Of a stretch of DNA of 64,000 bases, positions 1 to 64,000 are shown in pieces. The notes under the pieces are model-generated. The model did no database searches, was not told where the DNA came from, and saw nothing but the letters and a program-made list of their open reading frames with translations. Numbering within the stretch: position 1 is the stretch's first letter; every line of letters starts with the position of its first letter. The stretch lies in assembly GCF_009914755.1 (NCBI RefSeq), contig NC_060938.1; one strand, 5' to 3'. Position numbers and translations under genes: made by a program. The stretch is from the human T2T-CHM13v2.0 reference genome, Homo sapiens.

Positions 1-160
1 TTCCTCCTTCCCTCCCTCCCTCCCTCTCCTTTCTTTCCTCTCTCTCTCACTCCCTCCTTTGTTTCTTCCTTTCCTTCTTTTTCTTTCTCCCCTCCTTCCT
101 TCCTTTTTTGCTTCTTCCCTCCCTTCCTCCCTCCCTTCCTCCCTCCTTCCTTTCTTCCTC
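1..160. repeat. CT-rich polypyrimidine low-complexity tract (CCTT/CCCT-like)
   Basis: Almost purely C/T, built from ttcc/ctcc units; truncated by the window start. Confidence 0.9.
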
Positions 161-164
161 TCAG

Positions 165-1210
165 CACATACTCCTGGAGCATATACCCCGCTCTGTGCCA
201 GGCACTGTTCTAAGCACTGCATAAATAGCAGCAAACAGACAACTTTTCTGCCCTCATGGATGTTCCATTCTCATGGGGGAAGACTGTTAACAAGCAATGG
301 ATGCATTTACACTATGACAAGTGTGTATAATATGACAGTGGAGGAAAATAAAGCCAAACAAGAGAACCACCAATGTGGCATGAGTGATTGGAGGTGTTAT
401 TTTACTGGGGGCTTCTCTGATAAGGTGATAGTTGAATGGAGTTCAGAAGGAAGTAAGGGAAAACGTCATTCCAGGCAGAGGGAAGGGCAGGTGCAAAGAC
501 CCGAGGCAGGCGATTGCTTGCTGTGTTCAAGAACAGTCAAGAAGCCAGAGTGGCTGGAGCAGGAGGAAAGAAGGCTAGAGTGATGGGGGCTGCTGTCAGA
601 GGTTGAGGTGCAGACTGCGTTTGGTCATAGGAGCTGCTGTCATGAATTGGTGTTTACCCTGAGCTGGGAAGCTAAAGTAGGTTTGTAAGGAGGCAAATGA
701 CATCAGCTGGTTGCCAAATGAAAACAGTTTGCGAGGCAAGGGACAGGCGGGACCATTATGTAGGGTGTGGCTTCAATGGTCCCAGTGACTGAGTGTGGTG
801 GCAGAGGTGATAGCAAGGGTGTCAAATTCTGAATGTATGTTCAAGGCAGAGCCGGAGACTCCGCTGAGTGATTGTGTGTGAATCATGGGGAAGGGAGTGA
901 GATCCATCAAGGATGACACCAAGGTTTTTGTCTTTAGAGTGCCATTTACAGAGATGAGAAAGACTGAACAAGTTTTTTTTTCATTTTATTTGTTTGCATT
1001 GTTTGAAGATCTGGATTTCTGTTTCATTCGTATTTAATTTAAGCTTCCTTTTATGCAGCCAAGTGATGGTGTTGAGGAGGTAGCTGGATTTAAGGATCTG
1101 AGGTCATGGGAGATTCAAAATTGGGAGTCATCTCTAAAGAGATAGTATCTAAGGACATAGCTTCGAAGGAGATTACCTGGGGAAAAATATAAAACAGGGA
1201 AGAAGTGGCT
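165..1210 (-). mobile_element. L2 LINE relic
   Basis: Antisense L2 hallmarks tgtgccaggcactgttctaagcactg, ctgccctcatgga, aaggatgacaccaaggttttt; boundaries approximate. Confidence 0.75.
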
Positions 1211-1269
1211 CCTAGGACCATTCAATGTAGCCTAAGTGTCATATGACTGGGGAGTGCCTACATTGATAT

Positions 1270-1465
1270 TTCTCTCCTCTGGACTGCAATTTTTCAGCCT
1301 GTTTGCACCGCTGACTGTGACTTTAGTAAAAACTGCATTCCTTATTATACCTGTCTTGGTATCACCCTGCATACCCAGTGCCTAGCACAGAGGCCTGCCT
1401 CGAGTAGATGCTCAATTGTTGAGTGAGTCACTGAATGAATGCATTGATAATAGGAATGAATGAAT
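1270..1465 (+). mobile_element. L2 3' end
   Basis: cccagtgcctagcacagaggcctg...tagatgctcaat followed by a (gaat)n tail. Confidence 0.7.
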
Positions 1466-1559
1466 GAGGCATATGTTGACTTTCCGATGTCACTTGTGAG
1501 CACATTAAGGGCAGTGGAAAAGACATCCTAAGCAGCTTGTGCCCCAGTTGGGAAGCATC

Positions 1560-2222
<663 letters not shown>

Positions 2223-2749
2223 GGCTCATGTTTTCTCTAATAATTTATACTTCCAAAAGCTCTTCTGTCTGTTTTTCTCTCTTGGTACTTGGTGACCCAG
2301 TAAGAGGCTCTCTAGGACAGGTAATAGACACTGACTTTACTGATTAGGACAAGAGGGCTCGGCAGGGAGGCCACTTGGCCAGAGCCCCACAGCTGGTGTG
2401 TGATGAAGGGAGTGCCCCAAGTTATCCTAATTCATAGTTTTGCAAGTTGCCTTTTTTTTTTTTTTTTTGCAGTGCCTTGACCCCATTAAAAGGCTCTGAA
2501 AAAAGTATAAAGATAGGGGAAAGCAGAGCAGAAGGCTTGGGCAGAGCTCTGGGACTCGGATGGAAAGCATCCCCACTTGGAGGTGCTCACAAGCGGAAGC
2601 CCCTCTGGGAGAGGAGACAAATGGGAAAGCAGATGGAAAAGCTTTTGGTGGAGCCAATTTGCAGATCTGTAAAATGGGTTCTTTCCGGCCTACTGTGCTT
2701 GCTTTTATTTCGCTCCTTGACCCTTCCCTCAACACCCAAATCTCCAAGT

Positions 2750-3010
2750 CAGATCTACTTGTCCCCCTCCAGGTTAAGATGCTGCCCCTTCAGGAAGCCT
2801 GCCTATCCTCCTATCCTCTTCTTTTTAAAGAAATCTCCACCTCTAAACTTCCATAGCAGTGTACACCTCCCTGTCTATGGCACTGGTCACTGTCCTCCAA
2901 GATTAGACCCATGTGAATGGGTGTGGCATCTCCTCTGCAGATGGTGAGCTCCTTGAGGGCAGAGATTGCACCCATTCCATCCTTGCATTCCAGCACCAGC
3001 AGGGCCTGTG
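2750..3010 (+). mobile_element. L2 fragment
   Basis: cccttcaggaagcctgcct...gtgagctccttgagggcagaga...ccagcaccagcagggcctg. Confidence 0.55.
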
Positions 3011-3034
3011 AGTGGAGATGTGGTAGAGGACAGA

Positions 3035-3388
3035 TGTATTAGTCTGTTGTCACATTGCTGATAAAGACATACCCAAGACTGGGAAATTTACAAAAGAAAG
3101 AGGTCGAATTGGACTTACAGTTCCACGTGGCTGGGGCAGCCTCACAATCACGGTGGAAGGCAAGGAGGAGCAAATCACATCTTACATGGATGGCAGCAGA
3201 TGAACAGTGCTTGTGCAGGGGAACTCCCCCTTATCATACCGTCAGATCTCATGAGACTTGCTCACTATCATGAGAACAGCATGGGAGACACCTGCCCCCA
3301 TGATTCAGTTACCCCCCAACCAGGTCCCTCCCACAACATGTGGGAATTCAAGATGAGATTTGGGTGGGGACACAGCCAAACCATAAGA
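3035..3388 (-). mobile_element. THE1 (ERVL-MaLR) solo LTR, THE1C/D-like
   Basis: tgtattagtctgtt...ctgataaagacatacccaagactggg through gagatttgggtggggacacagccaaaccata. Confidence 0.9.
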
Positions 3389-4469
3389 GCAGGTGACTCC
3401 CAGGAGGTGATGGAAGGAGGCACAGGGTTAGGTGTGGAAGCGAGAGAAATTGGGACTTGGTTGATTTCAGCAGAGCAGGGCACTGGTCGGTGATTCACGG
3501 GAGCATGGTGGAAATGAAACTGAACAGCCAATGGAACTCTTGGACTGAAGACCAACTCAAGAGCCATTGAGAAGCCACCAGGAGCTCTGTTTCACTGAGA
3601 AGGAAACTTGAGTCTCTGAGAGATGAAGTGGCCTTCTCAAAGTCATAGGGGCAGGAAGAGGCACAGCTGAGACAGAACTTGGATCTCCTGGTGGCACTTA
3701 TTCAGCTTGGTGGAAATACCAGAACCACAAAGCCTTGACATAGTTTGAGGGGAGACCATCAGGTCACTCCTGATGCTGCAGACCCAGTCCTGCCAGGGGG
3801 ACTCTGGCATGGCCCTTTGGTCCGAGGTGGCCCCTGCACCACATCCACCTTCCCGAGGAACACAGGGATGGGGCTGGGCGAGGTCCAGCTGGCTCAGCTC
3901 CTTCATTTACCAATGTGTGAACTAACCTCATTCTCCAGGACATTATGATGGTGCCCAGTGCTGTGGCACTGGGTATTTGCCGGAGCTCATCCAGGGAAGC
4001 TCTTTTGCATACTGCCTGACACATGGTTGGTGCTCAGTGTAACCTCATCTTTTTTGCCTCCATAGCTGTTGCTGCTATTCTAGGCTCTGCTTCTATCATC
4101 ATAGAGCTGTGACACTTGGGAAAGGGCCCTTCACCTTTCTGAGCCTCAGTTTCCCCATGTGATTGCCAAGGGCACCTTTAGGATGGCCATTCAATGACTC
4201 CCCCACCTGGTTTCACCTCTTCTGCCTGGACCACAGGCAAAGGGACAAGCAGCAGCATTGGGACATCTGGGGAAATGTCTTCAATATATAATATGGAACT
4301 TTCGGGGGTCTGGCTTCAAGTTCATAACATTGGAGGATTAAAAGGAAAATGGTAATGAAATGGTGATATTAGGGAAGCTCACTGGGCTGTAGAGATGGGA
4401 CAGGATGCCGTGTGAGGAGCAGCCTGCACAGGCAGGGGCTGGGGCAATTGAATGGGCCCAGGAGTGAGA

Positions 4470-4680
4470 TGTCCACAGGTTTGACTCCTGGCTTGACCGC
4501 ACACTACCATAGACCTCACCCAAGCAATTTGACCTCAATTTTTCTCATCTGTAAAATGGAGAGATAACAGTATCTACCTTATACTATGGGTAAGGATTAA
4601 GTGAGATAATACAATGACAATGAAATGCCCAGTTAGTGGTGAACACTGGGTCTGTGCTAGCACTTATTATTGTTATTGAT
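4470..4680 (+). mobile_element. MIR SINE
   Basis: cctcaatttttctcatctgtaaaatggagataacagtatctacct...ggattaagtgagataat. Confidence 0.75.
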
Positions 4681-4915
4681 CACCCATGGCTCCTACTCTA
4701 TAGCTGGGCGGAGGCAAGATCTTTGTCCCTGGTGCGGCCCAGATTTAACCCCTACCTCCTTTCCTTCCCCAAAGACATGTGCTTAGCTCTGTAGGTGCTG
4801 GGGCTATATCTACTGAATACACTGAATAAGAAAACCCAGGGCTGCCCTCAAGGGGCTGTCTGTCTCCCTGCAGAGTCAGCCAAAGGAGACTGTGTTAAGA
4901 AGAGATGGTGCTATT

Positions 4916-5630
4916 CAGTTAGAATGGTGATCATTAAAAAGTCAGGAAACAATGGGTGCTGGAGAAGATGTAGAGAAATAGGAACACTTTTACACTGTTG
5001 GTGGGACTGTCAACTAGTTCAACCATTGTGGAAGACAGTGTGGCAATTCCTCAAGGATCTAGAACTAGAAATACCATTTTACCCAGCCATCCCATTACTG
5101 GGTATATACCCAAAGGATTATAAATCATGCTGTTATAAAGACACATGCACATGTATGTTTATTTTGGCACTGTTCACAATAGCAAAGACTTGGAACCAAC
5201 CCAAATGTCCAACAATGATAGACTGGATTAAGAAAATGTGGCACATATACACCATGGAATACTATGCAGCCATAAAAAAGAATGAGTTCATGTCCTTTGT
5301 AGGGACATGGATGAAGCTAGAAACCATCATTCTGAGCAAACTATCACAAGGACTGAAAACCAAACACTGCATTTCTCACTCATAGGTGGGAATTGAACAA
5401 TGAGAACACTTGGACACAGGGTGGGGAACATCACACACCAGGGCCTGTCATGGGGTGAGGGGAGGGGGGAGGGATAGCATTAGGAGATATGCCTAATGTG
5501 GATGACGAGTTAACGGGTGCAGCACACCAACATGGCACATGTATACATATGTAACAAACCTGCACGTTGTGCACATGTACCCTAGAACTTAAAATATAAT
5601 AAATAAATGAATAATAAATAAATAAATAAA
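4916..5630 (+). mobile_element. 5'-truncated L1PA4/5-type LINE-1 (ORF2 C-terminus plus 3'UTR)
   Basis: ORF2 CCHC region (HCWWDC..., [18 protein letters not shown]), 3'UTR, A-rich tail; TSD aagaagagatggtgctattca at 4897-4917 and 5630-5650. Confidence 0.95.
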
Positions 5631-5727
5631 AGAAGAGATGGTGCTATTCATTCTGTATGGACAAGGCAGAATCAGGGAAGGCTTCTCAGAAGAGGTGACA
5701 GAGGAGCATGGTCTTATGGTAAGTGAA

Positions 5728-6060
5728 AGTATCTTAGTTCAGGCTGCTATAACAAAGATATTATAGACTGGACAATTTATAAACAATGAGCATTTATTTG
5801 TCACAGTTCTGGAGGCTGGGAAGTCCAAGATTAAGGAGCCAGCAAAGTCAGTGTCTGGGACCACTTTCTGGTTTACATACGGTGCCTTCTCACTGTGTCC
5901 TCACATGGCGGAAGGGATAAACAAGCTCCCTCGAACTTCTTTTACAAGGACACCAATCCCATTTGTGAGAGCTCCTTAAAGGCTCACCTCTTAATACCAT
6001 CACACTGGGGACAGGTTTCAATGCAGGAATTTAGGGGGCACAAACACTCAGAGTGCAGCA
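5728..6060 (-). mobile_element. MLT1A-type MaLR LTR
   Basis: caggctgctataacaaa...cacagttctggaggctgggaagtccaagat...ggggcacaaacactcag. Confidence 0.8.
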
Positions 6061-6156
6061 GAAGGGAAGGCAAGCAGTTTGATTCAAGAACCTAAAGGGG
6101 CCAGAGGACGTGAACCGAGATGCACGTGTGGGAGGGAAGGCTTTCTGTTCAGAAAC

Positions 6157-6566
6157 CAAGGGTTGGCAAATTACAGCCTGTAGTCACATCCAGCCTGAGC
6201 CTGTTTGTGTATGGCTTGCAAGCTGAGAACAGTTTTTACAATGAACATTTGCAGTTGATTTGAAGATAGGAAACACTATCAAATGTTAAATAAAATATTA
6301 TCTCAAAAAATTCATTTTTCTTACGTGCAGACCTGTATGATAAAAAATAAATACACCCAACCATTCCATGTTTAATTTCATCAATAAAAATTTTGAGAAA
6401 AAATGTTTTCCCTCTTATTGTATAAGTATGTCATACTCTTGATTTTGCCTCTTAGTCTGCATTAGCTCATTTAAGCCTGTTTGTTGCCTGCACTAGGAAG
6501 GACAAACTGAAAAGCCTAAACTATGTATTAGATGTGGCTTTTTACAGAAAAAGTGTGCCACTCTCA
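6157..6566 (+). mobile_element. MER58/Cheshire-type hAT-Charlie element carrying a foreign insert of about 50 bp
   Basis: Termini caagggttggcaaa and tttacagaaaaagtgtgcca; degenerate 8-bp TSD tcagaaac/tcttaaac. Confidence 0.8.
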
Positions 6567-6997
6567 TCTTAAACTCTGGGAAGAGAAGAACTATTTCTAT
6601 TCACTGAGTGCCTCGGCACTCCTAGGAATGTACCAGCACTTTCAGACGCACTGCTATTTTTTAAATCTTGATCATGACTTTGCAAATTTCACAAACAATG
6701 AAAGGAGGTCCTGTGAAGTCAAACGGCCTTCAAAAGTCACAAGATAGGAGTTGACAGAAGCGGGATTTGAACCCAGACCTTCTTGTTCCAGAGTCACCTT
6801 TCTGTCGACTACGCCCTGTTAGATCACCAAGGGTCAGCACCAGGTAATTTTAAGACAGGCAGATAAGGAATGCCACTATTCTTTCACTCATTCCATTGAG
6901 CCTCTTCTTAAAATCTTAAAAGAGCCATTCTGACTAAAAATCCCTGGGCCTCTCAGGTCTCCAGTTGCTCTCTTGAACTGGGGGATTGGCAGCTTAG

Positions 6998-7433
<436 letters not shown>

Positions 7434-7679
7434 GGCCCTTGTGAGCTCCAAAATTCCCTCCTCCACCACAAAGGTGGCTGACGGTCGCTGTGGGGTGTAG
7501 GCGGTCAAAGATGTAGCCTTTACAAACGTACGGACCCTGGCCTGGGCTCCACACCCCTGGCTGCTCCTTGCTGACATGGGGGAGAAAGACGACCCACCTT
7601 ACTGAGAGCAGAGCTCACTGCAGTACTAGAGATGCTGGTTCCGCAGCTCTTGCAGCAGTGTGAGCAAGCCGGAATACAT

Positions 7680-7870
7680 TTTAGAAAACTTAATGGAAAA
7701 GGAGAAAACACCCACATTAAGAAAACAAATCCGAGTGCCTTGGCGTGCCTTCAGACGCAGACTGTGGTGTGATAGTCATCTTTATTAACTTTCCATCCTG
7801 GACTGATCTCCAGTGACGGCACAATTATCATAGCCAGGCAATCGATACCTCATTAAGGGTAAGGCTCCAG
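7680..7870. promoter_or_regulatory. Candidate conserved non-coding element / enhancer
   Basis: No recognisable repeat; dense TAAT/ATTA, TTTATTA and ACAAT motifs, retained CpGs; conservation not tested. Confidence 0.35.
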
Positions 7871-9630
7871 AGGAGGAAGAGAGCAAACCTGGGTCTTTCT
7901 GAAATGCATTCCCCTCTTTTTAGGTTTCCTTGCTTGTATAAAGAGAAATAGTGCGTACTTGCCTCTGACAAACAAACACAGCCTTCCAGAGTTGAGGGAA
8001 CCTCATTCCCGAAGGCGATTGTTAGCTGTGCAAGCCAAATGCCCTTGTCCTCCCCCGATGAAGGTCCCCGATGAATGGAGACATTTAGAAGTTTCCCATT
8101 TCTCTCTGATGTCAGAGATGTTTTAACCAGCTGGGGGCAGAATTACATTCTGGAAATTATAGGGGATGAGGGGAAAAAAAAAAAAGTGAACATTACAAAT
8201 ACAGTAGTCTTTCGGATTCTGATCTTCACTATTAATGCATTATAAAACAACTTAAAAAATCCTATCAGGAGAAGTGATGTTTGAAGCCACGATATATTTT
8301 AAAAGTGTCAGGACATGGGCAAGTTTACATCTGACAAACAATTTAAATATTTCAATATATTTTATATCTTTAAAAAAAATTGCCAGGATCAAACCCTAGA
8401 TGAAACTCTTTCATTTGGTACCTGGGTAGGAAAACATTGAGTTACAAATCTTTTTGACAATGTGGATTCTGGGTGTTACATAACCATTTTTAATCTTCTG
8501 AAATATTTCATTGCCTGGGAAAGCAAATCAGGGACTGGTATTGTGTGCTTTTAAATTCATTTGTCTTAACACCCTTTCACTTTCTTGTTCAGCTTTGATG
8601 GTGTGATTACTTCTCTACATAAATATAAGCCTGAATTCATTCTGGGTATAAGCCTTATCTCTTTCCTCAGTGGTGATAAGGGATGGAGAGGCCCCCTTTT
8701 TTTTTCCTGGTGGGCTTTAAAGTGAATTTAGTAGTGAATAGTGTCTGCTGTTTCAGAAAAGCCCATTTATTTCTCCTTATAATCAGAATAGCACAGACCA
8801 CGGAGCCCAGCATTTCCTCATTCCAGGTTCAGACACAGGGAAGATTTATCGAGCATCTACTATGAATTGGACACCCTGCTAGGCATGGCCCTGCCAGGAG
8901 GAACAAGGCACACACCGTTGTCCTTTAGGGCTTGTCTGCATTAGCTTGTTTAAGCCTGTTTGTTGCCTGCACTAGGAAGGACAATTAACTTGCCCCCACT
9001 GTAGTCAGTGAGAGAGTGGGGAGTTAGACTCCAGGTTGTCTGAATCCAGTTTTTCCTTGCTGAGGACCCGGTCGAGGAGCAATGAGTGGGAGTAGGGAGG
9101 AAAAATCATGTCAGGCCATGGTAATGATGGGAGCTGGGGTCCCTGGAGGCAGGGAGGTGGGCGAATGGTTTGTCCTATGCTTTGCAATTGTCCTTAAGCT
9201 CATCACCAGGTTGGTGGTGGTGGTGGCAGGGCTGCAGGACGTGCTGGGTCAGCTCCTGGGTCATTCTAGATTGCCATGGAAAACCTTCCCCTACCGACAT
9301 TTTATTTCTTCCAAAATTCCTTTTGCAGATTATTTCCCTTTCTGTTCTTCTTGGCTCTGTCAACCAAACAGTCTCAAAAGCAATGGGAGGTCCCCTCGCC
9401 CAGCTTTTCAATGCCTTGAAGGAAAAATGAAGCCCCCAGAAGGACTCAAGCTCCAGGGAAGTGCAGTTCCATGAATAACTCCCCTGGAATGCCTTAGCCA
9501 GAAAATGTCCAAAGCTGGTTCTGGCTGAGCTGGAGACGGAGAGACCTCCATGGACAGAAAGCCATGCCTTCTAGTTGCAGAGTGGCATCCTGGGGAGCAG
9601 AAATGTTCCATCTGGAGACAGTTCAGAAGG

Positions 9631-10201
<571 letters not shown>

Positions 10202-10544
10202 GTATTCATTTATTTAATTTTTTTTTAGTGATGACGGAAGAATCTATTTTAATTGGAAGGCGTGGCTTGGGGGGCTTTTCTTTCCTCTTCCAACTCTCTC
10301 AGTACTGTAGCCCCCAGGCCACCCCAGAAAAAGATATAAGAATACACTGTGAGTTGATTACAGCACTTCAGCTTTAAAACCAGGTCCCCAGTCCTCTCTT
10401 CCAAGCAGATAGGCACCCCCAGCCCCTCCCATGTAGAAATTCTGGAGCCTTACTGGCTTTAATCAAATGTGCTTTTAGTCTCACTCAGGCCAGTTAATCC
10501 CCATTTGTGGTGACTCCCCTGCTTATAGCAGACGCCGCTGGCGG

Positions 10545-12370
10545 CAGAGTCATCTTTATAAACGGCCATGGTGATCGCATCACACCTCTGCTTGCAAACC
10601 CTCGCCAGGAGATGACGTTGCTGTCACTAGAAATGACTCACCTGGAGAAGACATTTATGCAGCCAAAAGACATATGAAAAAATGCTCATCATTACTGGCC
10701 ATCAGAGAAATGCAAATCAAAACCACAATGAGATACCATCTCACACCAGTTAGAATGGTGATCATTAAAAAGTCAGGAAACATCAGGTGCTTGAGAGGAT
10801 GTGGAGAAATAGGAACACTTTTACACTGTTGGTGGGACTGTAAACTAGTTCAACCATTGTGGAAATCAGTGTGGTGATTCCTCAGGGATCTAGAACTAGA
10901 AATACCACTTGACCCAGCCATCCCATTACTGGGTATATACCCAAAGGACTATAAATCATGCTGCTATAAAGACACATGCACACGTATGTTTATTGAGGCA
11001 TTATTCACAATAGCAAAGACTTGGAACCAACCCAAATGTCCAACAATGATAGACTGGATTAAGAAAATGTGGCTCATATACACCATGGAATACTATGCAG
11101 CCATAAAAAATGATGAGTTCATGTCCTTTGTAGGGACATGGATGAAATTGGAAATCATCATTCTCAGTAAACTATGGCAAGAACAAAAAACCAAACACCG
11201 CATATTCTCACTCATAGGTGGGAACTGAACAATGAGAACACATGGACACAGGAAGGGGAACATCACACTCTGGGGACTGTTGTGGGGTGGGGGGAGGGGG
11301 GAGGGATAGCATTAGGAGATATACCTAATGCTAGATGACGAGTTAGTGGGTGCAGCGCACCAGCATGGCACATGTATACATATGTAACTAGCCTGCACAT
11401 TGTGCACATGTACCCTAAAACTTAAAGTATAATAATAATAAATTAAAAAAATTGTAGTATCCTTTAGTTTTAACAAAAAAATAAAAAATAAAAAAAAATA
11501 AAGACACATGCACACGTATGTTTATTGCAGCATTATTCACAATAGCAAAGACTTGGAACCGACCCAAATGTCCATCAATGATAGACTGGATTAAGAAAAT
11601 GTGGCACATATACACCATGGAATACTATGCAGCCATAAAAAAGGATGAGTTCATGTCCTTTGTAGGGACATGGATGAAGCTGGAAACCATCATTCTCAGC
11701 AAACTATCACAAGGACAAAAAACCAAACACCGCATATTCTCACTCATAGGTGGGAATTGAACAATGAGAACACATGGACACAAGAAGGGGAATATCACAC
11801 ACTGAGGCCTGTTGTGGGGTGGGGGGAGAGGGAGGGGGAGGGATAGCATTAGGAGATATACCTAATGTAAATGACTAGTTAATGGGTGCAGCACACCAAC
11901 ATGGCACATGTATACATATGTAACAAACCTGCACGTAGTGCACATGTACCCTAAAACTTAAAGTATAATTAAAAAAAAAAGACATGACTCACCTGGCAAG
12001 CTCTTATTGTCCTTTAGGTCTCAGCTGAGATGCCCTTTCCTCTAGGAAGGATTTTCTCATCCTAACCCACCTGAACCCACCTCCCGGCAAAAAGCCCAAG
12101 GGTTAGAAGCCCTCCTGTGCACCTTCAGGGCACCTTAGAACCTCCCATCAGGGCTTCTGCCACCCTGTGTTATCATTTCACAAATGGCATGTCTGCATCT
12201 TTTCCTAGACTTTCAGCTCCTTCAGAGCAGGGGATCCCCCTTGTCCTTCACCATGTCCCAGCACCTAGCAGAGGCTGGTACAGAGCAGGTGCTCAGAGTG
12301 TGTTTGCCAAATGACTGACTACTAACCTAGTGAATGAGCAGGCCAATGGAAGAATCAATGAATGAATGAC
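10545..12370 (+). mobile_element. L2 relic interrupted by the L1 composite
   Basis: L2-like gatcgcatcacacctctgcttgcaaaccctc before the L1; cctttaggtctcagctgagatg...gcacctagcagaggctggtacagagcaggtgctca...gaatgaatg after it. Confidence 0.6.
10646..11980 (+). mobile_element. Composite LINE-1: L1PA2-type 3' end, 23-nt unique spacer and A-tract, then an older L1PA4-type 3' end, all within one TSD
   Basis: Two tandem L1 3'UTRs; TSD aga(a/c)atgactcacctgg at 10629-10645 and 11980-11996. Confidence 0.92.
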
Positions 12371-14629
12371 GGTGTTAAAGAGAGTTTCAGTGACTCAGTA
12401 AAACATTTTTGATGTAATATTCCACAAAAGGTTTCAGACTCTAAGTTGTGCACATATAATGGCTTTTATGCAATATTATATACATACTTTAAAGATTACT
12501 GAGTAAAGGGAAGAATCTCATTGCAGAAGCAAGGAAAAGTGACAGTGGTCCCACACTTACGAGGCCAGAGCCATAAAGTTGAATGCCTGTAGCAGCAGCT
12601 GCCTTTTACGGATTTCTGGGGCAGTCAAGCTTCAACTGCTAAAGACCGCAGGGTTAACTCATGGATGAGATCCTATACATTCTCAGTGGTGCCCCCATTT
12701 CTTTTTCCTACGAGGCCTTCTTTATTTAGGGTAGATACCAAGTACACAAAATCAAAAGGGCCATAGGAGTGTCAGAGGGGGCAGATTAGAGGAATATTCT
12801 TTATCTTTTAGCCGCTTGGCATCATCTCACCCTTCTCTCCCTTTGGGAAAAATTCTGGCTTCTACACGGACCCAGGAGGAGACCAGTCCTGGGTGACCCC
12901 CTCCTTCTGCTGCCTGTCCTCCCACACCAAGGAGCTCAGGTCCTTCTCCCACCAGCTTGGTGGTACAGCAAGGGGACAGGCTCATGACCTTGGCTCAGCC
13001 CATGAGACGCAAACTCCCAGATGCCAGCTTTGTGGACTTGGTGGCAGTTGGAGTGGGCCATGCTAGGTTGCCAATGCTGTCTCTGCTCCTGTGCCAGCGT
13101 AGTCCTACACAAGCCTGGTCCTCAGCCTCCCATCAAATCTGTCCACCCCTTGCCTTCTTCCAATAGCCTGCCCCCACTCCCTTTGTTGCAAAAAGCAGGC
13201 AGAGTAGGTTTCCACTAACTTTAACAAGAACTCATATACATACATCAATCGATTGGTTGAACAGCCAGTTGATCACTGAATCCATCTGAGGACCTCTATG
13301 TGACCAGCATTGTGCAAGGATGCTCTATCTGTCTCTGAGCACCTCCATCCCGGTTTTCCCTGCATCCCAGGGTACTGACCCTCCCCAGTGCACAGAAGGC
13401 TTGAGTAGCCCCAGCCCAGGTCCCTAGTCTTACCTCCCAATGCATCCCACATGGATGCAACTATTGTCCTCAGTTCTGATACCTCCACGTTCATCTCCAT
13501 AACAAAACCCATTGCTCACCAAACTGTCCAAGACATTTCCTTGGGTCCTTATAACCTTCCTGGAACCTCAGTTCTTCACAGACCTGCCTTGGCTTTGTAG
13601 GACAGAGACAAGTGACCAGCCAGGGCCACTTACACTTGCTGTTGTATATTGCAGGTCCTGCTGCCTGTGCGCTTCCCATCTTGCCATCCCTGGATTCCCT
13701 GCTCCTTCTAATGTCCATCTTGTATATTTCATTCTGGGCCTGTTGACTATTGGCCCATTTTCTAGACATCTTTTGTACCTGCTGGACCCCCAAATGAGCT
13801 ACGTTAGGGTCACCCCCAGTGTCCTGCTCTGCCAGGAACAGTGACCTCCTTGTCTCCCCTGCAGAGCCTGGTGAGGAAGATGTAACCAAGATGCAGGACA
13901 CCCCAAGAACAGTCACGTGCTAACTGTGTGGTGGAGGCTACAGCACAGCTGGGGTCTGCAGAGCACTGTGATGCACCCTGTAATCTTCAGGATTGCAGCT
14001 TCCCATTTGTTACCTCTTCCAAGTGTCAAGAACGCTGAGGCCTCAGAGACATGGGCCTGGATGCCACACAGAGCCCATTGCTGACAGCAGGAACACCCAG
14101 TAGGTCAGCATCCCCCACTGTCAGTCTGCAAAGGGTCAGGCTGCATTCCAAACAGGAGCTGCAGGGCAGATTGGAAGAGCCCTGGGCAATGGCACTGGAG
14201 GCTTTTGTTTTTGTGTGGCTTTAGTTCCTCAGGGGCTGTGTGACCTTGAAGATCTCTCATCTTCATTAAAAAAAAAAAATTAAAACACAAGGAAGTTAAA
14301 CCGGAGGACACATCTGAGACACTGAAGAATAATCATAACAAGGATAAGGAGGGAGCATCATTTATTGAATGCCTACTGTGTGCCATAAGCTTCAGGCACA
14401 TTGTCCCATCTCATCCTCACAATCGCATTTTCCCCATTTTGCTGAATCTTATGGCTCCCCTGTCTGGAAATGCACCGATGCTTTCACGACTGTAAAACCA
14501 AAGTGGAACTTTTCTGGGCTGGTGAAGAGCCCTTGTTTAGTCGAGAGCAAGGGAACTCGGTTGTGTTCCTCTGATTGCACTTCAGGTCACTTAGTCCCTA
14601 AATGTACAACCGAAAAAACACTAACTGGT

Positions 14630-14790
14630 AACTGATCAAATTATCCTGTTAGGAAGATAGATGGTTATAATAGCAGCAGGGAAAATAACCCCAGAGTTGA
14701 ACAATGTAATTATATGTGGGTTAGATTCAATATTAAGTCACCCCGTAATCATGTAAAATTTATATTTTGGTTCTTGAACTATTTTTCTCT
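14630..14790. promoter_or_regulatory. Candidate conserved non-coding element / enhancer
   Basis: Unique AT-rich block with gatcaaa, aacaatg (SOX), taatta, taatc and agatag; conservation not tested. Confidence 0.35.
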
Positions 14791-16629
14791 AAGGATTTAG
14801 TTGCTGGGTGTTTATGTCTAATATGGGAAGGAAAATACCCCACAAGGATGGTTATGAGGTTTGAAGAGAAGGGCAGGACTTGACAGATTCCCAAGCCCTC
14901 TGTGATCAACACCTTTGTACCTTTTAAACACCAGAGATTTATTTACTTTTACTTATTATTGACACAAATAATCCTGTCTTTGGCTCAAAGATACATACAT
15001 GGAGTCAGAATTTTCTACTGGACAAGACAGAGATGAACATCCTAAGGTTGGAGTCTGTTTGTTTTTTTTTTGTAAGTGCAGGAAAGTCAGCACAGAGAGG
15101 TTAAAAGGCTCACCCGAGGTCCCACAGGGGGCTGGGGTCAGACCCAGGGCTGCAGTCCAGCCTTCCAGACCTGTCCTGAAGAGATTTTTATGTAAGAAAA
15201 CCAAGTGTCTGCCGATGCCCACTGCTACAGCTGGACATTAGAATGGGCCCACTTTCATCCTAGCCCCATCCCCGGAGCGTGCTAAGCCCTTGCCCACCTT
15301 GGTGACTTTATACTCGCTTCTGCCTGGCATCAGTTAATGCTTTTCTCAAGCACTGGCCCATGCTTCACCTCTCTGAAGTTTCTTCTTCCTCCTGTGTCTG
15401 GTTCTCTGACTTTAGGGCCTAGAAGACAATCCAACATTTAAGAGTCATTAGTAGCTGTTAGCGGAGGGATAAAAAAATGAACGAATGAATGAATGCAGGA
15501 TAAACACTGGGATCCCAGGAAATTCCCATATGTGGACACATCCCTTTCCTCCCACACACTGCTTTAAATGTCATGTCTCTTAACTTTTATTTAAGGTTCC
15601 TACAAGCCATATGATGCTATTTCTGTGTTTCCTGTGCAACATTGAACTTGAGATATTTCATTCAGACTTTAGAACTAGGAAAGTCTGTCTCCCCCGGGGA
15701 GCTGTTGTGGTTTGTTGCTTTCGGACAATCCAAGTTATATAACATTGAGTTTCCCTCATTGCTTTGGCCACTAGGAAGCTCAGATCCTGGTTCTAAACTC
15801 AGTCACAGCAACTGAGCTGACCCTTGTGTGTTTTCTTATTTTTAGTGCCATTTTATTAATCGTATTTTACATTGGCTCTTTAAGTTGCCTCAAATTCTTT
15901 TTTTTTTTTTTAAATTGAAAGATGCAGAGTATAAATACATCTGATGAGTACATTTTAAAAATAACATCATGGAGGAATAACACTTTGTGCTATTTCGGGA
16001 TTCATGATCTAGGTTACAGATTACTTGAGCTTCCGGAGTCTCCTGATTATCACCAATGAGCAGACTGAGGCTTTCTATCTGAAACCACTTTGCTGCCCTC
16101 TCTGCCCCCACATGGTGAGGGTTTGCTAAGTGGACCTGCCGAATAACCACAGCTTTCCAGAGCTCTTTCTTTAGTGCTGAGAGGTACATGAGAGGTGAAT
16201 GGCAAAGGAAAGGAATTGAGGTAAAAATGCAAGCACAGATTGCCACCATTTCCTATTGAGTGTGGTAAAATAATTGGTTTCTTACCATTTTATACAAGGC
16301 ATTTCTCAGTCTAACCACAAATTAGTTCTTAAGCCTCTTCTCTTCCACCATTTCCCCTGCTCCTTCCATCCCCCACACATCAGTCATATAAAACTCCTCT
16401 GTTCTTCAGACATGAAATGCCCTTTCCTCCACTTCTTGTCCAGGCCAACTGCTCCTCATCCTTTACAACTCCAATGAAACGACTCCTTTTTCTGAGGAAA
16501 CATTCTTGATCTCCCCACTCCCACATATGATAATTTACTCTTTATTATTCTTGTTTAGTGTACCCGTGGAATCAATAGTTGTATAAACTTCACTGGCGCA
16601 ATGAGCCCATTGTACTGTGGTGAGCAACA

Positions 16630-16870
16630 GGTTTTACTTGGAGGAGAAGTTAAGAGTCTAGTCTTCCCAGACTTGAAGCTCAGTACTGCCACTTAGTAGT
16701 CACATGACTTTTGGTAGAGTACTGAATGTCTGTGCCTTAGTTTCTGCATCTGCAAAATGGGATAACAAAAGTACCCCCTGCATAAGAGGATGGCAGAGTA
16801 AACACATTTAGTGTTTAGTATATTACCTGGCATATAACAAGCTCTGCACAAATGTTAGCTCTGTTTTTAA
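16630..16870 (+). mobile_element. MIR SINE
   Basis: actgccacttagtag...gccttagtttctgcatctgcaaaatgggataa...cctggcatataacaagctct...aaatgttagct. Confidence 0.75.
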
Positions 16871-18125
16871 TCACTTGTCTTTCCCTTGACTTGTTAGGAT
16901 GGGGTGTCTATTATGTTTACCCAGATTCTCTTGTCTTTTCCTGAGGACACTTAGTAAAATTTTAGCAAATGATGGTAGAATGAATAATTGAATGAGAGAG
17001 TTGGATTATGTGAAGTGTGATTCTCTCCCCCAGGGAATTGTGTTTATTTTAGGACTTAGTCCTTACCCTTTCCTTCCAATAACAAAACACAGCCTCCATC
17101 CCACCCCCAGGCCCAGGAGGAGAGGCCTTTTTGAAGAGGAAGGAGCTGCTCATGCCTCTGCATAGACGCCTTCCTTCCTTCTGAGTTCTCCCTACCCACC
17201 TGGGGGCAAGGTGGTGGTGACTGCCTCACTACCCAGATCCAACTCAATGTCCTGCTGACAAAGGAATCATCCCTCAGCCTAGCAAGTGCTGAGATCTCTG
17301 GGGAAGCAGGGCCTCAATGAATGGGAAAAGCAGCAGACTCCTACGAAGCCTGCTGGGAGGAAGAGGGACGCAGAATTGGCATTGGGGTTTGAGCAGCAAG
17401 AGAGACTGGTGGGTTTCCAACACCCCTCCCCAACCTGGCCTTTCTCCCACAGCTTGGATGGACCTGGGACCCTTAGGAGCCACAGACCTCAGGAGCCAGC
17501 CACACCTGCACAGTGTTTACTGAGCTGGGTGTCAGACTTACCCCTGATGAGGCCCTGGTCAGTGGTGAAGAGGAAAGCCAGACAGCTCAGGAGATGGCTA
17601 CCACCAATCATGGGAAGTATGTACTCCAGAATCATCCCAGCCAGGGTGCACTGCAGGGATAAATGCTGGGAACACTGAGAAGACAGGCTCGTCCCTGTGC
17701 TAGGGTGCATGGAAGGCTTCCTGGAGGAGGTAATATCTACCCTGCTCGCAGAAGGAGTGAATGGGACATGGCCTGGTCAGGTCAACCTGAAAGTTTTGAG
17801 CAGGTGAATAAACCAACTTAAAAAAACTTTCCACATGTTTCTGTACTCCTCTGGGTGGCCTCCTCCTTATGATTCTACAGAGAAAGGCTGGCTTCTGGCC
17901 TTGCCTAGGTTGGGAATGGGTGAAAACTCTCTGAGGAATGGAAAAGTCATTGCTAACTGATACTTGGCACAGCCTCATCGGTGTCTTTTATTTTTTATAA
18001 TCTACTCTTTATGTTAATTATAACATTAGGCTCACTCCATGATTTGTACGCCCTAAAGTTGTTCCCCATTCAATGACCACAGTCAAAATAGCACTAATTC
18101 CTGTTAAATGTCTTGAAGAACATTA

Positions 18126-18128
<3 letters not shown>

Positions 18129-18164
<36 letters not shown>
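18129..18164. repeat. (AC)18 microsatellite
   Basis: Perfect dinucleotide run. Confidence 0.95.
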
Positions 18165-18166
<2 letters not shown>

Positions 18167-19499
18167 CTTTCCCTTATAATGATGCCCTCTACCACTCCTT
18201 GCAATAAGATCCTTAACATAGAACTGCCTTGGGTTGAAGAGTTTTTTCTCTCTAATTCAGGATTATAAATTGTGACTTAAAACAATTGCAATAAGAGGCC
18301 CCATAACCATTGTTAAAATGATGGTGTTTGAAGAGATGTCCGCACTATGTATATTTCACAGCTGGAATAGATCTCTTTGGGGAGCATGTCTCCTCCCTGG
18401 TGTTTGGCAAAGTATAATTGAATTAGTGAAAGTCTAATAAAGTTTGGGGAAATGTCGAGATATAAGAATCGAAAATAAAATAAAGATAATTTAATCATTA
18501 AAGTTGGCGCTGGTTTTTAGGACATTCATTGCTATGGAGATGTTAGAGTAGATTCCAGCTTGCATTTTAATGGTGAACTTAAATAAATCTGAGTTCTGGA
18601 GAGAAACTGCTAGTGTATGGAATCTGAGCTAATGAGTGAAATAGCTCCGACTTGGAGTTAAAGCCAGGTAGTCATTTGCAGGGAAGAAGCCGAATAATCC
18701 AAGCCCTGTCTGGTTTTTGAATTTATTTTCAAGTTTTTTGATTTTTGGAGCTAAGCCCAAACTCTTTAACCAGGCATGTGGGGCCCGCCATATTCAGGAA
18801 CCCACTTTCTTTCCAAATTCCGGTGGCCTGGACCAGCTCTGCCCTTGGCTTCACATGACCTGGCCCACCTCTCCTTCAGGGACCTTCTCAAAAGCCCCAT
18901 CTGTTGGTAACCCCTGCACTTTCCTTGAACTACTGCAGGGAGTGGTTCCATGCACTGCGTAGGAGTGTGGGATCTGGAGTCAGGTTGCCTTGGTTCAAAT
19001 CCCAGTTCTGACTTTTCCGAGACTCAGTTTCTTTATCTGTAAAATGGGGATAATAATAAAACCTGCCCTTAGTGTAAGTACTTATGCAAGGTGTCCGTGC
19101 TTACCCTGTGCCTGGAAACTACTCAGTGCTCACTATAGATTTCACTGGGCACTCATCCCATTCTGCCTTATACACAGATAGCCACTGACGTACATGGCTT
19201 CTCTCCCCAGTGGAGTTCAGGTGCCTCGTCGAAGGAAAAGATGACTTATATAAGTTTACAAATAGTAGATGTTCAATAAGTGTGCTTAATGAATAAATAG
19301 GTATCCCCTAACGGTAGTGTATCTGTATTTGAGGAACGTAGAAGGTTTCTCTCTGTATAATAATGTAGAAGTCTAATTATTCTATTTCTGTTGCACTTCT
19401 ATAATAGGGAGGACATTTAGTGTCCCTGGGTGCCTGGCACTGAGCTAAGTGCTTTTCAAAGAATCCTATGAGATAAGCACTCTTATTAACATCCCATAT

Positions 19500-20070
19500 G
19501 CTGGTTCATTCATTAGAGTAATGCTAGAAAAGACCCCAAAAGGATATTTTCAAATCACCTAAGAGTTTCATGTGGGTGTCTGTGCCCAGGGACAGCTTCC
19601 TCCATACAGTGATTCAGGGACTCAGGCTTCTCCCCTTGCGTGGCTCCATCAGAAAGGTGAGAGTGGGCAGGGAAGAGGCAACCGCGTTTTCTAAAAGCTT
19701 GCACTGAAATTAACAAAGATCAGTGAGGAAAATCAATGACCACACCTTGAAACCTTGGCAGAAGGGTGCTGGGAAACATGGACTGGGGTTGGGCAGCTCC
19801 TTTAGTCCTGCATAGGCACTGCTCCCTGCCAGGGATCAAGAGCCGACTCTGTGCATTTCTGTCCAGCGCCACGTCCAAGGATGTCGTGGGAAGCTAAACA
19901 CCAGCCACGGTGAGAGTATTTACACCACAGCATTTAACAAAGGCTACACATCAAGGTTTTTGTTTTGTTTGTTTTCAGTGAGCTGGTTTACCAGCACCTT
20001 CCCAGTGCCAATGCAACTGAAAGAAAGGGAGAACATGAATTTTGAGACACTGGTCCTCTCTGTTAGGTAC
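19500..20070 (-). mobile_element. Old MLT1 (K/L-like) LTR with a nested MER63 at about 19810-20005
   Basis: MLT-like cagtgattcagggactcaggct and gggtgctgggaaa; MER63-like gagtatttacaccac...gctacacatcaagg...tttaccagcac. Confidence 0.6.
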
Positions 20071-21434
20071 AAAATTAACCCCATTTTAAGGACGATGAGG
20101 TGGAGGCTCAGTCATGCCAACTAACTACCCTTCTCCTGGACTGCAGAACTAATGAGAGTTGAGTAGAGACGAGCTTCTGACTCTAGCTCTTACTGCCCTG
20201 CCATCTGGCCTCCCAAACCCAGAACATTTACTTGCAAGATTATTAGCAATTCTATTTTTAATGTACACACATGTTTACCCTCCCCCAAACTATTTTAGAA
20301 CGATAGGGGGAAAGAGGATAATTTCTTTTTTCTGTAACGAGAGGTTTGATTAGAATTGAAGCCACTTTCTTTCCCCTTTTATCATTATTAAAAATAATTT
20401 TTTCTTTCTTTGTCTGAGAATTGCTATAGGAAACATTATTGAATAGGATCCCGCAGCTATGAGCATTGTTCCATAACTACGAAGGCCCAAACAGCATTTT
20501 TTTTCTCTCCCAGAAACTGTGGTGGCTGACTATTTTTTACTGAGTATTTTCCTAGTAAATCTCACTGCTAAATTGGCCACTTTATTCATGATGATTTCTT
20601 CAAATATATCATTCTTGTGGCACAATATGAATAATGAAGAGGAATATTTTCAAACACATAAAGGGCTCTGAATAAAACTAATGGGTGAGGCATTAAGCAA
20701 AGTCGATAGGGGCTTGAACAGTCCCCGGCATGCCTGATAAGGAGACTGGAGGTCGCATACGCCAGGGACCAGAGACTTTCATCCCTGGAGATCCTTGACC
20801 TTGACCCAGCAGTCAGGGCTAGCCTGAGCATCTGTGTCAAGTCGAGTTGGCTCTCTCAGACTTCATGCAGCCATCAGTGCACCTCTACTTAGCCTCTCTC
20901 TGAGAGGCAGGAGGATGCCCAGGTTAGAGACTTGGGCGAGGAAGCCAACCACCAGGATTCGAATCCAGACCAGCTGCTCCTGTCTGTGAAGCTTTAAGGA
21001 AGCTGACTTAACCCCTCTGCAGCTCTGTCTCCTCATCTTGAAAATAGGGACAATTATAACCACGAGAGGGCACACCTGCAACTCATAGACTGTGAAAGGC
21101 TTAAAACCCTGCGGGCAGGTTTACACGCTTTGTATCACTGCAGTGATTATTACTGTTGTTACTACCATCATCACTATAATCTACCACGTATTGGGTGCTC
21201 CTGGGGCAAGTACAGGGAGGCACTTTGGGCCCCTAAGTATTACCCTGCATGGGGCAAATTGTTGTGGCTGATGCTTCAAATTGCCAACATTTAAAAAGGC
21301 TGGACACGTAGGAAAACAATCTACTGACTTCTCTTGGGGAAGAAATAAGTTTGCCACTGTTCTCACCTCTCTGAGGCCCTCTACCTCTGACCTCCTTCAC
21401 AGTGCCTGGTTGTGTAGATATGTGAATTTGTGGT

Positions 21435-21812
21435 TGTGTTAGTCCATTCTCACATTGGTATAAGGAAATGTCGAAGACTGGGTAATTTATAAAGGAAAGA
21501 GGTTTAATGGACTCGCAGTTCTGCATTGCTGGGGAGACCTCAGGAAACTGACAATCACGGCGGAAGGTAAAGGGGAAGCAGGTACCTTCCTCACAGGGCA
21601 GCAGGACGGAGTGAGGGCAAGCAGGGGAAATACCAGACACGTAAAACCATCAGATCTCATGGGACTCACTCACTCACTATCATGAGAACAGCATGGGGCA
21701 ACCACCCTCATGATTCAATTACCTCCCACTGGGCCCCTCCCACAACATGTGGGGATCATGGGGATTTCAATTCAAGCTGAGATTTGGGTGGGCACAAACC
21801 CAAACCACATCA
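21435..21812 (-). mobile_element. THE1D/MSTA-type MaLR solo LTR
   Basis: tgtgttagtccattctcac...agactgggtaatttataaaggaaagagg...caaaccacatca; 5-bp TSD gtggt/gtggc. Confidence 0.9.
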
Positions 21813-23014
21813 GTGGCTTTTCCTTGAATAATGAAAAATAAAATGGATTTGGCTTGGTTTGGGGATCAAAAATCACTGCTGAGACAGACTGGAGGATGAG
21901 AGGCTGAATCACGGAGAAGAGCCCTGGGAAGAGGAAGGCAGTGTTATTAACAGTGTTGTCTCTGGCTTTGTGGGGTTAGGCATAAGTTAATTGCCATTGG
22001 TGCAGTACTGTCATCACACCAAAGATTCTGGCTCAGTATCTGCTTCTAAGGACAAGGGTCCCATTGGATGTCCACCCCCAGCCCACCTGGCCTGGCACCA
22101 GGGGACAGTAGATGTTTCAGAGTGAGGGAATCTATTCAGTATCCCTTATGCCCATTCAGAAACTCAGCAAACATTTTTTCATGCACCTACTATGTGTTGG
22201 GCAGAAGGTTAACTTCTATAACATTATTTTATTTAGTTAAAAATGTTCTTCATAGCCTTTAGCTGATGCTATTTTATATGATACATTTGTTATTTGCATA
22301 GGATGTCTCTCTTCTCACTTCCTCAGGACAGGGGCTCACTTTGTTCGCCGCTATATTCCCCAGTGCCGGTGTCTGGAATCAGGCTGATACCCCGTAGAAC
22401 TTCTTGAACTAATGAATGAATAAATGTGTTCTCTCACACTCTTTCAGGTGGGTGTTAATCTCTGTAATACCAGGTTAGGAACAGAAGTTCAAAGAGGATG
22501 AGCACAGCACAGGGGTTAGAAGCAAGGACTTCAGAGTCAGGTGGAACTGCAAGGTTTTATTTCATTTTACTTACTCTTTTTCTCTCCAAGCCTCATTCTC
22601 ACACTGAAAAATAGGAATCATAGTAAACCTACCATACATAGTGGTTTTGTGAGGATTAAATTAAGTCAGAGAAATAACTTTGCTCTGTTCCTGGCATATT
22701 GGGAAATATTCAGTGATTTGCAGCCAAAATTATGACATAGAGGTAGGACTGGGTTGAGTGTAATCTCTGTTCTCTGGCTCCTTTCCCAAACACTAAGGGT
22801 CGATTCTACACAATGGTGATGAAGGAAGCAGGATGTGGCTTCAGGGACAGTCATCTTCCCTTTAAGGGTCGTGTGGGCTCATGCATGTTAACTGAACGTC
22901 TACTATGAGCCAAGCCTACAAGATCTGCAGTCACAGATACAAATGCGGCACAGCTCTTGCTTTCAACTTTGCTCTCAGCCTCATGGAAGAAACTGATAAT
23001 TCAGAGAAACGGAC

Positions 23015-23829
23015 TGTATGAGTTTTCTGTTGCCATTATAACAAATCATCACCTTCTTAGTGGCTTGAAACAACGTGAATTTATCTCACTGTTCTGCAGG
23101 TCAGAAATCCAGAATGGGACTGTGTTCCTCTCCGGAGGTTCTAGGAGAGAATCCACTTATTTGTCTTTTCCAGCTTCTAGAGGCTGCCCATATTCCTTGG
23201 CTCATGGCCCTTCATCACTATGACCTCTGTTTATTTTATCACCTCTTGTCCCTTCAGTCTGACACCCCTGCCTCCCTCTTATAAGGACCACTGTAATTAC
23301 ATCAAGCCATCCAGATAATCTGGAATCATGTTCCCATCTCAACATCCTTAACTTACTCACATCTACAAAGTTCCCTTTGCCATCTAAGGTAACATAGTCA
23401 CAGGTTTGAGGGATTGGGACGTGGACATCTTTGGAGGGGCATTCTTCTGATATGGTTTGGCTGTGTCCCAACCCAAATGTCATCTTGAATTGTAGTTTCC
23501 ATAATCCACATGTGTCATGGGAGGGACCTGGTGGGAGGTAACTGAATCATGGGAGAGGTCACCCCATGCTGCTGTTCTCATGACAGTGAGTGACTTCTCA
23601 CAAGATGTGATGGTTTCATAAGGGGCTTTCCCTGCTTTTGCTCAGCACTTCTTCCTGCCATCTTGTGGAGAAGGACGTGTTTGCTTCCCCTTCCACGACC
23701 ATTGTAAGTTTCCTGAGGCCTCCCCAGCCATACAGAACTGTGAGTCATTTAAACCTCTTTCCTTTATAAATTACCCAGTCTCAGGCAGTCCTTTACAGCA
23801 GTGTGAGAACGAAATAATACACTACCTCA
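23015..23829 (-). mobile_element. MLT1C/D-type LTR interrupted near its end by THE1
   Basis: ttccagcttctagaggctgccc...taaggtaacatagtcacaggtt...gacgtggacatctttggagggg; terminal ctacctca lies after the THE1. Confidence 0.8.
23448..23821 (+). mobile_element. THE1 solo LTR nested in MLT1
   Basis: tgatatggtttggctgtgtccc...tttataaattacccagtctc...taataca. Confidence 0.92.
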
Positions 23830-25063
23830 ATGACAGTAGGACTGCATTAATGCATTGATAAGGACTGCAGTGGAAGCTCGGAGGTGGGATACCTTATGCA
23901 GTTTTGAGAATCAGGGTTTCATCATCTAGAAAGCAAGAGTTTGAATGCACCGATTCCCAAGGCCACAACCTTGAACATTCTGAAATCTACAAAAAGCCAG
24001 TGTCTTTCCTACTGTAGTATTTTGGGTTTGCTGAATCTAAGGTCTACTTGTGAAGTCAACATCTTTGCAAGTTATCAATATTAAGAAAAAGGACCCACAC
24101 ATAATATCTGGCTCCCTTCATGAACACACTCTACTATGTTCCCCCTGCCAGCTTCCCCAAAACAGCCTGGGGGCCATGGTCACAGGAACCACCAGCCCAC
24201 CCTCCAACAACTCAGAGGGACCTTGACGTTGGTTGAGGGGCCCTTGAAAAGGGAATGAAGTGCTGCTGAAGAGCGTCCCCCACCCTGCCCATGCCACCTA
24301 GCGGATCTTCTTTCAAACCCTGCATTTCTGAAGGCACGTCTTCCTGTGCTTGGCTGGGTGACTCATCACAAGGAGAAACGTTAGTCACATCAGATGACAC
24401 ATGGCAGCAGCTAAAACGGGAAAAGCGCTCCCTGAGTCATCCCTGGAGCCGGGCGGCAAAGGCTCCTCCTGGGACCATGTGTGGACCCTCCAATGAGGGG
24501 GGCCTGGGTCACCTTCACTGAGTGGACAGGACACTCAGTGAAGTTCCAAAGGACACTCAGTGAAGTTCCAAAGGACACTCCGCGTCTTTTTCCTCCATCT
24601 CCTGAAGGAAGCACAGTGAAGACTCCAGCATGGAAAAGCGTGTCCCACACGGCCTCGGCGCCTCCATGGATGATAGGCATGGGGCACCCCCTTTCCTCTG
24701 GAAGGTTCTGGTGGGGGGCAGCACACCGTCCACGGGAGCAACGGCCTCTGCATCTGCCCACTGCAGATTCACTTCGTATTTTTAGTTCCCAAACCTTGAC
24801 ATCCAAGCTCCCGCTCTGTGGCTTCCGCGGCAGCCTGGCAAGCTTCCTGTGAAGTCGCCCGCTGCTGAGCTTCCGCACCCTTCCTCCCGCAGAGCCAGCC
24901 AGTCATGGAAGAGCGGGATCATCCCGGAAGGTTGGTGCGACAGGAGTGGGTGGTGAGGAAGGCGAAGGCAGCCTTCTCGGAACCTGGCTCCCTGAGACAG
25001 GACATGGAAGCAGGGGTGTCCTCTTCTGTGGAACGTCATTTAGCTTCTTCTCACCCATTCTGC

Positions 25064-26146
25064 AACACACACACACACACACATACACACACACACAAAC
25101 ACGCCACATGTACACATGCACATATACGCACAAATACACACAGTACACACTGTGCATACACATGCGGCACACACAGTACCCACATGTACACATGCACACA
25201 TACACACAAATACACACACAGCACACACACATACACACATGCAGTACACACAGTACCCACATGTACACATACACACATATGCACAAATATGCACACAGTA
25301 CACACGCACATGCGGTACACACAAAGTACCCACCTGTATGCATATGCACATATACACACACAGCACACACACACACACACAGTATACACACAGTACCCAC
25401 ATGTACACATGCACACATCCACACAAATACACACACAGTACACATACATACACACATGCAGTATACACAGTACCCACATGTACACATACACACATATGCA
25501 CAAATACACACACAGTACACACACAGACACACATACAGTACACACACATAGTACCCACATGTATGCATATGCATATATACACACACAGTACACACACATA
25601 CACACATGCAGTATACACACGGTACCCACGTGTACACATGCACACATACGCATGAATACACACAGACAGTATGCTCATACACACATGCAGTATACCCACA
25701 GTACCCACATATACAAATACACACATATGCACAAATATACACACTGTATGTACACACATGCAGTACACACACTACACACATGTACACATACACACATATG
25801 AACAAATACACATAGTACACACTCTGTATGTACATGCACAGTGTACACACATGCAATACACACACAGTACCCACATGTACACATACATATGCACAAATAC
25901 ATGCAAATCCACAAATACACACACGTGCACACATGCAGTACACACACATACACTCAGTACACACATGTACACACAGTACTCACACATACACATGCACAAA
26001 TACACACATAGAGTACACACACATAGTACACATAAATACACACAGACACACATATCCACACATGCAGTACACACATATACATATATAGTACACAGATACA
26101 TGTATAGCACACACTTGCACACACGCACACATATACACACATACAT
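25064..26146. repeat. Complex CA-rich minisatellite (67-81 bp units, about 220-bp higher-order period)
   Basis: Anchor gtacccac at 25176, 25253, 25326, 25393, 25470, 25551, 25622, 25701 and 25867. Confidence 0.92.
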
Positions 26147-26269
26147 CTCTACCAGAGATTTTGCATCTGATAGAATAGATGCTTCTCTTTCACACCTTAA
26201 GGCATCTAGGATAACTTTCTTTCTTGTTTTCTAAAATTTTTTAAATGTTTAAAATCCTTAATAGCATAA

Positions 26270-26730
26270 TGAAGATGAAGTCTCTGGAAAAAGAGCAAAA
26301 AATCTCAAGAAAAAAACAAAAGCAGGCTGACATGATGACAGAGAGGCAAAAATAGAAAGCTTAAATAAGAAAATAATGGAAGGAAACACAGAGAGAGCAA
26401 GATAATAAAATCTACATAGGTTTTAGGATGAAAAACAGCAAAATTGACGTTAAAGAAATTTTCATGTGGAAATTTCTTTAGGATCTCAGGATGTGGAAGA
26501 GAAGCCTGAGAATCCTCCTAGACTGAAGATGCAAAGAAAAAGGTAAAAATGTTGAGAGAGTACATGATAAACATGGAGAACAGAGAAAAAAGAGCAAATA
26601 TTGTACACTTTAAGGAAGAGATCAGGACAGTAGAAATATAAGTTATAATAAAGATGTTGGAGAAAATTTCTAAAGCTGAATAAAGAACTAAGAGTTCAGG
26701 CCTAAAGGGGACACAGTGGCCTTGTTTTAA
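26270..26730 (+). mobile_element. Ancient L1M/HAL1 ORF1-like fragment
   Basis: Strongly A-rich strand; translates to ORF1p-like MENREKRANI followed by gaaaatttctaaagctga (ENF-like) sequence. Confidence 0.5.
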
Positions 26731-26909
26731 AGATGTGACATTGATAATTAAGGCCAAGCGAGGGAAAAGAACTTGGTCAGGTTTGCAAGATAGGTTGGGT
26801 GGTACCTCTCTTATTTTCTTATTTGCCCTGTGCACGTGGGTGTGCAAGGAAAGAGAGAGATGGAAATAGCAGAGAGGAAAAGAATTCAAGGGAGAAATCA
26901 TCTCAAACA

Positions 26910-27170
26910 TGGCAGTGGGCTCCATGATTAAGACCCTGGTATCAGGCAGGCCTGGCCTGCTTTCCAGCTCCATCACCAACTAGCCAGGAAGTCTTGAGCA
27001 GGTCATCTCACTCCTCTGGGACCCGCTTCTCTCTCACACATAAAATAGAGTAAAAGTAGTTGGACCCTCATCATAAGGTTCTCATGAGAGTCTAGTGAGC
27101 TAAGGCATGCAAAGCTTTTAATACAGTGGCAGGTACAGAGTAAGCACTTCAAAGAGGTTAGCTACTGTTT
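26910..27170 (+). mobile_element. MIR SINE
   Basis: ccagctccatcaccaactagc...agcaggtcatctcactcctctg...gcatgcaaagct...cagagtaagcact...gttagcta. Confidence 0.7.
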
Positions 27171-27179
27171 CTGATATTT

Positions 27180-27218
27180 AGAGAGAGAGAGAGAGAGAGA
27201 GACAGAGACAGAGAGAGA
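27180..27218. repeat. (GA)n microsatellite
   Basis: gagagaga run with gaca interruptions. Confidence 0.9.
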
Positions 27219-29499
27219 AAGAAATATGCAGGCAAAGGCTGGATGTGAATGGTCTTAGCCATCTCAGGTTAAAGAATAAGACAAAGGCAAGCAAGACATC
27301 AGAGCTTTAGGGAAGTCAAATCCAGGGTTCTGTTCTGCAGGGTAAAGTACATGGGGCAAGGGCATTAATGAAGCACTTCTAGTGGTGGGCATGAATTCTG
27401 CATCTCAGCATCCTGGGCCTTCAACCAGGGCCACCATCTCTTTATCCTGCTGTGACATCAGCAAGGTGGCAGGCCCCTGGAGCACAGGTAGGCCTACGGG
27501 CTTTCCTATGTGTCCCACCAGAAGTTCCAGATGGTGTAGATGTGCACCAGGCAAGGGGAACACTGGTGTGGCTAGGCTTTAATGACCCAGTTGAGACTAA
27601 GCTGCTTTCCCATGGGAGGAAGGCCTGCTCGAGATTCTACACACCCTAAGCTAGACTTCTAGTTTAAGGAGGACTGAAGTCTTCAATCATATCACTTTAA
27701 ATATACAATGACAAGTCACTTTGGAGAGTCACAAATGTTTTGAGCTGGAAAGAATATTTGAAATTGGGTAGTTAACTGCTCCCATCCCATATCCCAGAGG
27801 CGGGAAATTGGGTGCAGGCTGTGGAAATGACTTTGTTAAGCATACACGTCTCCTAATGGCAGGAGGCTAGAACCCAGGGAATCCTATCATGTCATTGATC
27901 GAGAATTTGGGTTACGAAGGATTTGTGGTTCCATGGGTTCATTCAGTCTTTCTGACAGAAAGACTGCATTTTTCTGCATCTTATCTGATGCAGATAGAAC
28001 AGCAATGACTATTCCTGTGTAATTATGAGCAAAGTAAAGCTGCGGGGTTTGTTCTCATAGCTAGTAAGTTGCAATGCTGGGACTAGAATCCAGATCTCAG
28101 GACACCCAGACCAACATAGTTTCTACTTAGAATAACCACCCCTCTGGAATTTCAGAAAGAAAATTCTGTGTGCATTTCATTATGATTATATGGCATAACC
28201 CTCCTATAAGTTAATGAATCTTTAAAGGGTACAATCAAGAATGAATGAGTTGATTGATAAATGAGCAAATGGTTGCATAAATGAATGAATTGGTTAAATT
28301 CTGGGAGAAATAAAATAGATATTCTCATTAAAATTTCAATTGACCTATTAAATGCAGGATCCCCTGGGTCCTCTCTTTCTAGCTGACCTACAAAGCAATG
28401 AGGAAATGTTATTGTAGAAATGCCAAATTCTATCCACATTCTCCACTTATTCTTCTCATTCTAGTCTCTTTAAGACAGAATTTCAAGTATAAGCTAACCA
28501 GGGGCCTCCCCTCACCCCCCTCATAATTATTATATTATTATATGAGAGATTTGTGGAATTATAGCATCTCTTTTTTGGAAGGAACAGAAGAGAGCTTTCC
28601 TTCTGAAGAGAGAAAAGGAAAATGGTTGGTACAGTCCAAAAAGCCTAAGACTTGGGAGTCTCTAGTTATGTGAAAGGATTTAAGAAAATAATATATATTT
28701 TTAATGATTCCTCACTCAAAGAAGATACTTGGTTGATTTTAATTGGAGGACTTATGTTCTTCCAAGTCATTAGAGCCAGAGCCCTTAGCTTCACAACTTT
28801 GGTATCTTGCAAAAGCGTTTTGAAGTTTATCTTGTGCACTCCAATTCTTAATCTTTTGAATGTCACCTCCTTCGTGAAGCCTTCTCTGATAGCTTCCTTT
28901 CCTTTGTCCAGATCAAATAATCACTCTCTACTCTGCACCCTTCTTGAACCCTCTACATTCTTTAATAATTGCAGTGTTTTCCAGAGGTACCCATAAAGGT
29001 CCCTCAGTGGCAAACAACAGAACCTAACTCTGGATGACTTTTGCAGAAAAAAGTTAATTTGGACGTTTGAAAGTCAGAAGGAAGGCTGAACAATTAGAAT
29101 TTGAGAGGATGAGAACTGGACCAACCACCACTGTCGGAATGCATAAGTTTTGTTCATTTTCTTTCCTGTGTCATTCCACTCCGGATTGTCTGAGCTTGTG
29201 TACGCCACCTGCCCTTTTCTTGGCCAGAAGATGGCAGAGTTCCTCAACTGACCCGACCCTCCCATCCAAATCTATCTGCTGTTTCTAGAAGATGGGGATG
29301 GGTAAAGTGAGAGAGAGGTTCACAGTCCCACCCCCATGGTGTTAATTGTTGACATATGTGTTTGTCCTCTAACCCCGCAAGACTCTGAACATCTTGAAAG
29401 CAGGAACTGTGTTTTCTTCAGATGTTCAATTCATGTGAGTCAACATCTCAATGGTGTCAAGGTAATACAAAGAGTATGGCCAAAGAAGGTAGACAGGGC

Positions 29500-30170
29500 T
29501 ACTGCCTACCAGATGCAAATGTCTTTTCCAGCCATCTCTGAGAGATTCTCTATGAACACAGATCTGACACCCTTAAGAAGAATCTAAAAGAGCAGCACTG
29601 AGCTAATATATTCCATCTTCCTTCAGGTTCTTTTTAGGGGGAGATATAGGATGGCGATAACCTAATGCGACATCTTTTTGTTTCTAGAAGAACTCTGGTA
29701 AGTGATGAATGGATGTTAGGGTTTCCAGAACTACCAGAACTAGGTTTCCTTTTCTTTTTTCCTTCCTGCTGCTGAGAATTTATTTCTGGTAGTCATTAAA
29801 ATTCTGCTCCTACCATTTGTAACAAATGATAGAAAGCACTAGGTACAGTATGTGGAGTATATGTTTATGAAAACGAGAGACGAGTACCTTCCAACACTTT
29901 GGGATTTTATGAATGATTTACATCAGGTGCTAAAGTTCACAAATGAAACGTGCGGGAAGCAGATGCTTCGCTTCTTGACTGCATCGTGCCTGCCCATACT
30001 GATGGGGAATTGAAAACAGTGAGGTCTCATAAATCAACAAAATCTATTTTTGTGCCTCTTGATCTCCACTCTGAACATCCATATAATACCCAAACAAATG
30101 TGCTGAAATTAGTTCCTCAAGAAGCCCTTTATGTTTAGTAACAGTGTGGACATGTTAATAAAAAGAAGAG
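29500..30170 (+). mobile_element. Decayed Penelope-like element (PLE) reverse transcriptase / thumb fossil
   Basis: Frame from 29666: CDIFLFLEELW*VMNGC*G..; PAAENLFL; RKH*VQYVEYMF (YVDD position); DFMNDLHQVLKFTNE..MLRFL; one frameshift at 29977; DCIV..DGELKT..HKST..LDLHSEHPYNTQTNVLK. Motif order and spacing match PLE RT. Confidence 0.7.
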
Positions 30171-30494
30171 AGGAATAAAAGTGGACTGGTGGGGGGAGAG
30201 GGAAGGCACGGGGATGTGAGTGAAAGAAAACCAAACCTCAGAGTAGATGAACTCTTCCAGAACACTTATTTTTGGAGAATGGGAAAGGAAGTGTGGTGCT
30301 GTGCAGAACAGATGAGGAGGACCCGCTCTGGCCATCCTGGGGCTTCCCTAATTTGGAAAGAGAGTTGATCCGGGTAAAGGAGCGTTGTTGAATTGCAAAT
30401 GAAAAAGAACTCACATCTGGAAATGAACTTTAGTTGGCAATTGGAAAATCATGGAAAGATACTTGTAAGGAAGACAGGGAGCTGATGTTTTGTA

Positions 30495-30680
30495 CTTTTT
30501 TCTCCTCTCTCTCTCTTTCTCATTGTTTCTTTCTTTCCTTCCTTTCTTTTTTTCCTCCCTCCCTCCTCCCATCTGCCCCTCCCCTCTCCTCCCCTCTCTT
30601 TCTTTTCCCTTCCCCTCCCTCCCTCCCTCCCTCTCTCCCTTCCTTCCTTCCTTGTTCCCTCCCTCCCTCCCTTCCTTCCT
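30495..30680. repeat. CT-rich polypyrimidine tract
   Basis: ccct/cctt units, almost no purines. Confidence 0.9.
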
Positions 30681-30994
30681 TGTAAAATATGGTCTTATAG
30701 GAAACATGGTGACTCTGTACAAGAAAAAAGTAGAGCTTTCTTCAGAGTTCTATGCTGGGCCAGGCTCTGTGGAGTAATACACACGATTGTTTTTCTCATC
30801 TTGGTATCTCTGCCCCCATCCTGGCTCCAATTCTTTGAGTTTCTCCTCTGATTATTATAAAAAGTCTAGTCTATCACCCTAAATTTGCACTTTAGCATCT
30901 TACATGTCTCTTTCATTGTTTCATGTTTTATCGAATCAGTAGAATTTCCAATTTCTTAAAGGCAGAGACTTTGGGGCAGATAATTTGTTATTTC

Positions 30995-31900
30995 TTTTTT
31001 TATTATGCTTTAAGTTTTAGGATACATGTGCACAATGTGCAGGTTTGTTACATATATATACATGTGCCATGTTGGTGTGCTGCACCCATTAACTCATCAT
31101 TTAACATTAGGTATATCTCCTAACGCTATCCCTCCCCCCTTCCCCCACCCCACAACAGGCCCCGACGTGTGATGCTCCCCTTCCTGTGTCCATGTGTTCT
31201 CATTGTTCAATTCCCACCTATGAGTGAGAACATGCGGTGTTTGGTTTTTTTGTCCTTGCGATAGTTTGCTGAGAATGATGGTTTCCAGCTTCATCCATGT
31301 CCCTACAAAGGACATGAACTCATCCTTTTTTATGGCTGCATAGTATTCCATGGTGTATATGTGCCACATTTTCTTAATACAGTCTGTCATTGTTGGACAT
31401 TTGGGTTGGTTCCAAGTCTTTGCTATTGTGAATAGTGCCGCAGTAAACATACGTGTGCATGTGTCTTTATAGTAGAATGATTTATAATCCTTTGGGTATA
31501 TACCCAGTAATGGGATGGCTGGGTCAAATGGTATTTCTAGTTCTAGATCCCTGAGGAATTGCCACACTGACTTCCACAATGGTTGAACTAGTTTACAGTC
31601 CCACCAACAGTGTAAAAGTATTCCTATTTCTCCACATCCTCTCCAGGGCCTGTTGTTTCCTGACTTTTTAGTGATCACCATTCTAACTGGTGTGAGATGG
31701 TATCTCATTGTGGTTTTGATTTGCATTTCTCTGATGGCCAGTAATGATGAGCATTTTTTCATATGTCTTTTGGCTGCATAAATGTCTTCTTTTGAGAAGT
31801 GTCTGTTCATATCCTTCACCCACTTTTTGATGGGGTTGTTTGTTTTTTTCTTGTAAATTTGTCTGAGTTAATTGTAGATTCTGGATATTAGCCCTTTGTC
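30995..31900 (-). mobile_element. 5'-truncated L1PA4-type LINE-1
   Basis: ORF 31097-31819 is the L1 ORF2 C-terminus; 3'UTR and short T-tail; TSD atttcttaa(a/g)ggcagagact at 30951-30970 and 31901-31920. Confidence 0.95.
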
Positions 31901-32759
31901 ATTTCTTAAGGGCAGAGACTATCGTGTTTTGGTGTGGGGTTGCAAAACCTAGTCTCCTAAATACCAAGTAGGGGACATTGCCTTGGGCCAGTTCCATTCC
32001 TCCAGCATGATAGAGAAGGTAGACTAGGTGCTGTGAACATAAACTTGGTAAGAGGAAGTCTCTCCCTGCAAAGGCCTCCCAGTTGGTGAGGAGGGGTGGA
32101 TCTGTCTATAATTACAAGGATCTAGAGCCATGCTGGCTTGAGATTCAAAGCACATTGAGAGCCAAAATAGGAAAAGAGCAATTATTTCCAGGGAAGCCCA
32201 AGGAGCTTCACAGAGGAGGTAACTTGAGCTGAGCCTGGAAGAAGATGCATTTTGGGGAGTGCAGTAACTGGAAAGGCAGGAATAGATGAAGAAGAGATGC
32301 CTATTACTTTTGCTTTTTTTCCTTCCAGCCAGAAGAACCACATTCATTATAATGAAGCAATGGTTTTCTAAATTAATTTGCCTTGGGAATGGTAAGAGTT
32401 AAGGTACACCTTACCACTGTGTCTATCTTATATCTGGTAAGGAGTTTATTCATTCACAGTTTCTAGCTGGTTGACTTTTACAAATGAAGCAATAAACACA
32501 ACAATATTAAATATGCATCTATAATATGTCTTCACATTTATTTCCATTGCCATCATTCTCAAGTACCCACCGAATCCTTTGTTGAATTTTCTCCCCTTTG
32601 TATTTGAGCTTCTACATGCAAGAGACTTTTTGATTTACGGATTTCCTCTATACTTAGTTTACAAAAAACAGCAGGAGATGAATGAAAAAAAGACAAGAAA
32701 AAAACAATTTCCAGCTCTGTCCTGAAGCCTGTGCTGCATTTAAAAAAATGCAAAATTCA

Positions 32760-32960
32760 AGTTATTGGTTCATTTTGAAAAGTCCATGTTGAAAAGGAGC
32801 CAGAGTAGGGCACGATTGATGCGATTTGCGACACATAATATCAACTATTGGGTTAAAAAATAAATGTAGCTGCTACATTAACAGCAATATTGTAATCTAA
32901 CACCTAATTTTCTGACAATTCTCTAATACATAGACCACGTCCAATTTAAGAAAACCTAAG
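32760..32960. promoter_or_regulatory. Candidate conserved non-coding element / enhancer
   Basis: Unique block with gattgat (PBX-HOX-like), taacacct (T-box), taatct and CpGs retained in AT-rich context. Confidence 0.35.
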
Positions 32961-34304
32961 ATAAAAATATATGTATATATCATGTGCATTTTACTATAAT
33001 TAGATGACTCTTTTATGGGGGAGTTTTTCTTGATAACACCAAATAACCCACACCCTTCTTCACCTAGGAAGTTACAAATGCAGAAAAAAAGAGGTTCTGT
33101 AGTCTCCCTTAGTTACCATTCTGTTCAAAATATGTCCCCACCTAATATAACTTGCTATGTGTCATAAAATACAAAGGAAAGTACTTTTCATGCCAAATAT
33201 CAGAGAAGTGCTCTCTTTTCTATACTGCACAAGTAACAGAAATGATGTGTTCATTTTAAATTCCATTCATGTAGGTTCTAATAAAAGCTATTATAAAATA
33301 CAATTGTGTGGAGACAAAAAGAGAGATAATATCACTATAGCTCAATATAAAATTTAAGTAATTAAGACATGAAAACTATTACACAATTTACTACAAATGC
33401 AGCAAGAATAATAAAATGTTTAACCCTTTTCCTTCTGATTCCTCTCCTGATCTCACTCTTTCTCTTTAATGCCTAATGGAAAAACACGAGTACCTCAGAG
33501 AAAGCACAGAAATATTACGATGCAGACTGTTTGGGGAATGCATAATGTTGATAATAAAAGGAAAATGACTTGTTTTTCTTTTCTTTCAGGTAAGAGGTGT
33601 TGCATTTCTGGAGTGATGTACTCTCTACTGTGTACCTCTAAGGCAAATTGATTTTATCTAGAGAAAATATGAAATTGCCTATCTATAATCAGCCTCACAA
33701 TGACATGATTAACCAGTAAAAGACCATGATGACAAGTGTAGAAGGTCCTGTGGGTCCGTGGCCAGAATTTGAGCTGGGGTCAGAGGGATCAGAGTTCAAA
33801 TCTTGACCCTGCTGCCTGCCACCTTTGTGACATTGGACAACTTTGTTCAGATTCACTGTTCTCATCTGTTGAATGGACATCATTATATTTGCTTCTCTTA
33901 GCTTTTACGGCTGCCCTTCAGTCAGGCAATAGAGGTACTCAGTCTCCATAATTAGTGCAATGGGATATTCAAACTTCATGCATAAAATGGAAAAAGTACA
34001 AAGAACTATGATTCTCTATTTTGATTTTCCCTGAACAGTGGCATATATCTGTCTGAGATCATTGCAAGTTGCACCAGGATGTGAACACCGTCAGTAGGGA
34101 TGTGCTATTTCTTTGTCAATGTTTTCCCCACTTTTTTGATTTTATTAACGAGAAAAGATCTACATGGTGCCAGTAGGTCTCTATCACTTTTCTAGCACTT
34201 GTTAAGTTTCACTTTTTAATAAAGAGGGTGAGGTCTTGAGCTTGGAGCCTGCTTAAGGGAGTGGAGTCTCAGGAGAATAAGATGATATCTTTTTAATTGT
34301 ATTT

Positions 34305-37300
34305 TTTCTATTTTTAATTTTTAATTTTATTTCAATAGGTTTTTGGGGAACGGGTGGTATTTGGTTACATGAGTAAGTTCTTTAGTGGTGATTTCGGAGA
34401 TTTTGGTGCACCCATCACCGAGCAGTGTACCCTGAACCTAATGTGTAGTCTTTTAACCCTTGTCACCCCCAACCCTTTCACCCGAATCCCCAAAGTCCAG
34501 TGTATTATTCTTATGCTTTTGTGTCCTCATAGCTTAGCTCCCACATATGAGTGAGAACATACAATGTTTGGTTTTCCATTCCTGAGTTACATGACGTAGA
34601 ATAATAGTCTCCAGTTCCATCCAGGTTGCTGCAAATGCCATTATTTCATTCCTTTTTATGGCTGAGTAGTGTTCCATGGTACATATATATATCATATTTT
34701 CTTTATCCACTTGTTGATTGATGGGCATTTGGGCTGGTTTCATATTTTGCAAATTGAAAAGTGTGCTGCTATAAATATACATGTGCAAGTATCTTTTTCG
34801 TATAATGACTTTTTTTTTCGTTTGAGAGCATACCTAGTAGTGGGATTGCTGGTTCAAACAGTAGATCTACTTTCAGTTTTTTAAAGAATCTCCGGCCGGA
34901 AGTGGTGGCTCACACCTGTAATCCCAACACTTTGGGAGGCAGAGGTGGGTGGATCACAAGGTCAGGAGATCGAGACCAACCTGGATAACATGGTGAAACC
35001 CTGTCTTTACAAAAAAAAAACAAAAATTAGTCAGGCGTGGTGGCACACACCTGTAGTCCCAGCTATTCAGGAGGCTGAGGCAAGAGAATCACTTGAATCT
35101 GGGAGGCGGAGGCTGCAGTGAGCCAAGATACTGCCACTGCACTCCAGTCTGGATGACAGCGAGACTCCACCTCAAAAATCAATCAATCAATCAATCAATC
35201 TCCACACTATTTACCATAGTGATTTTACTAGTTTACTTTCCCACCAGCAGTGTAGAAGTGTTCCCTGCTCACTGCAGCCATGCCAACATCTATTATTTTT
35301 CTATTTTTTGATTATGGCCATTCTTGCAGGAGTAAGGTGGTATCACATTGTGGTTTTGATTTGTATTTCCCTGATCATTAGCGGTGTTGAACACTTTTTC
35401 ATGTGTTTGTTGGCCATTTGTATATCTTCTTTTAAGAATTGTCTACTCATGTCCTTAGCCCACTTTTTGATGGGATTGTTTGTTTTTTTCTTACTGATTT
35501 GTTTGAGTTCTTTGTAGATTCTGGATATTAGTCCTTTGTTAGATGTATAGATTGTGAAGATTTTCTCCCACTCTGTGGGTTGTCTGTTAACTCTGCTGAT
35601 TATTTCTTTTGCTGTGCAGAGGCTTTCTAGTTTAATTAAGTCCCATAGATCTTTGTTTTTGTTGCATTTATTTTTGGGTTCTTGGTTATGAAGTCTTTGC
35701 CTGAGCCAATGTCTAGAAGGGTTTTTCCAATGTAATCTTCTAGAATTTTTATGGTTTCAGGTCTTAGATTTTAAGTCTTTGATCCATCTTGAGTTAATTC
35801 TTGTATAAGGTGAGAGAGGAGGATCCAGTTTCATTCTTCTACATGTGGCTTGCCAACTATCCCAGCACCATTTGTTGAACAGGGTGTCTTTTCCCCACTC
35901 TATGTTTTTGTTTGCTTTGTCGAATATCAGCTGGCTGTATTTGGCTTTATTTCTGGATTCTCAATTCTGTTCCATTGGTGTATGTGTTTGTTTTTATACA
36001 AATACCATGCTGTTTTGGTGACTATGGTCTTATAGTACAGTCTAAGTTCAGGTAATGTGATGCCTCCAGATTTGCTCATTTTGCTTAGTCTTGCTTTGGC
36101 TATGCAGGCTCTTTTTTGGTTCCATATGAATTTTAGTATCATTTTTTTCTAGTTGTGTGAAGAATGATGGCGGTATTTTGATGGGAATTGCATTGAAGTT
36201 GTAGATTGCTTTTGGCGGTATGGTCATCTTCACAATATTGATTCTACCCATCCATGAGCATGAGATGTGTTTCCATTTGTTTGTGTTGTCTATGTTTTCT
36301 TTCAGCAGTGTTTTGTAGTTTTCCTTGTACAAGTCTTTCACCTCCTTAGTTAGGGATATTTCTAAGTTTTTTTTTTTTTTTGCAGCTATTGTGAAAGGGA
36401 TTGAGTTCTTGATTTGATTCTCAGCTTAGTTGCTGTTGGTGTATAGCAAAGCTATCGATTTGTGTACATTAATTAATTTGTATTCTGAAACTTTGCTGAA
36501 TTCATTTAATTCTAGGAGCTTTCTGAATGAGTCTTTAGGATTTTCTAGGTATATAATCGTATCGTCAGGAAACAGCAACAGTTTGACTTCCTCTTTACCA
36601 ATTCAGATGCCCTTTATTTCTTTCTCTTGTCTGCTTGCTATGGCTAGGACTTTCAGTACTAAGTTGAATAGAAGTGGTGAAAGTGGGCATCCTTGTCTTG
36701 TTCCAGTTCTCAGTGGTAATCCTTTCAAATTTTCCCTGTTCAGTATAATGTTGGCTGTGGGTTTGTCATAGATGGCTTTTATTACCTTAAGGTATATCAC
36801 TTGTATGCTGATTTTGCTGAGATTTTTAATCATAAAGAGATGCTGGATTTTGTCAAATGCTTTTTCTGTGACTATTGAGATGATCGTGTGATTTTTGTTT
36901 TTAATTCTGTTTATGTGGTGTATCACATTTACTGGCTTGCCTATATTAAACCATCCCTGCATACCTGGTATGAAATCCACTTGATCATAGTGGATTACCT
37001 TTTTGATATACTATTGGATTCAGTTCACAAGTATTTTGTTGAGGATTTTTGCATCTACATTCATCAGAGATATTGGTCTGTAATTTTCTTTTTTGTTATG
37101 TCCTCCCCTGGTTTTGGTATTAGGGTGATACTGGCTACATAGAATGATTTAGGGAGGCTTCTCTATTTCTCTATCTTTTGGAAGTGTCAATAGGACTGGT
37201 ACCAATTCTTCTTTGAATGTCTGATAGAATTCAATTGTGAATCTATCTGGTCCTGTCCTTTTTTTGGTTGACAACTTTTTTTTATTGCCATTTCAGTCTT

Positions 37301-40300
37301 TCTGCTTGTTGTTGTTCAGAGATTCTATATCTCACTGGTTTAATCTAAGAGGGTTGTATATTTCCAGGAATTTATCTATCTCCTCTAGGTTTTCTAGTTT
37401 TTGTGCATTGTTCATAGTAGCCTTGAATAATCTTTTGTGTTTCTGTGGTAACAGTTCTAACATCTCCCATTTCATTTCTAAATGAGCTTATTTGGATCTT
37501 CTCTCAGCTAATTGTCTATCAATTTTACGTATCTTTTCAAAGAACCAGGTTTTTGTTTCATTTATCTTTTGTATTTTTTTTTGTTTCAATTTCATTTAGT
37601 TCTGCTCTGATCTTTGTTATTTCTTTTCTTTTGCTGGGTTTGGGTTTGGTTTGTCCTTGTTTCTCCAGGTGCATGAGGTATGATCTTAGATTGTCTATTT
37701 GTGCTTTTTAGACTTTTTGTGTAACTATTTAATGTTATGAACTTTTCTCTTAGCACTGCTTTTGCTGTATCCCCAAGGTTTTGATAGGTTGTGTCACTAT
37801 TGTCATTCAGTTCAAAGAAATTTTAATTTTCATCTTGGTATCATTGTTGACTCAATGATCATTCAGGAGCAGGTTATTTAATTTCCATGTATTTGCATGG
37901 TTTTGAGGGTTCTTTTTTGAGTTGATTTCCAATTTTATTCCACTGTGGTCTGACAGAGTGCTTGATATAATTTCAAATTTCTTAAATTTACTGAGACTTG
38001 TTTTGCGGCCTATCATATTCTTGGAGAATGTTCCATGTGCTGATGAATAGAAAGTATATTCTGCTGTTGTTGGGTAGAATGTTCTGTAAATACATATTAA
38101 GTCCATTTATTGCAGGGTATATTTGAAGTCCGTTGTTTCTTGGTTGACTTTCTGTGTTAATGATCTGTCTAGTGCTGTCAGTGGAGTATTGAAGTCCCCC
38201 ACTATTACTGTGCTGCCATCTATCTCATTTCTTAGGTCTAGTAGTAATTGTTTTATAAATTTGGGAGCTCCAGTGTTGAGTGCATATATATTTAGAATTG
38301 TGATATTTTCCTGTTGGACTAGTCCTTTTATCATTATATAATGTCCCTCTTTGTCTTTTTAAACTGCTGTTGCTTTAAAGTTTGTTTTGTCTGATGTAAG
38401 AATAGCTACTCCTGCTTGCTTTTGGTGTCCATTTGCATGGAATATCTTTTTCCACCCCTTTACCTTAAGTTTAGGTGAGTCCTGATGTGTTAGGTGAGTC
38501 TCCTGAAAACACCAGAAACTTGATTGGTGAATTCTTATCCACTCTGTCATTCTGTATCTTTTAAGTGGAGCATTTAGGCCATTTACATTCAGTGTTAGTA
38601 TTGAGATGTGAGGAACTATTCTATTCATTGTGTGATTTGTAGCCTGGATACCTTTTTTTAAATTGTGTTATTGTTATATAGGTCCTGTGAGATGTATGCT
38701 TTAGGAGATTCTATTTTGATGCATTTCAAGAATTCGTTTCAAGATTTAGAGCTCATTTTAGCAGTTCTTGTAGGTTTGGTAGTGGTGAATTCTCTCAGCA
38801 TTTGTGTGGAAAAGATTGTATCTTTCCTTCATTTATGAAGCTTAGTTTTGCTGGATACAAAATTCTTGGCTGATAATTGTTTTGCTTAAGGAGGCTAAAA
38901 ATAGGACCCCAATCCCTTCCAGCTTTTAGGGTTTCTGCTGAGAAATCTGCTGTTAATCTGGTAGGTTTTCTTTTATAGGTTACCGGATGCTTTTGCCTCG
39001 CAGCTCTTAAGATTCTTTCCTTTGTCTTGACTTTACATAACCTGATGACTATGTGCCTAGGCAATAATTTTTTGTGATGAATTTCCCAGGTGTTATTTGA
39101 GCTTCTTGTATTTGGATGTCTAGATCTCTAACAAGGCTGGGGAAGTTTTCCTTGATTACCCCCTCAAATATGTTTTCCAAACTTTCAGATTTCTCTTCTT
39201 CCATGGAAGTACCAGTTATTCTTAGGTTTGGATGTTTAACATAGTCCCAAACTTCTTGGAGGCTTCGTTCGTTTTTCTCAATTCTTTTTTCTTTGTCTTT
39301 GATAGATTGGGTTAATTTGAAAGCTTCGTCTTCAAGCTCTGAGGTTCTTTCTTCTGCTTTTTCAAATCTATTGCTGAGACTTTCCAGTGCATCTTGCATT
39401 TCTCTAAGTGTGTCCTTGATTTCCAGAAGTTGTGATTGTTTTTTATTCATGTTCTCTATTTCACTGACAAATTTTCCTTTCATATCCTGTATCATGTTTT
39501 TGTTTTCTTTAAGTTGGACTTCTCCTTTCTCTGGTGTCTCTTGATTAGCTGAATAATAGACTTTCTGAATTCTTTTTCTGGCAATTCAGAGATTTCACCT
39601 TGGTTTGGATCCATTGCTGGTGAGCTGGTATGATCTTTGGGGGGTGTTAAAGAACCTTGTTTTGTCATGTTACCAGAATTATTTTTCTGGTTCCTTCTCT
39701 TTTGTGTAGACTATGTCAGAGGGAAGATCTGGGATTCAAGGGCTGCTATTCAGATTGTTTTGTCCCACGGGGTGCTCCCTTGATGTGGTGTTCTCCCCCT
39801 TTCCCTAGCAATGGGGTTTCCTGAGAGCCAAACTGTAGTGACTGTTTCTATTCTTCTGGGTCTAGCCATCCAATGGGGCTACTGGACTCCAGGCTGGTAT
39901 TGGGGAGTGTCTGCGAAGAGTTCTGTGCTGTGATCCATCTTTAGGTCTTGCAGCCATGGATACCAACACCTGCTCTGGAGGTAGCAGGGGTGTGAAGTGG
40001 ACTCTATGAGAGTCTTGGTTGTATTTTTGTTTAGTGTGCTGGTTTTGTGTTGGTTGGCCTCCACCCAGGAGGTGACTCTTTCAAGAGTGCATCAGCTGTG
40101 GTCCTACAGGGAGGATGCAAACTTGCCTTAGAGACACCTGGTTAAGTATTCAGGATTCTCAGACAGTGGGCAGGGCCATAGAGCTCCCAAGCGATTATGA
40201 CCTTTGTTTTTGGCTACCTGGGTGGGTAGAGAAAGACCACCAGGTGTGGGCAGGGATAGGCTTGTCTGAGCTCAGCCTCTCCTTGCAGCTGCTGTGGGGG

Positions 40301-40782
40301 ATGGAGGTGTGGTTCCCAGTCCAGTGGAGTTATATTCCCAGGCGGATTAATGGCTGCCTCTGCTGAGTCATACAGGTCACCAGGGAAGTGAGGGAAAGCC
40401 AGCAGTCACCAGTCTCACTCTGCTCCCATGCAGCTGGCAGTCCTAAAGGCCGGTCTCACTCCCACCTTGCCACCCCAACAGTACTGAATCTATTTCCAGG
40501 CAGCCAGTGACCAGGGCTGAGAACTTGCCCCAGACCACAAGTCTCCGCATTGAGAAAGCAAGCAGACTCATGTTTTTTTTTTGTCATTTCAGGGAGCCTG
40601 CAGCGATGATCCAGCTCCTTCAAAGGGTCTGTGGATTATCTCAGCTTCCCTGGTACGTTCCTGTGGTAGCTCTTGGAGCAAAAGTTCACGATGTGAGTCT
40701 CTACACACTGCTTTGTCTGTCTGAGTGGGAGCTGCAAGCTAGTCCTGCCTCCTGTCCGCCATCTTAATCTGCCTGACTCTCC
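34305..40782 (-). mobile_element. Full-length decayed L1PB1 with L1PBa-type 5'UTR
   Basis: L1PB1 3'UTR (ttcaataggtttttggggaac); ORF2 EN (ISILTLNVNGLNAP) and RT ([14 protein letters not shown]) fragments; ORF1 fragments; 5'UTR starting aagatggcggacaggaggc on the minus strand; 16-bp TSD ctttttaattgtattt at 34289-34304 and 40783-40798. Confidence 0.93.
34894..35196 (+). mobile_element. AluSc-like element nested in L1PB1, with an (AATC)n tail
   Basis: Alu body; TSD aatctcc at 34887-34893 and 35197-35203. Confidence 0.93.
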
Positions 40783-40980
40783 CTTTTTAATTGTATTTAT
40801 TTATTTTTGTGATTGCCTTCTACTAATGACAAGGATGTGGCTTTTTCTCTATGGCAGTGATATAAATTTTCCTTATAAAATAAATTTAATTCAGATAAAA
40901 TTAAAAGGGAGAGGAGAGGAGAGTAGTTTGCTAATGTGTCCCAAATACTACAACACTCTCTAGTACACAGAAGATGCTCA

Positions 40981-41420
<440 letters not shown>

Positions 41421-42561
41421 TCAGCAGCTTATGAGTGCAGGAATCTGCCTTTCCTCTTACATTTGTTCATGTGGCTTATTCTGTCTTACATTTCTTTAAG
41501 CACTTGAAACTCTTGCTCATGCTTCTTCCTCCACCAGAAATGCCTTTACCGGTTTCTTTGTCTGTTAATTACTCATTCTCCAAGGTTCTGAGATCTCCTA
41601 GGTATTTGCATCTAGAAGCTAACCTTCTGGGGAACCCCCAAAAGGGGCAGCCTTCTGACACTAATTCCACAGGTGGGGAGCTCAGAGGGCACTTCTGAGC
41701 TCTTCATCCCCCAATGGTAACAGACAGAGCCTGGATTTGAGTGAGGCCCATCTAATCCCACCTGCCTGCAGTCTCTACTATATCTTAGCATCACCATAGG
41801 CATAAACACCATCAGGTACCAAGATGAGCATCTCAGGAACATCTTAGGAAGGGATCATGGCAGAGTCAAAGATATTGAGGATATAACTAAGTGAAAGAAA
41901 GAGTAACGGTAAGCAAGGTCCCCAAAGCCATACCTCATATTCAAAATGGCAACATAAACTCTGTGTTATGGACTGGAGATAGAAAAGAAAAGCTGAGGAA
42001 AGGACTGAAAGATGCCTTTTCTCTTCATACTCTTTGCTCCTATGTATGGTTGCACAGAAACTTACCCAGAAAAAATGTTTTGTTCCTTAAAATACATTCA
42101 GAGAAGGAGATTACTCAATTCATTTGCTCTGAGCATTGACTGAGACCTACAAACCCCACCCAATTACCTGCGGTTTTCAGTTTTTCTGAACTCCACCCTA
42201 TGCTCTGCGTAATCTACTGCCATCAGGGATGAAACATCTGGCTCCATAAGTACTCCACCCCCACCTCGGTTCAGGCCAGCCCACCCAACCTAAGGGAAGA
42301 AGTGGAAGAATACGATGGAATCAATGGAAATCCACTGAATCTTCTAAGAAAAGAACAAACATATCAGATTGACTTGCCGTGATGTCTTGTTTTATTTATA
42401 GAGTTTATTTGATTATTTTTCAACTAAAAAGAAAGCCATACTCATTATAGACAACTGGGAAAAGTAGAAAGAAGAAGAGAATCAATTGGTCTTACTACTT
42501 AAAGAAAATGAATGTTCAGTTTTGGTGAATATACTTCCAGGAACTTTTTCTAGCCATATTT

Positions 42562-42974
42562 GTATTGGTCAGGATGGACTAGGTTATGCTGCCGTAGCAG
42601 CAGCAACAACAAAAAATCCCCAGATATACAAGGTTTAAATCAACATGATTTTATTTCTCATTTGTGCTCTGAGTCTAGCACAAGTCTGTACAGGGGCTCT
42701 AGCTCTGGTGACCACTGAGGGGTGTACAGTTGGCAGAAGAAATCAACTTCAATACAACTTGGTTGCTGTCCTGGAGGGGAAAAGTTCTAGAGCCTAACAC
42801 TGATCACCAAATGATCCAATCAGGAAGTGATAGGTGGCACTTCCACTTCATTGGCCAGAACTGGTCATGTGACTCTACACAACCACAAGGGGCCAGGAAG
42901 TGCCAACCTGTGATGTAATTAGACAGAAGTGGGGGAGTCAGAAACATCTGATGAACAATGTTAAGAACTACACA
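42562..42974 (-). mobile_element. MLT1I-like LTR
   Basis: tgtattggtcaggatggactaggttatgctgc...cattggccagaactggtcatgtg...tgaacaatgttaagaactacaca. Confidence 0.7.
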
Positions 42975-42989
42975 TTATTACTGGAGGGG

Positions 42990-43560
42990 TGTTTTTCTAA
43001 TTCCAAAAAAATACATGCTGACAGTAGAATATTTGAGAATCAGTAAAGCATGAAGAAAATAAAAACCACTTATAGTCCCACCATTCACTTACCACTCCTT
43101 CAGGTGTGGAGGGCTATATTGATTTTCTTCTGTGCTTATATAAAAATAAGAATGTTTTAAAGAATATTTGGACCATATTGTACTTCCTGCTTTGTAATCC
43201 ACTATTCCTACTTAATATATCATGTACCGTTTTTTAGAGTGTTAAGTATTCTTATATACCACACACAGTATTTCATCTTATGTTTTTACACAATTTCCTA
43301 ATTATTTTATATTTAAGTTTTTTCTATTTATATTTTGTGATTAAATATGTGTGCATGTACATACATAAAAATATGTACACACACGTATGTACATTCACTT
43401 ATTTTCATACATTATTGCATACATATTTGTCTGTATGATTATAAACTGTCTCTAAATGAAGTTTCCAATGGAGAATCTAGTATTTTATTGTGCATATTAA
43501 ATAGTATACTTAATCTTTTTGCCATTTTGGTAGTTTCCAATCTTCTACCAGCATAAATAA
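42990..43560 (-). mobile_element. Ancient L1M 3' fragment
   Basis: AT-rich with L1ME-like ccatattgtacttcctgctttgtaat and ttccaatcttctaccagca. Confidence 0.45.
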
Positions 43561-43929
43561 TACTTCAGTAGACTTTAAGAAACTTAGAATTATTTAAGGC
43601 ACTTACAGTTTTTCAGTGGGCTAGAGTCTGAGGAGGAATATCATGAAATCACATTTTACAGACATTTTAAGGCACTTGACTAATAACATCTTTAAAGGAA
43701 AATGTTCGTTTTGAAGAATGAATAAGTGAGTGAATTAAATCACCAACAACTTATCAGATGCTGAGAATTGGCAAAAAAGTCTCCAAGGGTTCCCTTCAGT
43801 AAGACCCTTTTGTTGGAGCTGATATTTTTAAAACACCAATTTTTTATTTTGCCCTTACAAGTATCTAGTGAAAGAGGCTTAAAGAATGGAACCGATTTCC
43901 AAGTGCTGGCTCCCTGTGAGGTGCAGTGT

Positions 43930-44370
43930 TGGGAACTTTCTATTTTCTAATGTAATGACCACAATGTTTCCATTAGCTGAACTTTAAAAATCGCCGTGTT
44001 ACAGACCAAACAAGGTGCAAGCTCATGATCACAAAGGGGAAGAAACAGAGTTGGAACTCCAACATGGTAGACTCAAATTTATGTCCTTTCTCATAGGATG
44101 GCAATTGACCTAATAGCAACTTGCACAATGGAGAAAGACACCCACAATTAAGTAATAAAATGGGTATCATTGTGTGATTACTTCAGGGAATAAGAGCGAT
44201 ATGTACTGTAACATTCAGCTGTGGGGGACTGAGTCACGCCATGACAGTGGGTTAACTCTGTGCACAGAAAGGAAAGCTTTACTCCACATGTTTTATTGCC
44301 AATGAAGTCACACTTTGACCCTCCTTGCACTTTATTACAGTTGCCACAGGACATTTTACTCCAAACAATA
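43930..44370. promoter_or_regulatory. Candidate conserved non-coding element / enhancer
   Basis: Unique; acaatg x2, cacaaag, caattaag, TGAGTCA (AP-1, 44230-44236), tgacag and ttttatt. Confidence 0.4.
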
Positions 44371-45679
44371 AGCCATCCATCCCTTAAGCAAACCTTGCCT
44401 CCCCTCCATTGCCTTCCCTTACTTGACTAATCTTACACTATCTTATACCTCCATACTATTCTGCACCTTATCCAGTCGCCAGACGTTGCAGCACTATTTG
44501 GGACCTCTCTGCCTATTTGATGTTATCATTGTCTTAAGCCAGTTTCTGGGACAACCTTTTCTACTGTCAAGGCCAAGCAGTGAGTTAAGAGACCTAGGTC
44601 TACATCCCTTACTATCTGGGAGACCTGGAGAAAATCATCTGGGGTCTCTGATGGTAATTTTTCTCATTTGCAGAATGCGGGTAATGTTGTTACCCTGCCT
44701 GCATGAAATCTTATAAAACACTTTTGTAAATGTAATGTGTTATGCAAATATTACTAGTTTGTAGGTATTTTTTGGTTTAAATTTTAAATTAGTAAGTTTG
44801 GAGTTAGTGATATGACTGGTGTTTGTGGGTTTTTGGTTTTTGTTTTCCTACAAAGATGAAATTAACTTAAGCAAGTTAACGTTCTCCTTTTGAAAAACCG
44901 ACATGTTCCCAGTTTTTGTCTTTCATCCTTTATCCATTCCTCGCCTTTCCAAAATTAACCAGTCTCTTGGCTGTGTCTAGGGACTTGCCTTCCACCTCTC
45001 ATTTGTGCCACTCAATGTCAACTCCAGATCTCACAGCATGCCACAGATGCCAATTTACAAGCCAGAGAACTCAACTATTAATTCTTCACTCCAGTTCGAG
45101 CTCTCATTCCCCGCACTGTAATCTACAGCCATAACTGTATAGCAGCAAAATCCGTCACCCTCACAGGCCCCTTCCTGTCAGCTCTGCACAAGTCTGAACT
45201 TTTTGGCTTCTCACAACACTGCAAGAGGAAAAGGGCATGGTTGATGGCATGGATGAAGGTCATGGCTCTGCAGTGTAGCGAGTTTTTCACCACAGTTGAG
45301 CTCAACGTCCTTCTTCTTTTTGGATTGGGGAGAAATGAAGGTGAAGCTATATGACGAGAAAGTCATTGCACTGGGGTTGAGAAACTGGCATCAAAGTCTA
45401 CCCTTCCTTATCCTGTTTTGCACCAGTTTCACATCAGTTTTCTAGCTGTGCGTCCTTGGGCAAATCCCTTCACCTCTCCATATCTTATTTGTTTCACTTG
45501 TAAAGTTGGAATATTAGTAAGTGAAACATAATTTATTGAGAGGCTTCTTAAATAGACTCTACACATATATAAGTACCCAATAACAACAACAATTATATCT
45601 CAGGTTTATGGAGTGTGTAGCACAGGTACAAAAAACTGCATTTTTTATACATTATCTCAACAAATCCATAAAGTGGTTC

Positions 45680-46183
45680 ATCAGCTAGGAAATTTGCTCA
45701 TTGTTAGTAACCAAAATAACAGTGGCTTAGATAATTTAGATGTTATTTTTCTTTTACATGACATGAACCTCCACACAGCTGCTATGGTGACTGTACATTG
45801 AATCAGTGACCCAAAATCATTCATTCCCACTTTCTACTCTGCCATCCTTAGCTCATTGCTTCCATCTTCAAGGTTGCCTCATGGTTGCAAATTGGCTGCT
45901 GCATCCCTTAGCCATCATGCCTACATTCTAAGCAGCAAAAGAGAAAATAGGACTGAGGCATAGAGGTCAGCCTCCTAGACTAGTTGACTCTCTTTAAAAG
46001 TTTTTCCCAGAAACTCCTTTGGATGATGTCCATCTAAATCTCTTTGGCCATCCCTGTCTGAAAGAGAGGCTGAGAAAAGCAGTATTTGGCTGGGCACATT
46101 GATGCTCTCAGTAATGCCAGAGTTCATTCAGTGAGAATGAAGAGGGGGCGGATATTGTATAGGTAACTAGTAGTTTCTGCCAT
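45680..46183 (-). mobile_element. MLT1J-like LTR
   Basis: aacagtggcttaga...ctctgccatccttag...ggctgagaaaagcagtatt...ggatattgtataggtaactagtagtttctgccata. Confidence 0.65.
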
Positions 46184-46358
46184 AGTAAGGTACTTTTATA
46201 CTAACTTTACAGATGAAGAAACTAAGTTAAGCAACTTGTTAAGGTCATCTAAAGTTCAAGAGTTAAAATTCAAAATCAGGCTGGATCCGGAGCTCCAAAT
46301 CCTAATCTGTGTGCTCCATAAACACAGGACAATGGGTAGTCAAAAAATCCAGCTTTGA

Positions 46359-46746
<388 letters not shown>

Positions 46747-47809
46747 GTATCTGAGACCTTGACTGAACATAGTAGATGCTCAATAAACAGAAGTTTCAGA
46801 TTTTTAACACCCTGCCACATACTGTGATGTTACTCAAGAGTCCCACATGCTAACACACTTCCCAAGAGACATATAAACTGCTGAAGCCCAAAGAAGACTG
46901 TCCAATATCCCTTCTAGCCTGGACTGCCCGGTCAGGTTGTGAATTTCCTAAAAGTAGGGGTTTTTTCCTGGCACTTGGTAGACCCTGGGTCATAGTTGGT
47001 TGACTGACAGACAAAATACTTTGTTTCCTTTTAGGCATTATGTGACTCTCCCCTGTGTATCACTTAGTAGGACAAAGATGCGTGCAAAGAGAGGCCTTAT
47101 GACCAGACATGTGTATACATACATGAGTACATGGGCCTGGATGCACATGTGTGTACATGTGTGTTTGAGCATGGTGCTAGGGAAAAGCAACATGAGAAGA
47201 GGAGATTCCAAATAGAACTCCAGCTCTCCCTGAAATTCTCAAAGTGTATCATTCAAGTTAAAGCGTATTCTGATATTAATGAAGTGGATGAGGAAAAAAA
47301 CATGAACAACACGTATGGTGTAAGTGTTAATTATCAAGACACACATTTATTTTATTTTAAGAAAAAAGAAGCTTCCGTAAATCATCCCAAAAAGCAGAAA
47401 GAAAAAGAAAATCACATAATTTTGAGATGTCCACTGGGATACAGAAAAGCTACTTCCGAGATACTCTCAATCTGCTTCTGCAGGGAGGGATGTATTGGTC
47501 TAAAATCTATAGCCAGTGTTCCCATGTTTACTTATTTAATCATCTATCATTATGGTTCCTAGAGTAGAAGCAAAGGAAAAGTAAGGTTGTTGATCTGGTC
47601 TACATTTCTTCCCTTTCTTGAGACTGCCTATCCAGCTGTCCAGACAATGGGCGTAAATCCTTGACCTTGACTAAGAACATTAGCTTTGACTAAGAACAGA
47701 GAGAGGTGACAAGCCATTGTTCTGGGGCAGACTGCCTGATTCTGGAAGTCAAAGGCCCTAACTCCCACCTTTGAGTTTTCACCCAGGACTGGGTGGCAGA
47801 ACCCTGCTG

Positions 47810-48132
47810 TTTCCATTCACATCAAATATGTACCCGCCTCAGAGCCTTTGCATGGGCTGTTCCCTACCTGAAATCCTGTCCCTCCAGGAATTCTGAGGTT
47901 AACTCCTTTGCTTCAATCACATCTCTCTCAAATGTCCCCCCGTGTCCCCACCACTCTTTTCTGACCCTATTTACACACACACACACACACACACGCTTCT
48001 TTTTTTATGTCTCTCCCACTGGGATGTAAACTCCATGGTGTCAGGATTTTGTTGCAGTTACTACCATATCTCTAGTGTTAGAAGAGTGCCTGGCACATAT
48101 TAGTTGCTCAATAAATATTTGTTGATGAATGT
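47810..48132 (+). mobile_element. L2 3' end
   Basis: cctcagagcctttgcatgggctgttccc...tgtaaactccat...gtgcctggcacatattagttgctcaataaatatttgttgatgaat. Confidence 0.8.
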
Positions 48133-48580
48133 GTAAATGCTTTGACAAGCATCATTCCCAGAGAGAATTAAACTGACTTCAGCCAACTAATTTTACCACA
48201 TTTCCAGGTCTAAACATCCAAATCCTTCCAATCTTTCAAACCCAATTTGGAGTCTACCTCTTTCTCAGTCAGGAAAACCTGGTCCTTCTTTAAGACACTC
48301 TCTAGCTGTGATAGACAGTCACCACTATTTATGCCATCTCAGTGCTACAAATGTTCCCATCCCACTCTTCCATTGGACTGCTTTACAATTAGCCTCCTGG
48401 GGGGTTGGTCTACCTAGAGGTATTGATTTCTTTCTGATTATGTTTCTGTGTAGACATGGCTGCAGCTCATTTCTGTATGATCCCTGTTGTATCTAGCATG
48501 AAGTTTTAATGGTAGTTCGCATTTATTTAGCATTTGCTATGGGCCAGGTGCCATATAAAATGCATTACATGCATTAAATT

Positions 48581-48686
48581 AGTGGTTTTCTTGTTCCTTT
48601 TTTTTTAAAAAAGATAAACTGAAAACAAATACATTTTACATTTCAATCTGGTAAATGATATGCATGTATCTGTATGTGTATATAAA

Positions 48687-48745
<59 letters not shown>

Positions 48746-49160
48746 ATAGCCATATCTATAGCTATACTAATGCTGAAACCAAAATTTTAAGACAATATTC
48801 TCATCTTTCCTATGCGCAGTGCACATTGCTATTTTTTATTCTATTTAATTTTTTTTTTAAAAAATGCTAATTGCAATCCAGCAAACCAGGGGTCATCAAA
48901 CTATGGCCCTTGGACAAAATCCAGTCTACCACCTGTTTCTGTTAATAAAGTTTTATTGGAATACAGCCATACCATACTCATTTGTTTATGCATTAGCTAT
49001 GGGTGCTTTTGCATTACAAAAGCAGAGTTGCAACAGAGACCATCATGGATGCAAAGTCTAAAATACTATCTGGCCATTTACAAAAAGAGTTTGCCAAAAC
49101 TTGCATTAAACTGACTTTAGATTCATGAATGAGTTGTGACGTATGGTTTGAAAAACACTA
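48581..49160. mobile_element. Charlie4-like hAT relic containing a (TG)n(TA)n microsatellite (about 48687-48743) and a nested MER58A
   Basis: Ends agtggttttc and gtttgaaaaacact; internal aaaaaatgctaattgcaatcc. Confidence 0.5.
48887..49103 (+). mobile_element. MER58A hAT MITE
   Basis: caggggtcatcaaactatggccc...aataaagttttattggaa...tactatctggccatttacaaaaagagtttgcc; degenerate TSD cagcaaac/cattaaac. Confidence 0.85.
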
Positions 49161-49629
49161 TATTTGCTCATCTCATTTTGACAATCGCCCTTTAAAGGAG
49201 GTACTATTGTGATCTTCATTTACAAGTGAGCAAACTGAGGAACAGAGGAAGAAACTTGCCTGGGGACGTGTGACTGGCTGGCATCAGAGTGGGTTTGACC
49301 TAAGTCAGCCTAGAAGCAGAGCCAGTGGCAGTTAACTAAGACAAAATTCTGCTCCTCTCCTGAGAGGAGTTTAATAAATGTTTGTTGGTCAAAGGAATGC
49401 TGCACAAATTATATTTGTAATTTTTAAAAAATTCTTGCTGGTGGGCTTTGGAAGAAATGTTGGCCTCGTTTTCCACCACATCTCTGAATAAGGGAATGAT
49501 ACCAATGACCATTTTGAAGGGGATACAATGTAGAAAATCATTTCAGTTTAATTTCTCATTACCAATATAGGCTCGGCTATTTTGATGAATTCATTATCAA
49601 AACCTGACCTCCTGCATGGAAATATACAC

Positions 49630-50066
49630 ACAGATGCTAGACCAGGAGCTTCAGACATGCCTCCCAATGACTGCTGTTCCTGAGTGATGCCCTCCGGTGG
49701 AGTGTGGGTTGGCACTAGTGACTCTTATCTCACCAATATCATACAGAGAAGGTGCTGGGATATTATGTTTGAGAGTGCATTGCAGAAGACTATCTCATCT
49801 GTCTTGCTCACACTTTCTCCTGACTGCCACTTGCTCGTTCACATGAAGTGAGTGCCATATCGTGATCACCCTACAGAAAGGCCCATGTAGCAAGGGGCTG
49901 AGGGAGACCCATAACATTTGCAGAGGCCCTGAGTGGGGGGATCCAGCCAAGCCATGCCTGCATTTCTGATCCTATAGAAATACAAGTGTATTATAGATAA
50001 CACAAGTGTTGTTTCCAGTTGCTCAGTTTTGGAATAATTTGTTATGCAGCAATAGATAATGATTAC
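49630..50066 (+). mobile_element. MLT1 (F/H-like) LTR
   Basis: gaaaggcccatgtagcaaggggctgaggg...ccagccaagccatgcc...taatttgttatgcagcaatagataatgattaca. Confidence 0.75.
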
Positions 50067-50829
50067 AACACACTACTTTGTTATGATTTGGGTTTCTGGA
50101 ATCCTCATCAATCAACAAATACATCTTCAGCACCTACTTGGTGCTCAGTCCTATGAAAAGTGGAGCTATTCAGAGTATAAGCTTCCTGCCCTCAGGGAGC
50201 ATTCGATCTGGTTAGAGAGTAAGATGTCAGAACTGGACTTTGTGTTCTTAACCACAGTCTAACTTTTGGTCAGCTGCTCTTCATCCAAGATGAAGAGGAC
50301 TGTATTCATTTATTCTCTTCAGTTGAATGCTGCCTTCTCTAGTTCCCCATAGATTTTCCTGGCATGAGTCCCATCTTAGCTGCCCAGCTTGGAAACCTGT
50401 CCTGAAAGTGAGGAGCTGGGAGCCTTCCCAAAGCATACTTGGACTTCCTTGGTCCAGCACCCCAAAGCCACGTGTTGACTCAAAAGGAGCCATGAGCAAG
50501 GCCTGATATTACCACAAATAATCTGGTTTCTGAAAGTCGAAAATGAACCAGATGGCTTTTAAGGAAAACAGGACACACATCGGATTCCAATTATATTAAA
50601 ATGATGACCCAATTTAGGAAAACACAAAGTGTAATAAAAAAATGTTTAAATAAACAAAATCTGCATATTTATGAAACTATAATATTCGCTGGGCTCCTCA
50701 CTTTGGATAATGAATTTCTAAACTAGACTGATTGCATTCCAAACTTACACTGACTCCGGGCTTGGAGAAGTCTGCAGCACTGTTTGGAATTGCAGACTAT
50801 CTGGAGAAAAAAAAAAAATATTTAGCATG

Positions 50830-51870
50830 TGTGTCGGCAGCCAATTCAGGAAAAGGAAAGGTCAGCTCTATACAAATGTGATCTATCCGATTCTGATGCA
50901 ACCAAGAATAGTCAACGCTCACCCTGCGTTATTGGCTGAACACTCTGACACCTCTCCCTGGCGGCAGTAGCTGTCACCCGCAAACCTCCACCGCCACTGG
51001 CAGACCCGGTGCTGGGCTGGGTTGGCAGGGAGAGCCTCGGATTTATCTATTTATTTTTCCAGATAAATTAAAAACTCAGGGGGCACTTAAAATAAATTAG
51101 CAACTGCTCCTGACGGTGTCTTTCTTGCGGTGTCACACATTTGAAATTTTGGCAAGGACTAAGTTGCCTCACCATCTTTTCCCACCAAGCGCAAACTGCT
51201 AACGGAACAGTGCGCTCGTGTGAACAGGCACGTCGCTGGAGCAGTTATTAATTCAGGAAAGGGTGATCCACTGAGTGTCCAGGGTCACCAAAATGCTTGC
51301 AGGGTTACACCGTCTCTGGGGGACCCATGCGAGGCTTCATGAGGCCGGGGAAGAAGGCCAGTTTCTTCTTAATTGTACTGAAACGCTGAAACGGTTTTCA
51401 AATGGAATTTCATTTCACCTATCCCAGGGAGCGCATCTCTTTTAATTTTATGCATAGTATTTTTAGAGAATTACATTTTCTAGATAGGATGATGTATAGC
51501 TCACCTCTTTCCTTGTAGTGCCTACAGTTATTTAATTGGCAACTATTTACTGAGCCTCCTTTGTACCCAGCACGTAGGTCACGGCAGTGGCCGAGGATCA
51601 CGTAATCCCGGTCTTGATGGGGTGGCATCACCATCTGCAGTGTATGAGGATGACAGTGATCGCCACGCAGCATTGATGGAAGCTAAAATCAGCACCTAAG
51701 AACCAAAACGGCAGAGAGAAAGAGCCCGTTCCGAAACCGTTACGCAGAACTGGCGAGGGGAATGTCCAACTTACCAGACCGTGGTCCAAATGCTCACTTC
51801 CTCAACAGGGAGCTTTCTTCCATGGCCGAACCAGCACCCCCGCCCGTCTACTCCTTCACATGGGCACGAT
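50830..51870. promoter_or_regulatory. CpG-enriched unique patch (weak orphan island, candidate distal regulatory element)
   Basis: Visibly higher CpG density than the flanks; attgg, cacgtc, attaatt, tgtcac and ataaatta motifs. Confidence 0.5.
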
Positions 51871-52484
51871 GGACCCAAGAGAAGGGCAATTTTCTGTTGC
51901 TATTATTTCAATTAAATAGCTGCTTTGAGCCTTTATTTCTTATATTAATATCTCTTAAGCAAAAGTAAATGTGTCTTTTCTGGTTCTATGAGAAAAAATA
52001 GTTACAAAGTCTGTATAATATTAAATGAGAAGAAGTTTTCACTCTCCTTTCATGATGTAATATTCATTTATATCAATCTCCACCTCTCAATAAAATTTTC
52101 CACACTCATCATCAATGTGAACCAAGAATTAGAAAGATATAAATGTCAGAATCTTTTAAAGGCACTGTATTATACAACATTCATTCTATTATTATATTCT
52201 CGAATCATTCCTTTTAGGTGAGTAGCTTTTATTGAAAGGGTCTATATATATATTTTTTAGTTAATAAATTTACTGTCAGAAAAGCCCTTCATTATGGGAA
52301 CCTGCGTAATTTCCTACCTGGGATGTAATATAAACCAGGAACTCCTTACTTTTAGGTAATTTTCTTGGAAGCTCCTAATTTTACTACAATATAGCATCTT
52401 CCAGAAGATTATTTTTGATATTTTTAAAGTGTATTTTTAAAGTGTATATTCCTCAAAGTTTTTTTTTCTTTTACTTTTCAATTG

Positions 52485-52518
<34 letters not shown>

Positions 52519-55500
52519 TCGTGGTAGAGTTGGGGGGAGGTACTAATTGTCTCTTTGCCAGAGTTTAAGTGCAACATTTTTCATTGCAATTTAACAAATG
52601 TTCTTCTTAAAATAGACTGACAGTGGGTCAAACTGCTTCAGCTTCTCCTTAGTTAACCTAAATGCATTAGAGTTGAGGCTTTTTATACTCAGATCAATGT
52701 TGCTTCTTATTCTTCGACTTAATTTAGTGTAAGACTAATATGACTATCTCTCCATTTATTTCTCTCTCTCTCTTTGGTTTTAATAAAATTAGAATTAATT
52801 CAATATATGCAATTTCTAGATTTCTTTTTTTCAATCATAGAAATGCCAAATACAACAATATACTTTGATTTTTTTTTTTTTTTGCCAGTGGTAAACTATT
52901 GTACAAAATAATTATATAAATATACAAGAACATCTGGTCTTTTGAACTGTAGTCACTGCTGAATTTAAACATTATACGTGTTTGACAAAATTAAAGGAGC
53001 TTATTCTTTGTTTCTCCTGGGCTTTAAATAGTAAGCCACAAATAGTACTTAGAGTTATTGTTTCTAGTTAATTTTGAATATTATGTGGAGAAACTTATTC
53101 TGCATTCCCACAGACTTTCATATACCTGGGTTCTATAAAATTTGGGTTCAAGGTTATAATGTATCACAATACTTTTCTAAAACAATGACCCAAATCAAAT
53201 TAAAGGTGGGGGGAACCCCTACTAAATGCTTTTCTCCCATTTTACCCACAACAATTCCTAAATGACATTAGACAATTAGGGCAATTTTGATATCCTTTGT
53301 AGAGTATAGTAATTAAAATTATTACTGCCACTTTTGTAATAAACTCGTGTGACTTTATAAGTCTGTCCCTGTTCTCTTTCATGATGGAGACATCATACAA
53401 TCTGTAATTGTGCTATTAAGGAAAAGAGACCTAATCTTTTTGCATTTGAAGTAAGCCTTCATCATCAGCCCAACAAAGCCAGACAGATCAAAAAAGAACC
53501 AGAGAGAGCATTTAAGGAAATTAGTACAAGTGTCAGTTAAAAGGTAAAAATTAATGCAGTTATTATTGAAATATAGTTGAAACCTACGTTCTTTTCATTT
53601 CTTTGATAGTTCGAAGGCATAAAACATTCAATTAACTTTCCATTGTGTTTGGGGGAGAAAAGGCAGAGGATTGTCAGTGAAATGTTAGGGGTGTAGGTGG
53701 TGCATGGTGAAAAAAATAGAATAGGATGAGCAGGAGAGAGACCCAGAAAAAACCGCATGGCCCAGGCCATGGAGACAGAGCTGCTGCAGCCCTTCAGAGC
53801 CCACCTGTTCTAGGATTTCAAATGGGCTTTAGACTCTGCTGCTCCATTAAGTCTGGAGATTTAAAACTTAACATGTACAATTCTTTATTGAAAATCATAG
53901 ACAACAGACAACTATGGTTATCTGGAGGCTTTGTGAGTAAATTCACCCTCATTCTTCCATGTACTATGATTATGATGATAACAGTGCATCAAAGAAAGAC
54001 TGTAAAGACATGTGACTATTGATGGCTATTGGGGTTGTGGGTGAACTTTTTTGCCTTTTGACTTTTTTTTTTTTTTTGGTCAGTTTTCTACTACAATCAT
54101 GCGTTGATGTTACTGTGATCATAACTAGAAAAGTAAAATAAAGTTGATTTAGGATAAGCAGCAGCATGGGGTGAAAAGGGGAGGATAACCATAAGCTTTG
54201 GGGTCAGACTGATTCATGTCTGATGAACAACTTGGCTGCTGAATGCTGTGTGACCTCAAACAAGTAGCTGAACCTCTCTGAGTCAGTATTCCTTTCCTTT
54301 ATATAACAGGGAAATGGTTATTTGCTTGGTAAATAGCTGACAAATAATGAAAATGCTTCATCCCAAATGTACATAGCAGACATTCAACAAATATTAATTT
54401 ATTTTGCCCTGACTCTATCCTTTCATCACCCCTTTATGCATGAAAGACAAATTCATATTTTTTGGTTTTCATGACGAGTGGGATCAGTATTCAATGTAAC
54501 TCCTTCATGCTGAGTTTATATTAACTCCCCACAATCACCATTGCTTCTCAGGGCCAAATGTTTTCTTTGTTTTGCTTTGAAATTTTTGCAAGTTTATTCA
54601 GTAGGGAAGATTTACAAGGCTACTCTCAGAACATCAGAACTCCTTAGCTGAACAATCATTATTTGACAATTGCAATTCAAGAATTTTTAAAATTGTATAA
54701 TGAATCAATCTTACTAAATTGTATGCATGTCAAATTGTGATCAACTTGCTGTGAAAATGTTCTGTAAGAGAAGGCCTAATGTTTAAAGTGAAAATTACTG
54801 GGATCACACACACTAATTTGTCTCTATCATTAATGAAACATTGTTTTATTGCCCTGAGAAAAAGACTCATACATATTATTAAACAAATTTTAAGAGTGAT
54901 ACTCTTGAAATGATTTTGCACCATAACATACCAGAAGCAAGAGCTTTGCCTCCATAAATCTTAGTTTATTGCAGGGCACATTATAGGCACCTAGTAAACA
55001 TGTTAAATGAAAAGAAACAGACCTGTTTTGCAAAATATGACCTGTAGTCAGTGTCTGGCTAATTATGTTCTGGAGAAGAACTGCTTCCATCCTAAGCAGA
55101 AAGTTCTTGGGTTCATAAAGGCTACCAGAAAAGGGGGAAACAGAATTATTAGCAGAAACAATTTTGGGTTTAGAAAAGGCCGCTTCTTTGACGCAAGCTC
55201 CCTTTTACCCAAAAATAATATTTGTAAAGTTCAGAAATCCATTTCTAAGGAAAAATCCTTTGCAATATTTGTGCTACTTTCTAGCCAACTCTGCCCTGGC
55301 ACTTAAAGAAAATAACTCAGTTATAAAATCCCAAATCACTGATGTTGTGATTATTATTCTTATTAATATGCATATGATAGAAGTTAGTGCCAAAATGACA
55401 GATTTACGCTTTTGCAAAGGTAATGAATCAAAGTAAGAAGGTAAAAGCCACTATTACCCTAAAACCTAAAAGTGATAGACTACTCAGTTTTTTTTCCCCT

Positions 55501-56882
55501 GTGCAGATGGCTGATAATGCTGTTTTTCACGGAAACACAGTGGGATTGTAATCAGGAATACAAAACTAGCCACTGAAAGAAAGCATGCACTCTTGTCTTT
55601 TGGAACTTTTCTAATTCCAGCTCTGTTCTGAAACGTGCAAAGACAGAGGGTAGCAGTGGTGGGGTGGTTAGCAGGTGTACTATTAATAGGAAGTGAGGAG
55701 AGATAGGGGCAGGACTCAATTTTAAGAATGACCTGACCAACATCAACAGAGAGCAAGAGGATGAAGGTATCCTTAAATTAAAAAAAAAAATCCTCTGTCC
55801 AAACATAAACCCTTCTTTTTGGCATCTAGAATCTAAAAGAAATTCATAGAGAACCAAAGAAAGGAGGACAATGGGAATGTGAAGACAGCCCAAAGACAGG
55901 CCGAGAACAAATAACGAACATATGAATCTCTCAAATGTTTCGGATGCTCTCTGGTTTGGCGAGTCCTCTCCCATCTGCTACTTCACCCGGTCCTGAATCC
56001 AATCCGGTAAGGTTGGCATGATGGGTGATTTTAGATTTCCACTTTAGAGATAAGGGGTCTGAGGCTAAGGGGAGAGAGGTGACATGTCCTTGTCCAAGGT
56101 CACTGTGGCTACGATGTCACAGTCAGTGCCGAGGCAGAGCTGTGCTGTTTCAGAAATTGGCATTTGACTCCTGGGAGCCAGAAAGACATTTTTGGAAGCA
56201 GCATGAGGGTTCCCAATATAGTTAGTAAACTCTAGCATCAATGCCCCAAATAAGTCCTTTACGGTCTGAAAGAGAATTTCAGTTTTTTCCAACCCTCTTT
56301 CTGCCCTCCCTGTTACTGAGGGACCAATAACAGCATTTTCTTATACAAAAGCTTAGAACCTCAGAGGTGAAAGGAACTTGGAGATTTCTAATTCACAAGA
56401 CCCACAGTGGTAACTTGAGACAAAGCTCAGTCAGCTCCCCAGGTCAAACCAAAGTGTCACATTTTAACTTAGCAACAAAAAAGTAAACATGTTTTATAAC
56501 CCTCAGTGCTTGGTTGCATTTTTCCAGTCTGCCAAAGCATTTCTGCATATACTCTCTGATTTGACCCACAAAGGCTCAGAGTAAGACCCACCTAGAATCA
56601 AATCTACGGCTTTTGCCCTTTGTAGGCTCTGTGACTTGACTTCTCTGTGATTCAGTTTCCTCTTCTGTAAGCTGAAGTTCTACCTCATAGGGTAATGATG
56701 AGAATTACATGTAAATATGTAAAGACTGAAGTAGCACAATATAAACATAAACACCCAATAGGTGCTAGCCACCATCTTCATCTTTATCACCACCATCACT
56801 GTGAATATTAGCAGGGCAGGTTTAATATCCCTACTACAAAGGTGAGAAAATGAGGGCAAGTATCTTATTTAAAGAGCCTTAG

Positions 56883-57261
<379 letters not shown>

Positions 57262-58939
57262 TGGGTGTACTTTTTAAAGCTTCCAGTTCAAAACAAGCAT
57301 GGACATTCAAATTTTGGATGGGTAGGTCCAAATAGCTTTGGGGTGGGAAGAAAGTCATGCATGGGCTAACCAATAATGATAATAACAGGGTTCTCGGGCA
57401 TTTCATTTTTACTCAGCTTCTGCCTGTTAATGGGGAACTGGAAATGTTTCTTATTCTTTCGAAATATTCAAGGCTGCGCATGTGTCAAAGGTCAAAAGAC
57501 CCAAGTCAACGGGTCATGCACATCTTTATAGCCAACATGGAAATGCAAAAGCTAGACAAAAATCACTGCTTGGTGCTGCAGGGTACACAGGAGGACTGCA
57601 GAAGATGTACTGTCACCATGGGACAGAAAGAACTGGGAGACATAAAGTCTGGAAGACAAACAGACCCAGCGCTGCACTGTTAGCAGAGCAGACAGATTTA
57701 TGTGGGTGCTGCTGGTGTCCCAGGACAGAGAGATATGCATACGTTAACACTCTAGCAAGGAAATCAGAGTAGAGTATATGTGCTCTATTTCCAAGCCTAC
57801 ATGAGAGTGCTTGTGAAATCAGAGACCAAGGAGCTTCGGGAGTGTGGATTTCCTCCTGCTAGGCAGCTCATGATTCTAATCCAAGCAAAATTGAACCCTT
57901 CTCCACCCTTCCAATTTGTGCTTGTGCTCATTGAAATGTACCATCACCGCTCCCAGAACTCACGGGCTCAAGACTTCTATGCCTGTCTGCTGAATGATCC
58001 TGGCCAACTGAATGTCTCTGGCTCTCAATTTTTTCACCTTTCAGATGGAAGGGTGGGGCCGAGTGATCCATGCCACCTGCCTGGTGTGAAGCAGGCACTA
58101 AGGCAATGACTGCTACACACAAGTGATTCAAGGTCAGGTGGTCATGCATGGCTATTTCCCCTTTGACTGTGCTCAGAGGTGTTCGTACCTGGAATAACAC
58201 TGTTGCTAGAATATCCCTGTCCTGAAGGGCCTCTGTGTCTCCTTACCTCTGCCAGTGAAATATCAGTGCTTTGCACAGTCTAGGAATTTTTGGCTGGACC
58301 AATGTCCCCATCTCTAGAAACACGTGCCTGTGGACAAATTAAGGCACCTACGTTTTTGTGTTCTATTATTGTTTTCTTAAAAGCCATGGAGATTGAGCTT
58401 TTGCATCCAGATCTTCCTCTAACCAGCTGTGAACTCAGTACCTGCTCCTCTCCACTCTCTGTGGTTCAGTTTCCTTATCAGCCAAAAGGAGAGAACATCA
58501 TCTAGTTTTCTGGTGTGGACACGATGGGTGATCAATGAGTGTCAGGCACCTTGTAATGTATGGTGTCTGGCCTGAGGAAGGTACTTAATGAATGCTATTA
58601 ACTGTTCTGATCATTAGAAATTATGCTTAAAAGCAGGCTGAGAAAAGCAAACTCTCTTCTCTACCTACTAAGCACTCAATGAGAGGCTGTGAATAACTGT
58701 AGAAGGATGAATGCAGGAGCAAACTCCAGTTATGACACTTCCTCCCCAAGCTCTCTTACTCACATAGCATTCAAATTGCTAAATTCTTTGAAAAAGCACT
58801 AAGCACTCTTCAAGTGGAGGTGATGTTGATATTTTTCACACTTTCAATTTACGAAAAAACAATAGCAAGCATTCTTTCATCTGTTTGCCATTGAGCCTGT
58901 GAAGTAGGCCAGGTAAATATCATTACCACAAATCCCACC

Positions 58940-59172
58940 TCATCTATAATATATCTGTATCTATTTCCATGTCTATAGCTTTTCCATATCTATCTTTATC
59001 TCTTTTCTGTTTCTATAGCTATGTCCAGATTTCCATATCTATATCTTTTTTCCATATCTATATTCACACGCATACCTATACCTATATCTATACGTAGATC
59101 TGCATCCATACTTATTTTTATTCCTATATCTTTATCTTTTCCCATGCCCATATCCATATCCACATCTATATG
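58940..59172. repeat. Degenerate (ATATCT/ATATCC)n hexamer low-complexity tract
   Basis: Repeated ctatat/ccatat units. Confidence 0.75.
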
Positions 59173-59314
59173 AGGAAATGAAGTCAGGCTCAGCAAATAG
59201 ACCAGCCAAGGTCACCCAGTTAGAAACAGAGCTAGTGAGGCTTCAAGTTTTTTGGCTACAAACTCGGCTTTTTGCAACTTCTCCTATGCTAGGCTTCAAA
59301 TAAACAGGATTATT

Positions 59315-59511
59315 AAAAAGAAAAAAAATAAAGAAATATGAAAAAGAAAGAGAAAAAAAGAAGAAAAGGAAGGAAAGAAGGAAGGAAGGCAAGAGGGAAA
59401 GGAGGGGAGGGAGGGAAGGGAGGAAGGAAGCAAGGAAGGAAGGGGAGGGAAGGGAAGGAAGGAAGGAAGGAAGGAAGGAAGGAAGGAAGGAAGGAAGGAA
59501 GGAAGGAAGGA
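59315..59511. repeat. Purine tract ending in (GGAA)14
   Basis: Uninterrupted GGAA from 59453 to 59508, preceded by GA-rich sequence. Confidence 0.95.
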
Positions 59512-62140
59512 GCAAGCATTATAATCTCTTTATCTTCTATTCACAAAGCCCAGTATATGGCTCAGGCCTTTGTCATCTTCACTTCCATTAACTGAATTTT
59601 TTTTTTTTTTTTGGCGTGGAGCAGATGGGGCAATGGTCTTCAAAATGTCAAATCACTGAACTATTATGTGTCATCTATCGTTCTTCATTATCTATGTCTT
59701 GTTGCTTAAAATTCTTAGAACGGTTTCTAAACACTATATTTTTTAAAATTAGAAAATACAATAGAGCTATTTTTCAGGGGGTGGTTAGAGAGCTGTCATA
59801 TTGTTAGCAGCTACCCTTAAGAGATTATTCCAGGAAACTTACTGTGTGAATGCAGGTTTAAACCAGGTATGTTTTAGGAGACACTTCCTATTCAATTTCT
59901 TTTGTCTTTCTTTTCCTATTTTTTTCTTCACTTAGAGTTTTATAACAAGACTTGAATAAACAGTATACTTGGACTGCCAGCACGATTAAAATTTATATCA
60001 GTTTTGCATCTGTTTGGAGAGGCAGAAAGCAAATCTCTAATTTTAAAACAAATTATCGAATATTTCAAGAAGTCAGAATGAAGATTCCTCTTCATTCTCT
60101 TAAAACTTTAAGAACTGAATTGCTGTGAATTATCCATTTGGCAGAATTTCTAAACAAAATTAATGTATCTGATGCAAACACAGGGCCTCCTGCTTCTTCT
60201 GTTCATTAAAGCTTATGTATTTGCTCAGTTTTACAACAATAATTTTCAGGGTCAGTTTTCAAGCTCTCCTAAGCTCACTTTTTTCCAAATGTGAAACTTA
60301 TGGAAGGAAGAAAGCATACATACCTTGTTTCGAAAATTGAGTATTAATGTTCTGAAGAATATATCTGAAGAGTATCTTCTGGGCTAGAGGTTTGAAAAAC
60401 ATCAGCTGTTTTTCCTTGTGTGGGGTTTTTATTTATGCTCTTCTTTTAAAGCTATTTTTGGTCCCTTGAATTTAGCACAGGTTGCTTAAAAAAATCAAAA
60501 GCAAATATAAAATTTACCTGGAATCTTCTTTAGGACACAAATTAAACCATATTGTAGTTTTGTTTTCTGTTTTTGCTTTTAACTATGTGAATGGTTAATG
60601 CCGTCTTGTATTTTCTGTTGCCTAACTTGCAAAGAGACGCATTTCTCACACAATTCATTTACTCTCTCCTTATTTCTTCATCACTCCCTTGTCTTTGCAG
60701 AATTATTCAACTCAGACTGCCATGCAGAAGAAAAACCATGAACCCGTAAGTGTTACATTTTGAAGCAAAAGTTTATTTTTTCAAAGTCCATTTTCCCCCT
60801 TAGAAAGAAATATCAGAGTGAGAAATAGCGAGTCTCACATTATCTAAAAAGCGACTCTCTCCGGTTTTTGTTCCATTTATTGAAAACTCCAATTTCTTTG
60901 CCTCGGGTTCTAATTTATTTTGCAATTCGCACAGTGCACTGTAAACATAATGTAAAGTTTTCAAAGCTTAATTAACAGCTACAGGATAACGGCAGGCCAA
61001 GATTTTAAAGGCATTTAAGCTTGGCTCCAAGAAATGAAGAGACTTCCATTCAGGAAGCTGTGAACTTGTACCTCTTAAAACAATAAAACCCGTCAGATCC
61101 AGTACTTTGGCTTGCCTTGAATGCCAAGACCGGCACACCTGCTGGCTTAACCCCATCCCTCCGAGGTGCTTCTCGAGGGAGTCCTTCCTGTTCTGGAGCT
61201 GTTTTTCTCTTGGGGAGATGAGACAGCAAAAACAACAAAACCAAAAGAAACAAGCGAAAAAAACCACCAAAAACTCAACCACCCCAAAACTAAAAACTGT
61301 ATATTTTAATCAAAGGTTCAGAAAATCCACTTTCAAATTCCACAGGGATGAGGGTTGGGATTCAGGTATCTCGGCAGAAGGATAGCCAACTGAAAAACCA
61401 ACCCAAGTGGATGGGAAGAATTGACACAATCTCTCAGATCTGCAGTGGGTTCAGAAGAGGTGCTGCGTTATCTGTAGTGTTCCAGTTCTGCCATTTCCTA
61501 GGAGAAGTGCTTGGTGTGGTCACTTACTCTTTCTTGGCCTCAGTTTTTTCCATCTGTAGAATGGGACTGAGAAGAAGAATATCTCTCACAGGTAGGACAT
61601 TGCGTTTTTGTGCTGCAAACGATTGCATAACTGTCCGGAGAATTGGGTCAATCTCTGGCTTAGTCAAGACCCAACAGTCTTGGTTTAACCGTTTTGTAGT
61701 GAGAGGGTTGAATTCTGGCCTCTGATATTTTTCCCAGGGCCTGTGGAGGGAGTCACGAAGGTCAGCCCCTCCGGGCTTCCTGTTCACCGAGGGTCTCTAC
61801 TTAGACTTTTGGCCGGCTCATCAAATGGGGATATGCCCTCACTGTGCTGACTGAAAGGCAGTGCTTGCCACATGGAACATTGTGTCTTGGGACGTGGTCA
61901 TCTGCCTGAAATACACAATGCATACTTACTTATTCTAAATCTTTTAATTACTGTCAGTTGCACAATTTTATTTGCTGGCACTATTCGTGTTAGAAGTTTT
62001 TTTTTATTCGATTTACCTGTTTGGCATTCTGTCATTAAAGAAAAGTACCAAGAACCTCAAAACAAATCCAAGCTCTTGCGGTTGTATGAATCTATTTGTA
62101 AATCAAAGGGGGCTTTTATGTTACGGCAGCAACCGAGCTC

Positions 62141-62174
<34 letters not shown>

Positions 62175-62199
62175 CAAAATGCTCCAGGATTGCTGGAAA

Positions 62200-63790
62200 G
62201 TCGCTGTCCTGGTCTGCAGGGCCCGGGGAAACTGAAAGAAGATCCAGAAGGACGCGCCCTAGCTATGGAGGCTTTGGTGGCATCCGAAAGGGGAGGGGGT
62301 GGCGACCTGCATTAGGCCCCCTCCTCTCCAAACACCTGCTGCTGGTGATGTCGAGAAAACTCCTTGCCCTTGCAACTCTGAGGCGGAGGGGGAAAGGGGA
62401 CCGGAAGCCTCAACATTTTCCTGGTTTCCTGGGGGAGGAGGGTCCGAAAGGAAAGGCTGGTGGGGGGGTGGGGGGAAGGGCCCCAGTGACGACTGGATTC
62501 GGAATTTTCCTCTCACTTCGTGGTAGTGAAGAATTTAACTACAACAGTAACAACACTAATAATTCTAAAAGCCGTGGGAGGTCAGAGCGGGCGCTGCCCG
62601 GCGTCACCCCTGCAGCGTCCGGATCGCTCCGCATAGGCAGGGGTGGTGCCCCCTCCCCGGGGCACAGAAACGCCACATCCCGGGGGCGCCGCCCAGAGGC
62701 TGTCTCTGTTTCTGTGTCCCTTCATGAGGCTCTGTCCCACAAAGGCAGCCTGAGCCAGGACCCTAAAGAGGCCTGGTCATCGGGACCGGAGGGAGTTCCG
62801 CTTCCCAGGCCGGCTCTGCAAACGCGAGCCTGCGCCAAGGCGCCCTGCGGGTTTGCTGGTGGCATCGAGGGGCAGCGCGGGGCCAGCGCTGGGAGCTCCG
62901 AACCCACACGCTCCGGCCAGCTGCCCGGGAAGCGCCCAAGCACACGTCCCGAGTCCCAGATTGGATTAAGTTGCCCAACTACCTACTTTTTCTCTCTTTA
63001 AGGAGAAGCCTAATTGGAGAAGATTCGGTTTTCTTCGCCATGGCAGGTCCCTTTCTCCTGACCCGCAGTTGCAGGGGCTGAGGGTAGGCGCAGGTCCTCC
63101 CTGGGGTCGAAGCCACCATCGGGCCTCGAGGTTGCCCCCCTAACATCCGGCCTGCACGCCTGGCGGGGGCGCAACAGTGTCTCACGGCTCGGGAGCTCGT
63201 TTTTGGCTTCTGAGCAAGGTATTTTTTTCATCTGCCGTGTGTTTAGCTGAATTCAGTATATTTTTCTCGCACTTCTCGCTTTTTTTTTTTTCTTTCTGAA
63301 TCTGCTCTTCTGCTTTGCGGGCCCCTAATCTCTCCCGAATCTCGGGCGCCCGGCCCGGCCCAGGCGAGCGCTCGCGGTTGGGGACGCGGGTGGGGACGCG
63401 GCGGTCTGGGCGCTGCAGGATGCGCCTGGCCGCGGAGGAGACGACCAGGGAGCGGGTCGCCAGATCAAGATCTGCCAGTGCCACTACCTCTGCTTATCTC
63501 CAGGGGCAATCATCGGCTGTCTCAGCTTCCTACCTTTCCACCCACTGTCACTGGGGGTCGGGTTCATTTTGGGGTAAAGTGAATTAAAAGGTCTCCCTCG
63601 TTCGTCTGGATCCAGGCGTGGGTGGGGACAGGGGCGAGCTCTTGCCTGCCTCGCCCTGGCAAACATCTCTTGGAGAGAAAAGTCAGTGTCCTGGGTCCCC
63701 AGTGCACTCTTCCACCACGCCTAGCTATGGCTCTGTGTGTGTGTGTGTGTGTGTGTGTGCGCACATATATGCATATCTCTACAACCCCGG
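62200..63790. promoter_or_regulatory. CpG island (core about 62570-63660)
   Basis: High GC and dense CpG; ATTGG at 62960 and 63013, GGATTA at 62963, G-runs; no credible coding exon. Confidence 0.85.
63734..63759. repeat. (TG)13 microsatellite
   Basis: Perfect dinucleotide run at the island edge. Confidence 0.9.
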
Positions 63791-64000
63791 GGCATCATAA
63801 GGCTGTACTCTCTTTATGGAATTCCAGAACTGTGCAGGGCCTCCTGTGATTCCAGGATCCTGCCCTTCCCACTATTCAGCAGTGCCTGCCACCTGCCCGC
63901 AAGACCAGGAGGCATAGCCAAGCAAAATAATGGCCCTTGAGATCCTTATAAAACTTAGGGTGGCAAGAGCTTTAAGGGTCTTTAGTTCAAACTTTACCTC

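What the first reader, a model, noticed from the sequence alone, without database searches (positions are those of the whole stretch)
29500..30170. Hidden Penelope-like retroelement reverse-transcriptase fossil
Seen: reading through stops in the frame of 29666 gives CDIFLFLEELW*VMNGC*G, then a short local duplication (ccagaacta x2 bracketed by ggtttcc), then SFFLPAAENLFLVVIKILLLPFVTNDRKH*VQYVEYMFMKTRDEYLPTLWDFMNDLHQVLKFTNETCGKQMLRFL. A single missing G at about 29977 (ttc ttg [g]ac) joins this to DCIVPAHTDGELKTVRSHKSTKSIFVPLDLHSEHPYNTQTNVLKLVPQEALYV. Established: PLE RTs carry, in order, NxFxFxxxxYxQxxGxAMGSPxSPxxANLFM, WxRYVDDIF, LNxxHxxIKFTxE, LPFLD, DGxLxTxxYRKPT and LxxxSxHPxxxKxxV. All six are recognisable here with plausible spacing, and the catalytic YVDD has decayed to YVEY. 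A weaker motif-A-like trace (SL*TQI..EE..AAL) lies at about 29545-29600. I saw no GIY-YIG endonuclease downstream. Inference: PLEs are essentially extinct in mammals, so this would be a very old relic. Its survival at readable protein level in a regulatory desert suggests non-coding constraint (exaptation). The ORF track shows only its last 62 aa.
Basis: partly seen in the sequence, partly recalled or inferred. Interest (0 to 1): 0.8.

Follow-up and report, generated by a model that had tools for sequence, protein, structure and literature searches.

The report
Decayed Penelope-like reverse transcriptase relic
A roughly 350-440 base stretch of this human gene desert is the broken remnant of the reverse-transcriptase gene of a Penelope-like retrotransposon, a kind of relic already described in the human genome, and it looks better conserved than its flanks.

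Summary
The Penelope-like element (PLE) reading holds. No library on hand held a PLE. I therefore fetched nine PLE ORFs (RT, some with GIY-YIG) from mis-binned MAG contigs. A profile of their RT core ranks the 29843-30010 ORF first of 2776 six-frame peptides of the window (E 0.0025).

The read-through, with X at the stops and at the frameshift, scores 25.1 bits (E 1.9e-6). It is colinear from late motif 4 through the thumb. The best of 5000 shuffles scores 7.7 bits and the best of 3402 control read-throughs 5.1 bits. hhalign gives E 8.5e-5. An L1 control and Pfam RVT_1 give nothing. ESM Atlas neighbours of an orthologous ORF are RVT_1/HTH_animal/GIY-YIG clusters.

No motif A, upstream RT motifs, GIY-YIG or hammerhead was found. 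The locus is single-copy in this genome. At least 18 orthologous ORF clusters from other, unnamed species carry different stops and frameshifts, so it is not coding. Its core is more conserved than its flanks, which suggests but does not prove non-coding constraint. Frith 2022 already reports 56 pre-amniote human Penelope fossils, so this is a new or unlisted member of a known kind.

The parts
29672..29716 (+). Possible first half of RT motif 4/B (IFLFLEELW*VMNGC against the profile's lFqfngalykQtdGv). Colinear but not significant.
Evidence: -2.8 bits, E 0.82 among 3 frames.
29720..29749 (+). Local tandem duplication: ccagaacta twice (29725-29733, 29734-29742) between two ggtttcc (29720-29726, 29743-29749). 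It interrupts the motif 4 region.
   Evidence: Read directly. Some orthologous ORFs show a similar PEL-P.. repeat (P0013, P0002, P0003), so it is not human-specific.
29771..29977 (+). RT palm remnant in the frame of 29666: end of motif 4 (AENLFL), in-frame TAG at 29840-29842, motif 5 with the catalytic box decayed to YVEY (29849-29860), MNDLH (29909-29923), LKFTNE (29930-29947), LRFL of motif 7 (29966-29977).
   Evidence: PLE core profile positions 33-102. The ORF 29843-30010 is the top hit of 2776 window peptides (E 0.0025). The TAG is W in orthologous ORFs P0003, P0004, P0005, P0014, P0015, matching the W before RYVDD in the PLE references.
29947..29979 (+). Zone of the -1 frameshift that separates the two readable frames. 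An earlier position back to about 29947 is equally compatible.
   Evidence: Orthologous ORFs switch frame at different points here (P0007, P0012, P0016 against P0003, P0014).
29977..30138 (+). End of motif 7 and the PLE-type thumb (HTH_animal-like) in the frame of 29947: D of FLD, DGELKT (30001-30018), HKST (30028-30039), LDLHSEHP (30058-30081), TAG stop at 30136-30138.
   Evidence: profile positions 103-142 aligned up to 30105; hhalign over the same columns. Atlas neighbours carry PF26215 HTH_animal.
29653..30243 (.). Block for which orthologous ORFs from other species were found. The core 29756-30135 is better conserved than both flanks.
   Evidence: all 19 database ORFs map here and nowhere else in the window. 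Codon identity is 0.72-0.88 in the core (eleven of the ORFs, at 0.79-0.88, lie at or above the highest flank value) and 0.38-0.74 in the flanks.

Best explanation
Window 29771-30138 (+), possibly from about 29670, is a 5'- and 3'-truncated pseudogenised fragment of the single ORF of a Penelope-like retrotransposon.

It covers the C-terminal part of the RT palm and the PLE-specific thumb: end of motif 4/B, then motifs 5/C, 6/D and 7/E. It has four in-frame stops, one -1 frameshift, and the catalytic YVDD changed to YVEY, so it encodes nothing.

It was inserted by target-primed reverse transcription in a distant ancestor. All sister copies have decayed beyond recognition. This copy persists as single-copy DNA at orthologous loci of many species.

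Shown: the PLE origin, the absence of coding capacity, the orthologous copies, and the conservation peak over the fossil.

Inferred: the age (older than the mammalian radiation, because PLEs are not known to have been active in mammals). Also inferred is that the piece survives because the DNA itself is under non-coding constraint, most plausibly as a cis-regulatory element of this gene desert. This is the fate described for other human TE protein fossils.
For: 1. PLE references. A degenerate pattern for a recalled PLE thumb motif found 16 stretches in genome contigs. By my own arithmetic about 0.14 were expected by chance. One contig has 3083-base head-to-tail copies with an 891-aa ORF. Pfam gives RVT_1 at E 2e-7 to 1e-6 on 4 of 4 ORFs tested and GIY-YIG at E 3e-4 on 1 of 4.

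2. PLE core profile against all 2776 six-frame peptides of the window. The top hit is 29843-30010 (E 0.0025). The adjacent frame-B ORF ranks 6th (E 5.4) and is colinear.

3. Read-through with X at each break: 25.1 bits, E 1.9e-6 at Z=2776, one alignment over profile positions 33-142. 0 of 5000 shuffles reach it (maximum 7.7 bits). 0 of 3402 control read-throughs reach it (maximum 5.1 bits).

4. Natural uninterrupted ORFs from orthologous loci also match: P0015 7.9e-5, P0014 2.4e-4, P0003 2.8e-4, P0012 4.2e-4, P0005 7.1e-4, P0016 8.6e-4.

5. hhalign of A1 against A2: 111 columns, E 8.5e-5, probability 60%.

6. ESM Atlas for P0003. By features, clusters score 0.92 with PF26215 HTH_animal and RVT_1. 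By structure, 10 rows have TM 0.64-0.74 over 126-142 of 147 residues. All ten carry HTH_animal, seven RVT_1 and four GIY-YIG among the families shown.

7. Controls. An L1 ORF2 profile gives only negative scores on all 15 sequences it reports. Pfam gives no RVT_1 match.

8. Single copy. The DNA and both ORFs find only themselves in the own genome below E 1.

9. Orthologues and constraint. 19 database ORFs map only to 29653-30243. Stops and frameshifts differ among them. Codon identity, core against flank: P0008 0.85/0.53, P0011 0.81/0.38, P0003 0.88/0.64, P0005 0.88/0.42, P0015 0.81/0.41.

10. Literature. Frith 2022 (PMC9004415) reports 54 pre-amniote plus 2 pre-tetrapod Penelope fossils in human. 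These are often in gene deserts and strongly conserved. Craig 2021 (PMC8557442) states that PLEs are absent from mammals.
Against: - Single reference PLEs barely see the fossil. Only 1 of 9 gives a tblastn hit in the right place and frame (E 0.017).
- Searches of 1.84 and 5.8 billion proteins returned no true PLE at their thresholds.
- The PDB profile search gave no RT.
- hhalign probability is only 60%.
- My references are invertebrate-type PLEs of unknown clade. No L2, CR1 or RTE reference was available, so only L1 and the generic RVT_1 were excluded.
- Constraint: the species behind the orthologous ORFs are unknown. The ORFs are phylogenetically non-independent. Ends of tblastn alignments are biased. 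One ORF (P0002) shows no core/flank difference (0.72 against 0.74). P0013's 3' flank is 0.82 over 11 codons.
- No regulatory annotation covers the locus. The hub's only RefSeq enhancer is at 23605-24804.
Confidence: 0.88

Rival explanations
1. It is a genuine PLE RT relic but functionally inert. It survives by chance or because local mutation and deletion rates are low. The orthologous ORFs in the databases come only from fairly close relatives, so no selection is needed.
For: - The species of P0002-P0020 are unknown. Their identities to human (57-88%) could reflect neutral divergence within a shallow clade.
- No functional annotation lies at the locus (hub table).
- P0002 shows equal core and flank identity.
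Against: - No sister copy of the family is detectable in 3.1 Gb, as expected if unconstrained copies have vanished.
- In five of the ORFs that run past the core (P0003, P0005, P0008, P0011, P0015), the same ORF is 0.81-0.88 identical in the core and 0.38-0.64 in the flank. P0013 and P0020 differ less and P0002 not at all.
- Blocks such as HKSTKSIFVPLDLHSEHPYNTQTNV are almost unchanged even in the most divergent ORFs.
- PLEs are reported absent from mammals (PMC8557442), so the insertion should be very old.
Confidence: 0.3
2. It is a relic of another reverse-transcriptase clade (L2, CR1, RTE, DIRS, LTR element), not of a PLE.
For: All RTs share motifs 4-7. I had no L2, CR1 or RTE reference to compete against the PLE profile. 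Pairwise similarity to single PLEs is weak.
Against: - The alignment runs on for about 40 profile positions past motif 7, into the region that is conserved among the PLE references (DG.L.T..K.T...L..S.HP).
- Atlas neighbours all carry HTH_animal, several with GIY-YIG.
- Pfam RVT_1 and an L1 profile give nothing.
Confidence: 0.05
3. It is a chance resemblance of non-coding DNA to RT motifs.
For: - Large-database searches found no PLE.
- Pfam and the PDB are silent.
Against: - 25.1 bits against a maximum of 7.7 bits in 5000 shuffles and 5.1 bits in 3402 same-design controls.
- The unjoined ORF alone is the top hit of the window.
- Natural ORFs of orthologous loci match without any joining.
- The Atlas result is independent.
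Confidence: 0.03
4. It is part of a domesticated, still-coding PLE-derived gene or an unannotated exon.
For: An open 63-aa ORF exists, and the apparent protein-level conservation is high.
Against: - The human copy has four stops and a frameshift.
- Orthologous copies are broken at different places and switch frames differently.
- The catalytic box is lost.
- The hub's annotation table lists no gene within 100 kb.
Confidence: 0.02

Closest known systems
Human Penelope protein fossils of Frith 2022 (Mol Biol Evol 39:msac068, PMC9004415). Examples: hg38 chr13:106,429,488 (Penelope-2_CPB_pol) and chr4:187,183,800 (Neptune1_Ap_pol). A further 54 pre-amniote ones are not listed individually.
   Same: Short (about 180-260 bp there, about 370-440 bp here), single-copy, frame-broken fragments of PLE pol. 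They lie in large gene deserts and are strongly conserved. Almost none is annotated by RepeatMasker (1 of 54).
   Different: This locus is on chr14 and is not one of the two printed in Table 4. Whether it is among the 54 of Table 5 could not be checked, because the list is on GitHub/Zenodo. The age of this one is not established here.
UCON13, the only human Repbase family assigned to Penelope (Kojima 2018, PMC5753468, passages read)
   Same: An ancient conserved human repeat of PLE origin.
   Different: UCON13 is a repeat family with several copies. The present DNA finds only itself in the genome. No UCON13 sequence was on hand for a direct comparison.
Canonical EN+ Penelope-like elements (Penelope/Poseidon, Neptune, Nematis clades). 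References here: L012 891-aa ORF, L024, L018, L021.
   Same: Colinear late motif 4, motifs 5-7 and thumb. W before the catalytic box in orthologues. KFT.E, FLD, DG.L.T, K.T and S.HP are kept.
   Different: No N-terminal motifs, RT1-3, GIY-YIG, pLTR/tandem structure or hammerhead ribozyme. The catalytic aspartates are lost. About 23% identity to the PLE profile, against 33-40% among the references.
Second candidate PLE fossil in the same genome, G000:C8:137272652-137272804 (-) (L031)
   Same: It matches the same PLE core profile (19.0 bits, positions 58-97) and has one in-frame stop.
   Different: It keeps FVDD and is shorter. It shows little direct similarity to the chr14 fossil by eye, so it is probably a different family or insertion.

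Membership tests
Penelope-like element (PLE) reverse transcriptase | RT core motifs 4(B)-7(E), colinear and with PLE spacing | tested here: met
   - 25.1 bits, E 1.9e-6, profile positions 33-102. Controls reach at most 7.7 bits.
- Only the second half of motif 4 is inside the significant alignment.
Penelope-like element (PLE) reverse transcriptase | PLE-type thumb directly after motif 7. Pfam 38.1 PF26215 HTH_animal, as named by the Atlas, sits on such proteins. | tested here: met
   - profile positions 103-142.
- Atlas neighbours carry PF26215 (up to 100% of members).
- PF26215 itself is not in the local Pfam copy, so no direct HMM score exists.
Penelope-like element (PLE) reverse transcriptase | Intact catalytic Y[VA]DD | tested here: not met
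   YVEY at 29849-29860, and also YVEY/YAEY in the orthologous ORFs. This is expected of a dead fossil. It bears on activity, not on descent.
Penelope-like element (PLE) reverse transcriptase | GIY-YIG endonuclease in the same ORF (EN+ PLEs) | tested here: not met
   no match in 27500-32500 or anywhere in the window. This is compatible with a truncated fragment or an EN- element.
Penelope-like element (PLE) reverse transcriptase | Upstream RT motifs 1-3(A) and N-terminal PLE motifs | tested here: not met
the profile of three long PLE ORFs (814 positions, motif A at position 398) matches only 29828-29980.
Penelope-like element (PLE) reverse transcriptase | Partial tandem / pseudo-LTR arrangement and hammerhead ribozyme | tested here: not met
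   - no Rfam match with E up to 1 other than two chance snoRNA/miRNA rows in 28500-31500.
- no second copy.
Penelope-like element (PLE) reverse transcriptase | Closer to PLE than to other RT clades | tested here: inconclusive
   The L1 profile gives only negative scores and Pfam finds no RVT_1 match. L2, CR1, RTE, DIRS and LTR references were not available.
Exapted TE-derived conserved non-coding element | Present at the orthologous locus across distant species | tested here: inconclusive
   19 ORF clusters (18 differing from human) map to the locus. Their species are not known and were not sought.
Exapted TE-derived conserved non-coding element | Evolves more slowly than neighbouring neutral DNA | tested here: inconclusive
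   core 0.72-0.88 against flanks 0.38-0.74 in the same ORFs, with one ORF showing no difference. The samples are small and non-independent, and there is no phyloP.
Exapted TE-derived conserved non-coding element | Regulatory activity (chromatin marks, reporter assay) | not testable with these tools
   The hub table lists a RefSeq enhancer only at 23605-24804, not here.

The most novel reading that the evidence does not exclude
The fossil is a pre-amniote PLE insertion that is in no repeat or fossil annotation. Its DNA has been recruited as a deeply conserved cis-regulatory element of this chr14 gene desert. If so, a former RT palm/thumb coding sequence now serves as a binding platform for developmental gene control.
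Probability: 0.25. Interest if true: 0.5.

Novelty: new member of a known kind. Interest (0 to 1): 0.35.

Why it matters
PLEs are reported absent from mammals (PMC8557442). Each recognisable PLE fragment in human DNA therefore marks a very old insertion and is a candidate exapted element.

Frith 2022 showed that such fossils exist, cluster in gene deserts near developmental genes and are strongly conserved. This locus adds, or re-finds, one more. It is comparatively long, spanning motif 4 to the thumb.

It also shows that a careful reader can spot such fossils by eye where Pfam, the PDB and billion-sequence protein searches return nothing. It does not open a new kind of biology.

Tried and rejected
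- Pfam on the window ORFs, the read-through and 8 orthologous ORFs gave no RT family.
- PF26215 is not in the local Pfam copy.
- Large protein searches returned only short ORFs of the orthologous locus. No PLE appeared at E up to 0.001 (1.84 billion library) or at E up to 10 (5.8 billion library, 'longer': 0 of 8000 candidates).
- PDB profile search: 3 chance rows, no RT.
- PLE motif pattern and PLE alignment in viral contigs: 0 matches, and 0 of 76 pattern stretches confirmed.
- Single-sequence tblastn of 9 PLE ORFs: 1 useful hit only.
- AlphaFold2 on alignment A1: pLDDT 47, pTM 0.26. This is too poor, so no fold search was run on it.
- Rfam on 28500-31500: nothing real.
- Search for motif A, RT1-3 and GIY-YIG: nothing.
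- The supplement of PMC9004415 holds only a figure PDF with no chr14 entry. The list of fossils is on GitHub/Zenodo and could not be read.
- A paper search for LINC02304 found 1 unrelated GWAS paper (listing only).
- Rejected: a coding or domesticated gene, because the disruptions differ between species. Also rejected: chance resemblance, because of the controls.

Full report
**Observation**

- The frame of 29666 gives 104 codons with four stops (TAA 29699, TAG 29717, 29741, 29840). It ends ...VQYVEYMFMKTRDEYLPTLWDFMNDLHQVLKFTNETCGKQMLRFL.
- The 63-aa ORF 29947-30138 gives ...DCIVPAHTDGELKTVRSHKSTKSIFVPLDLHSEHPYNTQTNVLKLVPQEALYV.
- The two frames share the g at 29977, as a one-base loss would produce.
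- The small duplication (ccagaacta twice between two ggtttcc, 29720-29749) is there.

**Standard libraries say nothing**

- Pfam finds no family in the ORFs, in the read-through or in eight orthologous ORFs.
- The PDB profile search gives three chance rows and no RT.
- PF26215 (HTH_animal), which I recalled as the family on PLE thumbs, is not in the local Pfam copy.
- The DNA and both ORFs find only themselves in the 3.1-Gb genome below E 1.

**What the large protein databases return**

- A word-indexed search with the 63-aa ORF gave two ORFs of 147 and 164 aa, 95% and 84% identical.
- A full phmmer scan of 1.84 billion representatives with one of them (P0003) gave 8 hits, all 50-120 aa.
- A profile search gave 19.
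- A search among long proteins gave 0 of 8000 candidates at E up to 10.
- All 19 map to 29653-30243 and nowhere else in the window.

They are therefore chance ORFs over the orthologous locus in other species, which are unnamed and which I did not try to identify. They break frame and stop at different places. For example, the human TAG at 29840 is W in five of them and G in three. P0007, P0012 and P0016 change frame near 29950-29977 in different ways. So there is no protein-coding constraint, but the DNA is widely shared.

**Getting real PLEs**

No tool held a PLE, so I scanned for a degenerate DNA pattern of a short thumb motif recalled from memory.
- Viral contigs gave 0 matches.
- Genome contigs gave 16 stretches, against about 0.14 expected by my own arithmetic.
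- The matches lie in MAG contigs labelled bacterial. One contig has 3083-base head-to-tail copies with an 891-aa ORF.
- Pfam finds RVT_1 on 4 of 4 ORFs tested (E 2e-7 to 1e-6; one of the four just under the curated cut-off). It finds GIY-YIG on 1 of 4 (E 3e-4, just under the cut-off).
- RT followed by GIY-YIG, with partial tandems, is the PLE architecture (Craig 2021, PMC8557442, passages read). That paper also says that such 'bacterial' hits are eukaryotic contaminants.

Nine distinct ORFs were aligned as A2.

**Tests of identity**

- Single PLE ORFs by tblastn: only 1 of 9 hits the fossil in the right frame (29846-29977, 34% of 44 residues, E 0.017). That is nevertheless the best E-value of the whole output.
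- A profile of the PLE RT core against all 2776 six-frame peptides of the window puts 29843-30010 first (E 0.0025). The adjacent frame-B ORF ranks sixth (E 5.4) and is colinear.
- The read-through, with X at the stops and one X at the frameshift, scores 25.1 bits (E 1.9e-6 at Z=2776). It forms one alignment over profile positions 33-142, corresponding to 29771-30105.
- None of 5000 shuffles exceeds 7.7 bits. None of 3402 read-throughs of the same design elsewhere in the window exceeds 5.1 bits.
- Six natural, unjoined orthologous ORFs match at E 8e-5 to 9e-4.
- hhalign of the fossil alignment against the PLE alignment gives 111 columns, E 8.5e-5, probability 60%.
- An L1 ORF2 profile from six copies of this genome gives only negative scores.
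- Independently, the ESM Atlas holds P0003. By features, its nearest named clusters score 0.92 and carry HTH_animal and RVT_1. By structure, ten rows with TM 0.64-0.74 over 126-142 of 147 residues all carry HTH_animal, seven RVT_1 and four GIY-YIG among the families shown.
- The first Atlas call, with the human ORF, was only a lead (0.88-0.89).

**Extent**

- Nothing upstream or downstream matches. There is no motif A or RT1-3 with a profile that contains them, and no GIY-YIG. There is no hammerhead or other Rfam family.
- The motif-A trace at 29545-29600 is unsupported.
- The secure fossil is 29771-30138, possibly starting near 29670.

**Constraint**

I could not name species or run phyloP. 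I compared codon identity to human inside and outside the core for ORFs that run past it. Core against flank:
- P0008: 0.85 against 0.53.
- P0011: 0.81 against 0.38.
- P0003: 0.88 against 0.64.
- P0005: 0.88 against 0.42.
- P0015: 0.81 against 0.41.
- P0013: 0.85 against 0.68 (5' flank) and 0.82 (3' flank, 11 codons).
- P0002: 0.72 against 0.74, no difference.

This points to a conservation peak over the fossil. It rests on small, non-independent samples and on local-alignment ends. The lack of any sister copy in the genome, together with the reported absence of PLEs from mammals, argues that the insertion is very old and that unconstrained copies have vanished. That step is inference.

**Comparison with what is known**

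- Frith 2022 (PMC9004415; abstract, passages, section 9 with Tables 3-4 and the text of Table 5 read) reports two pre-tetrapod and 54 further pre-amniote Penelope protein fossils in human. 53 of the 54 are not in RepeatMasker. They are often in megabase gene deserts and strongly conserved, and are read as exapted.
- The two printed loci are on chr4 and chr13, not chr14. The full list is on GitHub/Zenodo and could not be read.
- Kojima 2018 (PMC5753468, passages) lists UCON13 as the one Penelope-derived Repbase family in human.
- The hub's list of the 20 longest masked stretches (each at least 207 bases) does not include this locus. So at most a short piece of it is masked.

**Verdict**

Exaptation is plausible but untested. 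The kind is already in print, so this is a new or unlisted member of a known kind and of moderate interest.

**Other attempts**

An AlphaFold2 model of A1 was too poor to use (pLDDT 47). A PLE alignment scan of viral contigs confirmed none of 76 pattern matches.

Noticed in passing
L031 (G000:C8:137272652-137272804, minus strand): A genome-wide search with the core of a reference PLE ORF gives this chr8 site (E 0.2 genome-wide). The PLE core profile scores it 19.0 bits over positions 58-97, with FVDD kept and one in-frame stop. It is probably a second, separate PLE RT fossil in this genome.
   Followed up: partly
L009-L024, especially L012 (contig CBDHDL010000009.1): MAG contigs labelled bacterial (several as Candidatus Poribacteria) carry full PLE ORFs with RT and GIY-YIG, one in 3083-base head-to-tail copies. 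The simplest reading is eukaryotic host DNA binned into the MAGs, as Craig 2021 notes for similar hits.
   Followed up: partly
window 39076-39450 (-): Two PLE ORFs give weak tblastn hits here (E 0.065 and 1.6), but with different PLE domains on the same DNA. The PLE profiles do not score it. It lies in stretches the hub lists as masked repeats. It is either chance or an unrelated RT relic.
   Followed up: no
window 30451-30536 (+): Sub-threshold Rfam rows (SNORD97 at 23 bits against a cut-off of 45; MIR529 at 19 bits against a cut-off of 75; E 0.6-0.7). Taken as chance.
   Followed up: no
G000:C12:89563568-89563723 (-) (L032): Second weak genome-wide hit of the PLE core (E 0.65). The profile gives only 5.6 bits, so it is not convincing.
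   Followed up: partly
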